Assembly (NCBI GenBank): GCA_039698055.1
Contig: JBDKTL010000039.1
Coordinates: 1-64,000 of the forward strand
Source: Methanoregula sp.
GTDB lineage: Archaea > Halobacteriota > Methanomicrobia > Methanomicrobiales > Methanospirillaceae
Direction of reading: 5' to 3'
Length of the DNA stretch: 64,000 bases
Under the pieces are notes generated by a model, which was not told the DNA's origin, made no database searches, and saw only the letters and a program-made list of their open reading frames with translations. How positions within the stretch are numbered: the first letter of the stretch is position 1; each line of letters opens with the position of its first letter. Position numbers and translations under genes: made by a program. Positions 1 through 64,000 of this stretch are shown in pieces.

Positions 1-1790
<1,790 letters not shown>

Positions 1791-1871
1791 CGCTAAACCC
1801 AGACGAAATTCTGTGTGCAAAACCATATATCATATCCTGACATAGAGGATAGGGTATCAAATTACACGGTC

Positions 1872-1943
1872 GCCAAGGTGGCGGAGCGGCCACGCGGTTG
1901 ACTGCAGATCAACTACACTCCGGTTCAAATCCGGACCTTGGCT
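1872..1943 (+). tRNA. tRNA-Cys(GCA)
   Basis: Acceptor stem GCCAAGG/CCTTGGC, anticodon arm GTTGA-CTGCAGA-TCAAC, T-loop GGTTCAAATCC. Confidence 0.97.
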
Positions 1944-2025
1944 TTCACTGGATCTGCTTCGGCAGTCCGGTGAGGGGAAGAATACAAGTTCTTCGCCTGC
2001 ATCTAAAAAAAAGCAAACATGTGGT

Positions 2026-2147
2026 GATAGCGGCCATAGCAGTTGGGAAACACCTGGTCTCATTCCGAACCCAGCAGTTAAGCCAACTCACGTAGTATAT
2101 TGTACTGAGGTACGCGAGTCCTCGGGAACTATACTAAGCTGCTATCA
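2026..2147 (+). rRNA. rrf: 5S rRNA (ends approximate)
   Basis: Terminal helix GATAGCGGC...GCTGCTATC, conserved CATTCCGAAC and GTTAAGCC; followed by a pyrimidine tract. Confidence 0.96.
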
Positions 2148-2246
2148 CCTTTCCTTTTACACGATCACCTGTTCTTAAGAGATTTTTACCCATGAGCGAA
2201 TGCGCTCAAAAATGACATTGTATCGATAAGAGCGATACCAGCGGGT

Positions 2247-2972
2247 TCACGACCCAAAATGTTCAGTTGTATCCTTTGAGGCAATAAACGTGGAATAAAC
2301 CCTTTTAATTTCGGTTATTCCTGCAGTTTTAATGGGTTTTTCCGGCACTGTCCCTGGAGACGGTGCATTCTCCTCGGTCTGCAGTGCCGGGCAGAAATTG
2401 CAGATAGAGAAAAAAACTTCTTTTTCCCGGTCCCGGATCAGGCAGTAGAACGTTCCCCTGCGCTCTTCAACGGCAAAACCCCCGGGAAACGGCATGCCGA
2501 CAGGATGACCCGGGCGATCGAGCACAAACATCGTAAATGCCGCCATCAGGTAATAGAACATCCGGTGTTTCGGGGAATAGGGAAAAGGTGTCCGTTCTGC
2601 CTGTTCGTCCCATGCAAAACACCCCCTGGGGATCATTTCACAGAACTTTGAGAATGTTTCGCGATCGGTGATCGGGCCTGTCATGGTCCCAAATGACCCG
2701 TTCCGGTACATCGTGAGGAGTGCGTGGTGCGCCCCGAATATCTGCTCGATGAAGTATGGCTGGACCTGGTTACGGTACGATGCCGGGAGCCGGACCAGTT
2801 CTGCATAGAGCCTGCCGCCAAGAACCTGGAGATCGGCAAGGGAATATTTGGCCGTTTCCCTGGCAATAAGTGTTCCCAGTTCGCCTTTTGTCGTCGCAGC
2901 AGCAAACTGCCTGGATATGCTGCAGATCTGCTCTTTTTCTCGTGCGGATGCCAGTTGGTCGGAACTCATCAT
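2247..2972 (-). CDS. DUF2115 / UPF0305 family methanogen protein
   Basis: PGHPVGMPFPGG motif and C-terminal YC...CNFCPA cysteine cluster typical of this family. Confidence 0.8.
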   Translation of the reverse strand: MMSSDQLASAREKEQICSISRQFAAATTKGELGTLIARETAKYSLADLQVLGGRLYAELVRLPASYRNQVQPYFIEQIFGAHHALLTMYRNGSFGTMTGPITDRETFSKFCEMIPRGCFAWDEQAERTPFPYSPKHRMFYYLMAAFTMFVLDRPGHPVGMPFPGGFAVEERRGTFYCLIRDREKEVFFSICNFCPALQTEENAPSPGTVPEKPIKTAGITEIKRVYSTFIASKDTTEHFGS

Positions 2973-3130
2973 GAAAAACACTTTTAAAATAAACGGATGG
3001 TCTTTTTAGTACCGTTTGCGCCGGTGGATATTAGGACTTGCGGATAAACAACCAGCCATAACCCGGCCATATCGTTTGCACCGGAATAAAAAACGTAATG
3101 TTTATCCGCCGGTCTCTTCCACTCACGCGT

Positions 3131-3553
3131 ATGAAACGCATTCTCCTTTGTTGTATCGTTATTCTTGCGGCCCTTCTTGCAGGATGCACACAGCCCGCGA
3201 CGACCACCACGGCACCGCCGGCATTTGTGCAGACACAAAGTGTTGCCATAACCCCCACAACAGCAATCTCACCGGTTCCCACGTTCCATATGCAGATCAA
3301 CGTTACGGCAGTGCAGACAAATAGCGATGTAATTGTGCAGTATAACGGCGGGCAGGATGCTGCTTACCTTACCGGCCTGAAAATCAGGATTGACAACTAC
3401 AACGGCCAGACCATTGAACGGACGATGACCTATCCAAAAATCGGCGATGTCTATACCTTCTCCTACATCGGCACGCCGGATGCTGACCGGGTCAATGTTA
3501 TCGGCACATTTACCGGCGGAAGCGAACAGACCGTCCTTTTCACCTATGTCTGA
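3131..3553 (+). CDS. Putative lipoprotein / surface protein
   Basis: Signal peptide with lipobox-like LLAGC, Thr/Pro-rich linker, beta-rich C-terminal domain. Confidence 0.75.
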   Translation: MKRILLCCIVILAALLAGCTQPATTTTAPPAFVQTQSVAITPTTAISPVPTFHMQINVTAVQTNSDVIVQYNGGQDAAYLTGLKIRIDNYNGQTIERTMTYPKIGDVYTFSYIGTPDADRVNVIGTFTGGSEQTVLFTYV

Positions 3554-3738
3554 TTCATCAGGTGAGAACGGCAGACATTTTTTTTAACACGGGGCGGACT
3601 AAAAAACCTATAAAGTTCGTAGTTTTCTCTTACCGGCATGCAGGTTATCGCAATTCCGGGGATATTATCACCCCATGGGTGTTCTGGTCAGGAACCCCGG
3701 GCCCTTTTTTTAACCCCTTAAATTAAAAAAAAGAGGAT

Positions 3739-4323
3739 TTATCCCCAGCCATTGAGCTCTGTTTTCATTACCCCGGCACTGGTTGTTACCTCGTACTTGA
3801 TAAAGCCCGGGACACCGGGTGCCGTCCAGTAATACATCGTCCCGCTCTGTGGCGAGGTGATGGAATATTTGGATGCCGTCGCATAGGTGCCGGCAGGAAC
3901 TGTCACCGGCTCGATGCCGACAAAGGTAAACTGGACATCTGATTTAATGTCGTTGGGATTGCTTTGTTCCGACGCAGTCTGTGTACCCTGCGATGAGCAG
4001 TCCATCGTCATCGGGCTGGGCATCGATGAGCTGGTAATGGTCATCTTACAGGCCCCGGATTTCTCGTACCGGTATATCATTGTCACCGTTTCCCCGCCGG
4101 AGTTTGTTACAGTCTTGTACTCCATCCAGTTGTAGTTGGCATTTCCAAGAACCGACTGCCCGCTTACCACCGATCCTGCTGTTGGTGAAGCACCCGCCGG
4201 AGCCGTGTTTCCCGTTGTTGTTCCCGCCGCCGGTGCCGATGGACTCGTGCTGGCGCATCCGGCGCAGAAAACCGCAATCACGGCCAGCGTGATGACAAAA
4301 AGAGTAGTCTTGGCAAATTTCAT
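3739..4323 (-). CDS. Putative lipoprotein
   Basis: Signal peptide ending VFCAGC, Ser/Thr/Pro/Ala linker, EPVTVPAGTY motif common in secreted beta-rich domains. Confidence 0.75.
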   Translation of the reverse strand: MKFAKTTLFVITLAVIAVFCAGCASTSPSAPAAGTTTGNTAPAGASPTAGSVVSGQSVLGNANYNWMEYKTVTNSGGETVTMIYRYEKSGACKMTITSSSMPSPMTMDCSSQGTQTASEQSNPNDIKSDVQFTFVGIEPVTVPAGTYATASKYSITSPQSGTMYYWTAPGVPGFIKYEVTTSAGVMKTELNGWG

Positions 4324-4568
4324 GAAACTATCACATCCTGTTCATCCACCGGTATCCCAAGGATCATTAAAGGAGGGTGCCTGTGGAATATGAACACTAT
4401 TCTACTCGTAGGTTATTTTTATTAAAAATACCGAAATATATCTGGTATAAAATATTGTCCCGGGTTTCGGACGGGAAACAATCCGGATTTTCCCGCCATC
4501 GGATCGCCAACTGCAACCGGGCGTTTTGTCGCGGGGAACAGGTTACCCAAACGAACCTGCCCGGAGTT

Positions 4569-5855
4569 TTATTCCCGGACTGCCGCCGCGAGAATACCGC
4601 AGGCGACAAGGCACCCGCCGACAACAACAAGCCCGGCATGCATCCCTCCCGTTGTCTGCGCAAGGACACCCATCAGCGATGGCCCGACAAATCCCCCGAC
4701 ATTTCCTATCGAGTTCACTAACGCGATGCCGATGGCAGCTGCTGCCCCGCTCAGGAACAGGGCCGGCAGGGTCCAGAAGGGTCCAAAGCAGCAGAAGACC
4801 CCGATTGTCGCGATAATGATCAGGAGGAATGCGACTAAGGGATCTGGCGAGATGCCCGCCCCGGCAAGGGCAAGTCCCCCAAAAAGAGGCGGGACTGCCA
4901 CGTGCCACCGGTGTTCACCGGTCGTATCCGAATGCCGGGACCAGAGGATCATTGCACTACATGCACAGGAATAGGGGATCATCATGACCATGCCAATCTC
5001 GAAATTGCTATACGACTGGTTCAGCGAGCGGATGATCTGCGGCATCCAGAACCCAAGGCCGTACAGCCCGATGGTCAGCATGCAGTAGATGGCGGCAAGG
5101 TGCCAGATCCGCCGATCGGCGATGATGGAAAGGAACCGCGAAGACCCGTTCTGTGGGGTGTGCGCAGCCCGGTCGTTTGCAAGTGCCTGAACAAGCCATG
5201 TCTTCTCGTCAGGTTCCAGCCAGCCGGCGTCCTCCGGCCGGTCGGTGAGGTACCACCATGTAACGATACCGAGGATCACGGCGGGCAATCCTTCGATGAT
5301 AAAGAGCCAGCGCCATCCCGGCATGCCAAACCAGTGGATATTGTCAAGGATCCATGTCGAAACAGGAGCGCCGATGATGGTGGATACTGTCAGGGCGGTC
5401 ATGAACAGGGCGACGGCCCGGGCAAGATCCTGCTGCCGGAACCAGCACGTGATATACAGGATGATGCCCGGGAAGAATCCTGCCTCTGCAACCCCGAGAA
5501 TAAACCTGAGTCCTGCCAGCTGGAGTGCGTCGGTGGCAAACGCCGTCACGATGACCACGATCCCCCAGCTGATGAGGATTCGGGTGATCCAGACCCGTGC
5601 CCCGATGCGCTGGAGCATCATGTTGCTTGGCACTTCAAAGATGAGATACCCGATGAAAAAAATCCCCGAGAGAAACCCGAACACTTCGCCTGAAAGCCCA
5701 AGCGCACTGTTCATTTCAAGCGCGGCAAACCCGAAGTTCACCCGGTCGAGATATGCGATCACGTAGAGGATGAAAAGGAACGGGAGCAGGCGCAAGCTCA
5801 CTTTTTTTACGGTACGGCAGCCGGTCTCATCATCGCTTGCGTGCACCATTTCCAT
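4569..5855 (-). CDS. MFS transporter, anion:cation symporter (TtuB/phthalate permease-like)
   Basis: YLDRVN, FEVPSN, GVAEAGFFPG and WRWLFIIEGLP motifs; about 12 hydrophobic segments. Confidence 0.9.
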   Translation of the reverse strand: MEMVHASDDETGCRTVKKVSLRLLPFLFILYVIAYLDRVNFGFAALEMNSALGLSGEVFGFLSGIFFIGYLIFEVPSNMMLQRIGARVWITRILISWGIVVIVTAFATDALQLAGLRFILGVAEAGFFPGIILYITCWFRQQDLARAVALFMTALTVSTIIGAPVSTWILDNIHWFGMPGWRWLFIIEGLPAVILGIVTWWYLTDRPEDAGWLEPDEKTWLVQALANDRAAHTPQNGSSRFLSIIADRRIWHLAAIYCMLTIGLYGLGFWMPQIIRSLNQSYSNFEIGMVMMIPYSCACSAMILWSRHSDTTGEHRWHVAVPPLFGGLALAGAGISPDPLVAFLLIIIATIGVFCCFGPFWTLPALFLSGAAAAIGIALVNSIGNVGGFVGPSLMGVLAQTTGGMHAGLVVVGGCLVACGILAAAVRE

Positions 5856-6053
5856 TCATGCGGGAACGATGTTATTTCTACCTGTTTTTACGTGCTGCAA
5901 GCGGCGTATGGGATCAGAGCTGCAAAACGTCCTCACCCGTTGCTTATGCAACGATATATCCCGCAGGCTCGATTGAGTCTCAGATGAAAAACCAACGAAT
6001 TCTCCAGATCTGAAAATCAATACCTATACTACCCTTAAAATCCTACCTTTTGT

Positions 6054-6497
6054 ATGGAAAAAAGCGCTGCCTGGGCCAGCCTCCCGGGGACAACCACGTT
6101 TGAAAAGATTGCGTCGCTTGGGATTGTCGGTGGAAGACAGATCGATATCCGCGAACTGGACTCCATTTCGAAAAAGTACGGGATCGTGATCTATCTCTTT
6201 TTTGAAAAAGAGCTCGTGCATACCCATACCATTGAGCAGGTGATCGACCAGTACAGGGATGTGCCGGAATTTGAACGGCCCTATATCCCGGTTGACCGGT
6301 TTATTGAGTTCACCAAAGAAAATGATCCGTCGTTTACCCGGACCATGGAAGAGTTCCCGCTGATGGTTGAAATTGTTGTCATCGGAGATATGCACGCAGA
6401 ACCGGGGGCCGGGGAAGTCCCCTTTGTCTCGGGACTCATGCCATTTCTTGACGAACTGGACGTGGATGCCGGGCCGCCGGAAGTTACTCTCGGGTAA
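6054..6497 (+). CDS. Hypothetical protein
   Basis: 147-aa ATG ORF with natural protein-like composition. Confidence 0.65.
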   Translation: MEKSAAWASLPGTTTFEKIASLGIVGGRQIDIRELDSISKKYGIVIYLFFEKELVHTHTIEQVIDQYRDVPEFERPYIPVDRFIEFTKENDPSFTRTMEEFPLMVEIVVIGDMHAEPGAGEVPFVSGLMPFLDELDVDAGPPEVTLG

Positions 6498-6622
6498 ACA
6501 CAGGCATGGTGCGGATTTTTTGCCTCATCCGGGCATACCCCGGTTTTACACGGGTGCCCGGGAGCAATCTCCGGTATTTTTCCAGTTGATCGCGGGGATA
6601 CTCCCCGGCAGGATGATGGGCG

Positions 6623-7003
6623 ATGGGGAAAAAAAGATCGCGCCGGTATATCTGGAAGGTGGTCATCGGCTTTGGCTTTCTCTCGGGACTCTGGACTGCG
6701 ATTGGCATTGACCCGGAGGACATCCTTTTATCGGCTCTTGAAAATACCGCCGACGCCGTCTACCCCAGCCCCACGCTCCGGTATCTTTTTCTCCTCCTTC
6801 CCACCCTGCTGCTCATCGTATCCATTTTCAGCGCGTACAAAGAGGGGAAACTTTTGGGGCTGGTCTCTGTCGTTGTTGCCTACATCTCCGGGCTGTTCAT
6901 CATCGCCCGCACGGAGATTGCGGTTATACTCCTGTGCGGCGCTGTACTCCTTGGGTTCCTGTCGACAAACCCCCGCATGAGGCGGAGGATCCTGAACCTA
7001 TAA
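6623..7003 (+). CDS. Hypothetical membrane protein
   Basis: About four hydrophobic segments with basic termini. Confidence 0.7.
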   Translation: MGKKRSRRYIWKVVIGFGFLSGLWTAIGIDPEDILLSALENTADAVYPSPTLRYLFLLLPTLLLIVSIFSAYKEGKLLGLVSVVVAYISGLFIIARTEIAVILLCGAVLLGFLSTNPRMRRRILNL

Positions 7004-7043
7004 GAGCTATGTTATAATTCCGGCACAGCGAATATATCAGGAT

Positions 7044-7787
7044 ATGAGTCTGTTCCCAAAGAAACATTTTATCTGGTTTTTTGACTCAATAGCCCCCAGC
7101 AGGTACCTGCTGAAGTTCCGTAAACTGGCAGTTTTTGAACCATTTGTGGGCAACGATATTGCCAACCGGGGCAGGCTTTCCCATTACGGGCGCACCGATC
7201 GCAAGCAGTTTGCCACGTCCTTAAAAAAGATCAAGTCCGAAACCGAACTGCTCCTTGAGGATATCGAGGCGTACCATATCCACATGGCGGTAAAAATCAC
7301 GCAGAAAGTGCCCGGCGACATCGCGGAAGTCGGCGTGTACAAGGGCGGATCGGCAAAGATCATCTGTGCGGCAAAAGGGGACAAACCCCTCCACCTGTTC
7401 GATACGTTCGAAGGGCTCCCGAAAGTGGACGATGTCGATATGGTCTGGCCGTTCTACGAAGGAAAGTTTGCCGCGTCCTACGACAGCGTGAAGGCATATC
7501 TTGGGACAGAAAAGAACGTGCACTTTTACAAGGGCATTTTCCCCGACACGTCCGGGCCGGTAAAAGATACCCGGTTTTCGCTGGTGAATCTTGACGTGGA
7601 CACGTACGAGAGCACCAAAAAATGCATCGAGTTCTTCTACCCCCGTATGAGTTCCGGCGGCGTGATCATCTCCCACGATTATCTCACGGCACCCGGCGTG
7701 CAGAAAGCGTTTGACGAGTTCTTTGTCGATAAGCAGGAACCTGTTGTCGAAACCGCCGGCTCCCAGTGCTTTGTCGTGAAAGTGTAG
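7044..7787 (+). CDS. TylF/MycF/NovP family O-methyltransferase
   Basis: VPGDIAEVGVYKGGS, LFDTFEGLP, LDVDTYEST and GGVIISHDY motifs. Confidence 0.88.
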   Translation: MSLFPKKHFIWFFDSIAPSRYLLKFRKLAVFEPFVGNDIANRGRLSHYGRTDRKQFATSLKKIKSETELLLEDIEAYHIHMAVKITQKVPGDIAEVGVYKGGSAKIICAAKGDKPLHLFDTFEGLPKVDDVDMVWPFYEGKFAASYDSVKAYLGTEKNVHFYKGIFPDTSGPVKDTRFSLVNLDVDTYESTKKCIEFFYPRMSSGGVIISHDYLTAPGVQKAFDEFFVDKQEPVVETAGSQCFVVKV

Positions 7788-8050
7788 GATCGAAACTACC
7801 TGCCCCCAAGCGATCACCAGCCGGTCTGTCTCACCACAAGAGATAAACCGGGACAAAATTCCCTGTTTTTCCCCATCTCCTTTCAAATGAAAACCGCTGG
7901 AACGCAACCGGTATCCCCAACCGCTGGTTCAGGACAGGTGCTCAGGGAATATCCACGAATGACCGTGAGACGCACTCCACAAAGGCTCACTAAAAAAAAA
8001 GATCTTTTATTTGACCGCCGTCACGCGTCCATCGGTTGTGCCCACAACCA

Positions 8051-8230
8051 TTACTCTTTGACAATCAGGATACCAAATACCAGTGCCATCAGCCCGGCGA
8101 GAAGGACAACAATCCCGATGAGTCCCTTGACCGCGATAATGACATCCGGCAAAAATATCCAGATTGCATATCCGCCGATGGCGATCAGCACCAGCCCGGC
8201 AATCAATGCGAAAATACCCATCTTATCCAT
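8051..8230 (-). CDS. Small two-TM membrane protein
   Basis: 59 aa from MDKMGIFAL with two hydrophobic helices; GGTGA RBS-like sequence upstream. Confidence 0.65.
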   Translation of the reverse strand: MDKMGIFALIAGLVLIAIGGYAIWIFLPDVIIAVKGLIGIVVLLAGLMALVFGILIVKE

Positions 8231-8540
8231 TCTTTTTTCACCTATCACCGTTAGAGAATCCGACTTAATAAGCCTGTTGACCGTGTGTATTTTTGATAGG
8301 AAAATCTTGAGAATCTGAAATTTTCTGTCTCTCTGATTTTTTTTGTGATCCGGCCGGTCTGGAAATCCGGGCCATCTTTTCCGGATTACCACCGGTTACC
8401 AGATGCCGGTCCAATCCTGCGGCAAGTTCTTTTTCGTGTGAGGAGCCCGGGGGAATCGGGGTTTTGGAAAGGAGGTATTGCCGGATTGAAATCTGTGGGG
8501 AGAAGTATAGTGGAAAGAGGGAGTTCATATGCCGTGAAGA

Positions 8541-9152
8541 TCACCGCGTATTGTCGGGCCCGATCAGCAGGAGTCTCTGTACTGCATCGATCCAGATCTT
8601 TTTTGCCGCATCCACACCCATCTCCAGGAAGTCGGAACTGGTGAGCAGGCCCATGGACATTGCGATGATCATATAGGTGGCTGTATCGGGATCTACCTCG
8701 CGCGACACGTTTCCCCTGGCTTTCACTCTGGCAAGGCAGTCGCGGATGAGAATCCGGCAGTTATCAAAGATGTGGATAAATTCCCCACGGTATTTTGGAT
8801 CCTGAGGCCTTCGGGTAGGCAGCAGGAAGAAGATACTCGCATAGGGTTTCTGCTGCTCAAAGAGCAGCTCGGCGAGATTACGGATAATGAGATGGATATC
8901 CTCATCCTGTGCAAGTATTGTTTCAAGCCCGGCCTGGATATTCTGGACTACTTCGAGAACCACATCACGCAACAGCGCCTCCCGGTTCTCGAAGTAACTG
9001 TAAAGAGCGGGTTTTGAAACACCGACATTCTGGGCAATTGCATCGAGCGTCACCGCGTCCCACCCGATTTCGGCGGCTACATCAAGAGCTGCAGCAATGA
9101 TTTTTTTCTTTGCATCTTCGCGGTATTCCGTATTAATCCGTGGCATTCTCAT
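8541..9152 (-). CDS. TetR/AcrR family transcriptional regulator
   Basis: N-terminal HTH (TLDAIAQNVGVSKPALYSYFENRE); divergent from the RND transporter gene. Confidence 0.92.
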   Translation of the reverse strand: MRMPRINTEYREDAKKKIIAAALDVAAEIGWDAVTLDAIAQNVGVSKPALYSYFENREALLRDVVLEVVQNIQAGLETILAQDEDIHLIIRNLAELLFEQQKPYASIFFLLPTRRPQDPKYRGEFIHIFDNCRILIRDCLARVKARGNVSREVDPDTATYMIIAMSMGLLTSSDFLEMGVDAAKKIWIDAVQRLLLIGPDNTR

Positions 9153-9240
9153 CTCTTTTTTGGGTTTACGGTATATTCATATTTCGTTCTTTCCAGTTAC
9201 TTAACGTGTATTAATCCAATTTACTAATAATTAAATAATC

Positions 9241-9254
9241 TTAATGTACATTAA
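9241..9254. promoter_or_regulatory. Perfect 14-bp palindrome, candidate TetR operator
   Basis: TTAATGTACATTAA in the AT-rich divergent promoter region between tetR and the RND gene. Confidence 0.4.
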
Positions 9255-9593
9255 TTATTGCGGAGGGACATGAAACCCGCACTGCACAGGAAATACCGGA
9301 GAAGATGGCGATTTGTTTGCAGGAAAAAAGACGAAAAGGATTCAGGTAGCGCGAGCAGAACACCGAAAACGCAACAGGATATGGCAGGACACTGCAGCTA
9401 GCGGGCATTTCGCGTGGAACCCCCCTTGAGTATACCCCCAATGATAAATGACACCGTGGCGGCCCGGCTGCGAATCACCGGACGGGAAGCGATTGCAATG
9501 AGAGAACCGGTCACTGTAAGATGAGCGGGATCATCAGCACAAAGACAGGTTACCGGTTCCTGGTTGACGACTGCCAGATATGGAAAGATACCG

Positions 9594-11912
9594 ATGATAA
9601 AAGAACTCTTTGAAGGCATCGCGAATACGATCATCGGGAAGCCGAAGCTGGTTGCCGGCTTGGTCCTGGTCCTTTTCTGTATCGGTCTCTACGGAGTGAC
9701 CATGCTTAGCATGGAGACGGGGTGGGAAACCTACATCGACAAGGACACCCCCGGTGGAGCCCTTCAGGCAAAATATGAAGATCACTTCCAGTCAGATACA
9801 ATCATTCTCATTGTTGAAGCCAGTGACCCGATGAGCCCAAATGTCCTTTCATATATCAATACTCTCGAAACGGATTTCCGGCAGCAACAGAATATCCAGA
9901 GCGTAACCAGCATTGTCGACGTGCTGAAAAGTGCCAATGGCGGGGCGCTGCCCTCATCAAAGGCTGAAACAGTGCGCATGGTCAATGCACTTCCCAAAAG
10001 CACCCGCGAACAGGTTGCACCTTCCAACGTGCTTACCCTTGTCCAAATCCAGCTCGCCCCGAAATTGTCCGATACCGTTCAGAAATCCGTGCTGGACAAT
10101 GTGGCATCGATTATCGAAAATTCCAACCCGCCAGCTGGAATAAAAGTGGAAATCTCCGGCACCCCGGCATTCACCCAGCAGATGAAGGAGGGACTTACGA
10201 GCAATATGGGCATCCTTATCGGAGGAGCCATGGTCCTGATGATCATCACGATGGGGATCCTCTTTTCCTACGTCCGGTACCGGTTCATGCCGGTCATCCT
10301 CGTCGGGATCGGTCTTGTGATCTCACTGGGCCTGATGGGACTCGCCGGAATCCACCTGAACATGGCGGTGATCGGGGCTTTCCCGGTACTGATCGGCCTT
10401 GGGATCGATTATGCAATCCAGTTCCATGCCCGGTTCGACGAGGAGATCAGGAAGGGATCGATTGAGGATGCAGTCTTGGTAACGGTGACCCGCACCGGCC
10501 CTGCCGTCATGTACGCGATGCTTGCTACCTGCATGGGTTTTCTTGCAATGTTTGTATCGGATGTTCCCATGATCCGCTCGTTCGGCCTCGTGGCGATTAT
10601 GGGGATTTTTACCTGTTACTGGGTTTCGTGCATTGGTATGCCCACGCTTGGTCTCCTGCTGAAATACCAGCCCAAGCAGCAAAAAACCGACACCTGCTAT
10701 GCCGTGGGGACGGATGCGTGCGATACAATCATCGGGAACCCGGAAAAAAACCGGAACACGAAGAACAGGAAGAAGAGTTCCTTCTCCTATGGGAAGTTTC
10801 TCACGGACACTTCGGTAAAGATTGCAAAGAACCCGGTACCGGTCCTGCTCCTGGCCGGTCTTATCGCACTGATTGGGTTCCAGATCGATCCGAACATCCC
10901 GGTGCAATCGGATGAGAACTCAATGGTTCCCTCGGGTATGCTGGCCAAGATCAATATCGACAAGGTCACCCGCATCATGGGATCGACCGATACCGCAGAC
11001 TTCCTTGTACAGGGTTCGCGGGTGACTGACCTTGACACCGTGATCTGGATGAAGGAGTTCCAGGAGTACGAACTGTCGCACCATCCGGAACTCACCGCAT
11101 CCACAAGCATCGCCACCTATGTTCTCCAGTATAATGGCGACGTGATGCCGGAGACTCAGGGAGGGCTCAATGCCGTGCTGGAGAATATCCCGGATGATAC
11201 CAAAAAAACCTGTATCAGCGGATCGATGAGCGGAATCATCAGATTCAACACCATCAAACTCGCAATGGGACAAAAGAGTACCCTAAAAGAGCAGATGAAC
11301 AAGGATATCAGGTTCCTCGAACCCCCGATCGGCATTACCATAACTCCCGCAGGAAATTTTGAGCTGTATACCATGCTGCTGCGATCCCTCTCGGATTCCA
11401 AGGAGACCATGACGTTCCTCGGATTCATCTTTGTCTTCGTCTTCCTCATCCTTGTGTACCGGCACTTCGATGCAGTCTCGCCGATCATCCCCATCATTTT
11501 TGTCGTGGGCTGGAATGCTGTCATGATGTATATCCTGGGCATCGACTATACGCCGCTCACCGCCACCCTGGGATCAATGACGATTGGGGTCGCTGCCGAA
11601 TATACGATCCTCGTCATGGAACGGTATGCCGAGGAGGAGGAGCGGACGCACGATCCCATCGCCGCCATCCAGGAAAGCGTGCAGAAGATCGGCACCGCCA
11701 TCACGGTTTCGGGGCTTGCCACGTTCTTCGGGTTCTCGGCTCTCTGCCTCGCTACATTTCCCGTCATCGCCAATTTCGGCACAACGACCCTGATCGCTGT
11801 GGCATTCTCCCTGATTGGTGCGATCTTTGTCATGCCCGCGGTGCTCTCGCTGTTCGGCAGCTTCTCCAAATGGCTTGAGCGGAGAAAAGCAGGGGAAAAG
11901 GTATCGGGGTGA
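9594..11912 (+). CDS. RND superfamily (HAE3/MMPL-like) transporter
   Basis: Duplicated architecture of an extracytoplasmic domain plus TM bundle; GLGIDYAIQ and GVAAEYTIL motifs. Confidence 0.9.
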   Translation: MIKELFEGIANTIIGKPKLVAGLVLVLFCIGLYGVTMLSMETGWETYIDKDTPGGALQAKYEDHFQSDTIILIVEASDPMSPNVLSYINTLETDFRQQQNIQSVTSIVDVLKSANGGALPSSKAETVRMVNALPKSTREQVAPSNVLTLVQIQLAPKLSDTVQKSVLDNVASIIENSNPPAGIKVEISGTPAFTQQMKEGLTSNMGILIGGAMVLMIITMGILFSYVRYRFMPVILVGIGLVISLGLMGLAGIHLNMAVIGAFPVLIGLGIDYAIQFHARFDEEIRKGSIEDAVLVTVTRTGPAVMYAMLATCMGFLAMFVSDVPMIRSFGLVAIMGIFTCYWVSCIGMPTLGLLLKYQPKQQKTDTCYAVGTDACDTIIGNPEKNRNTKNRKKSSFSYGKFLTDTSVKIAKNPVPVLLLAGLIALIGFQIDPNIPVQSDENSMVPSGMLAKINIDKVTRIMGSTDTADFLVQGSRVTDLDTVIWMKEFQEYELSHHPELTASTSIATYVLQYNGDVMPETQGGLNAVLENIPDDTKKTCISGSMSGIIRFNTIKLAMGQKSTLKEQMNKDIRFLEPPIGITITPAGNFELYTMLLRSLSDSKETMTFLGFIFVFVFLILVYRHFDAVSPIIPIIFVVGWNAVMMYILGIDYTPLTATLGSMTIGVAAEYTILVMERYAEEEERTHDPIAAIQESVQKIGTAITVSGLATFFGFSALCLATFPVIANFGTTTLIAVAFSLIGAIFVMPAVLSLFGSFSKWLERRKAGEKVSG

Positions 11913-11916
11913 GCGA

Positions 11917-13527
11917 ATGAAAAAAGGTTACACAATCGTACTTACCTCTGACAGGACCCTCATGAGTGAATATTCGGGGAATATATTCTTTGGGTTCTCA
12001 GCCAGCGCTCCACGAGGATATGTGCCGGACTGGTTCTATTTCCACTTTCTCTGCCCGTCTGTCCCGGTAAATGAAGAGAACGGCGAAGTGGTTTATGCTC
12101 CGGTTGGGTTGAGAAAGATTGAAGCGAAGCTTCTGGAATCTGGCTTTCGCAGAGATGAAGTAATTATTGCCCATCCTGATTACCTGAATAAGGCTGTCGG
12201 CAGAGACACGAAGGTAGTGAGCATAACTACCTTTGATCCTCTGGGAATTGGGCCTGTCACGTCCACATTTTCAAATCTTTTTGGCGGAAAGAAAGCGTAT
12301 AATACCCACAAATTTTTTGAACTTATGAAAAAGCCGGCTCTAAGGAAGGACGGCCTCAAAGTCATCGTGGGTGGCCCGGGCGCATGGCAGCTGATGGAAA
12401 GATATGTGCAAACGGCGTTTGGGATCGATACAGTTGTCCTTGGCGAAGCAGAGAATATCGTCGGCTCATTATTTAAAGACGCAATTGCAGGGAATCCGTT
12501 GCCACTCTTGGTCAGGGGAACCCCTGCAGGGGAAGAAGACATACCAAACGCTGTCGGGCCAACGATCTGTGGTCTTGTCGAAGCTTCCCGAGGATGCGGC
12601 AGAGGATGCGACTTCTGTATTCCAGCTCTTACGCAGTTGAAGTCCCGTCGTATTGATGACATTTTGGAGGAGGTGAAAGTTAATGTCCGGCACGGGCATG
12701 ATTCTGTCATCCTCCACTCTGAAGACATTTTCCGATACGGGGCAACCGGAATTTATCCAAATCAACAAGCCGTTGAGGATCTGTTCAAAGCCGTACTGAA
12801 TACAGAAGGGGTAAGACAGGTATCGGTAAGCCATGGGGCGTTTGCTTCCATCTTGTCTGCACCTACAATGTTACCCAATCTAAGCGAGCTGATGCATCTG
12901 GACAAGAAGAACTGGCGGGGCTACCAGGTTGGATTGGAGACGGGCAGCCCAAGACTCCTGAAGGATCACATGGCTGGTAAGTGTAAACCGTTCAAACCAG
13001 AAATGTGGCCTGAAGTAGTTACGCAGGCAACAGGCATCTCTAATGATGCAAACTGGTTGCCTGTCTCCACGCTCATCATGGGGCTGCCTGGAGAAACCTC
13101 CGACGACGTAACAAAAACACTGGAACTGATCGATGACTTAAAAAAATACCGGATCATGGTGTATCCGCTTCTCGCCGTTCCCACCGGAAGACTCTCAGAA
13201 AAAGACTGTACTGCAAAGGAGAACCTGCTGCCTGAGCACCTTGAACTTTTCCTCAGGTGCTGGGAAATCAACCTCGAACTCTGGCCTGAAATGTTCAACG
13301 AAGTGTCAGGTGGAATGAGGTATTCCCTTATCGAAAAAACAATTTTGAGAACCTTATTGAATACCGGGGTATTTTTGTCGTTGAGAAAAATCCGGGCCTG
13401 TGAGAGCAGTCTTTGGGATAACAGACCTTTCAAGCTCGGCAAAAACACATTTCAGGTTTCCAAATCGGGAAAATTGATGACTGTTGTTGAAGCCAGTTCA
13501 GGCAGCATGGATGGGAAGAAGGATTGA
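11917..13527 (+). CDS. B12-binding-domain radical SAM protein, Grs/Gms-like family
   Basis: CxxxCxxC (RGCGRGCDFC). IVLTSDRTLMS, APVGLRKIEAKL, VGGPGAWQ and GLETGSPRL match my recollection of the GDGT ring synthase / GMGT synthase family; the subfamily is not verified. Confidence 0.8.
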   Translation: MKKGYTIVLTSDRTLMSEYSGNIFFGFSASAPRGYVPDWFYFHFLCPSVPVNEENGEVVYAPVGLRKIEAKLLESGFRRDEVIIAHPDYLNKAVGRDTKVVSITTFDPLGIGPVTSTFSNLFGGKKAYNTHKFFELMKKPALRKDGLKVIVGGPGAWQLMERYVQTAFGIDTVVLGEAENIVGSLFKDAIAGNPLPLLVRGTPAGEEDIPNAVGPTICGLVEASRGCGRGCDFCIPALTQLKSRRIDDILEEVKVNVRHGHDSVILHSEDIFRYGATGIYPNQQAVEDLFKAVLNTEGVRQVSVSHGAFASILSAPTMLPNLSELMHLDKKNWRGYQVGLETGSPRLLKDHMAGKCKPFKPEMWPEVVTQATGISNDANWLPVSTLIMGLPGETSDDVTKTLELIDDLKKYRIMVYPLLAVPTGRLSEKDCTAKENLLPEHLELFLRCWEINLELWPEMFNEVSGGMRYSLIEKTILRTLLNTGVFLSLRKIRACESSLWDNRPFKLGKNTFQVSKSGKLMTVVEASSGSMDGKKD

Positions 13528-13528
13528 A

Positions 13529-15424
13529 ATGTCATTCAAAAGAATCTTACTGGTAAAACCTCCGGGAAGAAAAGGATTAGGTTTTGCTTCAGATGTAATT
13601 CCTATTGGTCTGGAGTACATCGCCGCCACTGTTGAGGACATCGTTGATGAAGTCACTATCATTGACCTGGACCTTGAACAGAGTTCCTTCCAATATTTTC
13701 TCGATACTCTCAACCCAGATCTGGTTGCCATCACGATGTCGGCAACCGACAATGAGGAAGGCCTGCGTCTCGCAAAAATCGCAAAGGAAAAAGGCTGTAC
13801 AACTGTTTTAGGTGGCTATCACCCGACCGCCATACCCGATGAACTGCTTTCATACCCGCAGGTTGATCTGATTGTCAGGGGTGAAGGGGAATACACGATG
13901 AAAGAGCTGGTTATGGAGGACTCTTTTGGAGATATCCCCGGCCTGTCCTACAAAAAGGATAAAAAGATAATTCACAATAGCGACCGTCCGCTCATTCAGG
14001 ATTTAGATGCCTTGTCATTTCCGGCACGGCATCTGAGGAGACATGTATACAAAGATCACATAATGGTCGACAAGGGCAGGGTGAGGGAAGTGATTACTAT
14101 GTCCCGGGGGTGCTGGGGACGGTGCAGCTTCTGCTGCGAACCTATGATGTGTCATGGGCATCAACGGTTTCGCTCACCCGAAAACGTGATGGGGGAATTA
14201 CTGGAAATAGTGTCGTTCCACAAGGGACGCCCCCTCTCCATCTTTGTAACGGACCCCAATTTTATGGGTTCTCCCAAAATGGTTGATCGCTTGTGTGATC
14301 TGTTGCACCGGCATACGTTAGACATAAAGTTCTCTGTTCTTGTGAGGGCAGACAGCGTCGTAAGAAATCCTGAGATTATCAAGAAGATGTGCGAGAACGG
14401 CATACTCAGCTATGAGATGGGAATTGAAAGCCCAAAAGCTGAAGACCTGAAGAATATCCGGAAAAACATTACCCTGGAGATGCAGGAGAACGCCGTGAAG
14501 ATATTGGCAGACCATGGTGCATGGGTCGGAGGCACCTTCGTCATCGGCTTGCCCGGCCAGACCGAAGAGGAGATAAAGAGATTTCCCACGTACGCCAAAG
14601 AAATCGGGTTAACGGGTGCAGCATTCGGCATAGCTACACCTTTCCCGGGAACTGAATTCTACAGAGATTTGGAGCAGGATGGTTTGATCGTTAAACGCGA
14701 CTGGATCAGGTACGATGAGATGCACTCTGTGTTCGAGTTGAAAGATGTGAGCAGGGAGAGGCTTGAGGAACTGGCAACCTACTGCCACGCCAGGTTCTGG
14801 ACGTTGGACGTGTTTATCAGGCAGGCCCGCCTCACTCTGAAACCCGGAGGGAAAGTTTTTTTGGAAGATTTTATTGGAGGCATACTCAATACTTTGAGGT
14901 TTGGCTGGAACACAACGGCGGATCTCCAGGCAGAAAACATTTTCACCCATATGAGGATTGCTGCCGAAGCTGGTGCAAACTCCTGTGTCGAAGAGTACAC
15001 AAGGGAGGTTGGTGTGCACAACATCATAGAATTTCCCCGGTTTTTGCTCAAGGTCTTAGGGGATCAGAAGATTCAATTTTCCATCACAAGGGAAGGCGTG
15101 CCGATTACAAGTTATATTATAAAAACCACAGCGAGTTCCGTGGAGTACGTGAAGGCCATATCGGGAAAGGTTGACGATGCGACCATCAATCTCGATGTTG
15201 ATCTCAATGATCTTGATCTGTCAAAGGGCACCACCAGTAACCGTGAGTTCCTGAAAAATTGTATCCGGGCGACAATCTCTCTACGGGGGATAGATGAAAT
15301 GTGGCAGAGGACGAGGTTGCTTGCCGCGATCGGTTTGGGATCAACCCAGATAATCATTGCTCATAATATCAGGACGTTGGAAAGGATAGGAAGTTATGCT
15401 GCTGTCATCGGGGGATCGAAATGA
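13529..15424 (+). CDS. Cobalamin-dependent (class B) radical SAM protein, probable methyltransferase, with a long C-terminal extension
   Basis: N-terminal B12-binding region (PIGLEYIAA, LGGYHPT, RGEGE), SRGCWGRCSFC, GIES and TPFPGTEFY; about 190 extra C-terminal residues. Confidence 0.85.
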   Translation: MSFKRILLVKPPGRKGLGFASDVIPIGLEYIAATVEDIVDEVTIIDLDLEQSSFQYFLDTLNPDLVAITMSATDNEEGLRLAKIAKEKGCTTVLGGYHPTAIPDELLSYPQVDLIVRGEGEYTMKELVMEDSFGDIPGLSYKKDKKIIHNSDRPLIQDLDALSFPARHLRRHVYKDHIMVDKGRVREVITMSRGCWGRCSFCCEPMMCHGHQRFRSPENVMGELLEIVSFHKGRPLSIFVTDPNFMGSPKMVDRLCDLLHRHTLDIKFSVLVRADSVVRNPEIIKKMCENGILSYEMGIESPKAEDLKNIRKNITLEMQENAVKILADHGAWVGGTFVIGLPGQTEEEIKRFPTYAKEIGLTGAAFGIATPFPGTEFYRDLEQDGLIVKRDWIRYDEMHSVFELKDVSRERLEELATYCHARFWTLDVFIRQARLTLKPGGKVFLEDFIGGILNTLRFGWNTTADLQAENIFTHMRIAAEAGANSCVEEYTREVGVHNIIEFPRFLLKVLGDQKIQFSITREGVPITSYIIKTTASSVEYVKAISGKVDDATINLDVDLNDLDLSKGTTSNREFLKNCIRATISLRGIDEMWQRTRLLAAIGLGSTQIIIAHNIRTLERIGSYAAVIGGSK

Positions 15425-16497
15425 GGATTGTTGACAGGGCCGTTTATGCGAAGAAACGTGTCAGAGACAAGGTTGGGAAGATACGGGAAACATACACTCT
15501 GCTCCGGGAACTCAGTTCCATAAACGGGGCAAACATCAGCCGCAGACTTCTGGACAGGGCGATGTACAGCGTTGAAACCCTGCCCCCCCTGGGAAAAGAG
15601 TACTGGTGGTTCCTGTTCTTTGGTAATGACGGGAGGCAGATGATGGTGCTGGTGTACCGCAAATTTGGGAAAGGCATGGTCTTCAACGGGAAGGAGGTTG
15701 TATTCAGGAAGGCAGACCAAGATACATTTCAAGCGGTGACAACCGGCTGGATCTATGATGGGAAGGGAATATACGACTTGGGAGTTTCAAATCCTGTAAT
15801 TGTATCTGCCCCTGGAGGAAAAGCGTTAGTCTCCCAAGTCTCCGACAGGAAGATGACCTTCAAGGGGAGTTTCCCTGAATATGAATTGAAGATAGGAGAT
15901 CTTGTCCATCTTAAAATGACAAAGGGAGAATCTCTCGAAAACGGGTGTGCCCATGGGGTTTACATCCCCCCCTTCGGAGCAGGATGGATCGATATCTTCT
16001 CAAACGCTGAGGGGGATGTGCTGGGAAAAAAGTTTGTGGGAACTGCCCATCTGCAAAAAGTCGTTGGCATAATGCCATATGGATCGTTCCATTGGGCACG
16101 AGTAGTCTTCCAAAACGGTTCAATATTCTCGTTTTTCTGCCTGAAAACCGGGGAAAAATCAAAAATGTATTTCCATATATCCATGAACTTCTATGATAAC
16201 CAGACCAGAAAGTACATCCGGTTCAAGAAACCACGACTGAAAATTTCAGAGGAAACGGATAGAATAACAACGTGGACTCTCAAGGGATGGGACGAGGAGA
16301 ATGAACTCAGCATAGTGTTGGAGACCTATGCAGACATAAAGTTCACTATGAATGGTGGCGGTTCCCAGGTGTATAATGAATATGCGGTCACGCCTACCCA
16401 ATTCAGGTTTACAACCAAAGACCAGACCATTACGTTGAAAGATTTAGGTAACGGGATAGGCACGTTTGAGGATGCTTATGGTTTGCCGGGATTCTAG
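15421..16497 (+). CDS. Hypothetical protein, possibly AttH/tocopherol-cyclase/lipocalin-like beta-fold
   Basis: ATGA overlap with the upstream gene; aromatic, beta-rich sequence (KEYWWFLFF, GTAHLQKV, FHWARVVFQNGS). The fold assignment is an inference. Confidence 0.6.
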   Translation: MRIVDRAVYAKKRVRDKVGKIRETYTLLRELSSINGANISRRLLDRAMYSVETLPPLGKEYWWFLFFGNDGRQMMVLVYRKFGKGMVFNGKEVVFRKADQDTFQAVTTGWIYDGKGIYDLGVSNPVIVSAPGGKALVSQVSDRKMTFKGSFPEYELKIGDLVHLKMTKGESLENGCAHGVYIPPFGAGWIDIFSNAEGDVLGKKFVGTAHLQKVVGIMPYGSFHWARVVFQNGSIFSFFCLKTGEKSKMYFHISMNFYDNQTRKYIRFKKPRLKISEETDRITTWTLKGWDEENELSIVLETYADIKFTMNGGGSQVYNEYAVTPTQFRFTTKDQTITLKDLGNGIGTFEDAYGLPGF

Positions 16498-16513
16498 GTT
16501 TGCCGGGATTCTA
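16480..16513 (+). repeat. 17-bp tandem direct repeat
   Basis: GGTTTGCCGGGATTCTA occurs twice in tandem across the stop codon of the 358-aa gene. Confidence 0.9.
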
Positions 16514-16775
16514 GTATTGTGCTATCCGGATGAAGGGGGCTTGTATGAGATCGATGGCAGTGCTGTTAGTACAGGACAATTTCAATTCTCATGCTACAAG
16601 TACAGGAGGAACGAAATTGGTATCTTTAGATCCAATGAAATGGATTGTTACTTCATATTCAACATCTCATGAGGGTATGGAGATGATTCATCATTATATC
16701 TCATCTCCGTTCCAGGATTGTCCGTACCTGTCCGATGAATAAAACATCCCTTAATTATCGCAAAGGTCAACAAGC

Positions 16776-18431
16776 GTGGTCACACAAATCCAACGGTTCT
16801 CCCAGATTGTCAAAATCCTGAGCAAATACGGTTTTGGCATAGTGCTGGAAAAGCTGTTTCCGGGACAGTTCCGCGTACGGTTTTTGTTCCGCGGTGTTTC
16901 TCCCGAACCGTCTACCATATTCGAACGGATGCGGCGTGCCATTGAAGAACTCGGCCCGGCCTTTGTGAAGTTCGGGCAGATCATGAGCACGCGGACAGAC
17001 CTCTTACCCGCGGAGATGATCACACAGCTAAAAAAACTGCAGGACCATGTAAAGCCCGTGTCATTCTCTGAAGTCCGCCCCGTGATCGAAGAGTGCTGCC
17101 CGTATCCTTGTGAATGGTTCCGTGAGATCGATGAGATCCCTGTAGCCTCCGCCTCAATTGCACAGGTCCATAGTGCAATCCTCATGGATGGGACACGAGT
17201 AGCCCTCAAAATACAGCGCCCTGGTATCGGGGATGTTATCGAGACCGATCTCCATATCCTGCAGTCAATGGCGGAACGGATTGAACAGGTCTTTCCTGAC
17301 GCGCAGGTATACAACCCGACCGGCATGGTAAAGGACTTCGCACACCAGATACGAAAAGAGCTCGATTTCCTCCAGGAAGCGAGGACCGCGGAACGGATGA
17401 GGCATAACTTCAGGGATATGACCGGCATCCACTTTCCGAGAATGTACAGGGAATACTCATCTTCCCGTATGCTTGTCATGGAGTTCATTGAGGGGGTTCG
17501 TATCGATAACCTGGAAGAGATATCCGCAATGGGACTTGACCCACACGAGATCGGGGCCAGGGGTTTTCATGCCTACCTCAAGATGATCTTTGAAGACGGA
17601 TTCTTCCATGGCGATCCGCACCCGGGCAACCTGCTGGTCACAAAGGAGGGTACCATTGTCGTTCTGGACTTCGGGATTGCTGGGATCCTCCGTCCGGAAA
17701 AGCGACAAAATTTCATCAACTTCCTCTTTGCCCTGATGAATGAGGACACAGAACTGATAATACGGTCCCTGGAAGGATTCGGGGTCGTGATACCCGCTGA
17801 AAACCGGGAACCGCTGCAGGACGATCTCTTTGTCCTGATACAGAACCTGGGTCTGGGTCAGAACATCTCCCGGTTCAATTTTGCGCTGTTCGTGACCGAG
17901 CTCTCGGAAGTAATGCGCCGTTACCGGATCAAGGTGCCGATGAACCTGATGCTGCTCTTAAAGGTCCTTGTCATGATACTCGATATCGGTGTCCGCCTCG
18001 ATCCTGAGTTCAATATTGAGAAGGAGCTGTCCCCATATCTCGTGAGAATCGCACAAAAAAATACCTTCTCCGTCACCAGCGCAAAAAAGGTCACCGTCTC
18101 ACTGCTGGAGACCACGGATGCCATTCTCGATATGCCCCGTCATCTCAACCTGATGCTGAGGCGGTTCTCCACGGGCACGTTCCGCCTGGAACTTATAGAT
18201 AAGGATCTCCGGGAATTCCAGGTGGCGCTTGATTTGGCAAGCGATAAGTTCATGATCGGCCTTGTTATTGGATCATTGGTTATCGGGTCTTCGCTGTTCC
18301 TCATGTCCATCCCCCTGGCCGTTCCTCCGGAAGTTTCGTGGATAGCGGTTGCCGGATATAGCGCTGCGGTGCTTGTGGGATTCTACGCAGTATATCACAT
18401 CATCTTCCTGAAATTCCGGCAGGAGCAGTGA
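16776..18431 (+). CDS. ABC1/AarF/UbiB family atypical kinase
   Basis: LGPAFVKFGQ, ASASIAQVH, VALKIQRP, FFHGDPHPGN and LDFG motifs; C-terminal TM helices. Confidence 0.93.
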   Translation: MVTQIQRFSQIVKILSKYGFGIVLEKLFPGQFRVRFLFRGVSPEPSTIFERMRRAIEELGPAFVKFGQIMSTRTDLLPAEMITQLKKLQDHVKPVSFSEVRPVIEECCPYPCEWFREIDEIPVASASIAQVHSAILMDGTRVALKIQRPGIGDVIETDLHILQSMAERIEQVFPDAQVYNPTGMVKDFAHQIRKELDFLQEARTAERMRHNFRDMTGIHFPRMYREYSSSRMLVMEFIEGVRIDNLEEISAMGLDPHEIGARGFHAYLKMIFEDGFFHGDPHPGNLLVTKEGTIVVLDFGIAGILRPEKRQNFINFLFALMNEDTELIIRSLEGFGVVIPAENREPLQDDLFVLIQNLGLGQNISRFNFALFVTELSEVMRRYRIKVPMNLMLLLKVLVMILDIGVRLDPEFNIEKELSPYLVRIAQKNTFSVTSAKKVTVSLLETTDAILDMPRHLNLMLRRFSTGTFRLELIDKDLREFQVALDLASDKFMIGLVIGSLVIGSSLFLMSIPLAVPPEVSWIAVAGYSAAVLVGFYAVYHIIFLKFRQEQ

Positions 18432-18555
18432 AATGTAACAAATTTCCGGGTATTATCTATTCAACCTCGCGCTGATTGCAGTATGAGTAAAAATCCTTCT
18501 TCACGATATTTTAAATTGAAACAAACGGGAGAAATATCCTGGACTCCATTCAGTA

Positions 18556-19206
18556 TCAGGGATCCCGCAGTTCCATAACAGTCGCACGGGCCTGGCAGAC
18601 CGTGACACAAAGCCCGCAACCCAGACATAAACCGGAATTGTACAGCATCTGGCCGTCAACAAATGTCCGGGCATCAAAAATACATCTCTCAACACATTTG
18701 CCACAATTGATGCATAAGTCCTTGTCAGTCACTGCGACATATTCAGAGCGAACCACCAGATCCCGGCGATTGTATACCTTCATGAGCTGAAGGTCATGGC
18801 AGCAGCAGGGACAACAGTTGCAGAGTGCATAAATTTCATGGTCGGGCTGGTAAAGGGTAAGATGAATAAGACCGTATTCATCCGCTTTACGTACTATATC
18901 CGCAGCCTCTGATAAGGACACCGAATGTGCCTGGCCTTTTCCTATCGCATGCTCACCCGTCTTGTTGAGTAAAAAACAGACTTCGAGGGGTTTGTTGCAT
19001 CGGGAATAATGTACTCTGCAGCCACATTTCTGCACTGCTATGGATTGCGCATTGCGTAAAATATCCAGGACCTGTTCAGATGGCAGCACCCATTGTTGAG
19101 CAGACAAGGATTCACGGGTGGGGATTATTTTTGAAGAAAATGAAATCAGTCCGTGATCCAACCACCTGTCATATTTTATCAGTCTTTCTTTCAGGAAATC
19201 CTCCAT
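18556..19206 (-). CDS. 4Fe-4S dicluster (ferredoxin) domain protein
   Basis: CINCGKCVERC and CLGCGLCVTVC plus CGCR and CNCCPCCC motifs. Confidence 0.88.
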   Translation of the reverse strand: MEDFLKERLIKYDRWLDHGLISFSSKIIPTRESLSAQQWVLPSEQVLDILRNAQSIAVQKCGCRVHYSRCNKPLEVCFLLNKTGEHAIGKGQAHSVSLSEAADIVRKADEYGLIHLTLYQPDHEIYALCNCCPCCCHDLQLMKVYNRRDLVVRSEYVAVTDKDLCINCGKCVERCIFDARTFVDGQMLYNSGLCLGCGLCVTVCQARATVMELRDP

Positions 19207-19420
19207 ACTCTACAAATGTGATGTCTATGTTCGCTGATTAAAAAGTTGCTCATGAACCGGTTCTGGTATATTACATCAGGAACCGGCCGGGTGAGAAATG
19301 AAATTCTGATCGTACGAAACCACCTAAAATGGAAAAAACGGGAATTGGGAACTGGTAACAGTCCCGATTGTTCAGTTTATCCCCCCATCCCTGTAATGTG
19401 TGATTGTTAAAGAGAAATGT

Positions 19421-19659
19421 AATCTCAAAACAACGCCGCGTGTGCAGCTTCAAGTGTTCGCATCTCTCTGCTTGTATAAGCGGCAACCGGCTAAGAGAAC
19501 CCAACCGAAAAACTCAATGGACCCTATGATCTCCTCCCCACTATACCGACCAGTACTAGTACCTGTGAATGAAGGTGGTGTCCTCACTCCAGAACGTCGA
19601 TTCATCCCTTGTTGTCGGTTCGCATTATCGACCGATGACGGGAGCCGTACCAAGAGATT
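19421..19659 (-). ncRNA. Putative structured non-coding element (~240 nt), possibly derived from an IS non-coding end
   Basis: Several nested hairpins found by eye and terminal AATCTC/GAGATT inverted hexamers; no credible ORF. The strand is inferred from G-U pairing. Confidence 0.4.
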
Positions 19660-19774
19660 GTCGGTTTTTCAGCTGATGTGGGCTCTGCTTTGGACAGGTT
19701 CGAGGTAGATCCGAAACATCATGGAAACACTGCTCCTGAAACCGGGATTCTCTTTTTGTGAGATTTGAGCAACG

Positions 19775-21240
19775 TTATTCCGCCCCGCGGCCGACTGCTT
19801 CGAGATCGGTGAGAAGGTCGGCGGCAGAACTGTACCGGTCTTCGGGACGTCGGGCAAGACACTTCCTGATAATAGCCCGGATTTCCGGGACATGCCTGCC
19901 ATCCCACGATGGCTCACCCGCGGGATCGTTCAGGATTGCCATGTTCGTGTCGTGTATCCCTTCACGGGCGAATGGGTTCGTCCCGGTCAGGAGCTCGGTG
20001 AAGAGGACACCGACCTGATAGATGTCGGTCGCTGCCCCGGGCTTGCCGTAGATCTGGGGGGCGACCTGTTCAGGAGCCGCGTAACCGGGAGAGTACCCGA
20101 TCATGGTCGACTGCCGGGGGTCGTTCACCCGTTTCCCAAGGCCCCAGTCGGTGATTTTAGGTGTCCCGTCTTCTGCGATGAGAATATTTTCCGGCTTGAG
20201 ATCCCGGTGGACGATGCCCTTCCCGTGGGCGAAGGCAAGTCCACGCACTACGCCGGTGACGATCGCGAGCGCCTCCGGTTCGGGAAGGGGGAGTTTCATC
20301 CTGGCGAGGGACGAAGGGGCATATTCCATCTCGACATACGGGACCGGCAGGATGTTTGTCGAGTAGATCCCGATGATATTCTCATGCCCGAGGCCCTGCC
20401 AGAAGAAGATATCCCGGGTGAAGTGGGTGCCGGTCATTTCATCGAACCGCTGGGGGACTTTCACCGCGACCGTCTTCCCGGTCTTTGCGTTCTTCGCCCG
20501 GAACACCCGTGCGATTCCTCCCTCCCGATAAATTCCGGGTTGAGGAATCGTTTTTCGAGCGAAGCAGGGAACGCAGCATCGGGTCCGTTCCGGGGGAACC
20601 CGTGCTCTCCATCCGGGACCCGGCCCGGCATCACCGGGACCAATGTCGCGTGCCGGGATTCCTCCCCGGCCGTATTTTCCCTGCCGGTTCCGGTCTCCAT
20701 GTTCCGGTTTCTCACGAACAAGAGGTACGCTATGGCAAAGATACCGGCACCTGCGATAAGAGCGATGGTGATGAGGACTCCCGCCGGTACGTTTACCGTC
20801 GGCCGTACGATTGTTATGGCAGCAGGTGTTTCCACAACCGCGGTCCGGTTCCTGAGGGCCGGGAGGATTGGTGTTCTATCAGTCTCGGGAGCCACGCGCA
20901 CCTCGCGAAGTGTCCGGACCGGAGTTGCCGGACCGGAACCAAGGCCCGGCCTGGATTCTGAAAAATTCGCCACTTCTGTCTGTGGGATACCGGCTCCGGG
21001 TGCAGTTTCCGGAACCCGTTCCAGAACAGCACTTGCGGAGGCCGAAGAAGAGGGGACACCGGTCTCCGAAGCGAATACCGGGCAGACGAGCGATACAAGG
21101 ATGACGAACAGGACCGCACGCCACAGTCCGGGCAGGTGCCACGCATTGTTCCCGGTTTTTCCACGATGCCGCATTGTCGTTGCCATACGATCATTCACCG
21201 GCAACAAAGAGGAGGCGGGCCGCGTGAGCCCCGACCCCAA
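19775..21240 (-). pseudogene. Membrane-anchored Hanks-type Ser/Thr protein kinase split by a frameshift near 20525 (real or sequencing error)
   Basis: The N-terminal ORF has a signal peptide and TM helix. The C-terminal ORF has VAVK, HRDLKPEN, DWG and YAAPEQ. Adding one G to ATCGGGAGGGAGGA restores the Gly loop IGEGGIARVF. Confidence 0.85.
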
Positions 21241-21964
21241 GATCGATCACATCGCCGGTCTCCAGGACCGTGCCTTCACCGGGTCCAATCTTACGGGAAT
21301 TGACAAACGTCCCCCCGGTACTTCCCCCGTCCCTGACGAGCCACGAATCGCCGGACCGTGAGATCACTGCCTGGGGCTTTGTAACCCGGGTCACTGCACG
21401 GTAATGATCGGGGAGGATGATGACCGCATCACCTGGGGGGACCGGGTGGTCCGGGTCGTCGCGGCCGACACTGATCCGGGACTCACGGACAAGAAAGGTC
21501 CGGCCCTCATCCGGTCCGTTAAGGAGGCTGAGGACCGGAGCCCCCTCGGTGCCGGTGACTGCTTCACGGACGAGCCGGATCCTCTTGTGGATATCCTGGT
21601 AACCAGGCTGGGCAGTAACGCTTGAGAAAACCCCGAGCGTAGCGACGAGTCCTTCCATCGCACCTGCGACAAGTGAGTATTTCCAGACCGGCGCTATACC
21701 CCGGTTCGTCTCTCTCCCAAAACCGGCGGACCGGGTCACGAGGCCGGTGGCGACAAGACGGTCGAGGTGCTTCTTTGCGTTCTGGTAGCTCATCCCGATG
21801 TGGTCGGCAATCGCGGTGATCTCCTTTGGCCCGCCGCCGATGAATTTTAGAATGGTCAGCCGGGCCGGGTGGGAGAGGACCTCAAGGTACTCCGAGAGCT
21901 CGACGAGGAACTGGGGGTCAGCGGATATGGAGACGGTCTTTACATCTTTCCTGCTGTCGGTCAA
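21191..21964 (-). CDS. ArsR-type HTH + FHA domain transcriptional regulator
   Basis: N-terminal wHTH (LSHPARLTIL...KHLDRLVATGLV); C-terminal FHA (VGR, DGGSTGGTFVN, LETGDVIDLG). Confidence 0.88.
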   Translation of the reverse strand: MTDSRKDVKTVSISADPQFLVELSEYLEVLSHPARLTILKFIGGGPKEITAIADHIGMSYQNAKKHLDRLVATGLVTRSAGFGRETNRGIAPVWKYSLVAGAMEGLVATLGVFSSVTAQPGYQDIHKRIRLVREAVTGTEGAPVLSLLNGPDEGRTFLVRESRISVGRDDPDHPVPPGDAVIILPDHYRAVTRVTKPQAVISRSGDSWLVRDGGSTGGTFVNSRKIGPGEGTVLETGDVIDLGVGAHAARLLFVAGE

Positions 21965-22269
21965 CGCTTACTTGCCCCCGGGGCCGGATTTTCCGGACGT
22001 ATTATCCTGAGGGTCGGTGTTCCCGGTAAAAATATCTGATGTTTTCGTCACATGCACTCCGGTTTCCCGGGAAGGTGACCGGCAGGCAAAAACATTCGCA
22101 GTGTCGAGGGAGAAGACAAAAAAGGGAGAACCAACTAAAGCCAACTGATTTTTGGACCGGTAATAAAGAGCTGGACAGGATCGTTTGTGCCGGATCCCGA
22201 ACAGGTTGTCGCTCCTGATCGTCAAGACAATTTTTTCGCGAGGGTAAAAAGAATATCCGGGGTCGGGAG

Positions 22270-22935
22270 CTATCCCGAGCTTTTTGCCGGTACTGTACGG
22301 GCAGCCCGGACGTCCTGCCTGTTCTCGTGGACTTCCTGGTGCGAAACGTTAACTCCCCGGATCCCGGCGTTCTCCTGGTGAGTGTCCCTTATTTCCGCAG
22401 CATCCTGTACGGAAGCGTTTCGCTCGACTTTTATCTCTTGGTGATTGGTCGCGAGATCCTGGCGGTTCTCATGAATCCCGATCCGGCTTTCATTAATTTC
22501 ATCTTGGTACGCACTGGAGTTACCGGGATCTTCATACTTGTTCACCTGGTTCGTGCGGATTGTCTGCCGGCTGGCGGCGTTCTCCGATATGTTTGCTCTA
22601 TTAAGCTCCTGCACGCTCCTTACCTGCTGATGGTTGCCGATAATGTCCCCGATCACCGGGATACTATCCCACCAGTTCTGGTGAATCTCCTCACGGGCCG
22701 ACTGGTCGGGCAGCGTGAGATTTGCGTCGGCCGACTTTTCTGCACGGATCTCCTGGCGGTACCCAAAGATTCCCGCGATAGTGCCGAACGGGTCAAAACC
22801 CGTGCCGGTCGCAGGGGCTACAGTTTCTTCAGCCGGTACCGCTGTCTGGTTGTCGTCCGCCGCGGCATAGGCCGGAATCGTAAACGCCAACAAGATAACA
22901 AGTCCGAGGTGGACAAGGATTTTTTTCATGTTCAT
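22270..22935 (-). CDS. Secreted hypothetical protein with heptad repeats
   Basis: Signal peptide MKKILVHLGLVILLAFTIPAYA; repeated H/R-Q-E/D heptads. Confidence 0.75.
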   Translation of the reverse strand: MNMKKILVHLGLVILLAFTIPAYAAADDNQTAVPAEETVAPATGTGFDPFGTIAGIFGYRQEIRAEKSADANLTLPDQSAREEIHQNWWDSIPVIGDIIGNHQQVRSVQELNRANISENAASRQTIRTNQVNKYEDPGNSSAYQDEINESRIGIHENRQDLATNHQEIKVERNASVQDAAEIRDTHQENAGIRGVNVSHQEVHENRQDVRAARTVPAKSSG

Positions 22936-23352
22936 ATTAGTATGCATCCTGCACATTTTTATGTGCATATCCCCATCGGCCGGGCGTGCATATGTATTGT
23001 CAAAATGATCGGGCTCCCGGGTTTACTACGAGTCGGGAATACGTTTAACCATCTGGTTAGATCTTGCATGAAATGGAACAATGCTATATAAAGGAGCCGA
23101 TCCTAAAGGGAATAGCTCCTCATGATACGGGCGAATGCAAAAGGACCCAGGCATAAAAGGCCATGAAATTACCGGGAAGCAGAAGATGAAAGATTCGAAC
23201 CGGCACTTCCCAGTAAATCGTCGTGCATGGCAGCATTTTTAAAAAAATATTTCCCGTACCGGCCCGGTTTTAACGAATGAGAATTACTAATAAAATTGGG
23301 GGGAGTTATTTCCTCCCAGCCAGTCGCTTCAAAACCGCTTTTCCTTCAGGTC

Positions 23353-23832
23353 TTATACCGCACCCGCTGTCGTGCCAGCAGGAACGGTGTCGGTCCCTGC
23401 CTTTGCTGCAGCCCGTGCCGCCGCATAATGTTCCCTGACACTGGCCTTCATCTCCTGGATGAACTGTTTCCAGAGCGGGACGAGGTCTGCGTTGATGGTC
23501 TTCAGGGCTGCGGTGTCACGGTTTGCAATGGCGGTATCAAGTGCTGCACGCTCACCGGTGATCGTTGCCAGCGTTGCCCGCATTTGTGTCGTGTCGATGC
23601 CGTACGTGTTGAGTGCACTGATAACACTGTTCGCCCGCTCTACATGCAGGTCGAACTCCTGCAGCCGGTACTGATAGTGGTTTGTCCACAGGTCGTCCTT
23701 TAGTCCCTGATCAATGACCGATGCCTGTCCTGTACTCGCCTGAGCGGTTGTTGCCGCTGCTGCCGGTAGTACGAAGACCCCGATAAGGCAGAGAGCGAGA
23801 AATGCGCCTTTCATGAGTGTTTTTGAATTCAT
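23353..23832 (-). CDS. Secreted helical hypothetical protein
   Basis: GGAGG RBS upstream, signal peptide ending VLPAAA, amphipathic helices. Confidence 0.78.
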   Translation of the reverse strand: MNSKTLMKGAFLALCLIGVFVLPAAAATTAQASTGQASVIDQGLKDDLWTNHYQYRLQEFDLHVERANSVISALNTYGIDTTQMRATLATITGERAALDTAIANRDTAALKTINADLVPLWKQFIQEMKASVREHYAAARAAAKAGTDTVPAGTTAGAV

Positions 23833-25368
23833 ACTGTTTCCTCCGATGTTACTGGGGAGCTGTCCGCACCCTGATCACCTGTTGCAATGCCCGGCATATG
23901 TATTCGTAAATCGGAGCAGGTTTTTCGTGTAAAATAGTGCGGCGAAACGGATAACCCCCAGGTTACATGCTTTTTTCTGTCTGGTCGTTTTCCACGATCA
24001 CCGGGAGGATCGAAACAAATGTTGGCCGCAATTGTCCCCCCACCACAGGTTTCGGATGCAGAGCCGTTACCGTTCGGTTTGGCCTTTCCCCCATACAGAA
24101 TGGCAGTCCTCTCCTCTCATGAGTTCCCATTGTGGTTTCTCCGGAATTCGCGCTCATCACCATTACAGGAAAAAACGTGTATACTATTGCCCTCCCCGAT
24201 CTGTTAATTCAGGAAAGCATAATTCAACTTTATACCGGAGATGCATTTATACAAAAAAAATGAGAAGTCCGGGAAAGATCCGACCAATTCGACCGGAGTC
24301 CTCTCATGGATTTTAAATGGATAAGCCCCCCGGATGGCACCATCAGCAATGTCAATGCCGCCACGGTCAGGATCACCTGAGGTACCCGGGACGAACTGAT
24401 TAGAAATGACTTTTCTTAATACTTCAGCGAACCCCGATCAGAGCAAAAATCACAAAACGGGGATTTGATATCTACGATCTCGATGGAACTTAGTGCTATC
24501 AGGGTCCACGGGGAACAATTGGATATTGAGGTGATAGAGAGCGGAAACACTACAGATACAAGAGAAATCCTCCGAAAGCAAGGGCCGTTCCAAAGTCTAC
24601 GAACTGGCAGTGCCTATGACGAAAATCATGGGATTTATCGAAGAAGAGAAGAAGAAAGAAGCGAAAAACCATCTCGCTCTCCTTGGAAAATTACGGGAAT
24701 ATATCCGCTGATCCCCTACCAATAACCCGTTTTTCGGTTTAATGCCCATTTTGGCATTTTTATAAAAATACCGCCGAAAAAGACAAGCCCCGTATTGGGG
24801 TTCCGGTGGCGTGGGTCCGTATGGGGAAAAGCAGGTGTCAAAAAAGGGGTCATAGAAAGGGCTCTGGTGGCCGTTTGGAGATACGGCTATTTGCCGTATT
24901 TTGGCAAACAGGGAGTATTTTGGGTTTATTTTTCCGGGCGGGGGAAAATCTCGATTTTACGGAGTTTTCCGGATGAGGGTAAGGGATACGGAGCTCAATT
25001 TGGGGTTATTTTCCTTTAGATAATCATCTGATCGAATTCGGGGTCAAATATTTTCGAGACGGAGACTTTTCATATCTGGAGCTTATCGTGATCCCTGATG
25101 CCGCAAGCGGGCGTCCTTTGCAGTCCCGCCCGGCGTTGGTATCTGGTCGGGTTCGGGGTGGGCCCGGATGGTTCCAGAACAGTTCAAAACCGTCAGGTGT
25201 TCTGCCTCATCATTCTCTGGAAACGGTCGCGGATCCCGGATTCACAAAAATTATTCCTTATTCTTCATCTTCCCGTTCCGTTTTGGATCGGCCTGCCGGT
25301 CTTTGGGGACGGTGATCTTCGTTATCACTTTCTGGACATATTACTTCATTAAGACGGACATGAAGCAC

Positions 25369-27030
25369 TTATCCCTTGTGAATATCAAATTTTTTTGCAG
25401 TTTCCTCCGTCGCATGTATTCCTGCAATGTAGCCATAGGTCATCGCCGGGCCAATGGTACTACCGCCTCCCCAGTACGCGTTAGCCGTTGGGGAGGCAAT
25501 GCAATTACCAGCGCCATAGAGTCCCGGGATGGGTTTATTGTCTGTATCAATGACCTGCGCCTTATGATTGATGATGGGACCCCCGTTCGTGTCAAGCGTT
25601 CCTGCACCCAGTATGATCGCGTGGTACGGGCCGTCCGGACTGATCGGATACATGGTGTAGTTCTTTGATTCAGCCGGGGGCCATTTTACGCCCGGAACGG
25701 TTGGCGGAAACGTGGTCCATTCACGATCATACGCATATTCGCCGCGGTGGAAGTCAGTGTCCACACCGGTTTTGGCAAATTCATTGAACCGCATCACGGT
25801 CTTTCTGAGGTTTTCCGCAAAACTCCCGTCAAGCTGGAACCCGCCGGTCTTAGTCTTTAAGAGCGCAAGGCGGGACTCTATGTTATGCGCAAGCTCATCC
25901 AGCGTATTGCCGTTGATAATGTGAGGTGCCGGCTCGCCCCGGGCCGGAAGGGGAGGGAAGCCCTGCCAGAGAGTGGCGGTTCTTTCATCGTAGATCATGA
26001 ATACCAGCATATTGGTCCATTCCGCACGCTGCGGATCCCACACGAAATGCGTCATGGCCCTGTCAGTGTAATTCCGCTTCTCGTCCATGATTCTTAAGCC
26101 ATAACGGTTCACTTCCAGAACACTATCGCCAAGAACCCAGAACACATTGTGTATACCGTAAGGGTCGATGAGTGCCTGTTCGAGAACAATTTCTGCCCTG
26201 AATGCACCCGCCATGTTACCTAACTGGGCACCGATTGCACTGCCCATCAAGGCGAAATCGCCGGTATTCGTTGGTACGGCACATCCGCCGAAATGCGGGC
26301 CCCGCTGGAAATGCAGCATCAGCCCGGGATTATGCGTAAAACCGCCCGAGCCAAACACCACGGCCTTTCTGCCCCTGATAGTTACCAGAGAGTTCTTGCC
26401 GGTAATTGCTTCAACCCCGGTGACTTCCCCTCTGTGGTTTTTGATGATTCTATTAACCCGATGGTTGAGCAGCAGGGGGATATCGTGGCCATCGGCCCAT
26501 GTCTTGAGCTGGCGGATGAGTTCTACGCCGTAACTCTGTTTGCCTTCTGGAGACATGGAGTAGATAAGTCTGCCGCGGATGCCCTTGTTTTCGGGCAGGT
26601 GATCCATATAATCCACCTGAGCCTGACCTGTCCAGTTGATCTCCTGTATCGATTTGACCGCGCCCAGGTCCCAGAGGAAATCAACCATTTCCGACGCCGT
26701 ATCATAATACGTGGCGATAAGATTGTACTCGTTTTCCGGCAATCCCAGTCGCGGATCGCCGGGATTGTAAAGATGGGGAAATGAATAGCGGGCCATATAC
26801 TGTATCGCGTCGTCCCGTGGATCTTCAACTCCCTTCTCCCGCTGAAAACGGTTGTTGGGAATCCAGAATCCTCCACCCGACCTGCCGGTCGTTCCTCCCG
26901 GGGTGGCGCCTTTCTCAACCATTATGACGTTTGCTCCGCGTGACTTCGCTGTAACGGACGCCACGTAAGCTGCAGCGCCGCTTCCAACAACAACAATGTC
27001 TGCGGTATAATCCCATTTTTTCTCACTCAT
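25369..27030 (-). CDS. FAD-dependent oxidoreductase (FAD_binding_2; 3-ketosteroid delta1-dehydrogenase/TcuA-like)
   Basis: DIVVVGSG, GGTTGRSGGGFWIP, GTLDTNGG, IPGLYGAGN and YWGGGSTIGPAMTYG motifs. Confidence 0.85.
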   Translation of the reverse strand: MSEKKWDYTADIVVVGSGAAAYVASVTAKSRGANVIMVEKGATPGGTTGRSGGGFWIPNNRFQREKGVEDPRDDAIQYMARYSFPHLYNPGDPRLGLPENEYNLIATYYDTASEMVDFLWDLGAVKSIQEINWTGQAQVDYMDHLPENKGIRGRLIYSMSPEGKQSYGVELIRQLKTWADGHDIPLLLNHRVNRIIKNHRGEVTGVEAITGKNSLVTIRGRKAVVFGSGGFTHNPGLMLHFQRGPHFGGCAVPTNTGDFALMGSAIGAQLGNMAGAFRAEIVLEQALIDPYGIHNVFWVLGDSVLEVNRYGLRIMDEKRNYTDRAMTHFVWDPQRAEWTNMLVFMIYDERTATLWQGFPPLPARGEPAPHIINGNTLDELAHNIESRLALLKTKTGGFQLDGSFAENLRKTVMRFNEFAKTGVDTDFHRGEYAYDREWTTFPPTVPGVKWPPAESKNYTMYPISPDGPYHAIILGAGTLDTNGGPIINHKAQVIDTDNKPIPGLYGAGNCIASPTANAYWGGGSTIGPAMTYGYIAGIHATEETAKKFDIHKG

Positions 27031-27057
27031 GTTCAGATCTCCATTTTGTTAAATCGA

Positions 27058-27753
27058 CTAATGCCCCAGATGTTGTGGCCAGGCTATAGTTGCCGGGGTG
27101 ACACCGGCGGGATATATTTCTTCATCCGTTCCTCTGCTGAGATACATCTCATACCATTTGTTTGCAACAAGGGCTGGAGTTTCTTCCCCGGGCTTCATAA
27201 AAAGACCTAACGACAGGTGTCCTGCATAAATTCCCTTTGGCTTGAGCTCAATGTGCAGATTGCGGGCATACGCCCGGAGTGCCGATGCCATGATTCCCAC
27301 ACTGGCTGTCGGAGGAAACGGGTAAATCGAGGAGAGGGGTGTGGTAAACAACAGGGCCCCTTCTCCCCGCTCCTGCATATCCGGCAATACATGCTTTACA
27401 CACCGTACTGCTCCAAGTATCAGGCCGTTGAACTGCTGTCCTATACTTTCTTCCGTCAGTTCCAATGTCGAAAGAGGGGGAAGATTGCCGGGCAGCGGGC
27501 TGAATTCCAGCACATCAATAAAACCATATTTTTGTTTGATAGCAGCAAATGCATCATCCACCTGGTTGCTTCTGGTGAGATCTGCCGGAAACGGGGAAGC
27601 ATCAATCCCTTCAGTTTTCAGTTTCTCTGCCATCGTATCCAGCTTTGTTTTGTTGCGGGCGATCAGGGCAACCTGGAAACTATTCGCCCCAAACTTCCGG
27701 GCAAGAGAAAATCCCAGTCCCTCACCGGCTCCGGCAATAGCAATTGTTTTCAT
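27058..27753 (-). CDS. Short-chain dehydrogenase/reductase (atypical SDR)
   Basis: GAGEGLG Rossmann motif; lacks the canonical YxxxK. Confidence 0.85.
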   Translation of the reverse strand: MKTIAIAGAGEGLGFSLARKFGANSFQVALIARNKTKLDTMAEKLKTEGIDASPFPADLTRSNQVDDAFAAIKQKYGFIDVLEFSPLPGNLPPLSTLELTEESIGQQFNGLILGAVRCVKHVLPDMQERGEGALLFTTPLSSIYPFPPTASVGIMASALRAYARNLHIELKPKGIYAGHLSLGLFMKPGEETPALVANKWYEMYLSRGTDEEIYPAGVTPATIAWPQHLGH

Positions 27754-27917
27754 AGTATCATGTCCACCTGTATCCCGCCTAACTGGTGCATCCGGGCATC
27801 ATCCCCGTGGTTGAATCGGGCAATTTCCTTTGCGATGAAGACTTCATCGGATACTTGCATGGGACGTTTAGTGTCATCGGATGTCCAGGTTCTGCTCAGT
27901 TTGTTGAGCGTAGTCAT
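27750..27917 (-). CDS. Small 55-aa ORF translationally coupled to the SDR gene
   Basis: MTTLNKLSRTWTSDDTKRPMQVSDEVFIAKEIARFNHGDDARMHQLGGIQVDMIL; its TGA overlaps the SDR ATG (ATGA); AT-rich promoter directly upstream. Confidence 0.5.
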   Translation of the reverse strand: MTTLNKLSRTWTSDDTKRPMQVSDEVFIAKEIARFNHGDDARMHQLGGIQVDMIL

Positions 27918-28508
27918 GTCGATCCCGTTAAATAAATCAAAATTAATTTAATTTATATTCTGTTAGATAGTTTAAATGCATATTAAGTTTGGGATAGGTA
28001 CAAAACCCCGGGGAATTTCGATCATGCGTCCTGAATCACCTTCCGGAGTAGTGCAACGCATTTTCTCGGTCGTACTAATGATCCGAATGGCAACATTGCA
28101 ATCAGCAGTTCGAAGGGATGTTTGCGGGTTTCGTATATCTAAAATCTAAAAAGGGGCCAGGCTGGCGACGATATTCTGGTAATTCCACCCGTGACACAAG
28201 CTACTGTCAGAATGAAGAATCGTAAATCGGACTCAGGTATACAGGGATGTGGTTTGAAAGAGTTGCGGGATTTATTATTTCGGTCTGATCAGCAGGAACT
28301 TCTTCACCGTTTTGATCCAGATCTTCAATTCCGCATCCACATCCATCCCCCTGGAAGGAGAGCCGATCTGTAGTCGCCGGTCATCGTTGTCCTGAAAGGT
28401 CATGGCATACCTCTTATGCCGCTGGCGATCGTTTCATATTTTTATTTTTGAAGAAACATTTATTGCCGTTGATATAGACTAATCGACAAGAAAACACCCG
28501 GAGCGTCG

Positions 28509-30851
28509 TTGGCAATTCCGATATCAGTTCTTTACGTGGATGATGAATCCGCACTTCTGGATGTGAGCAAGGCATATCTTGAGCGGACGCATGAGTTTGC
28601 CGTCACCACCGCAACGTCCGCACCGGCTGCACTCGAGCTGATAAAATCCAATGGAATCCAGGCCATCGTTTCCGATTACCAGATGCCGGGGATGGATGGT
28701 ATAGAATTCTTAAAGAAGCTGCGGGCAACGGAAAAGAACCTCCCGTTCATTTTGTTCACCGGTAAAGGCCGTGAGGAGGTTGCCATCCAGGCGTTTGAAA
28801 ACGGTGCGGATTCGTATCTCCAGAAAGGAGGCGATCCCAAATCCCAGTTTGCCGAGCTTATGCACAAGATTAAGGAAGCCGTCGAGCACCGGCATGCAGA
28901 TATGCAGGTAAAGACGCTCAACCGGCTCTATTCGGTGCTTTCTGCAACCAGCCAGGCAATCATTCGTATCCATGACAAAAAGGAATTGTTAAACGAGATC
29001 TGCCGTATTTCTGTGGATACCGGCGGCTTTGTGATGGCGTGGGCAGGACTTGTCAACCCTAAAAACCATACCCTTGAAACCGTTGCGACGTACGGGCAGA
29101 GCAACGGTTTCATGGACAAGATCGCAATATCTACCGACGATATTCCCCTGGGGCAGGGCCCGACCGGAACTGCATTTCGCGAGAAAAAATTCAATGTCTG
29201 CAATGATATCGCGACTGATGCAAAGAAGGCACCATGGTGCAAAGGAGCGCTTGAGCGGGGCTACCAGTCGGTTGCTGCATTTCCCTTTGCAGCTGACACC
29301 AAAAATGCCGGTGTCATTACGTTCTATGCTTCGGAACCGGGTTTTTTTAACGACCAGATAATCCGGCTGCTGGATGAACAGTCACGGGATATCTCGTTTG
29401 CATTCGTGACCCTTGAGCATGATGAAGAAAAGATGGCGGTCGAAGATGAACTGAAAAAGTCAGAACTCCAGTACCGCCGGCTCTTTGAAACCGCACAGGA
29501 TGCAATCCTGATCCTTGACGGGGATACCGGGGAAATCATCGATGCAAACAAATTCATTATCGATATGCTGGGATACCCTTTGGTGTACTTCATTGGCCGG
29601 CATCTCTGGGAACTTGGCTTTATCAAGGACAAATATATTGCCCAGCATGCATTTGCCGAACTGACCACGAAGGGTTATATCCGGTATGACGATCTCCCCC
29701 TTGAAACAAAAGACGGGCAGAGCATGGCGGTCGAATTTGTCAGCAACGTCTATTTTGTTGGCGATAAGCGGATTATCCAGTGCAACATCAGGGATATTAC
29801 CGGGAGAAAATCGGTCCAGGATGCATTGCTGGCATCTGAAAGACGGTACCGCCGGCTCTTTGAAACCGCACAGGACGGTATCCTGATCCTCGATGAAGAG
29901 ACGGGCATGATTCTCGATGCAAATAAGTGTATTCTCGACATGCTGATCTACCCCTTAGAGTATTTTATCGGCAAACGCCTCTGGGAACTGGGGTTCATCA
30001 AGGACAAATCATTTGCCCAGCGGGCATTTACCGAGCTCAAGACAAACGGCTCTATCCGGTATGACGATCTTCCCCTCGAAAGAAAAGACGGGCAGAGCAT
30101 TGATGTCGAGTTTATCAGCAACGTTTACCCGGTAAACGATCACAAGATTGTCCAGTGCAATATCCGCAATATCACCCAACGGAAACGTGCGGAATCCGCC
30201 CTTGCCCTTGCCATCAGGAAACTGACCCTCCTCTCGTCAATTACCCGTCACGATATCAGGAACCAGCTTCTGGCACTCGAAGGATATCTTGAACTTTCCA
30301 AAGGATCTCTTTCTGATCCGGTCAAAACCGGGGAATTCGTTGCAAAAGAGGAGAAGATCGCAGAGAATATCGGTCACCAGATCGATTTCACGAAGGATTA
30401 CGAGGACATGGGGGTGAATGCCCCCGTGTGGCAGGATGTCCACAGGATTATCAGAAAAGTTGTGGGCACTCTTCCTATGCGCACTATCCGTGTTGAGGCC
30501 GACGGTCCTGTCCTTGAGGTTTTTGCCGATCCGCTGCTTGAAAAAGTGTTCTACAATCTTATCGATAATGCCCTGCGGTACGGGGGAGAGCAGATGACTG
30601 CCATCCGTATGACGGCCCTAGAAGAGAACCAGAAGCTGGTCATTGCGGTAAAAGACGACGGCAACGGCATCAGCGATGAGGATAAAAAGCATCTGTTCAA
30701 CAAAGGGTTTGGCAGGCATACCGGTCTTGGCCTGTTCCTGTCGCGCGAGATCCTGTCAATTACCGGTATCACCATTACCGAAACCGGTGTCCCGGGCAAG
30801 GGTGCACAATTCGAGATGACCGTGCCGGACGGCGCGTGGCGGTTTCCATAA
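28509..30851 (+). CDS. Hybrid sensor: REC-GAF-PAS-PAS-histidine kinase
   Basis: VLYVDDE and SDYQMPGMDG receiver, GAF, two PAS repeats, RHDIRNQL H-box, NLIDNA, DDGNGI and GLGLFL. Confidence 0.93.
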   Translation: MAIPISVLYVDDESALLDVSKAYLERTHEFAVTTATSAPAALELIKSNGIQAIVSDYQMPGMDGIEFLKKLRATEKNLPFILFTGKGREEVAIQAFENGADSYLQKGGDPKSQFAELMHKIKEAVEHRHADMQVKTLNRLYSVLSATSQAIIRIHDKKELLNEICRISVDTGGFVMAWAGLVNPKNHTLETVATYGQSNGFMDKIAISTDDIPLGQGPTGTAFREKKFNVCNDIATDAKKAPWCKGALERGYQSVAAFPFAADTKNAGVITFYASEPGFFNDQIIRLLDEQSRDISFAFVTLEHDEEKMAVEDELKKSELQYRRLFETAQDAILILDGDTGEIIDANKFIIDMLGYPLVYFIGRHLWELGFIKDKYIAQHAFAELTTKGYIRYDDLPLETKDGQSMAVEFVSNVYFVGDKRIIQCNIRDITGRKSVQDALLASERRYRRLFETAQDGILILDEETGMILDANKCILDMLIYPLEYFIGKRLWELGFIKDKSFAQRAFTELKTNGSIRYDDLPLERKDGQSIDVEFISNVYPVNDHKIVQCNIRNITQRKRAESALALAIRKLTLLSSITRHDIRNQLLALEGYLELSKGSLSDPVKTGEFVAKEEKIAENIGHQIDFTKDYEDMGVNAPVWQDVHRIIRKVVGTLPMRTIRVEADGPVLEVFADPLLEKVFYNLIDNALRYGGEQMTAIRMTALEENQKLVIAVKDDGNGISDEDKKHLFNKGFGRHTGLGLFLSREILSITGITITETGVPGKGAQFEMTVPDGAWRFP

Positions 30852-30864
30852 AAAAAAAAAATTC

Positions 30865-31989
30865 TCACCCATGCCGGCGTGCATAGGCTTTCCACGGGTA
30901 CGGGAGCACCAGCATGAGCACCGCTGCAGCAATGAGCGGGAGGGGGATAGTGCCAAGAGCTGCGGTAAGCGAGTAGTGGTCGGCAATCACGCCGTTGATG
31001 GCAACGCCAAGCCCCCCCACGCCAATTGCAAGGCCGAGCATGAGCCCCGACGCAAGACCGATATTACCGGGCATCAGCTCGTGCGACATGGCGACGGCAA
31101 CGGCAAACGTCGACCAGAGTGCAAAACCAAAGAGGATGAGCATGACGATCGCGATAATCCCCGAACTGACAAAGAACAGGTAAAAAGTCGGCACCGAGGC
31201 GACAAGGCCGAGGATCATGAACTCTTTTCTCCCGATCCGGTCGGAGATGTACCCGCCCATCACCTGCCCGGCGACACCGGCAAGCAGCATCAGGGTGACA
31301 ATCATGCTTGCGATAAAGAGCGTGTAGCCCTGCGAGACAAGGAACATCGGCAGGAACGTGATCGCAGCAAACACCGACCATGCCCGGAGGATCGATGCGA
31401 TAAGCAGGATCATAAAGGGTTTTTTTGATGTTACAACGGGAGCCTCTGTGAGGACGGTTTTTGGTTTTGCCGTCGCCCCGGCAATGCCGCCGGGCAGCAG
31501 GAATTTTAAGAGGACGATCATGGCAAGCGCCGGGATGATGAGGACAAGAAGCCCATGGAGCCCCAGCCAGAAGACCAGTGCACCGGCAAGCACCGGGCCG
31601 ATCGCATACCCGATATTGCCTCCCACGACAAAATATGACGTAAGTCTTCCCCGGTTTTCGCTGGTGCAGGACCGGCTGACGATACTGAGTGCGGTCGGGT
31701 GAAAGAAGGCATGCCCGAGGGCCGCAATGACGGCAAAGGCCATGATAAGATAGTAGTTTTGGGCCAGACCCATGAGCCCGATAAAGACGCCGCTGATCAA
31801 AAGGCTGATACTGATGCTGATGGTGATGCCCCGGGTATCGGACAGCCACCCGATGACCGGCTGGGTAAATGATGAGGTGATGTTGTACGCGGTGACAAGC
31901 AGTGCCGCGGCAAAATAGGAATAGCCGTTTGCGGCGATCAGGACCGGCAGGATCGCGGGCAGGACCGGCAGGTAGATGTCGGTGACCAT
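30865..31989 (-). CDS. MFS transporter (fosmidomycin-resistance Fsr-like); true start probably further upstream
   Basis: QPVIGWLSD, GHAFFHP, GGNIGYAIGP and GYISDRIGRK motifs. Confidence 0.88.
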   Translation of the reverse strand: MVTDIYLPVLPAILPVLIAANGYSYFAAALLVTAYNITSSFTQPVIGWLSDTRGITISISISLLISGVFIGLMGLAQNYYLIMAFAVIAALGHAFFHPTALSIVSRSCTSENRGRLTSYFVVGGNIGYAIGPVLAGALVFWLGLHGLLVLIIPALAMIVLLKFLLPGGIAGATAKPKTVLTEAPVVTSKKPFMILLIASILRAWSVFAAITFLPMFLVSQGYTLFIASMIVTLMLLAGVAGQVMGGYISDRIGRKEFMILGLVASVPTFYLFFVSSGIIAIVMLILFGFALWSTFAVAVAMSHELMPGNIGLASGLMLGLAIGVGGLGVAINGVIADHYSLTAALGTIPLPLIAAAVLMLVLPYPWKAYARRHG

Positions 31990-32039
31990 GTGTGCGGCAG
32001 CAAGGCCGGTGATGGTCTGGCGGATGCTGCGGGGTGGGG

Positions 32040-32651
32040 TTACTGTCGGCGTTTCAGTCGTAGAATTTCGACCTCGATTTCCTGTATCTCCCGGGTGTGG
32101 AAAAAGAACGTGCGGCGGATGGGGAAATGACCGCCAACCCGTTCGGTGATCTCTGCACGGTCCTGTGTGTAGGCATTAATAAATGGTGTTGATCCGGCAT
32201 TAAAGATGCCATACGTTACCGGTGCGATTTGCAATGCACGGTCGATGAACGGCCGGTCGGCATGTTCTTTCTGGGCGCCAAACGGCGGGTTCATGACCAC
32301 GGTGTCAAACGATCCGGGAATCGCCGCCCCCGTGTCGGTTACGTCTGCAACGACAAACTCCACCTCAGCATCCAGCAGTGCGGCATTTTCCCGCGCAGTC
32401 CCGATGGCTTTCTCGTCGATTTCAATCCCGGTCACCGATGCTGCGCCAAGGATTGCGGCGCCGATCGCAAGTATACCCGTGCCGCTCCCCAGATCGCACA
32501 CCCTCTTCCCTTCGATATCCTGCTTCATGAATGCATGGTAGAGGAGCCGGGCGGCAAGCGGCGCCGGTGTCTGGTACTGTTCAAGGGATGCCCGGGGCTT
32601 TGTGTACCCGGCGAGGCGCTGCAATGCCATCTCAAGGTTTTTGAGTTTCAT
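32040..32651 (-). CDS. METTL5-family N6-adenine RNA methyltransferase
   Basis: LEQYQTP, DLGSGTG and NPPFG motifs. Confidence 0.9.
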   Translation of the reverse strand: MKLKNLEMALQRLAGYTKPRASLEQYQTPAPLAARLLYHAFMKQDIEGKRVCDLGSGTGILAIGAAILGAASVTGIEIDEKAIGTARENAALLDAEVEFVVADVTDTGAAIPGSFDTVVMNPPFGAQKEHADRPFIDRALQIAPVTYGIFNAGSTPFINAYTQDRAEITERVGGHFPIRRTFFFHTREIQEIEVEILRLKRRQ

Positions 32652-33596
32652 TTAGATCTCGTCAATCGCGTAGTCGTCCCATGCCCGCACGCCGCAGAGG
32701 ATCTCAAACTCCTGCGGGGAGAGGACGGGTGCCGGAAACCGGACCTGGTCGTCATAGGCAAGCCGGGGGCAGGCGGTGTTGACATAAGCGTCAAAGCCTA
32801 AATTGAGCAGCTCGTCCGGGCTTACCTCCCGCAGGGTGACAAGGACTGCCCGGGGTGACAGGCCGGCGAGCCGCTCTGCGAGTGCCCGGCGCTGCTGTCC
32901 GCTTTTTGTGCTGACAATGATGCCAATACTTTTAGCTGCCCGTGCTTTTTCGATCACCGCAAACCGCCGGCGCAGGAGGGCATCCCCGTTCACTTCCTGT
33001 GCAGATCCCGTGAGCGGATCGAGGGCAACCACCCGGGCTTTGGTGGAGAGAGCGATGCCGATGGGGTGGAAGACCCCGGTGCCGACAAACAGGCATTCCC
33101 CGGCACCGGGCATGCGGGCGGCGGCAAAACTGCACCCGAGCACCTGCCCCCGCACCGGTGTGCGCCCGCTGCCGTCAGCGACCCGCACATCAAATCCCCG
33201 TTCCTGTAAAAATGCCTCCATGGCGGGGATAAGGTGGGCGTGCTGGACGGTGGTGACAAGGCAGGTGGTCTTTTCTTTGAGGAGCGGGATCGCGTTTGTG
33301 AGGACTGAAACGTTAAAATCCACAGCGAACGGCTCGAAAATAACATTCGTCCGGTCATCGACAGGTGCATGCCCGAAATGGACCAGCACATCTGCACCGG
33401 CAAGGGTGTCGAGTGCGAGATCGCATGCCCCGTAGCAGGGATCGCCGCTGACGATCACGTCAAACCCGGCTGCTTTCAGATCAGCTGCGATGCCTGCTGC
33501 CCGCCGTTTCAGCCCTTCGGGGAACTGGAGGGCGACCCTCTGTGCCCCCCGTTTTTTCAGTGTTTTGATGATATCAGAGGTATCGTTCAACCACAT
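32652..33596 (-). CDS. dph2: Diphthamide biosynthesis enzyme Dph2
   Basis: [26 protein letters not shown] and TACPRL motifs. Confidence 0.93.
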
Positions 33597-34122
33597 GCAC
33601 CTTTTCGGTGACATCGATCCTGACAAGCGCCTTGTACGGGCGCCCGATGGTCGGTTCGCCACGCTGGACGGCAAAGCAGACATCCACGACTTCTGCACCG
33701 GCGATCTCCAGTGCCTGAAGAAGTGCCCGCATCGTGCCGCCGGTGCTTATCACGTCGTCGATGATGACCACCCGGTCACCCTTGTAAACCCCGTTGAGGT
33801 AGAGTTCGCCTTTTGAGTACCCGGTTGACTGGTGGACGGCAACTTCGTGAGGCAGGTTGTACACCCGTTTCCTCATGACCGTCATGGGGATATCGGTCAT
33901 CACCGAGAGCACGGCGCCGATATGAATGCCCATCGCTTCGACAACGACGATCTTGTCCACCTTGTTAAGGTCGAGCACCTTGATCATCGCGGTGCACACG
34001 TCCCGGAGCAGTGCCGGTTCAACGATGGGCACCCCGTCCGTGATCGGGTGGATGAAATAGTTGTATTCGCCCCGTTTTACCATCGGGCAGGTTTCCAGTG
34101 ATTCTACCAGTTTATCAAGCAT
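33574..34122 (-). CDS. hpt: Hypoxanthine/guanine phosphoribosyltransferase (archaeal)
   Basis: [16 protein letters not shown] and [14 protein letters not shown] motif. Confidence 0.9.
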
Positions 34123-35212
34123 GCATTTCACCTATATCTGCAAGGAACGCCTCAATCCGGTCCCGGTGCACATGGGGCATGCAGACGATCCGCAGGTGCC
34201 CGTTCCGTGTCCACGATACCTTCCAGGGTTCAGGCACGGTTTTTGCGACAAATGTTGCCACGTTCACATCCGGCGTTGCAGCTCGGGGGAACCCGAAGGT
34301 CTCCATGCCGGCAATCAGCCGCTGTGTGTTCTTCATGCAGCCGGCAACAACGGCTTTCATGCCATCCATGCCGAGGTAATCGAGCACAGCAAGTGCGCCG
34401 GCCACCGGCGCCCCGGGCCGGGTGCCGGCAAGCGTATACTCGTGTTTGACCGTCAGGTACGGGGTCGCAATATTGAGAGCGTCCAGCATCTCCGGGTCCC
34501 GGGTCAGCAGGCACCCGGCGGGAATCGTGCTCATCCCCATCTTGTGCGGGTCAACGGCAATCGTGGTGACGCCGGGAAGGGCAAAGTCAAAGGGGATGGG
34601 CCGGTCAAGGAACGGGACCACCATGCCCCCGAACGCGGCGTCGACATGCAGGAACACGTCGTGCTGGACCGCAATTTTCGAGAGATCGGCAATCGGGTCG
34701 ACCATGCCGTACTCGGTCGTGCCGGCAACACCCACGAGACAGACCGTGTTCTTGTCCACCTGTTCTGCCGCGAGGTCAGGGCACATGCGGAGATCGGCGC
34801 CAAGCGGCACCGAACGCATCTCAAGATCGAGGATATCACAGGCTTTCTTAAACGAGAAATGGGCGGATTCCGGCAGGACGACATTTGGGGCGGCAGCCTT
34901 TTTTTCCACCTTTGCAAGCCGGAGGGCCTGGATATTGGACTCCGTGCCCCCCGATGTCGCGTATCCCCCGGCAGTCGGCAGGTGAAAAAGTGTCCCGAAC
35001 CGTTCGATCAACAGCCGTTCAAGCGATGCGGTGCCCGGGAAGAGCCCGGGGTCGCCGAGGTTGGTCTCCATGAACATGCAGTGCGCCCGCACGGCCACAT
35101 CGTGGGGCAGCGTGCACATGGAACTTAAGATATAATTATGGTCAAGATCCTCCCGTTTCTTACAGGAGAAAAATGAGAAGAGTTCTTCTTCGGTGATTCC
35201 CTTATTCAGCAT
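34115..35212 (-). CDS. mfnA: L-tyrosine/L-aspartate decarboxylase MfnA
   Basis: [33 protein letters not shown] and DPHKMG (PLP lysine). Confidence 0.93.
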
Positions 35213-37484
35213 TGCTTTGTCTCGCCGCTTCAAGGATGATACGTTTCTCCGTGCGGGCGACTGCCTCACGGATCTTTGCAATCGCATCGATGTTTGCCGA
35301 GATGCTCGTGATGCCGTGCTCGACTAACCAGACTGCCATCTTCGGGTCAGAGCCAGCCTGCCCGCAGATCGAGCATTCCACATCATAGGCACGGCATTCC
35401 TGGATTGCGTTGTGGATCAGGTGCAGCACCGCCGGGTGGGTGGGCTCGTACATGTCCGCAACATTCTCGTTGTTCCGGTCGATGGCAAGGGTATACTGGA
35501 TCAGGTCGTTGGTGCCAAAGGACGCGAACCTGATGCCGGCTTTTAAGAAGTCCTCGATCATGATCGCGCTTGACGGGATCTCGATCATGATGCCAAGCGT
35601 TGCCTTTTCGACATCCACGCCCCATTCCCGCATCATCTCTTTTGCCTGGATGAACTGGTTGGGGTGGGAGACCATCGGGAACATGACGCCGAGGTTCTCG
35701 TAGCCCTCTTTCCAGAGCCGCTTGAACGCTTCCACCTGGAGCCGGAACTGTTCCTTGCTCTGGAGGTCGCGGCGGATGCCTCTCCAGCCAAGCATCGGGT
35801 TGTGCTCATGGGGCTCGTTCTCGCCGCCTGCCATGTTCCGGAACTCGTCGGTTGGCGCATCAAGCGTCCTCACCCAGACGGTTTTTCCCGGGAACGCGTC
35901 GAGCACGATCTTGATGCCGTCGTGGAGTTCCTTGACAAAGTCTTCCTCTTTCTTGTTTGCGATAAACCAGCCGGGGGTCTTGTTGAGCCCGAGGATCAGG
36001 TGTTCGATCCTGAGCAGGCCGACACCGTCTGCGCCGGTCGCTGCTGCCCGTCCCGCGGCTTCGGGGATGGAGACGTTGACCTTGACACTGGTCGCGGTGA
36101 TGATGGGCGCCGAAGCGATCACTGCCTGTGCCGCCGGGGCGGTTTTTGCGGCAGTAGCTGCGCCGGTTACCCCTTCGTAGATGAGCCCCATCTCGCCGTC
36201 AACGGTGACCATCTGCCCGTTTTTGAGGATTTGTGTAGCGGTTTTTGTACCGACAACTGCAGGTGTGCCCAGTTCCCTGCTGACGATTGCCGCGTGGCAG
36301 GTCATCCCGCCTTCATCGGTGATAATGGCGGCAACCTTGCGCATCGCCGGCACCATGTCCGGGTTGGTCATCCGGGTGACGAGGATGTCGCCCTCTTTGA
36401 CTGAGCCCGTATCCTTTGCATCCCGTATAATTGCCACCCTGCCGGAAGCGATACCCGGTGCCGCTCCCTGGCCCTGTAAAATGATCTTTGCATCTTTGTT
36501 GGAAGACATGCCCTTTGCCTCTTTTTTACCGATGGTCGTGATGGGCCGGGACTGGAGGATATAGATCGTTCCGGCGACGATACCCCATTCAACATCCTGG
36601 GGAATTCCGTAATGGTTCTCCGCGATCTTGCCGTACATCGCAAGTTTTGTCACTTCCGCATCGGAGAGCACCTGGGCGTCCTGCCGTGCGGGAGATACAT
36701 TGAGAGTTTTTGTGCCGTGATCGCCGTCTGCAACGATCTCGACTTTTTTGTTTGCGATCATCTGCTCGACGATCTTCTCCGTCCGCTGGTCAAAAACGTA
36801 TTTGTCAGGAGAGACCGAGCCGGAGACCACGGCTTCGCCCAACCCCCATGACCCCTCGATGATGGTGAGGGGTTCACCGGAGATGGGATGCGACGTAAAC
36901 ATAACCCCGGCTTTTTCCGAGTGGACCAGTTGCTGGACCACAACGGCAATGTTGACCGTGGCGTCGTCAAACCCCTGTTTTGACCGGTAATAGATCGCCC
37001 GTGCCCCGTAGAGCGATGCCCAGCACTGCTGGACTGCTGCGACGAGCGCCACCTCACCCTTGATATTGAGGAAGGTCTCCTGCTGGCCGGCAAAACTTGC
37101 GTCCGGCAGGTCTTCAGCCGTAGCGCTCGATCGCACCGCGACCACGAGATCGGACGCCGACATTTTTGCGTAGGCTTTCTTGATCTCGTCTTTTATCGCA
37201 GCGGGCATCTTTGCCCCCATGACCAGGGCTTTTGCCCGGTCAGCAGCCTTTTCAAGCGCTGCGTTATTTTCCACATCCAGCAGGCTTGCGGATTTAAAAA
37301 TCTCCTGGTCTATTTTTGTTTCGACCAGAAACCTGCGAAATGCCTGGGCAGTTACCACAAACGCCCGGGGAACCGGCAGACCGATGGATGCCATTTCGCC
37401 AAGGGAAGCCCCCTTCCCTCCGACGGAACTGATATCCTCCTTTCGAATCTCTTCGAGCCATAGAATATTGGGCACATCTTTCAT
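35202..37484 (-). CDS. ppsA: Phosphoenolpyruvate synthase
   Basis: VGGKGASLGE, RSSATAEDLPDASFAGQQET, GGMTCHAAIVSRE and SFGTNDL motifs. Confidence 0.96.
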   Translation of the reverse strand: MKDVPNILWLEEIRKEDISSVGGKGASLGEMASIGLPVPRAFVVTAQAFRRFLVETKIDQEIFKSASLLDVENNAALEKAADRAKALVMGAKMPAAIKDEIKKAYAKMSASDLVVAVRSSATAEDLPDASFAGQQETFLNIKGEVALVAAVQQCWASLYGARAIYYRSKQGFDDATVNIAVVVQQLVHSEKAGVMFTSHPISGEPLTIIEGSWGLGEAVVSGSVSPDKYVFDQRTEKIVEQMIANKKVEIVADGDHGTKTLNVSPARQDAQVLSDAEVTKLAMYGKIAENHYGIPQDVEWGIVAGTIYILQSRPITTIGKKEAKGMSSNKDAKIILQGQGAAPGIASGRVAIIRDAKDTGSVKEGDILVTRMTNPDMVPAMRKVAAIITDEGGMTCHAAIVSRELGTPAVVGTKTATQILKNGQMVTVDGEMGLIYEGVTGAATAAKTAPAAQAVIASAPIITATSVKVNVSIPEAAGRAAATGADGVGLLRIEHLILGLNKTPGWFIANKKEEDFVKELHDGIKIVLDAFPGKTVWVRTLDAPTDEFRNMAGGENEPHEHNPMLGWRGIRRDLQSKEQFRLQVEAFKRLWKEGYENLGVMFPMVSHPNQFIQAKEMMREWGVDVEKATLGIMIEIPSSAIMIEDFLKAGIRFASFGTNDLIQYTLAIDRNNENVADMYEPTHPAVLHLIHNAIQECRAYDVECSICGQAGSDPKMAVWLVEHGITSISANIDAIAKIREAVARTEKRIILEAARQSNAE

Positions 37485-37655
37485 GCTCGCACCACTATGA
37501 TCTCATCTCCACCCTGTTTAATAATTATCATATGACGGGACGGCGGATTTTCTCTCATAAACCGGTGTGTCGGGGTGATCCCGGTACAAACGCCATGAAA
37601 GCGCGGAAAAGAATAACCCTGATTAAGTATTGCGCAGATAGTATATGGGTTTTTT

Positions 37656-39260
37656 ATGGCAAACGCGAGAGTGCTCGTCAGCGATCCGCTGGCGGAAGAA
37701 GGGCTCGTGATCCTTCGGGCGGCAGTTGACGTGGACGTCAAGACCGACCTCAAGGAAGACGAGCTCTTGAAGATCATCGGGGATTACGATGCCCTGCTCG
37801 TGCGGAGCAGCACGGATGTCAATGCGAAGGTTATCGAGGCAGGCAAAAAGCTGAAGTTTATCGGGCGTGCCGGTGTCGGCGTGGATAATATCGATATGGA
37901 TGCGGCGACACGAAAAGGTATTATCGTTGCCAATGCGCCGGAAGGAAACACCCTTGCCGCAACCGAGCACACGATGGCAATGATGCAGTCCCTTGCCCGC
38001 AACATCCCGCAGGCAAACGCGAGCCTCAAAAAGAAGGAGTGGAAGCGCTCGAAGTTCATGGGCGTGGAGCTCAACGAAAAGACGCTCGGGATTGTCGGAT
38101 TTGGGCGTATCGGGCGTGAAGTGGCGAAACGGGCAAACGCGATGGACATGAAAGTCGTCGCCTATGACCCGTTTATCACAAAAGAGCGGGCCGCCCAGCT
38201 CGGCGTCGAGATGATGTCCATGGCCGATCTTTTCAAGGTCGCCGACGTCATCACCGTCCACACGCCCCTGATCGCCGAGACACGGCATGTGATCAACGAA
38301 AAGAGCATCGCGACGATGAAAGACGGCGTGCGGATCATCAACTGCGCCCGTGGCGGCATCATCGACGAGAAGGCGCTTTACGATGCGGTCAAGAGCGGCA
38401 AGGTTGCCGGTGCTGCACTCGATGTCTTTGAGAACGAGCCCCCGACCGAATCCCCGCTGCTGACGCTTGACCAGATCATCGTCACCCCGCACCTCGGGGC
38501 GAGCACGGTCGAGGCACAGGTGAACGTCGCCGTCTCCGTGGCAAAGCAGTGCATCGAAGTCTTAAAAGGCGGGGCGGCAAAATACGTGGTCAATGCCCCG
38601 ATGGTCCCGCCCGAGCATGCAGAAGTGCTCGCACCCTTTGCCCAGCTCGCCGAGAAGATGGGACGCTTTGTCACCCAGATCGCGGGCGGCAGGATCTCAT
38701 CGGTTGAGCTGATCTACGGCGGGGAACTCTCCGCGTATGCCGGCAGCATGAAGTACGTCACCCGCCTTGCCCTGAAAGGAATTCTCGATCCGGTCCTCCA
38801 GCAGCCGGTCAATATCGTCAACGCGGATTTCATTGCCAAAGAACGCGGTATCGCCGTCAGCGAGACGGTCACGCAGGAGTCCAGCGGATTCAAGAACCTC
38901 ATCACCATCCGGATCAAGACCGATCAGGGAGAAGAGACGGTCAGCGGCACGGTGTTTTTCAAGGGCCGCAGCCGGATTGTCGCTGTCGGCGGCTACACGA
39001 TGGACATGATCCCCGAAGGGTACGTAATTGTCTCCCGTCACCTGGATAAGCCCGGGGTTATCGGGCGGGCATCCACGATCCTCGGGAAACGCGAGATCAA
39101 TATTGCCGGCATGCAGGTCGGCCGGATCAACCCCGGCGACAAGGCGCTCATGGTGCTCAATGTCGACAGCGAAGTGCCCGAAGACGTGATGGCCGAGATC
39201 CGCTCCATGCCGGGAATTTTCACCGCAACGTTTGCCAAAATATCAGCAGAAAAGATCTGA
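37656..39260 (+). CDS. serA: D-3-phosphoglycerate dehydrogenase
   Basis: GRAGVGVDNID, GFGRIG, NCARGG, TPHLGAST and a C-terminal ACT domain (DKPGVIG). Confidence 0.96.
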   Translation: MANARVLVSDPLAEEGLVILRAAVDVDVKTDLKEDELLKIIGDYDALLVRSSTDVNAKVIEAGKKLKFIGRAGVGVDNIDMDAATRKGIIVANAPEGNTLAATEHTMAMMQSLARNIPQANASLKKKEWKRSKFMGVELNEKTLGIVGFGRIGREVAKRANAMDMKVVAYDPFITKERAAQLGVEMMSMADLFKVADVITVHTPLIAETRHVINEKSIATMKDGVRIINCARGGIIDEKALYDAVKSGKVAGAALDVFENEPPTESPLLTLDQIIVTPHLGASTVEAQVNVAVSVAKQCIEVLKGGAAKYVVNAPMVPPEHAEVLAPFAQLAEKMGRFVTQIAGGRISSVELIYGGELSAYAGSMKYVTRLALKGILDPVLQQPVNIVNADFIAKERGIAVSETVTQESSGFKNLITIRIKTDQGEETVSGTVFFKGRSRIVAVGGYTMDMIPEGYVIVSRHLDKPGVIGRASTILGKREINIAGMQVGRINPGDKALMVLNVDSEVPEDVMAEIRSMPGIFTATFAKISAEKI

Positions 39261-39622
39261 GGAGAAATTCCTCACCTTTTTTTTAACAATGCACCATTCT
39301 TGGTGTGTTTTTTATGATGACCTGTGTTCAAAGGTTGAAGATCTCCCTACGTTGATCATAACCCATCTTCAGATTCACCATCTGCATACACCCGCCTGTC
39401 AGTAACCAACGCCTGTCCCGGAGTACTATACAATCATCTCCCCAAAATGGCGATGAAACCCACAAGAACCCCGACAGGATCAATGTCTGATTTCCTTAAA
39501 AAGAGAGCCAGAGCAGGAGATACCCGATCATGGCAAGGAACAAGATACTCAAAGACCCTATCTCAACAAATGACGGGCAACCGGGATCAACCGTATCGTA
39601 TTACAAAAAAAAAGTGGTTTGG

Positions 39623-39865
39623 TTAACATGGCATAGCGGAGCCGGGAACATACCTTCGTACATCTACCTGTGCCCCACTCTTTGCCATACGTTCTGCGAT
39701 AGTAAGGATTTCATGAGCAACCTGTTCATCCACGTAATCCTCGCCGCAGTTTGTGCAGATCTGTGCCGGGACCTCTTTTACGACAAGGGTCATTCCGTCC
39801 CGGTCAAAGGTGACCGTTGTCGTACCTCCTTTGGTATCCCCATGTTTGCAGATGACGCACTTCAT
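39623..39865 (-). CDS. YgiT-type zinc finger protein (MqsA-like antitoxin)
   Basis: MKCVIC...VPAQICTNCGEDY. Confidence 0.85.
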   Translation of the reverse strand: MKCVICKHGDTKGGTTTVTFDRDGMTLVVKEVPAQICTNCGEDYVDEQVAHEILTIAERMAKSGAQVDVRRYVPGSAMPC

Positions 39866-40164
39866 GATCTCCTCCGCGTATAATTATCAGACCACACATC
39901 CGGGTCTGGTTCGTATGCTGTGATAACAATTGCTTCACGTTCTACATTATTGTATGCCATGACCACGTGAAGCGGACGACCGCTTATCCTTCCTGAAACA
40001 AGACAACTGGGATATGGTACATCATCAGGGTATTCTTCTATAATTGTTCCAGGTCCAAGCAGTTCACGAATATCAGAATCTGATATTTTCCGCTGGAACA
40101 TCTGCCGTAACGCATGGATACGGAATTTCAGGTGCCGATGCACAGGATATTTTTTATCGATCAT
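39862..40164 (-). CDS. DUF4258 family protein (putative toxin)
   Basis: HALRQMFQR, IIEEYPDD-PYPSCL, RPLHVV and VITAYEPD motifs; ATGA overlap with the YgiT gene. Confidence 0.85.
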   Translation of the reverse strand: MIDKKYPVHRHLKFRIHALRQMFQRKISDSDIRELLGPGTIIEEYPDDVPYPSCLVSGRISGRPLHVVMAYNNVEREAIVITAYEPDPDVWSDNYTRRRS

Positions 40165-40334
40165 GACCTATTCCCTGCACTACGATCTTCTTATTCTAAT
40201 CCGGATGTTCAGACTTTAAAAAGGTGGTGCACAGAGCATGAAAATAATCAAGGGGCCCGCGTATGATGGGGCAACCGGGAAGATCTTCTTCTGGCATGCT
40301 ACCTGCTGTGCGTTTTTTCCCGGGCAAAACAAAA

Positions 40335-40724
40335 TCAATACCCGATTACTCTCAGGTCAGGGATTTTTTCAAAATGCCGGTCCCGGGTTATGATCTCCCC
40401 GTCATTGCAGAGGGCGATTGCCGCAATCACTTCATCGAAGTCCCCGATGGAGGTACCCTTGATATACAGACCTGCCGCAATCCTTCCAAAGGCTTCGTAC
40501 ATGGTTTCGTCAACCGGCAGGAGGGTAAATAATTCAAGGAGGGTCCTGACTTTGTCAAGGTTTTTGCTGTTCCCTGAAACGTACGCTCCTTTGTATAATT
40601 CCATGGCCGTTATCGCGGTTGTCGAGAGAGCGATTCCCTGCTGTTCAAAACCGGTATACCGTTTTAATGCGCCACGGTCTCTTCGCATCAGGTCAACAAG
40701 AAACGACGTGTCGGCAAGCGGCAT
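40335..40724 (-). CDS. vapC: VapC PIN-domain toxin
   Basis: ADTSFLVD, ELYKG, FDEVIAAIA and TRDRHF motifs. Confidence 0.9.
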   Translation of the reverse strand: MPLADTSFLVDLMRRDRGALKRYTGFEQQGIALSTTAITAMELYKGAYVSGNSKNLDKVRTLLELFTLLPVDETMYEAFGRIAAGLYIKGTSIGDFDEVIAAIALCNDGEIITRDRHFEKIPDLRVIGY

Positions 40725-40951
40725 CAGAACTTGACCTCATGCATCCTGCCTTTGCGCATCTCATGGGATACCTTCTCGACCGTATCGGCAAGGTCCGTGC
40801 AGTCCCCGAGCTCATCAAGCACGTCCGATAATTTCCGCTTGATGGGGTAATATTTTACAATCACGTCAGAGAAACTTACCTTATCATCTTTTTTTAATGC
40901 CCTCAGCCGATCGTATGCTTCTTCTGTGATGCTGATGGTTTTTGTGGACAT
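40724..40951 (-). CDS. VapB-like antitoxin (archaeal)
   Basis: [16 protein letters not shown]...SFSDVI; stop overlaps the vapC start. Confidence 0.85.
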
Positions 40952-41279
40952 GATCAATTCTGTGTATGTATGTGTATTTAACCATAATCGCGGGTGTGTG
41001 TGACCACATGCCATCCGGGTCCTGCGGTGAGGCTGATGGTCACGCATTGTTGTAACAATTGATTTTGCGGCAGGCGGGTTGTCAGCCCGCGAAATCTCTT
41101 TTACAGGATTGGATTTTACGTGCCTGCACCCGGTCAGTTCTTTGACAAATACCGGCATTCTCCGATGTTACCGGCATCATCCGATCAATTAAAAACCGGA
41201 GCACCGGAGAACGAAATCACGCTGATCCGGCCTGGCAGGTGTTACGAGCGGAATTATTGCAAAAGCATTTCCTGACCGC

Positions 41280-42170
41280 TCACCTGACAACCGCGTACGT
41301 AAAGGATAACGACCGGTAGAGTTCCCGGTCTTTGTTTTTCCCATGGAAGTACATCTGCCGGTACTCATCACTGGTCACTGTCCGGACCCGGGTAAAACCC
41401 CGTTTTTCAAGGAACGCTTCGGCACCTTCCTCCGGCATGGCAAACCGGATCGGCTCGCCGCCCTGTGCCGTGTGCTCCCCGAGATTTTTTCGCGTGCCAT
41501 CCGGGGATGGAGCGTTGTGCCGGGTTGTGGCCGAACAATCAAAGAGTATGGCGCTGCCCCTGCCGGAATTCTGCACAATAAAAAAAAGCATGGCATCGAT
41601 GGCGGGGAGCGGAAGATACATGATGAGGCCCTCCATGACAAAAAGGGTCTTTTTTGCCGGGGAATACCCGCACTCCGGCAGCCGCCGGCCAAATTCCTGC
41701 GTCTCGAAATCGACCGGGACGTACACGACATGATCCGGGAGCCTGCCAAAAATTTCCCGGATCTTCTCTTTTTTGACCTGCTGGGTATCGGGATGATCGA
41801 TCTCAAAGACCCGGACGTGGCCTTTAAGTTCGTCGATCCGGTACGCCCGGGTGTCATACCCTGCCCCCATGATGACCAGCTGTTCAAGTCCGCATCCAGC
41901 AGCGGCCCTGATGGTATCGTCAAAATACCGGACCCGGGCCACGATGGTATTTTCAAGCCCGGGAAACCTCGTCGTTGAATATTCAGCAACCCGGGCACGC
42001 TTGGCCGGACTGACGAAATGGATCGCGTAAGGATCGCAGCAGATCCGCTCATCCTCCGGAAGCATCGATTCGGCCGCCCGGAATGCTGCGACACCCTCTG
42101 CGGTCCGGCTGGGCCCTGCTCTCGTGTGCACCGCTCCACCATGACCCCGGGCCGGGCCAGACTGTTCCAT
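41280..42170 (-). CDS. Class I SAM-dependent methyltransferase (LCM-like)
   Basis: SRTAEGVAAFRA, RVRYFD, QLVIMGAGYDTRAYR and EGLIMYL motifs. Confidence 0.88.
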   Translation of the reverse strand: MEQSGPARGHGGAVHTRAGPSRTAEGVAAFRAAESMLPEDERICCDPYAIHFVSPAKRARVAEYSTTRFPGLENTIVARVRYFDDTIRAAAGCGLEQLVIMGAGYDTRAYRIDELKGHVRVFEIDHPDTQQVKKEKIREIFGRLPDHVVYVPVDFETQEFGRRLPECGYSPAKKTLFVMEGLIMYLPLPAIDAMLFFIVQNSGRGSAILFDCSATTRHNAPSPDGTRKNLGEHTAQGGEPIRFAMPEEGAEAFLEKRGFTRVRTVTSDEYRQMYFHGKNKDRELYRSLSFTYAVVR

Positions 42171-42403
42171 AACCTGCGTTTTTTTTTAGAGATAATGAGG
42201 GTTCTGATTTAACCTTTTACGATATTGGCCAGCGATTCGTTCCTGCACCCGGGAATCAGGATGCAGGTGCAGAACCGGCACAAAAATATCCCGAATTCGG
42301 GATCTTACTATTAATTGCAAAAATTATCATTCCCACAGGTCATCAAATAAATAGATTTATTGTCAGAACCGTGGATTATCAATATCCAAAGGAGGCAATA
42401 TAT

Positions 42404-42832
42404 ATGACAAAATTCTGTCCCAATTGCGGAAAACCGGTAACTGATGATATTACAAAAATATGCTCAAATTGTGGAACCGACCTGACTAATCCCGGGTTAA
42501 ATGAGCAACATCAAAATTTCAACCGCATAACCTCGACCCGGTCTGAAATATTTGAAAAGGCTATCCCATTTTTTGCGACTAAAAAATATGCAATTCAAAC
42601 ACAAACGGATTATTTAATCTCATTCGAATCTCAGGATCGTGATGTAAACTGGATTATTTTTGTAATCTTTTGTTGTTGTGGGCTTATTCCCGCTGCAATA
42701 TACTATTACTGGTTTACCCATAAACATCAGATTACGATCTCTTTAAGCGGAGCGACTGATGTACACGCTTCGGCCATTGGAAATACAGACCAGGCAAAAA
42801 AGGATGCAGCAGAATTCATGAAGATGTTTTAA
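42404..42832 (+). CDS. Zinc-ribbon membrane protein
   Basis: FCPNCG...ICSNCG plus one TM region; GGAGG RBS; AT-rich. Confidence 0.78.
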   Translation: MTKFCPNCGKPVTDDITKICSNCGTDLTNPGLNEQHQNFNRITSTRSEIFEKAIPFFATKKYAIQTQTDYLISFESQDRDVNWIIFVIFCCCGLIPAAIYYYWFTHKHQITISLSGATDVHASAIGNTDQAKKDAAEFMKMF

Positions 42833-42868
42833 TTTTTTTTAACAATATCCTGAATTCTATTTTTTTAG

Positions 42869-43303
42869 TTACAAGACTTTATTGCACTCTTTATTGAATT
42901 TACTCTTAATTGAATAAAATCTCAAGAAAAGATAGACCCCTGCACCAGACATCAAAATAAGAATTGCCAACCATTTGCCATTAATAAATGCCCAATATAA
43001 CCCACCTATACCAAAACCTAACGCTACGCCAGCAACAACTCTGCCAAAGTGTTGAATCAGGATATTTTTTGATAATCTCCGGAATTGCGACAGTATCGCA
43101 AATACCAAAGAAAAAAATATACTCTCGAATCCTGACGGTTTGAGAAGGAGTAACACGAGTAGTGCTGTTGGATACCCCAACAGACATCCCGCACATATCC
43201 TTCTATCGAATAAAATAATCACATCGTCTTTAAAACAAGGAAGATTTGGATGGTGAGAAAGTAAAAGTTCTTTAAACTCTTCCGGGCTTAAAGAGATTCG
43301 CAT
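42869..43303 (-). CDS. Membrane protein, DUF2085-like
   Basis: LLSHH...RICAGCLLGY followed by several TM helices. Confidence 0.65.
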   Translation of the reverse strand: MRISLSPEEFKELLLSHHPNLPCFKDDVIILFDRRICAGCLLGYPTALLVLLLLKPSGFESIFFSLVFAILSQFRRLSKNILIQHFGRVVAGVALGFGIGGLYWAFINGKWLAILILMSGAGVYLFLRFYSIKSKFNKECNKVL

Positions 43304-43467
43304 ACTAGTTATAAAACAACCCGATAATTGAGGTTTTCGTCAATAAACCCTATTTTTGACGTCTCATGAGTGTTAAAAATCACAGGCAATCCTTTTTGAT
43401 GAAATCGCAGTTGATAATGGATTAAAAAAAATGTTCAGGCCGGATCCGGCCAGCCTCACGGTTGTTT

Positions 43468-43785
43468 TTATGAAAATTCTTCGTACACCCTGACGGAGAC
43501 CGGCAGGATCTCCGGGCGTGTGTCGCTCATGATATACACGTAGCTCATGACATGCACGAGATACTCAAGATAGCCTTTTGCGACATTGGACAACGATTCG
43601 TTCCTGCACCCGAGAATCAGGATGTGGAACCACTGGATAAAGAGGCAGATGAACGCGATGATCCCATAGACCCAGGCAACAATGCCAATGAGGATCCAAT
43701 AGACGATACGGATGAGGAGTTCAAGACGCCCGGCGTCATGTTCGAACACAAAGAGCTGTTTTTTTGTTCCGGTTTCTTCTGTCAA
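43468..43785 (-). CDS. DUF4389-like membrane protein (start approximate)
   Basis: RLELLIRIVY, IQWFHILILG and YVYIMSDTRP motifs. Confidence 0.7.
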   Translation of the reverse strand: MTEETGTKKQLFVFEHDAGRLELLIRIVYWILIGIVAWVYGIIAFICLFIQWFHILILGCRNESLSNVAKGYLEYLVHVMSYVYIMSDTRPEILPVSVRVYEEFS

Positions 43786-43965
43786 GGGGTACACCCCGTT
43801 TGGGAATGTGCCGTGAAATGGTATAATACCTGTGGGTATGTGGCGACACACCCGGAGGCGGGCACGGGAAATCCCATAAACACCGGGTTGTGCTTCCGGG
43901 ACGCGGGGGAGTACAGCATTTTTTAATACGATGATGACAGACATTATAGAGCATCAGGCAGATGC

Positions 43966-44039
43966 GGGCTCGTGGTCTAGTTGGCTATGACGTCGCCTTG
44001 ACATGGCGGAGGTCCTGAGTTCGAATCTCAGCGGGCCCA
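43966..44039 (+). tRNA. tRNA-Val(GAC)
   Basis: Acceptor stem GGGCTCG/CGGGCCC, anticodon arm TCGCC-TTGACAT-GGCGG, T-loop GTTCGAATC. Confidence 0.97.
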
Positions 44040-44565
44040 TCGTTTTTCCCGGTTTTACCGGAAATGAAGACTGTTTTTATTATTCCCGTGCTCATCGCGG
44101 ATCGGATTTTGTGCATCCGGCTGGGAAACAACAGATCTCTCCGGGGCGTTCCCGGCTTTCATCCCGCTGCCGTAACACCGGGTACCAGCGGGATTATTGG
44201 TGACAAGGTATCCCTTAAGGGACCGGTGCGATGGCGACGGGCCCCATTTTTTAAGAAATTATGCTCTGTATTTAAATCCGTTGCTTTCTAAACGATGGTC
44301 ATTACCGGGTGCGAAACCATGAACCCATTCCACACATGAACCCTGGGATTCATCCGGGCTCCTTTTTGTGGGGCCTCTTCACCGATCCAGAATCCTGCAC
44401 TGGTAAAAAAGTCCGGGTGTGCCAGTTTTGCACACCGGGTGGGGAAAAAAAGAAAATACCGGAGAATGATTTTCACCATGAACGGAGTAAACGGGAATCA
44501 TGAGGCGCCCGATGGCAGCCTCAACGTGAACGGCGCACAGGTCTTTTATCCAGACGGGTGGTGCG

Positions 44566-46872
44566 ATGAACGCTGAAGAGACGCTCAATGTCGCGGTGGT
44601 GGACGATGTCCACCAGACCGACACGCCGCAGGGACGGGCAATCCAGAGGATCATTGACGGGCTCCGTGAATTCGGTATTAAGGTGGGCGCAGTAGCGTCT
44701 CCCGATGATGCCCGGGCTGCCTACTCCGCCCTTGCGGAAATTGACTGCATCCTGATAAACTGGAACGTCGGGGGAGATTCTCCCGCACGATACCAGACAA
44801 TAGAAAGTCTCATCGATGAAATACGGGCGCGAAATGAAAAGATACCCATATTCCTCATGGGCGAACCGACAACGGCTCCTCCGGTCGCTCTTACCATCAA
44901 CATGATCCGGGAGATCAACGAGTATATCTGGGTCATGGAAGACACCCCGGCATTTATCGCGGGGCGCATCAGGGCTGCGGCAAACCGGTACCGCGACCAG
45001 CTCCTTCCGCCGTTCTTTAAGGAAATGGTAAAATTCTCCAAAGATTTTGAATACTCATGGCATACCCCGGGCCACACCGGCGGCACGGCATTTTTAAAAT
45101 CCCCGTCCGGCCGGGCATTTTACCGGTTCTTTGGCGAACAGATCTTCCGGTCTGACCTTTCCATATCGGTGGGGGAGCTTGGCTCGCTCCTTGACCATTC
45201 CGGGCCGGTCGGAGAGGCAGAGCGCTATGCGGCAAAAGTGTTTGGCGCCGATATGTCCTATTTTGTCACCAACGGCACATCCACGGCAAACAAGATCGTC
45301 TTTTTTGGCCGGGTGACCAAAGACGACATCGTCCTTGTGGACCGGAACTGCCACAAGTCTGCCGAACATGCCCTCACGATGACTCATTCGGTCGCTGTCT
45401 ACATGATGCCGACCCGGAACCGGTACGGCATTATCGGCCCGATCCCCCCGGGCGAGATGACGCATGAGGCGCTGAAAGCAAAAATTGCCGCATGCCCGCT
45501 GTCAAAGACTGCCAAAAACAAGACCCCCGTCCACGCGATCATCACCAATTCGACGTATGACGGGCTCTGCTACCATGCGGCACAGGTCGAGGAGGTGCTC
45601 GGCAAAAGCGTGGACAGCATCCACTTTGACGAGGCATGGTATGGCTACGCACGGTTCAACCCGTTCTACCGGGAGCGGTTTGCCATGCGTGACGGCGCAA
45701 AGGATAAAAACGGCCCGACAGTTTTTGCAACCCAGTCCACGCACAAACTGCTGGCGGCATTCTCGCAGGCGTCGATGATCCACATCAGGAACGGGCGGGT
45801 GCCAATCGAGCACGACCGGTTCAACGAGGGGTTCATGATGCACAGTTCCACCTCCCCCTTCTACCCCATCATCGCGTCCCTTGATATTTCCACAAAGATG
45901 ATGGACGGTGCATCCGGCACCATCCTTACTACCGAGTCCATCGAGGAGGCTATACGGTTCCGGCGCACGATGGCCCGTATAAAAACCGAGATCGGTACCG
46001 GGAAGACTGCTGCCGACTGGTGGTTTTCGATGTGGCAGCCGGATACGGTCACCGACCCGAAAACCAAAAAGAAGACCGGGTTTGCCGATGCATCGCTGGA
46101 CACCCTCCGCGACAATCCGTCCTGCTGGGTCCTTCACCCGCACGAAAAATGGCACGGGTTTGACGGGCTGCCGGACAACTACTGCCTGCTTGACCCGATC
46201 AAGGTCACCGTGCTCACGCCCGGCGTCAACGATAACGGGTCGCTTGCCGGCTGGGGAATACCGGCAGCCATCGTTGTCAAATTCCTCGACACCCGGGGCA
46301 TCGTCAACGAGAAGTCCGGCGATTACAGTATCCTGTTCCTCTTCTCGATGGGCATTACGAAAGGAAAGTGGGGGACGCTGATTGCCGAGCTCTTCGAGTT
46401 CAAGCGCATCTACGACGAGGACATCCCGCTTGAGGAAGTATTTCCCGATCTTACCACCGGCTACCCGGACCGGTATGGCGGCATGACCCTGCAGGGCCTT
46501 GTCCGGGAGATGCATGCGTTCAAGAAAGACCATGCGATGTGCGACCTGCTCCAGAAAGCATTCTCCTCCCTGCCTGAGCCGGCAGTCACGTATGCAGAGG
46601 CGTTTGGCAGACTGGTGAGAAACGAGGTTGAATACCTCCCCATCGCACAAGCCGGAAACCGGGTCGTTGCTACCGGCATCGTGCCCTACCCGCCGGGCAT
46701 TCCCCTCCTTGCCCCGGGCGAACGGGCCGGAAAACAGTCGGGGCCGGTCCTCCAGTACTTAAAATCCCTGCAGGATTTTGACCGGCGGTTCCCGGGCTTT
46801 GAACACGATACGCATGGTGTCGAAAATGTCAAGGGAGAGTATATGATGTATGTTCTTAAGGAGAAGAAATGA
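44566..46872 (+). CDS. Orn/Lys/Arg decarboxylase (AdiA/CadA-like, with wing domain)
   Basis: WHTPGHTGG, VTNGTSTAN, DRNCHKS, HFDEAW, TQSTHKLL (PLP lysine) and VPYPPGIP motifs. Confidence 0.93.
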   Translation: MNAEETLNVAVVDDVHQTDTPQGRAIQRIIDGLREFGIKVGAVASPDDARAAYSALAEIDCILINWNVGGDSPARYQTIESLIDEIRARNEKIPIFLMGEPTTAPPVALTINMIREINEYIWVMEDTPAFIAGRIRAAANRYRDQLLPPFFKEMVKFSKDFEYSWHTPGHTGGTAFLKSPSGRAFYRFFGEQIFRSDLSISVGELGSLLDHSGPVGEAERYAAKVFGADMSYFVTNGTSTANKIVFFGRVTKDDIVLVDRNCHKSAEHALTMTHSVAVYMMPTRNRYGIIGPIPPGEMTHEALKAKIAACPLSKTAKNKTPVHAIITNSTYDGLCYHAAQVEEVLGKSVDSIHFDEAWYGYARFNPFYRERFAMRDGAKDKNGPTVFATQSTHKLLAAFSQASMIHIRNGRVPIEHDRFNEGFMMHSSTSPFYPIIASLDISTKMMDGASGTILTTESIEEAIRFRRTMARIKTEIGTGKTAADWWFSMWQPDTVTDPKTKKKTGFADASLDTLRDNPSCWVLHPHEKWHGFDGLPDNYCLLDPIKVTVLTPGVNDNGSLAGWGIPAAIVVKFLDTRGIVNEKSGDYSILFLFSMGITKGKWGTLIAELFEFKRIYDEDIPLEEVFPDLTTGYPDRYGGMTLQGLVREMHAFKKDHAMCDLLQKAFSSLPEPAVTYAEAFGRLVRNEVEYLPIAQAGNRVVATGIVPYPPGIPLLAPGERAGKQSGPVLQYLKSLQDFDRRFPGFEHDTHGVENVKGEYMMYVLKEKK

Positions 46873-48296
46873 GTGAAGAAGCAGCCGGCGGCCTGCCGTC
46901 AAAAAAAGTGCTGGGCCTCTTTGCCCTTGCGATGATCAACGTCGCGGCGGTCCTGAGCATCAGGAATTTCCCCTCCATGGCGGTGTACGGCTGGTCGTGC
47001 ATCGGCTGGTATATCCTTGGGGCAGTCCTGTTTTTGATCCCCATATCCCTAGCCGGTGCTGAACTTGCAACCGGCTGGCCGCAGGGAGGCGGTGTCTATG
47101 CGTGGGTCAAGCAGGCATTCGGGGAAAAGGGCGGGTTTACCGCTTTGTTCTGCGAATGGTCAAACAACCTTGTCTGGTTCCCGACGGTTCTTTCCTTTAT
47201 CGCGTCCACCCTTGCGTTTGCCCTGACCCCGGCGCTTGCGAACAGTTCGTGGTACATGTTCAGCGTGATGATGATCGCGTTCTGGGGGACGACGGCCATT
47301 GCGTATTTCGGTGAGGAAACGTCGACAAAATTCGGCAACTTTGGTGTCATCATTGGCAGCATCATCCCTTCGATCCTGATCATAATATTAGGCGTCTGGT
47401 GGACCACGTCGGGAGCGGCGATTGTTCTCCCGCCGTTTTCGTTATCGGCGATTGTCCCCACCATATCCCTTGCAACGCTGCCGTTCTTTGCCACCATCAT
47501 CCTGCTCTTTGCCGGCATGGAGATGGCAGGGTTCCACGCGCTGGAGACCAAAAACCCCCAGAAGGATTTCCCGATGGCGATGGCCGTGTCCGCGATCATT
47601 ATTGTCGTGTGCACCGTGCTTGCGACCCTTGCAATCGCCTTTGTCATCCCGGCAAACCAGCTCAATCTTGCTTCGGGCGTCATGCAGGCCATCGAGTACT
47701 TCTTCAAAGCCGCCGGCATGCCCGGGCTCGTGGCCCCCATGGCAGTGCTTATCACCCTTGGCGGGGTGGTCTCGCTTGCGGCATGGCTGATTGGCCCGGC
47801 AAAGGGACTGGGGGTTGTGGCCGAGGAAGGTAACATGCCCCCGATGTTTGACCGCACCAACAAGTACGGGGCTCCCGTTGCAGTACTTGTCGTCCAGGCA
47901 CTGATCGGTTCGGCCATCTCCCTGCTCTACGTTTTCCTGCCGTCGGTCAACCAGGCATACTGGATCCTGTCCGCGATGACGGTCGAACTCCTGTGCATCG
48001 TGTATATCCTTGTCTTTGCCTCGGTGATCAAGCTCCGGTACAGCCAGCCCGATACCCCCCGGCCCTTTAAAATCCCCGGCGGGATGGCAGGGATCTGGAT
48101 TGTCGGGGGACTGGGACTCTTTGGCACGGCATTTGCTTTTATTGTCGGGCTCATGCCGCCGTCATACTTCCCGACAAGCGGCTGGGTGTACGTGGGTTCG
48201 GTGCTGCTTGGCACCTTCCTTCTTGCCGTGCCGCCGCTGGTATTTTTGAAATGCAAAAAACCCGGCTGGCTAAAAAAGGCAGGTGACCGGCAATGA
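46869..48296 (+). CDS. APC amino-acid permease/antiporter (GadC-like)
   Basis: AELATGWPQGGGVYAWV, FAGMEM and RPFKIPGG motifs; about 12 TM; ATGA overlap with the decarboxylase gene. Confidence 0.9.
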   Translation: MSEEAAGGLPSKKVLGLFALAMINVAAVLSIRNFPSMAVYGWSCIGWYILGAVLFLIPISLAGAELATGWPQGGGVYAWVKQAFGEKGGFTALFCEWSNNLVWFPTVLSFIASTLAFALTPALANSSWYMFSVMMIAFWGTTAIAYFGEETSTKFGNFGVIIGSIIPSILIIILGVWWTTSGAAIVLPPFSLSAIVPTISLATLPFFATIILLFAGMEMAGFHALETKNPQKDFPMAMAVSAIIIVVCTVLATLAIAFVIPANQLNLASGVMQAIEYFFKAAGMPGLVAPMAVLITLGGVVSLAAWLIGPAKGLGVVAEEGNMPPMFDRTNKYGAPVAVLVVQALIGSAISLLYVFLPSVNQAYWILSAMTVELLCIVYILVFASVIKLRYSQPDTPRPFKIPGGMAGIWIVGGLGLFGTAFAFIVGLMPPSYFPTSGWVYVGSVLLGTFLLAVPPLVFLKCKKPGWLKKAGDRQ

Positions 48297-48342
48297 AACC
48301 GATGAACGATATGGCTGGCATCATCCGGAACGGAGGAATTCC

Positions 48343-48789
48343 ATGAACACGCCTTCACGGCTCGAAACGGGACTCATCATGCTCATCATCCTTGTCGTGG
48401 TGATTCCCATCTGTGTTGTCACGCTTGTTTCAACAGAAGTGCCGTATTTCCGGGTTCCGGGTGAGCCGGTACATGACGCGGCACTGGCGTCCAACATCAC
48501 GATCACCCGTGTGGAGAACACGACCTGGAACCTGCCCGGCGCAACCGGGGGAAAGATCTACGTGCTCTCGGATAATTCAGGTGGCGTTACGATTGTTGAT
48601 ACCCAGGCATTTGACAGCGCCGAATCCCGGGATGCGGCGATCCGGCTCTACCATGCAAACCTGGTCGGCCACGGCCGGCCGGTCGGGCGGCTCTTTGTGA
48701 TCGGCCAGCACCTGGTCTATGTAATCCCCGCTGACAGCGAGATCCTGCACCGGCTTGCACCGGGCCTTAAAGCGGCAGCGACTCCGTAA
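48343..48789 (+). CDS. Membrane-anchored hypothetical protein
   Basis: GGAGG RBS and an N-terminal TM helix. Confidence 0.7.
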   Translation: MNTPSRLETGLIMLIILVVVIPICVVTLVSTEVPYFRVPGEPVHDAALASNITITRVENTTWNLPGATGGKIYVLSDNSGGVTIVDTQAFDSAESRDAAIRLYHANLVGHGRPVGRLFVIGQHLVYVIPADSEILHRLAPGLKAAATP

Positions 48790-49009
48790 TGTGGCACACC
48801 GGAGAGGGGTTTTCCTCCCCGGTTGTGGTGTTTTTTTTGGAATTTTTTATGAGACCGGGCCAGTTTCCGGAGCCGGGGGAGAGGGGGTGATGGGATTGTT
48901 CGTAGTTTTGAGCATATGTTCATTATTGTGAACAATGATAGTCTGGCGTTCCGGGTTTTCCCGGTCGGCACGGTGGGACAGGTATCCTGAATTATTGCAT
49001 GGGCTGTTC

Positions 49010-49411
49010 TTACTCATCGCACGCTTTTAAAGCGTGGTGGGCCTGGTTTTCCACGAGGTCTTTTTTGATTGCCATCTTTTTTATCTTTTCATTGAGGTTG
49101 GGGCTGCTCTCCATGAGGTGCCATTCCTTTCCACTCATCCCCATAAAGAAACCGCACTCCGAACATTTTGTCCAGGCTTCATACCGGTCTGGGAATTCTG
49201 CATGAAGGGCGGGTTTCCCGCACCTGGGGCAGATGAGTTTTTCCTGCGTGATCGAAAGGGTAACCTCGCTCTCCCGGTCATGGGGTTTGATCTTTCCCTC
49301 ACCCGGATCGGGTTCCTGTTCAAGGGCTTTTGCACTGCCGGACAGGTGATGGGGAGCCACGCTGCCGTCACCGCGGGCGAGCCGTTCCTTAACTTTTTCT
49401 ACGTCGGTCAT
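49010..49411 (-). CDS. Zinc-ribbon hypothetical protein
   Basis: CPRCG...CSECG; AGGAG RBS. Confidence 0.7.
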   Translation of the reverse strand: MTDVEKVKERLARGDGSVAPHHLSGSAKALEQEPDPGEGKIKPHDRESEVTLSITQEKLICPRCGKPALHAEFPDRYEAWTKCSECGFFMGMSGKEWHLMESSPNLNEKIKKMAIKKDLVENQAHHALKACDE

Positions 49412-49609
49412 TGTTGTGGTCTTCTCCTTTTTTTGGGGATGTTTATTATTTTTTGGTTATTTTAAAGAGACAAAAGATCATTTGCTGCCTTTAAGATAAC
49501 CACCATGGGGCGGGGGAGTATATCATGGTAACCGGGTAGTGCAGGATTTGGAATTGGGCCGGGGATGGGAGGTATCGATGCGTTCCGTCGCCGGTTTTCT
49601 CCCATCCCA

Positions 49610-49993
49610 TCACCCGGCATGTGCCGCCGGCCCTGCCCGGTTCAGGAACCAGCCAACCCCGACCGGGATCAGGAACACCAGTGCATAGTACAGGACCACA
49701 TCCGGGGCGTAATAGGTCGTGGCGTTGAACAGCCGCACGATGAACAGGTAGTCGAGCACGACCGCGATCAGCATCCATGCACCACCGACGCCGGCATAAT
49801 ACTTCAGGGGGAGGCGTTCCCGCTTCGCAAACCACCACCACGCGATAAGGATCGTGACGGGGGTAAAGATGGCCGTGATGATCCAGCCCATGGTACCGGA
49901 AAACGGCGTGAAATACAAGAGCATTGACGCGAGGTACCCGATAAGCCAGAGGAGGGTGCCAAGGCCCAGGGTGTCTTTGAAGACCGGGTGCAT
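49610..49993 (-). CDS. Hypothetical membrane protein (about 4 TM)
   Basis: Four hydrophobic segments. Confidence 0.7.
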   Translation of the reverse strand: MHPVFKDTLGLGTLLWLIGYLASMLLYFTPFSGTMGWIITAIFTPVTILIAWWWFAKRERLPLKYYAGVGGAWMLIAVVLDYLFIVRLFNATTYYAPDVVLYYALVFLIPVGVGWFLNRAGPAAHAG

Positions 49994-50171
49994 AGAACTA
50001 TTTTGGGTGACAAAGATGATGGGTTTTTCGGGAAATGGGGGTGTGATGCTCACACGGGGTTTCCCGGCCCCTCGCTGCAAAGGCCTTGTCCGGGTGGGTA
50101 TCCATACTCTTTTTTATCCCCATCGCCAAACAACTGGTACTGGGGGGAACGTTCTGGCATCGCAGGTTATT

Positions 50172-50480
50172 GTGCAGCGGAAGAGGAAAAGTCCGGTATT
50201 CCAGAAATTACAGGATGCAATACCGTCGATCCGCACACGGTACGGTGTGAAACGGATCGGGATATTCGGCTCATTCGCCCGCAGCGAGCAGACCCGTTCC
50301 AGCGATGTGGATGTACTTGTCGAGTTTGCCGATGGGCAGGCTACGTTTGACAATTTCATGCAGCTGGTCTATTTCCTTGAAGACCTTTTTAACCGGAAGG
50401 TGGATCTCCTGACGATCGGGGGAATTGACAAATACATCCGTTCCCGGGTGGAGCGTGAGGTGATCTGGGTTGAAGGATGA
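50172..50480 (+). CDS. MNT-type nucleotidyltransferase antitoxin (start approximate)
   Basis: IGIFGSFAR, SDVDVLVEF and LEDLFNRKVDL motifs. Confidence 0.88.
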   Translation: MQRKRKSPVFQKLQDAIPSIRTRYGVKRIGIFGSFARSEQTRSSDVDVLVEFADGQATFDNFMQLVYFLEDLFNRKVDLLTIGGIDKYIRSRVEREVIWVEG

Positions 50481-50622
50481 CCGGGTTTACCTCCAGCATA
50501 TCCTTGATGAGATGATGTACCTCGAGTCACTCCGGTCATCTGTCACTTATGAGGATCTCACCCATGACAAAACGACAGAACATGCGGTGACCCGGGCACT
50601 TGAGATTATTGGCGAAGCTTAA
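50470..50622 (+). pseudogene. Truncated HEPN/DUF86 toxin
   Basis: Translates MKDDRVYLQHILD...AVTRALEIIGEA then TAA; the catalytic RxxxxH half is absent. Confidence 0.8.
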
Positions 50623-50704
50623 CCGTTTTATCCAGATTTCCAGGAACCGGATTGGGAAAATATCCGCCCGGTAAAAAAATGTCGTAAATCTTTCTTTGAT
50701 CGGG

Positions 50705-50953
50705 TCATCCGCGACTGAGCATCCGGATCAATTCATCTTTTGATATTCCTTTCCAGATTGCAACTTTCGAGAGTATATCGTTCAATGTACCGGGCGCAAT
50801 CTCATCATGCATCGGAATAGTGATCGTATGCTCGCCAGCCGGCGTGACACATTTGAGTTGGGCATGGCTGCCCCGTTGCCGGACAAGATGATACCCGAGT
50901 TTAAAAAAGACCCTGATGAGATCTTTTCCGCTAACAACCGGAAGCCCGGGCAA
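50705..50953 (-). CDS. hicA: HicA family toxin
   Basis: RQRGSH, ITIPMHDEI and GTLNDIL motifs. Confidence 0.88.
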   Translation of the reverse strand: MPGLPVVSGKDLIRVFFKLGYHLVRQRGSHAQLKCVTPAGEHTITIPMHDEIAPGTLNDILSKVAIWKGISKDELIRMLSRG

Positions 50954-51155
50954 CAGTACCTACCTCGGTCTCAGAAATAGAGAGGATACGGATGCTCTCC
51001 CCTTTACCCAGTTCTTCATCAAAGTGGAGCTCGACAGCTTCACGGATATTTGCCATCAGCTCATCGAGAGTTTTCCCTTGCGTGAAAATATCGACACCGA
51101 TGCCCCGGCCGCACCAGTATTTGCCATCAGAATAAATTTCAAATTTGACGAGCAT
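50931..51155 (-). CDS. hicB: HicB family antitoxin
   Basis: IFTQGKTLDELMANIREAVELH. Confidence 0.88.
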   Translation of the reverse strand: MLVKFEIYSDGKYWCGRGIGVDIFTQGKTLDELMANIREAVELHFDEELGKGESIRILSISETEVGTVARASGC

Positions 51156-51251
51156 GAAAGCACATCTGCGATATGATATAGTACTGTTCTCCACAAGGGG
51201 CGATAATTCTTTTGTAGCAGGAAAATTTTCTTGTATCCGCACGCTGGCATT

Positions 51252-51452
51252 TCAATCCTTTTTTAAAGATTTATAGTGCTTTTTGGCTTCGTGGACCGAG
51301 AGGATCTCATCGCTCTCCGCCTCTTCCATGAATTTACCAAGCCCGTGATCTTCGATGATCGCTTCCATCCGGTTGAAGGTTTCAAGGTCGACAATCACCG
51401 CCTGCTTCTGGTTCCTGGCATCGGTGATGTATTTCCGGGGTATTGCTGTCAT
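51252..51452 (-). CDS. Small antitoxin-like protein; cognate toxin appears decayed
   Basis: 66 aa; KYITD...AVIVD...IEDHGL...ILSVHEA pattern typical of RelE-associated antitoxins. Confidence 0.6.
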   Translation of the reverse strand: MTAIPRKYITDARNQKQAVIVDLETFNRMEAIIEDHGLGKFMEEAESDEILSVHEAKKHYKSLKKD

Positions 51453-51525
51453 GCCTGTTTCTTTCCAGTGTTTATGCGGGAGAGAATAAAGGAGTTTCGT
51501 GTGGTGCGAGGGGGTCTGGCACTTC

Positions 51526-51570
51526 CACGGGGCTTCCCGCCCCCCGGCCGGCGTGGGCTGTAAGCCCGGA
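51526..51570. repeat. GC-rich intergenic repeat (related copies near 50053, 52287 and 53064)
   Basis: TCCCGCCCCCCGGCCGGCGTGGGCT here versus TCCCGCCCCCCGGCCAGCATGGGCT at about 53075. Confidence 0.65.
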
Positions 51571-51760
51571 CGATTTCATGCGATGGGTAAACAAACTCCC
51601 CGGAACTAAAAAAGGAGAACCGGGGATGCAATTGATGGTGCACCTTTTTGGATATTTTTTAAGACAGGGTGATAGCAAATATTTCATCTGAACGCGATAA
51701 AAGGAAAACAGGGATTATCGATTTACGATGAAAAGAATTTCCAAAAGACTGCACAAGCCC

Positions 51761-52267
51761 ATGAAAAACATTATTCTTATCGGGATGCCCGGCGCAGGGA
51801 AGAGCACCGTGGGAGTGATCCTTGCAAAGACGCTTGGGAAGAATTTTATCGATACGGATATCGCGATACAGGAAAAGTCCGGAAGGCTCCTGCAGGATAT
51901 TATTGATACGGAGGGGCCCGAAGCGTTCCTGGACCTTGAGGAGAAAACCCTGCTGGCGCTGGATTGTCACAACTCGGTCATTGCCACGGGGGGCAGTGTT
52001 GTTTTCAGCGGGAAAGCGATGGACTGCCTGAAGAGGGAGGGCGTTGTCGTTTACCTGAAGATCTCCTTTGATGAGATGGCGAGGAGGCTCAATAACATCA
52101 CGACCCGGGGAATTGTGTTAATTGCGGGCCAGAGTCTTCTGGATATGTATCGCCAGAGGATTCCCCTGTATGAGAAGTATGCCGATATCACGATCGATGG
52201 TGAAGGCGGGGAGTTTGAGGGGATTGTGGAGAGGGTTGTCGGGGAGATTGGTGGGTTCCGGAGGTAG
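51761..52267 (+). CDS. aroK: Shikimate kinase (bacterial AroK-type P-loop)
   Basis: LIGMPGAGKST, FIDTD, VIATGGS and RIPLYEKYAD motifs. Confidence 0.88.
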   Translation: MKNIILIGMPGAGKSTVGVILAKTLGKNFIDTDIAIQEKSGRLLQDIIDTEGPEAFLDLEEKTLLALDCHNSVIATGGSVVFSGKAMDCLKREGVVVYLKISFDEMARRLNNITTRGIVLIAGQSLLDMYRQRIPLYEKYADITIDGEGGEFEGIVERVVGEIGGFRR

Positions 52268-52498
52268 GGGGGTTTTACGCTCATAAGGGGCTTCGCCCCA
52301 CGGCCGTAGTGGGGTGGACCCGGGAAATGGTGAGGTGTCTCCCCCCGCAAAAATTCATCAACGTATCTCCCGTGCCCGGGCTTTGTGAAAGAATCCCGGA
52401 TTTTAATAACCGAACCTTCGCTCGTACTCTTTGTGCGGCAGCCATTCGATGATTAAAGCGATGACATTCTCGCCGTCTCCGGCTACCGTGTACATGAG

Positions 52499-52705
52499 TC
52501 ACCAGCTCTTGTGGAAATTATATTTCCAGAGGTTGTCAATCCCGTAGTGGGAACAGGTTTTTGGGATCAGTCGCTTGGGGACCTGAATGCCACAAAATGC
52601 GTCAAGCGCAATCGCATCAAAAGCGGTTTTTAACTCCCTAAAAAAGTTCTTTCTCCTCTGCTTTGCCGAGGTTGAGCGCTGAAAAAGCCTGGCGGGATTG
52701 TTCAT
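52499..52705 (-). pseudogene. Decayed RelE-like toxin fragment
   Basis: GIQVPKRLIPK...YGIDNLWKYN then an early stop; lies downstream of a small HTH-like gene. Confidence 0.5.
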
Positions 52706-52726
52706 CGATAAAAAAAAGGGCCGCCT

Positions 52727-52999
52727 TCATTGGATCTTCAGGTTAGCATTATCAAGATACCGTTTTATAAGTTCCGGATTGTAAATCCAGCAGATTTTTC
52801 CCTCGGGATCTGTTGCGATCTTCCCGGAGTCCTGCAGGTACCCGATGACGACCGAGAACGTCTGGTACATCATTCTCTTGGGCAGGCTCTCCCATAGTGC
52901 CCGTTTTTTGAACTCCCCGCTGTGTTCTTTTATGAATGATTCGACCATCAGAACGGTGTCAAGCTGTGGCGAATGAATCGCTTTTGATTCCGATGTCAT
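52727..52999 (-). CDS. Small winged-helix-like protein (putative antitoxin/regulator)
   Basis: SPQLDTVLMVE...LWESLPKRMMYQTF; TATA-rich promoter directly upstream. Confidence 0.65.
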   Translation of the reverse strand: MTSESKAIHSPQLDTVLMVESFIKEHSGEFKKRALWESLPKRMMYQTFSVVIGYLQDSGKIATDPEGKICWIYNPELIKRYLDNANLKIQ

Positions 53000-53063
53000 G
53001 AAATGATTTTTGGTATATAACTATATATAACTTTGAGTTGGGAAAAGATTGGATTCGGGCACT

Positions 53064-53108
53064 CACCCGTAGCGTCCCGCCCCCCGGCCAGCATGGGCTA
53101 ACCCCGGA
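53064..53108. repeat. GC-rich intergenic repeat copy
   Basis: Near-identical core to the 51526 copy. Confidence 0.65.
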
Positions 53109-53430
53109 TATCTCCACGTCCGGGCTGTTATATCCCGGAATTTTTCATCGTATTCAGGAGAAATTTATTAATTTTGTATTGCCTATGTGTACATCAGTGA
53201 GTAAGGCCTTCCCAAAAAGGATGATACCACCCTGAGGTGGATGGGACGAAGTAGGGAAGGGTTCACTACTCATTTCTGCGGATCTTTGAAATAATTAAAT
53301 GCCCGTCTCACTTTTTCATCGACTACACCGGTAGAGTGGGAGGCTGTGCTTACTTTGATTGATTCTTGTAAAGGTGCTATCCGGAGAGGTTGTGGTGGCC
53401 ATAATGTAAAAGAAATAGCAAGGGGCCGGG

Positions 53431-53762
53431 TCAGAAATGGAAAAGATGATGCATGATAGTATTGCATTCATCAGCAAGGCCCGGGAGAATTTCTCCCGTC
53501 TCACCTTCGATCAGTGTCTTTGATAATGTGGCAATTTTGTCGAATTTTATGACCGATGAAATTTTCAGGCCGGTTGACCGGAATGACGGATGATCCGTCA
53601 TTATGAGCAGATCGGATTTTTGGAGTGATGAGGGGATCTTTGATGAAATAAATGCCACAATAACATCCTGTTCTCCCTCATGGATAACGAGTGCCGGCCG
53701 GAGCTTTGAACCTTAAAAGATCGGTAATGAGGGAAATGAACGAGAACAATTTTTGCTTTCAT
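53431..53762 (-). pseudogene. PemK/MazF family toxin, frameshifted near the 5' end
   Basis: MKAKIVLVHFP, then a frame change, then KLRPALVIHE...VIVAFISSK...TGLKISSVIKFDKIATL. Confidence 0.78.
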
Positions 53763-53929
53763 TTGTACCGCACTTTCAGGTCCGATACAGAGTAAAGGTC
53801 TGGTTCATTTTCAAGAAATTCAGAAAGGGAGTAGGCATTCCTGCCTTGCTTATCGGTCTTTTTTTGCCGGGCGGTGTTCTTTTTTGCCGGATGATCCGTT
53901 GGTGCCCGTGAAGCTGCCTGCGCTGTCAT
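53759..53929 (-). CDS. Small putative antitoxin (56 aa)
   Basis: Ends LSEFLENEPDLYSVSDLKVRYK; ATGA overlap with the PemK-like gene. Confidence 0.6.
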   Translation of the reverse strand: MTAQAASRAPTDHPAKKNTARQKKTDKQGRNAYSLSEFLENEPDLYSVSDLKVRYK

Positions 53930-54203
53930 TATGGGTAGTTGTCCGTCTCATGGGATTAGTTTTGCGATACCGGGGTTGGGGTGCCTGTACGGCAGCCGGG
54001 CTGTAACGAACGTGGAGCCATGGTAACCTATTATTTTAAAATGGCGGGTAGGTGCCGGATGCGAGAGGCGGGATCCGGGGGGTTGTGCCGGGGAAGCGGG
54101 GGTAGTGAAGCATATGTAATAATTTGGATCATTTGGGATCAAAAACAGTATAACTAATATTTAGTAAAAAATGAATATACATTCGATGATAATATTGAAA
54201 TTT

Positions 54204-57200
54204 TCAAAGATAATCTTGATAATTTTTGATAATTTTCATGGGCTGAACGGTCTTTGTGATTTTCACTTTCTTCACAATAAGTGGTGAAAATGTCTCTGCC
54301 TCTATGAGGATATTATTAATTTCTTTCTTAAGTCCCGATCTAATGCTAAAAAACATAGGATTTTCTTCGGGGGAACTCTGGAATATTTTTCTTCTAAAAT
54401 CCTGAAGACAGAGGGAGGCCGCATAAACTTTCTCCGGATCCACTTTATTAAGATCAGAGAGCATAAGAAATTCTTGTAATGCTATGAAAATTTTGCGGAG
54501 ATCTTCCAACCTAAATGGATGTTCGGTTCGATATAATCTATATTGACCGGAATTCAAAGAAATTTCGTCGTAATTTGTAAACCATCCGATTACGGTTCCA
54601 AGTTCCTTTGCTGTAATATCGGACTCAATCAACTTCAATGAAACAATTACGTCTGCATTTTTTTGGTTTTTTGGGTCTTTAATTGCACATTCTTGGATTG
54701 CCTTCTCAATAAGTCGAATCCAGTGAATGGAGTCATTAAATAGACTTTCATATCCATCCCATGCGTATGGGCGTTTTTGAAATTTCATTCGCTTTCCATA
54801 CTGCATCATAAATTTGAAAAAAATTCCTCTGAATGAAAGAAAAAGCCCGGATTTGCCAAGGATAATGTCCGTGTTAATTAATTTTTTTCCAATTTCTGCA
54901 TCTGAATTCTTAAAATCAATATGAATATCCTCTGGCAGTTCGCCTTTTTGCACCATTACGGATTTTCCAAATGGAATGAAAATGGCCAGATCTGCTCTGT
55001 TAATGCAAAGAACAACCTCATCACCAGCTTCAATAATTGAAAGGGGTTGATATTCAGAGGGTTCATGTGATTCGGTATCATTGTGCTTCCAGTCAGAAAA
55101 ATGAACAATCTCATCGTCTTCATCTAGATACAGCTCATTGATACGGGTTGGGGGCGGCAATTCGAGTTTTCCAAGAGATTCTCGTAAAAATGATGGCCCA
55201 TCCCAATTCTCCCTTGGAGATACAACCGGAAATGAAAATCTTTCAAGCAGACGATGGTCAATAATTTCTTTGATTCCTTCGATTCCATCATTATCACTGA
55301 GAAAAATAAATTCCTTGATTCGTGAATTACGCAGGTTATACTTCAACGAGGGATACTGAGATGATATAACGAACAATGGAGTATCTGCATCCACCATTGT
55401 TTCAGTTTCATGCAAATTATTCCAACCGGATACAAAAATTCTAGTTTTCAGGTCTTGTGGGAGAGTTTTATCTTCTGCAATGATTTTTTCCAGACCTTTT
55501 ATGTCTCGAAAATTCACAACAAAAATTACATTATTAGATGAATTTCGTTTGCAAAGTTCTCTGGCGTTTCTGATAAATTCATCCCTTAATGGATTTTTAT
55601 TCTGGTTTGTATCCGGAAGATATTGATCATAAAATGTTTTATGAAATAAATCTGGAACGTCTTTTGATATTCTTCCGTCATCTGCATACTCTGCAAGATC
55701 GTTATGGATTGAATGGTAGGTAATGCTTATACCTGTAAATCCTCTTTTCGCTGAAAGAAATTTCGGATCGGAGTAGTCCCCAATAATATGTAGTGGCGAT
55801 GAAACTACGCGCCTTAAATAAAATCGAATGTCTCGTGAAAATTTTTTTTCAATTGAATCAAGCAGAGATATTATCGTTTGTGAAAAAGAAGTGAGGTTGT
55901 CGAGTTTAATATATTGAGATACGATTTTTTTGTTTCTTTCATCCAAAAGATCGCTGGTCATTGATGAAATTGGATTATGGAATTTAGACTGGGCATTGTC
56001 AGGAGATAACTGTGTCAGAACCTGAGATGAATCGAGAGTTTGCACAACGACTGAAACGGGAGAAAATACATTTGTTTCAGATTCAAGTCTGTAAAATTGA
56101 CGTTTTTCCGGATTTGTTGAGAAAAGAAAAACTATTCCTGGGGGGTGTGCAAGATATTCTATAAGTGATTTACTGGCCGGACCGCAATATCGAATATCAC
56201 TGATAATATCATCAGCATTTTCGATAATTAGCAGGTTTGGAGAAATTTTTTGGATTATTGATAATATCTTATCTAAATCAATCTTGGATGAGATCAGATG
56301 TACTTTTGCATCAGGGTCTACAGTTTGAGGGTCATCGAAATAACAAACGGAGCAAAGGATGTCTTGGCACGATGTTATTTTCTCAAAATTTTGAAGAATT
56401 TCTGCTAGCCAGAGAATATTATAATTCAATTTTCCGGACCACTGATTCTGTTCAGTTAATGTGACATCCCAAAGACCATGATCAGGATCAACAATCTTGT
56501 TCTTCACATCCAATTCATTGTATCCTTTTGATTCCTGCCTATTGATCTTTTTATGAGTGATAGTTCTTAAGTAACTTTTTCCAAAATTTTCAATTGATGC
56601 ATCCTTTTTTACATCATTTGAGCATTTTGATAATGAGTGTGGACAGAGGAACGTTTCTATATTCCCTGAACCGTACCTTCTATATTTCACAGATACAACT
56701 TTTTTTTGTTCAAAAAGGATAGAATGATTTTTTTTAAGTGTTATCATTTCTTTCTTTAGTCCATCTGAAGGAGGGACAAGATTATCAATAAAAACGGTTT
56801 TATTAAGAATTTCAATAAGTGTCGGAGTACTAATTGTTTTTTTTGGTTCAGATGATGCCTCGTAATCACCGATTACGACAACCTTTTCATTTTTGTTAGA
56901 GATGCAATATTCTGTTAATAAGACCGGAAGAAAACGTACATCTGGCCATGGCCAGGTAATGAGAAAAATACCTTCGGGTTTTTGTATTGCCCAATCCACA
57001 TAATTTTTTTCAATTTCATTGATTACTACATTCCAAAATAATGGAAGACCATTTAGGTTCGAAAAGATTGAGGATTTCCCCTTCCGTTTCATATATTCCT
57101 TGAGTTGATCAAAAAGACTGGAGAAATTCACATACGGATGAAATTCTGTTTTGCATGCTGAACATATCAAATTTGTATCATCAGTCAAGGAGAGATAAGA

Positions 57201-57275
57201 AATATTAGTACCCGAACTTTTAAACGGTTCATGACATTGAGGACAGGTAAGACAGAAATGATAATATTCTCTCAT
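54204..57275 (-). CDS. Large DISARM-associated protein (possibly DrmE-like) with an N-terminal Zn ribbon and degenerate helicase-like motifs
   Basis: 1023 aa; CPQC...CSAC; LLIIENAD (Walker-B-like) and FLFSTN; ATGA overlap with drmC. Confidence 0.65.
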   Translation of the reverse strand: MREYYHFCLTCPQCHEPFKSSGTNISYLSLTDDTNLICSACKTEFHPYVNFSSLFDQLKEYMKRKGKSSIFSNLNGLPLFWNVVINEIEKNYVDWAIQKPEGIFLITWPWPDVRFLPVLLTEYCISNKNEKVVVIGDYEASSEPKKTISTPTLIEILNKTVFIDNLVPPSDGLKKEMITLKKNHSILFEQKKVVSVKYRRYGSGNIETFLCPHSLSKCSNDVKKDASIENFGKSYLRTITHKKINRQESKGYNELDVKNKIVDPDHGLWDVTLTEQNQWSGKLNYNILWLAEILQNFEKITSCQDILCSVCYFDDPQTVDPDAKVHLISSKIDLDKILSIIQKISPNLLIIENADDIISDIRYCGPASKSLIEYLAHPPGIVFLFSTNPEKRQFYRLESETNVFSPVSVVVQTLDSSQVLTQLSPDNAQSKFHNPISSMTSDLLDERNKKIVSQYIKLDNLTSFSQTIISLLDSIEKKFSRDIRFYLRRVVSSPLHIIGDYSDPKFLSAKRGFTGISITYHSIHNDLAEYADDGRISKDVPDLFHKTFYDQYLPDTNQNKNPLRDEFIRNARELCKRNSSNNVIFVVNFRDIKGLEKIIAEDKTLPQDLKTRIFVSGWNNLHETETMVDADTPLFVISSQYPSLKYNLRNSRIKEFIFLSDNDGIEGIKEIIDHRLLERFSFPVVSPRENWDGPSFLRESLGKLELPPPTRINELYLDEDDEIVHFSDWKHNDTESHEPSEYQPLSIIEAGDEVVLCINRADLAIFIPFGKSVMVQKGELPEDIHIDFKNSDAEIGKKLINTDIILGKSGLFLSFRGIFFKFMMQYGKRMKFQKRPYAWDGYESLFNDSIHWIRLIEKAIQECAIKDPKNQKNADVIVSLKLIESDITAKELGTVIGWFTNYDEISLNSGQYRLYRTEHPFRLEDLRKIFIALQEFLMLSDLNKVDPEKVYAASLCLQDFRRKIFQSSPEENPMFFSIRSGLKKEINNILIEAETFSPLIVKKVKITKTVQPMKIIKNYQDYL

Positions 57276-57784
57276 TCGTCCCCCATTTTCTGGATGAGAG
57301 CAATAATTTGTCCTGATATCGTCGGATCTTCAATTAAAAATCCCATCTCATAGTTGCTCACCATTGCGGGTTGTGTTAAGTTTGCGGAACCTGCGAGAAC
57401 CTTCTTACCATCAGCCACAAGGATTTTCGCATGTAATACTCTGTTTTTGATAATGCAGATATTGAGATATGGATAATCCTTTTGTAATTTGAAGATATTT
57501 CTCACTGCGGCTGTTTTCGTGATTTTTCTCTCATCATCATAAAGATAAATTGTTACTGCTACACCCCGGGATAGAGCTCCCCTTACATCATTCACTATCT
57601 CATTAGAAGTAAGCAGATAAGCGGTCATGACAAGTTCTGTTTTTGCAGTTGAGATTAATTCACCTATGACAGAATGAAACGATCTTACACCATAACCGAT
57701 CCATACATCTCCCGTAGCAACCGGGGTAACATTTACAAACAATTTTAATCCCCCGTTTTCAATAAAAGATGCCGATCGAGCCAA
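57272..57784 (-). CDS. drmC: DISARM phospholipase D-family nuclease DrmC
   Basis: HKD motif LHAKILVADG, GSANLT and NYEMG; lies downstream of drmB. Confidence 0.85.
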   Translation of the reverse strand: MARSASFIENGGLKLFVNVTPVATGDVWIGYGVRSFHSVIGELISTAKTELVMTAYLLTSNEIVNDVRGALSRGVAVTIYLYDDERKITKTAAVRNIFKLQKDYPYLNICIIKNRVLHAKILVADGKKVLAGSANLTQPAMVSNYEMGFLIEDPTISGQIIALIQKMGDE

Positions 57785-59559
57785 AGATTTCGGTGTTCAC
57801 ACGAGGTTTCAGAAATTAATAAACAGCTGTAACAAGCTGCTCCATTGAGATTTTCTGCGGATTTTTTCAGGTCATAACATAATGGATCATTCGAACAAAT
57901 TTTAATAATCTCTTCCGCTGTTTTTACGACCGGGGCAAATGTTTTTGCAATTCCCGTAAGGCCACCCATACCCCCATCCTGACCAGGAGTTGTATTATAG
58001 ATCAGAATTCCGCCGGTTTTCTTATCTCGTGAGAGATAGATGCGTTCGCGTAAAGAAGCAGCTGAATACCCTGTATACTCAGAAACCGCCCGTATCAGTG
58101 CATGTGAGAGCGTATGCAGCCACACAAATTCTGGTAATGTACAGATATCTGCCCAATCGGTTTTATCCTGAATTTTTGTTTTGTCGTGATCCTTCCAGTT
58201 TTTATAAGCAGTTTCATCCAAAATTTTTGGAAACTGACCCTCACCGAATGTAATGAAAAGACCCTCGCCGAATCCTTCGAAACCGGGATACCAGAAATCC
58301 TGCTCTAAATGAACCGCTGTGGATACCTTTTTTGTATCATTTTTATCAGCATGCGCAACCATCCTCCTGTATCCGGTTTGAACCGTGATTGTTCGGATTT
58401 TTCTTATTGGATAAACATGGAGAGATGGGATAATAGATTCCGGCAGTGTTAGTACCGTTTCAAAGTTATCCATTACAAAATTATCAGTGGGCCTTCCTGC
58501 ACCAGATAACAGCGATTCATACTCTTCGTAGATAAGATCAAGAAATGATCGCTCATCAGAGTTTAACTGCTTAAACAGGTTAAGGAAGTTACCAATTCCA
58601 GCGACATGAATTTCGGATACGATAATATCCAAAGATTCTTTGGACACACCGTTCTTAGTGAGGCCGGTTATAATCCATTTGATGAATTTTTCTTTGTCAT
58701 TTTCTTCGAATTCGATAGGAGCATCTAATATCATATTTAAGCCAGATGAGACACGGCTTTGTTGAAGAATTCTTGAAATTGTGTTATCATATTTTGGAAT
58801 GGTCAGGAGAGTTACAGTTTCTGACATGCGAAGAGATGTAGATTGTCGCTGAGTTATACGCATATCTTTACTACAATTTCCGGGGCGAAGTGGTGTAGTG
58901 TAGTAAGGAGAATTATTGCTTAAAGGACGTTCTTTTTCAGGAATTCTTCCGGAACATCTAAACTTTAATTTGTAAATTTCCTGCATATTCGTTTTGGCGC
59001 CACAATCCGGGCAAGTGATTTCAATATTTGCAAGTGAACTTCCGGAAGCATTCCACAAATAATAACGTTGATTACAAGTTCTTTTTTTATGAACTGCGTA
59101 ATGCCAATCAACATCATCAAGATGGCCATCAGGACATGCTGCTACAAACCTGACAGCGCCTGAATCAACACCCGATTTACAGACTGGACATTCAGGACCA
59201 TTGTAAAGAACCGGATCATGTTTTCGTCCCTCAAGTCTGCCATAACAAATTCTCCACGTGGGGAAGATTTGTGTGGAATACACCCTGTAATTTTGTTGTC
59301 TGTCCAGACCCGCATTAGAGGGCAGAGAGAGAATTCTGCACCGGTTTTCGACTTGGGAATTTTTCTGAATATATTTACAGAGGCGAACATCAAGTACCTC
59401 AAACCTTTCAAATGTGGACGGGTTGTAAAATTCACCTAGACCATTACTCATTTTTGGAATCAGCCGTGGGCCGTTTTTTGATTCAATAATTGAACCTGGA
59501 CCGTATGTTAATACAAATTGGGAACGACTTATTGGTTGATATTCCCTTGTCATATTCAC
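57745..59559 (-). CDS. drmB: DISARM DUF1998-domain protein DrmB
   Basis: SQFVLTYGPG, RFVAACPDGHLDD, LHTLSHALI, CSNDPLC and AACYSCLLISETSCE motifs. Confidence 0.92.
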   Translation of the reverse strand: MNMTREYQPISRSQFVLTYGPGSIIESKNGPRLIPKMSNGLGEFYNPSTFERFEVLDVRLCKYIQKNSQVENRCRILSLPSNAGLDRQQNYRVYSTQIFPTWRICYGRLEGRKHDPVLYNGPECPVCKSGVDSGAVRFVAACPDGHLDDVDWHYAVHKKRTCNQRYYLWNASGSSLANIEITCPDCGAKTNMQEIYKLKFRCSGRIPEKERPLSNNSPYYTTPLRPGNCSKDMRITQRQSTSLRMSETVTLLTIPKYDNTISRILQQSRVSSGLNMILDAPIEFEENDKEKFIKWIITGLTKNGVSKESLDIIVSEIHVAGIGNFLNLFKQLNSDERSFLDLIYEEYESLLSGAGRPTDNFVMDNFETVLTLPESIIPSLHVYPIRKIRTITVQTGYRRMVAHADKNDTKKVSTAVHLEQDFWYPGFEGFGEGLFITFGEGQFPKILDETAYKNWKDHDKTKIQDKTDWADICTLPEFVWLHTLSHALIRAVSEYTGYSAASLRERIYLSRDKKTGGILIYNTTPGQDGGMGGLTGIAKTFAPVVKTAEEIIKICSNDPLCYDLKKSAENLNGAACYSCLLISETSCEHRNLWLDRHLLLKTGD

Positions 59560-62500
59560 ACCTCAAAACTCGTTGTCTCTTCAATATCTCTCAGGGATTG
59601 CGGGGCATTTTTAAATACAGTCTTTAAGTTTTCTTTTAATTCATGCGCAGGATCACCAAGAACTACATGATTCATTGCTCGTTGAAAAAGTGTATATTCA
59701 TGGAATTTCAGAGGTATTCCCGGCCCAATTTTCTGGGAACATTTTTCCCACATATCAAATTGTGATTTAAGAAATTCAACAGTATCAGATTGGTTTTTCC
59801 CACGTTTTTCTAAACAAACCCGCAGGAACTCAGCCAAATCCTTTCTTGCATCTTTTGTGTCTATAATATGGCCATTGGAGGATTCCCAATGAATGACAGG
59901 TTCTCTCATGTTCCGGAGAAACGCGACCATCGCCGGGCCGGCAGCGCGATCGAGACACCCTCTGGAGAAAGGAGCAACAGATGCTGGTTCAACAGAGAGG
60001 TTTATCCGGTTATGATATCCCATGAATATCTCATAATGACTGAGATCACGTGGTCGCCCCGCTTTATAGAAAACGGCTACGAGTGCCCCATGTTCTCTTC
60101 CAACACGGCCTGTTGCCTGAATATACTGGGACGTGGTTTTGGGTTGCCCATTGACAACCATTAGCGACAGGTGGGGAATATCTACACCAGTTCCAAACAT
60201 GGAAGTTGTAAAAATCGCATCCGGATTTTCAGTATGGGGGCGCATTTTTCCTTGTTCAAGATCCTCTAAAATTTGAGGGATATCGGTCGAGTTGATACGA
60301 CTTGACAATTCGATCACTTTTTCAGCATCAAGTGTTCTTGGAGTTGCACCTGAGATATATTTCAATCTCTCAACAATGTCTTCCCGATATAATGCTCTGT
60401 TACCCCCGAGTTCCCGCACTGAATTAAAAAAGCCAACAAGTGTCCAGAAATTGTTGATATTTTCCTCATTTTGTAGATCCAATCCTGTTTTGAGAATTCT
60501 CGACCAGATTCTGATTATCGGAGTGAGGGGGCCCATCCCTGGTGCATACATTCCCAGGTAAATTTTTCCGGGGTAATGTTCATCCCATGCTTTTTCCGGA
60601 TTTGGAAATTTGATAAAGAAACTGTTCTTATACGTCAGTCCATTTGGAGGAAATTGAAAAGTTTTCCGATTAAATAGAAGTTCTACCTGATCTTCTGCTC
60701 GTTTAACCGTTGCTGAAGAAGCAATATATTTTGGTCTGCCTCCGGCATGCCGGATCAATCCATCTACGACTGCTTCATACAGACCATACATACTCCCAAG
60801 CGGACCGTCCATCAGATGAAGTTCGTCCTGTACAATCAAATCCGGAGGCAGAAACGGCTTCACTTCAACAGTGTCTCTTTTTTGGAGGGCTCCTTTTACA
60901 TACTGCGTCGGGAGAAATTCTTCAGCATCTCCACGAAGAAATCCGTAATACCGATTATACCTGCTTACTGTACCAAACATAGAGCCGGCTCTTGGTTCAA
61001 ATGCAAGTCGTGCAATTTTATCTGCAGTGCAGATAATTACTGTCGGACAGTGATGGTAGATTTGTTCATCTGTTGTATATGCCGGAATTGGCATCCATTT
61101 CCTTCCGGAAAATGGCATATGGGGGGACTGAAGAAATAGACCGGCGCATCCAATCTTTTCATCGCTCCCAGAGTAGGGAGTGCCCTCTGCCCAAGACCCG
61201 ATCTTATTTAGATCACAACCGGGATTTGGGCAATAAATTTCAAAGTCTAGGAAACTTTCAGTTCTTCTCCCAGGTTCAGCAGGAACGGGGAAGTACCCCG
61301 GACGTGAAGGGCGGAAGGAAACAGAATTGAAACCAATATTTTTTTCAAGAGTCTGTATTGATTGATCAAATTGAATTTCCTGTATTTTTGTTGAAGAAAT
61401 CAGATCAATCTTCAGGACAAAAAAATGGTCAGGTAGTTCACTTTCAATGAGTTGGATTTCTTTTATAAAATCCGGATACTGATTTTTTTCCAAAGTTAAA
61501 GAAAGTGTTTGTTTATCCTTTTCAGAGCGGATAATGAGATAAAAAATATTATTCCCTTCAGAAAGACCTGCGCGAGGAATCGAAAGCCAAGAGCCACAAA
61601 CGGGACATTTTACGATTTGAGCAGGCTCCCCTTTTTGAGGTGTTGTTATTAGAGCTGATATTGCACCATCATCGCCTCTTAGATGGTTTGGAGAGACGGC
61701 TCCACCCACCCACATCCCAGCGGAAAACCTGATCTCTCCATATATCCAGTCATTATCGATTGGACACTGCTGTGGCCGCCATCCTTTTTTGCCCTTGCAT
61801 TCAACGACCCGAAGATATTCTGCAGCCAAGATCATAAGAAGCGTGCGTCTGAATTGTTGCACGGTTAATAAACGCAGGGTATATCGGGTTATTATCGAAA
61901 CCCCACCTCCGGAATTATTGAATACGGAATCAACGGCCCCTGTTGTGGAGTTCCTGCGCCGTAGAGCAATTGTGAATGCCATAATTGCCAGATATGATTC
62001 TGTTTTCCCTCCTCCGGTTGGAACCCAGAGCAAATCCAGAACGTCGCGGTAATCGGAATTCTTATTGTAAAGTGACTCTACACATGTCAAAAAAAATGCA
62101 AGCTGGAAAGGTCGCCAGGGAAAATCTTCATCGGCTGAATTATGAATGGTTTCTCTCTTTTTCCAAAGGTTCTGTAGCCAGATCACCCGATTCGCAAAAC
62201 AAAATGCAATCCTGGCATCCTCATGTTGTTTTATGCATTCGATCCCTTTTTTTAATCGACTTAATCCGGTTTTCTGGCTTTGAATGATATCAGCACTTAT
62301 CTTACTCTTTTCATAGATTCCACGTTCCAAGGCTGCTTCATTCTCGGCGATCCATTTCTGATATGCTACTGTAAGGGGAGTCAGATAACGATCAATTTCC
62401 TCAAGACTCCACATTTCTGAAAGGTTATGTGCTGAAAAAACTGGTGAGTTGTCTGAACCTGACTCATTCCAACCGAAATCCGGGGACGGTGTGGGATGTA

Positions 62501-63365
62501 AGGGTATGAACTCCGATCGGACATCACAGTGAATAAAATCAGATGCCTCAGTAAAACCTTCACTTTCCGGCCATATCAGAGCCGGATCAAGATGCTCCTG
62601 GAAATCAACGGATTTCCAGACTGCTGAGCACATATGTCCTCTTGCGAGAACAGGTTGATCCTTGTAAAGATATTCAAGTATGGTCTTTTTTTCTGACTCG
62701 GCGGAGATGAGTTTACAATCATGTTTGATATTTACTCTTATTGACGGTTGAAAGATTGATGCACTTGTTATTTCCTCTCCCTTAAAATCAACACATTTCA
62801 AATCATTCACAAGACTGATAATAATATGCCTGGTGTTTCCCTCTAACGAGATAACTCTGGTATTTATCATAATTTTTCCGTCATCTTTTTCGTAGACGGG
62901 GATATTTTCATTAATATTTTTTTGAATTTTAAGGTTAATGATCTTTAGATAAGGAAATCGTTGCCAGTTTACTTGCTTATCGGGAGTTGGATTTTTTTCG
63001 GTATGGATTTCCTTATCATCAATATTTTTTTTATATCGAGCCCAAGAAATGCAAATATCAAATTCAGGAGCGGATCCGTCAATCATAAAGGATACACCAA
63101 AAGATTTTGGCTTCATTTGCGGATCCAATTCACTCGGAACAGAGAATGTAAAGTCTATTCCAGCTTCACCATCTTCACTTCGAGTATCATCATTTTCTGG
63201 TCTGGTTAATTCAGAATCCGGAACAGGTTCTGCAGTTTTACAGCTTTTTGGTATGATTACTCCAGTGACATATTCGGTAAAAGGATTCGAGGAAAGGATC
63301 TCATTTGGGCCATATCGGGGACCACGAATTTCTTTTATTAATTCTGATATGTAAGAATCCCGCAT
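59556..63365 (-). CDS. drmA: DISARM helicase DrmA
   Basis: WRPFQLAF, PTGGGKTESY (Walker A), YTLRLLTVQQF, QDELHL and QATGRVGR motifs. Confidence 0.92.
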   Translation of the reverse strand: MRDSYISELIKEIRGPRYGPNEILSSNPFTEYVTGVIIPKSCKTAEPVPDSELTRPENDDTRSEDGEAGIDFTFSVPSELDPQMKPKSFGVSFMIDGSAPEFDICISWARYKKNIDDKEIHTEKNPTPDKQVNWQRFPYLKIINLKIQKNINENIPVYEKDDGKIMINTRVISLEGNTRHIIISLVNDLKCVDFKGEEITSASIFQPSIRVNIKHDCKLISAESEKKTILEYLYKDQPVLARGHMCSAVWKSVDFQEHLDPALIWPESEGFTEASDFIHCDVRSEFIPLHPTPSPDFGWNESGSDNSPVFSAHNLSEMWSLEEIDRYLTPLTVAYQKWIAENEAALERGIYEKSKISADIIQSQKTGLSRLKKGIECIKQHEDARIAFCFANRVIWLQNLWKKRETIHNSADEDFPWRPFQLAFFLTCVESLYNKNSDYRDVLDLLWVPTGGGKTESYLAIMAFTIALRRRNSTTGAVDSVFNNSGGGVSIITRYTLRLLTVQQFRRTLLMILAAEYLRVVECKGKKGWRPQQCPIDNDWIYGEIRFSAGMWVGGAVSPNHLRGDDGAISALITTPQKGEPAQIVKCPVCGSWLSIPRAGLSEGNNIFYLIIRSEKDKQTLSLTLEKNQYPDFIKEIQLIESELPDHFFVLKIDLISSTKIQEIQFDQSIQTLEKNIGFNSVSFRPSRPGYFPVPAEPGRRTESFLDFEIYCPNPGCDLNKIGSWAEGTPYSGSDEKIGCAGLFLQSPHMPFSGRKWMPIPAYTTDEQIYHHCPTVIICTADKIARLAFEPRAGSMFGTVSRYNRYYGFLRGDAEEFLPTQYVKGALQKRDTVEVKPFLPPDLIVQDELHLMDGPLGSMYGLYEAVVDGLIRHAGGRPKYIASSATVKRAEDQVELLFNRKTFQFPPNGLTYKNSFFIKFPNPEKAWDEHYPGKIYLGMYAPGMGPLTPIIRIWSRILKTGLDLQNEENINNFWTLVGFFNSVRELGGNRALYREDIVERLKYISGATPRTLDAEKVIELSSRINSTDIPQILEDLEQGKMRPHTENPDAIFTTSMFGTGVDIPHLSLMVVNGQPKTTSQYIQATGRVGREHGALVAVFYKAGRPRDLSHYEIFMGYHNRINLSVEPASVAPFSRGCLDRAAGPAMVAFLRNMREPVIHWESSNGHIIDTKDARKDLAEFLRVCLEKRGKNQSDTVEFLKSQFDMWEKCSQKIGPGIPLKFHEYTLFQRAMNHVVLGDPAHELKENLKTVFKNAPQSLRDIEETTSFEV

Positions 63366-63485
63366 TTATTGCACCAGAATAAGACTCTCGTTATCATGAG
63401 ATAAGTATTGTTTATTGCTTACAGGAAGAATTTGCGTCAGACAGTATCCGTCATTTTAATTAATTCGATTATTAAATGATGGTTA

Positions 63486-63890
63486 ATGACCGATGTCCTC
63501 ACTCAGGAACAGCGGAAACTCAACATGTCCCGCATCCGTGGAAAGAATACGGAACCGGAAATAAAACTTCGAAAAATGCTGTGGTCACAGGGTATCCGTG
63601 GCTATCGAATTCATCATAATCTCCCAGGCAAACCCGATATTGTTTTCACTAAAAAGAAAATTGCAATTTTCATCGATGGTTGTTTCTGGCATAAGTGTCC
63701 CATCTGTTTTCAGGAACCGAAAACACGTAAAGAATTCTGGATGAAAAAAATTAATTCCAATGTTGAGCGGGATATAAAAAACAACAGCCAGTTACAGAAA
63801 GATGGCTGGACCGTACTGCGATTCTGGGAACACGAAATCAGGAAAAACCCTAAAGATGTAATTGAAAAAATTTTACTTTCTTTGAAGTAA
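63486..63890 (+). CDS. vsr: Very short patch repair endonuclease
   Basis: MSRIRGKNTEPE, LPGKPDI, DGCFWH and RFWEHE motifs. Confidence 0.95.
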   Translation: MTDVLTQEQRKLNMSRIRGKNTEPEIKLRKMLWSQGIRGYRIHHNLPGKPDIVFTKKKIAIFIDGCFWHKCPICFQEPKTRKEFWMKKINSNVERDIKNNSQLQKDGWTVLRFWEHEIRKNPKDVIEKILLSLK

Positions 63891-63897
63891 TCGAAAT

Positions 63898-64000
63898 TCA
63901 CATCTCATTCAGCATTTTATTGAATTTTTCTGCAATTCCCTCTGCCATAAGAGGTGGAACAGCATTCCCGATCTGTACATATTTCGCTGATCGCGGCCCT
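63898..64000 (-). CDS. DNA (cytosine-5)-methyltransferase, C-terminal end (partial; candidate DrmMII)
   Basis: Translates GPRSAKYVQIGNAVPPLMAEGIAEKFNKMLNEM-stop, which contains C5-MTase motif X. Confidence 0.88.
   Translation of the reverse strand, partial: GPRSAKYVQIGNAVPPLMAEGIAEKFNKMLNEM

Follow-up and report, generated by a model that had tools for sequence, protein, structure and literature searches.

The question raised by this locus is what an RND transporter, two radical SAM (rSAM) enzymes, a 358-residue protein and a UbiB/ABC1 kinase, divergent from a TetR regulator, might do together, and whether they constitute a new system. The preliminary description of the window (the whole stretch of DNA analyzed, 64,000 nucleotides) had proposed that the first enzyme (rSAM-1) cyclizes or cross-links GDGT tails, that the second (rSAM-2) is a class B methylase, and that the RND protein exports the product. 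Our analysis leads to a different reading, which we consider probable: a TetR-repressed operon of HAE3 RND transporter, Grs-like rSAM enzyme, Ted and Hgs that modifies GDGT lipids already present in the membrane. Behind this reading stand the similarity of Ted and Hgs at the level of orthologs, together with their synteny, as well as the AttH fold, the presence of Tes and the recurrence of the RND linkage. The activities of Ted and Hgs, known here from homologs, are taken from a preprint that describes a grs-ted-hgs cluster (Garcia, Chadwick, Nayak and Welander, October 2025; bioRxiv 10.1101/2025.10.20.683597).

Re-reading of the sequence bore out the six genes and their junctions as previously described. 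The TGA stop codon of the RND gene (11910-11912) is followed after 4 nt by the ATG of rSAM-1, whose own stop codon (13525-13527) is followed after 1 nt by the ATG of rSAM-2, while rSAM-2 and the gene for the 358-residue protein share an ATGA overlap at 15421-15424. The divergent TetR and RND genes are separated by 441 nt, and the UbiB gene starts after 278 nt behind the 358-residue gene. In the database, rSAM-2 is called from a start further upstream, giving 645 aa, but the ATG at 13529 is favored because relatives are ≈630 aa long. Two RNA libraries yielded contigs 100% identical to the window and covering parts of all six genes; the libraries and the likely source sample belong to one study, strand and co-transcription are not readable from them, and DNA carry-over is possible. 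The genes from RND through hgs are presumably co-transcribed.

Features of the locus in window coordinates, with the basis of each assignment
Feature	Position	Strand	Basis
TetR-family regulator	8541..9152	-	ORF list and translation; PF00440
Candidate TetR operators, divergent promoter region	9201..9254	.	Position and symmetry
RND (MMPL-type) transporter of the HAE3 family; opens the operon	9594..11912	+	TIGR00921
rSAM-1 (P0003), Grs-like B12-type radical SAM enzyme, clade B paralog, facultative	11917..13527	+	
rSAM-2, Ted ortholog, predicted B12-binding radical SAM tetraether desaturase	13529..15424	+	PF02310, PF04055
Hgs ortholog, 358 aa, AttH-like, predicted hydroxy-GDGT synthase (hydratase)	15421..16497	+	
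17-nt tandem duplication, 3' end of hgs	16481..16514	+	Sequence reading
UbiB/ABC1 atypical kinase, C-terminal hydrophobic helices; system membership uncertain	16776..18431	+	PF03109

The 358-residue protein gave no match in Pfam or NCBIfam. Its AlphaFold model (pLDDT 88.6) matched AttH (2ich_A) with Z 22.3 and an rmsd of 3.2 over 270 aligned residues, and kievitone hydratase with Z 20, so that the initial label "AttH-like" holds. Over 341 aa the protein shares 55% identity (E 1e-141) with RLI46640.1 (DRO69_02630) of Candidatus Bathyarchaeota B1_G15, a match that exceeds the threshold given for homologs in the preprint (E 1e-80, at least 300 aa); the characterized Hgs is a Guaymas scaffold gene, and the comparison made here is with its B1_G15 counterpart. 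According to the preprint, DRO69_02630 adjoins the characterized ted (DRO69_02625), and Hgs hydrates the double bonds made by Ted, yielding hydroxy-GDGTs. The 358-residue protein is assigned as an Hgs ortholog and is a predicted hydroxy-GDGT synthase. At locus L128, the closest relative by Hgs (90% identity), the gene behind hgs is tes rather than UbiB.

rSAM-2 contains a radical SAM domain (PF04055, 75 bits) and a B12-binding domain (PF02310, 67 bits), an architecture that it has in common with methylases, and HpnR and other C- and P-methylases are among its best NCBIfam matches, all below cut-off. Ted itself was found as a distant homolog of the GMGT methylase Gmm (31% identity), yet the preprint reports that it desaturates GDGTs rather than methylating them. 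Locus L055 has the order grs-like, ted-like, hgs, matching that in the legend to Figure 5A of the preprint, and its ted-position gene (P0409) precedes and overlaps an hgs identical to DRO69_02630. Judging from this adjacency to a 100% identical Hgs, P0409 would be DRO69_02625, a name not carried by the ten Ted clusters looked up. rSAM-2 is 61% identical to P0409 over 562 aa, as opposed to the 31% between Ted and Gmm, and coupling of its homologs to an AttH hydratase fits an alkene-forming enzyme, not a methylase. rSAM-2 is most likely a tetraether desaturase rather than a methylase.

This coupling was seen in a survey of 100 de-duplicated hgs locus groups, in 65 of which a Ted homolog lies directly upstream of hgs. 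A Grs-like gene was present in 34 groups and a small TrmB-like regulator followed hgs in 33. Other lipid genes in these neighborhoods encode UbiA (15 groups), Tes or other rSAM-SPASM proteins (11), GT2 (9) and GGR (6), in keeping with the earlier idea of a tetraether-lipid remodeling cluster under a divergent TetR. Since a Tes is encoded elsewhere in the same genome, on contig C46 (NF045702, 736 bits against a cut-off of 450; 7tol, E 1.8e-150), the substrate is expected to be a GDGT. The enzymes might instead act on archaeol or another polyprenyl lipid: the preprint reports low Ted activity on archaeol and hydration of carotenoids and other isoprenoids by AttH-family enzymes, and Hgs homologs without Ted occur in MAG contigs labeled DPANN and CPR. 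With Tes in the genome, a tes and a GGR gene inside the cluster at L001, and the preference of the characterized Ted/Hgs pair for GDGTs stated in the preprint, we regard such a substrate as quite improbable.

The remaining enzyme of the operon, rSAM-1, is harder to place. It has a radical SAM match, a weak B12-binding match (E 7.8e-4) and a CX3CX2C motif at residues 227-234, and the top fold match of its AlphaFold model (pLDDT 90.4) is the B12-rSAM enzyme MgmA (9ccb, Z 23.8). It shares an N-terminal Rossmann-like B12-type domain, a CX3CX2C barrel and long C-terminal helices with GrsA/GrsB, the GDGT ring synthases of Sulfolobus acidocaldarius (Zeng et al. 2019, via the review PMC13459092), a likeness of architecture as described in that review, not of aligned sequence. 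Three further conserved cysteines set the rSAM-1 family apart from GrsA/GrsB, and Grs is described in the review as lacking auxiliary clusters. Against the gene in the grs position at L055, rSAM-1 has 37% identity (E 8e-99), but in a tree it falls outside the clade of syntenic grs (33 sequences, clade support 1.0). To our knowledge, no ring-bearing GDGTs are known from the present host, a methanogen. The Grs-like architecture assumed at the outset thus stood, whereas membership in the clade of grs usually found beside ted did not, and a Grs activity is only presumed. Cross-linking of the Gms type finds no support: the fold is of the B12-rSAM type, and there is no SPASM or Tes-like match. Taken together, the originally proposed chemistry of cyclization or cross-linking, methylation and product export appears very improbable. 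Close strains differ in whether they carry the rSAM-1 gene: run X3 and one minor X1 contig skip it, and in L125 and L156 all that is left is a remnant of 88 aa; the Grs-like enzyme is therefore dispensable.

The RND protein belongs to the HAE3 family (TIGR00921, 492 bits against a cut-off of 352), for which we know of no characterized substrate. With HpnN, MmpL3 and BstA it has in common the RND/MMPL fold, sterol-sensing-type transmembrane domains and adjacency to genes for lipid-tailoring enzymes, but it scores far below the cut-offs of these families (HpnN, 122 against 752; MmpL3, 23 against 1400), the HpnN and BstA matches being weak. These similarities would suit a transporter that extracts, flips or distributes GDGTs or OH-GDGTs for Ted and Hgs along the lines of HpnN, MmpL3 or sterol transporters, with no efflux of toxic amphiphiles, as would the 4-nt coupling to the lipid enzymes and the recurrence of unrelated HAE3 genes near hgs in several lineages. 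The window copy also has no CARDB-type partner gene, unlike two paralogs in the same genome, which would fit a specialized role. However, besides the low lipid-transporter scores, a single-membrane organism would seem to offer no obvious export destination for a membrane-spanning tetraether, the TetR-RND pair occurs without lipid genes in a genome of the same genus (G169), and a TetR gene beside an RND pump is a classic efflux arrangement. We consider a lipid-handling role rather unlikely and judge transport of the lipid product less likely than amphiphile efflux; the substrate is most likely a membrane-disturbing compound.

In G169, a 69% identical TetR adjoins an 80% identical RND, and TetR-RND-REC stands alone. 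Because this pair occurs without lipid genes, the RND linkage could also reflect neutral insertion, in which a mobile grs-ted-hgs cassette landed downstream of an efflux module and the linkage to TetR, RND and UbiB is functionally meaningless. Such a cassette would be consistent with the rarity of the genes among the sampled species genomes of the genus (Hgs 1/61, Grs-like 1/61, Ted 2/61), with the lower GC content over 12500-16500 (0.45–0.50, against 0.52–0.54 in the flanks), and with the variability of the RND-Ted interval and of the sequence 3' of hgs among close relatives. The 17-nt duplication at the end of hgs, which takes in the stop codon, is a possible rearrangement scar. Against this, the RND gene lies upstream of (Grs)-Ted in all six contigs of the lineage with enough upstream sequence (the window, L001, L125, L127, L130 and L156), and the linkage is kept, at 73–91% protein identity, even where the intervening stretches carry indels; in the X3 variant, the end of RND is joined to the start of Ted. 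HAE3 genes occur near hgs in 11 of the 100 locus groups in all, an enrichment gauged against our own rough expectation and with no control set; they include distant, split genes in ANME-1 and in loci labeled Hadesarchaea and Aenigmatarchaeota. Genes for different transporters (HAE3, MFS or ABC) have come to lie beside hgs independently in other lineages, and the 4-nt and 1-nt gaps suggest selection for co-expression. A chance landing is unlikely in our view.

The TetR protein (TetR_N, PF00440, 53 bits by profile search) has a copy with 73–75% identity in the same position at the Methanoregula sp. locus L001. A perfect 14-bp palindrome, TTAATGTACATTAA, lies at 9241-9254, with a second copy bearing three mismatches at 9201-9214, and its core is kept in part in L001. 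The motif is not enriched in the window (3 matches, with 1.97 expected by chance), and we infer an operator role from its position and symmetry. An 82% identical copy of the UbiB/ABC1 protein (PF03109, 261 bits) follows the cluster in L001, and a second paralog (64–66% identity) occurs elsewhere in both genomes. A UbiB gene was found near hgs in only 4 of the 100 groups, and its proposed partnership with the cluster was accordingly not upheld; any link to the system is weak.

In the TetR-repressed remodeling operon that we favor, GDGT-0 would be made by the Tes encoded elsewhere in the genome. In an oxygen-independent step, the cobalamin rSAM enzyme Ted would strip the saturated biphytanyl chains of two hydrogens, and Hgs, a hydratase of AttH fold whose translation is coupled to that of Ted, would hydrate the new double bond to give hydroxy-GDGTs. 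Further C-C or ring modification would probably fall to the Grs-like enzyme. TetR would probably bind the 9241-9254 palindrome and release the operon upon binding a hydrophobic or amphiphilic ligand, and, as the lipid enzymes adapt the membrane, the HAE3 pump would most likely expel this ligand, a compound that disturbs the membrane.

The core of this operon matches the grs-ted-hgs cluster of the preprint, making it a member of a known system, not the new one first supposed. [quoted passage not shown] The window differs in its host, a Methanomicrobiales methanogen (its relatives are labeled Methanoregula) rather than a bathyarchaeon; in its Grs-like gene, which is facultative and of another clade than the syntenic grs; in the HAE3 RND gene that heads the operon; and in a divergent TetR in place of the TrmB-like regulator after hgs. 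The term "RND" does not occur in the main text of the preprint, which mentions no such gene beside ted/hgs; the TetR-controlled HAE3 RND directly upstream in this lineage, and the unrelated HAE3 genes near hgs elsewhere, go beyond that text. The nearest parallel is with the GDGT methylase loci cgm and pgm, at which the preprint describes MFS, ABC or HAE3 transporters and MarR regulators, including an HAE3 transporter and a MarR regulator beside pgm, and methylation induced by amphiphiles. At these loci as in the window, a GDGT-modifying B12-rSAM enzyme has as neighbors a transporter of efflux type and a repressor that senses small molecules, and at the T. aggregans methylase locus the transporter is likewise an HAE3 member. 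The chemistry is methylation at cgm/pgm and, as predicted from homology, desaturation and hydration in the window; the regulator is MarR there and TetR here; and the window genes, unlike those loci, form one tightly coupled operon.

As judged by sequence comparison, the core of the cluster is the published grs-ted-hgs system, found here in a methanogen lineage. According to the available text of a recent preprint (Garcia, Chadwick, Nayak, Welander; bioRxiv 10.1101/2025.10.20.683597), Ted is a tetraether desaturase, a B12-binding radical SAM protein encoded by DRO69_02625 of Ca. Bathyarchaeota B1_G15, and both characterised genes adjoin a grs gene. There, Ted desaturates GDGT chains anaerobically (a hydrogenation-sensitive -2 Da series), and Hgs, an AttH-like hydroxy-GDGT synthase, adds water to the resulting double bonds and so yields OH-GDGTs; the same activities are predicted for the pair in the window. 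The ORF list and translations placed all six genes where the preliminary description had them, and the tight coupling that it reported was recovered from the junction sequence: gaps of 4 nt and 1 nt are followed by an ATGA overlap at 15421-15424, with hgs directly 3' of ted. (In L055, a metagenome contig with a B1_G15-type cluster, this overlap is 8 nt.) GC content dips somewhat between 12500 and 16500. The preliminary description did not know the combination as a described operon in Methanomicrobiales; its core belongs to the published system. Its proposal of tetraether remodelling under a repressor was right in kind; the chemistry that it proposed was most likely wrong.

Features of the cluster and its surroundings, with positions in the window
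Feature	Position	Strand	Evidence or remark
TylF-type (macrocin O-methyltransferase family) methyltransferase gene	7044-7787		Upstream of TetR; absent from the matching part of L001
TetR	8541-9152	-	ORF and translation
14-bp palindrome	9241-9254		Perfect; 3-mismatch copy 40 nt upstream
Leader, about 330 nt	9255-9593		Palindrome to RND start codon; partly conserved in L001
Possible 46-codon basic ORF	Start 9270		In the RND leader
HAE3-family RND transporter (P0002)	9594-11912	+	TIGR00921, 492.1 bits (cut-off 351.9)
Radical SAM protein, 536 aa (P0003)	11917-13527	+	Weak B12-domain match
B12-binding radical SAM protein, 631 aa (P0004)	13529-15424	+	PF02310 and PF04055
358-aa protein (P0005)	15421-16497	+	No Pfam or NCBIfam match
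Tandem duplication of the hgs 3' end	16481-16514		17 nt, stop codon included
65-codon ORF	16546-16743		In the gap between hgs and UbiB
UbiB/ABC1 protein	16776-18431	+	PF03109, 260.8 bits

The assignment of the second radical SAM protein (P0004) to Ted starts from its domains. It contains both a B12-binding domain (PF02310, 66.9 bits) and a radical SAM core (PF04055, 75.2 bits), and the CX3CX2C motif in its translation reads C-WGR-C-SF-C. Homologues of Ted are defined in the preprint by E ≤ 1e-100 and a length of at least 500 aa against DRO69_02625, a name that was absent from the ten Ted-like clusters examined. The comparison was made with P0409, the B12-binding radical SAM protein of L055, with which P0004 shares 61% identity over 562 aa (717 bits), enough to pass the Ted threshold. 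L055 carries, in order, a grs-like gene, the P0409 gene and hgs, followed by a small regulator gene on the opposite strand, and its Hgs matches DRO69_02630 at 100% identity; from this adjacency and the locus-tag order we infer that P0409 is DRO69_02625.

For Hgs, the corresponding threshold in the preprint is a BLASTP E value ≤ 1e-80 over at least 300 aa. P0005 passed it, with 55% identity over 341 aa to RLI46640.1 (DRO69_02630) and a pairwise E of 1e-141. RLI46640.1, annotated as "hypothetical protein DRO69_02630", was found in one 90%-identity cluster among 202 P0005 homologues, and the locus-tag order makes it the gene after ted. The Hgs assayed in the preprint, as far as its available text goes, is a homologue from a Guaymas scaffold, so that the comparison of P0005 is with the B1_G15 counterpart; the name of the Guaymas scaffold was absent among the 80 metagenome loci. 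P0005 was modelled with AlphaFold (pLDDT 88.6), and the model has the double beta-barrel fold of AttH, CrtC and kievitone hydratase, matching AttH (2ich_A) with Z 22.3 and rmsd 3.2 over 270 aligned residues and kievitone hydratase (7a0q_A) with Z 20.1; Foldseek gave E 3.9e-8. NCBIfam has a Tes model, but not even the B1_G15 proteins match a model for Grs, Ted or Hgs there; its silence on P0003-P0005 is therefore uninformative. The ted-hgs pair of the window is an orthologue-level match to the published pair.

The preliminary description had suggested checking whether the neighbourhood is conserved. Loci from species-level genomes (44) and metagenomes (80) were combined with the window, and those with Hgs at least 97% identical were merged, giving 100 groups; families were named by scanning a single representative of each cluster against Pfam and NCBIfam. 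All group counts are lower bounds, because ORF calling was crude (longest ORFs, overlaps ≤ 150 nt) and many contigs were short. A Ted homologue lies directly upstream of hgs on the same strand in 65/100 groups, 73 groups having at least 2 kb of upstream sequence. Grs-like genes were found in 34 groups, TrmB-like winged-helix regulators in 33, UbiA prenyltransferases in 15, RND transporters in 11, radical SAM-SPASM or Tes-type radical SAM proteins in 11, GT2 in nine, MarR-like regulators in eight and GGR in six. TetR was present in two; within this lineage it was seen in the window and in L001, a Methanoregula-labelled locus.

Not all Hgs homologues have a Ted beside them. In three ANME-1/Methanophagales-labelled loci (L009, L038, L071) and one labelled Thermoplasmatota (L019), hgs immediately follows a Grs-like clade-A gene, without a ted in between; either Hgs draws on another source of double bonds there, or the "Grs" enzymes of these loci are not ring-forming. 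Hgs homologues of 42-51% identity also occur without Ted on MAG contigs (L017, L026, L030, L031, L032 and L037) labelled Parcubacteria, Iainarchaeum, Saccharibacteria, Chloroflexota and Patescibacteria, often in tandem with a paralogue of 24-26% identity.

The first radical SAM protein, P0003, shares 37% identity (E 8e-99) with the product of the grs-like gene of L055 and falls outside that protein's clade. In the available text of a review (PMC13459092), GrsA and GrsB are described as combining a Rossmann-like B12-type N-domain with a partial TIM barrel, which carries CX3CX2C, and a helix at the C terminus. The P0003 model (pLDDT 90.4) begins with a Rossmann-like N-domain, followed by a radical SAM barrel and by two long C-terminal helices at 439-466 and 471-500, and the CX3CX2C motif occupies residues 227-234; the PF02310 match reaches only E 7.8e-4. 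This predicted architecture fits that of GrsA/GrsB. The best structural match of the model was the B12-binding radical SAM protein MgmA (Z 23.8), followed by MiaB/RimO (Z about 20) and OxsB/TsrM/TokK (Z 14-17.5). A PDB sequence search with P0003 returned RimO, MiaB and MgmA only, and an ESM Atlas search only generic radical SAM clusters. The entry 9ccb was considered as a Grs structure and rejected, as it is the MCR glutamine methylase.

To place P0003 among its relatives, a FastTree phylogeny was built from 54 sequences, comprising 52 uncharacterised Grs-like proteins, each 430 aa or longer, and two Ted proteins as outgroup. The Grs-like genes beside ted or hgs in Bathyarchaeota, ANME-1 and others, including that of L055, formed a clade of 33 (support 1.0). 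P0003 lies outside this clade, in a group of 7 sequences (support 1.0) made up of Methanoregula-type sequences and three Bathyarchaeia proteins. Its nearest company consists of the "distal" paralogues of L005, L008 and L081 and Nitrososphaerota-labelled proteins, with weak support (0.34-0.75) for this wider grouping.

The preliminary description had left room for a Gms-like identity of P0003. According to the same review text, Grs lacks an auxiliary Fe-S cluster, and an auxiliary-cluster (SPASM-type) region is a feature of the Gms/Tes type. P0003 had no match to the Tes model, SPASM or 7tol at the thresholds used, and the Gms-like identity was dropped; for comparison, the real Tes of this genome scores 736 bits on the Tes model. 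Among 37 Grs-like sequences from both clades, C448 never varies, and conservation reaches 90% or more at C46 and C356; from this pattern the three extra cysteines of P0003 may form an auxiliary metal site, which would be unexpected for Grs. The Grs-like gene is facultative among strains. It is skipped in a DNA contig of soil run X3, which belongs to another study, and in a minor contig of wastewater run X1; both join 11888 to 13534 through 183 other letters. In L125 and in the same-genus contig L156 it is reduced to an 88-aa C-terminal remnant. This presence/absence polymorphism provides natural variants for lipid-profile comparison.

As for the substrate, Tes is encoded on another contig of the window genome, C46 (NF045702, 736 bits against a cut-off of 450; PDB 7tol, E 1.8e-150), so GDGT-0 is expected in the host. 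In L001, tes and GGR genes lie within the cluster, between hgs and UbiB, and in L128, the closest relative by Hgs (90% identity), tes follows hgs in place of UbiB. The UbiB/ABC1 protein contains the ABC1 domain and scores 410 bits on the TIGR01982 UbiB equivalog model, under the cut-off of 488; it is therefore a member of the UbiB/ABC1 family, not a ubiquinone UbiB equivalog. The copies in the window and L001 are 82% identical and represent a distinct paralogue, a second UbiB of 64-66% identity being encoded elsewhere in each genome. UbiB genes are also found nearby in ANME-1 loci and one Bathyarchaeota locus. The preliminary description had counted UbiB as part of the cluster; the copy in L001 agrees with this, whereas linkage in only 4/100 locus groups, the arrangement in L128 and the 17-nt duplication at the end of hgs do not, leaving membership in the system possible.

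P0002 belongs to the HAE3 family, with the TIGR00921 match spanning residues 17-753. Upstream of (Grs)-Ted, all six lineage contigs that extend far enough (the window, L001, L125, L127, L130 and L156) carry an RND gene, with 75-91% identity to P0002 in the related loci. In L001, L125, L130 and L156 two receiver-domain genes separate it from the Grs-like gene or what is left of that gene; overall, one or two single-domain response-regulator genes of this kind follow RND in L001 (4985-6057), L125, L130, L156 and L147, and they were lost from the window. A TetR-RND-REC module without lipid genes is present in the same-genus genome G169. In ANME-1 loci, grs-ted-hgs is flanked by HAE3 genes that are distant and split and are accompanied by a CBS protein and a CARDB/PGF-CTERM partner, and Hadesarchaea- and Aenigmatarchaeota-labelled loci have other RND, MFS or ABC transporter genes. 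With three HAE3 genes in the 2.26 Mb window genome, HAE3 would occur by chance in a locus of about 10 kb in some 1-2% of cases (our own rough, uncontrolled estimate) versus the 11/100 observed, the related loci not being independent. The other two HAE3 paralogues, on contigs C14 (43336-45684) and C25 (17811-20222), are 62-65% identical to P0002, and each is preceded by a gene for a CARDB/NPCBM_assoc-domain protein, a partner that the window copy lacks.

The palindrome in the divergent promoter region, found by reading the sequence and then confirmed (an automated inverted-repeat search missed it), is a candidate TetR operator; the palindrome is partly conserved in L001. No RNA family was found by Rfam in 8000-19500 at E ≤ 0.1. 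We favour a stress regulon, in which efflux and lipid remodelling would answer to one ligand-sensing repressor, over the export of a lipid product proposed in the preliminary description, because, in the available text of the preprint (bioRxiv 10.1101/2025.10.20.683597), an HAE3 transporter and a MarR regulator lie beside the methylase gene pgm in T. aggregans, and GDGT methylation is induced by amphiphiles, a response to membrane-active chemicals so far described only for methylation. Such a stress regulon could take a specific form, which we consider possible if rather unlikely: a single TetR-gated membrane-stress unit in which a hydrophobic or amphiphilic signal would induce both the HAE3 pump and the in-place conversion of existing GDGTs into forms with double bonds, hydroxyl groups and possibly rings. 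If so, mesophilic freshwater and wastewater methanogens would be a regulated source of OH-GDGTs. A bolder version would have the HAE3 protein itself pass tetraether lipids to Ted and Hgs, and would provide the first substrate for the uncharacterised HAE3 family.

The cluster is rare among relatives of the host. Hgs was matched in one of 151 genomes of the order (the window's own) and in one of 61 of the genus; in the same 61, the Grs-like protein was matched in one and Ted in two. The second Ted genome, G147, has the order RND-REC-REC-Grs remnant-Ted, with the contig ending inside ted. Its hgs was probably left out of the assembly, and the Hgs genome counts are therefore lower bounds. In an Hgs tree (53 sequences, midpoint-rooted, topology only), the Methanomicrobiales-type sequences form one group beside metagenome and Bathyarchaeia sequences. 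This distribution and the lower GC content across 12500-16500 would fit an accessory cassette that moves horizontally. DNA of the locus was found in metagenome runs from wastewater, soil, sludge and groundwater, of which wastewater runs X1, X4 and X6 and soil run X3 were compared with the window. Two RNA-library runs yielded contigs 100% identical to parts of all six genes, with stretches such as 15220-15901 uncovered. These libraries share a study with the likely source sample, and their contigs are strandless, have no transcript structure and could derive from DNA carry-over; they are a weak hint of expression of the six genes.

Hydroxy-GDGTs serve as temperature proxies, and their biological sources and regulation have only recently come under study. 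A literature search for hydroxy-GDGTs in Methanoregula found no on-topic paper, judged by title and abstract. The locus puts an orthologue-level ted-hgs pair into a Methanomicrobiales methanogen, and its operon brings a regulatory handle with it, namely an efflux pump with a TetR gene and a palindromic site. The idea that archaea answer membrane-active chemicals by remodelling their tetraethers can thereby be tested for desaturation and hydroxylation. The term "RND" does not occur in the main text of the preprint, and its supplement may already list an RND neighbour or Methanoregula homologues. Set against the published system, the locus has three lineage-specific features: the operon is fused to an HAE3 pump gene that is probably under TetR control, its Grs-like paralogue belongs to another clade and is present in some strains and missing from others, and a UbiB paralogue is loosely linked.
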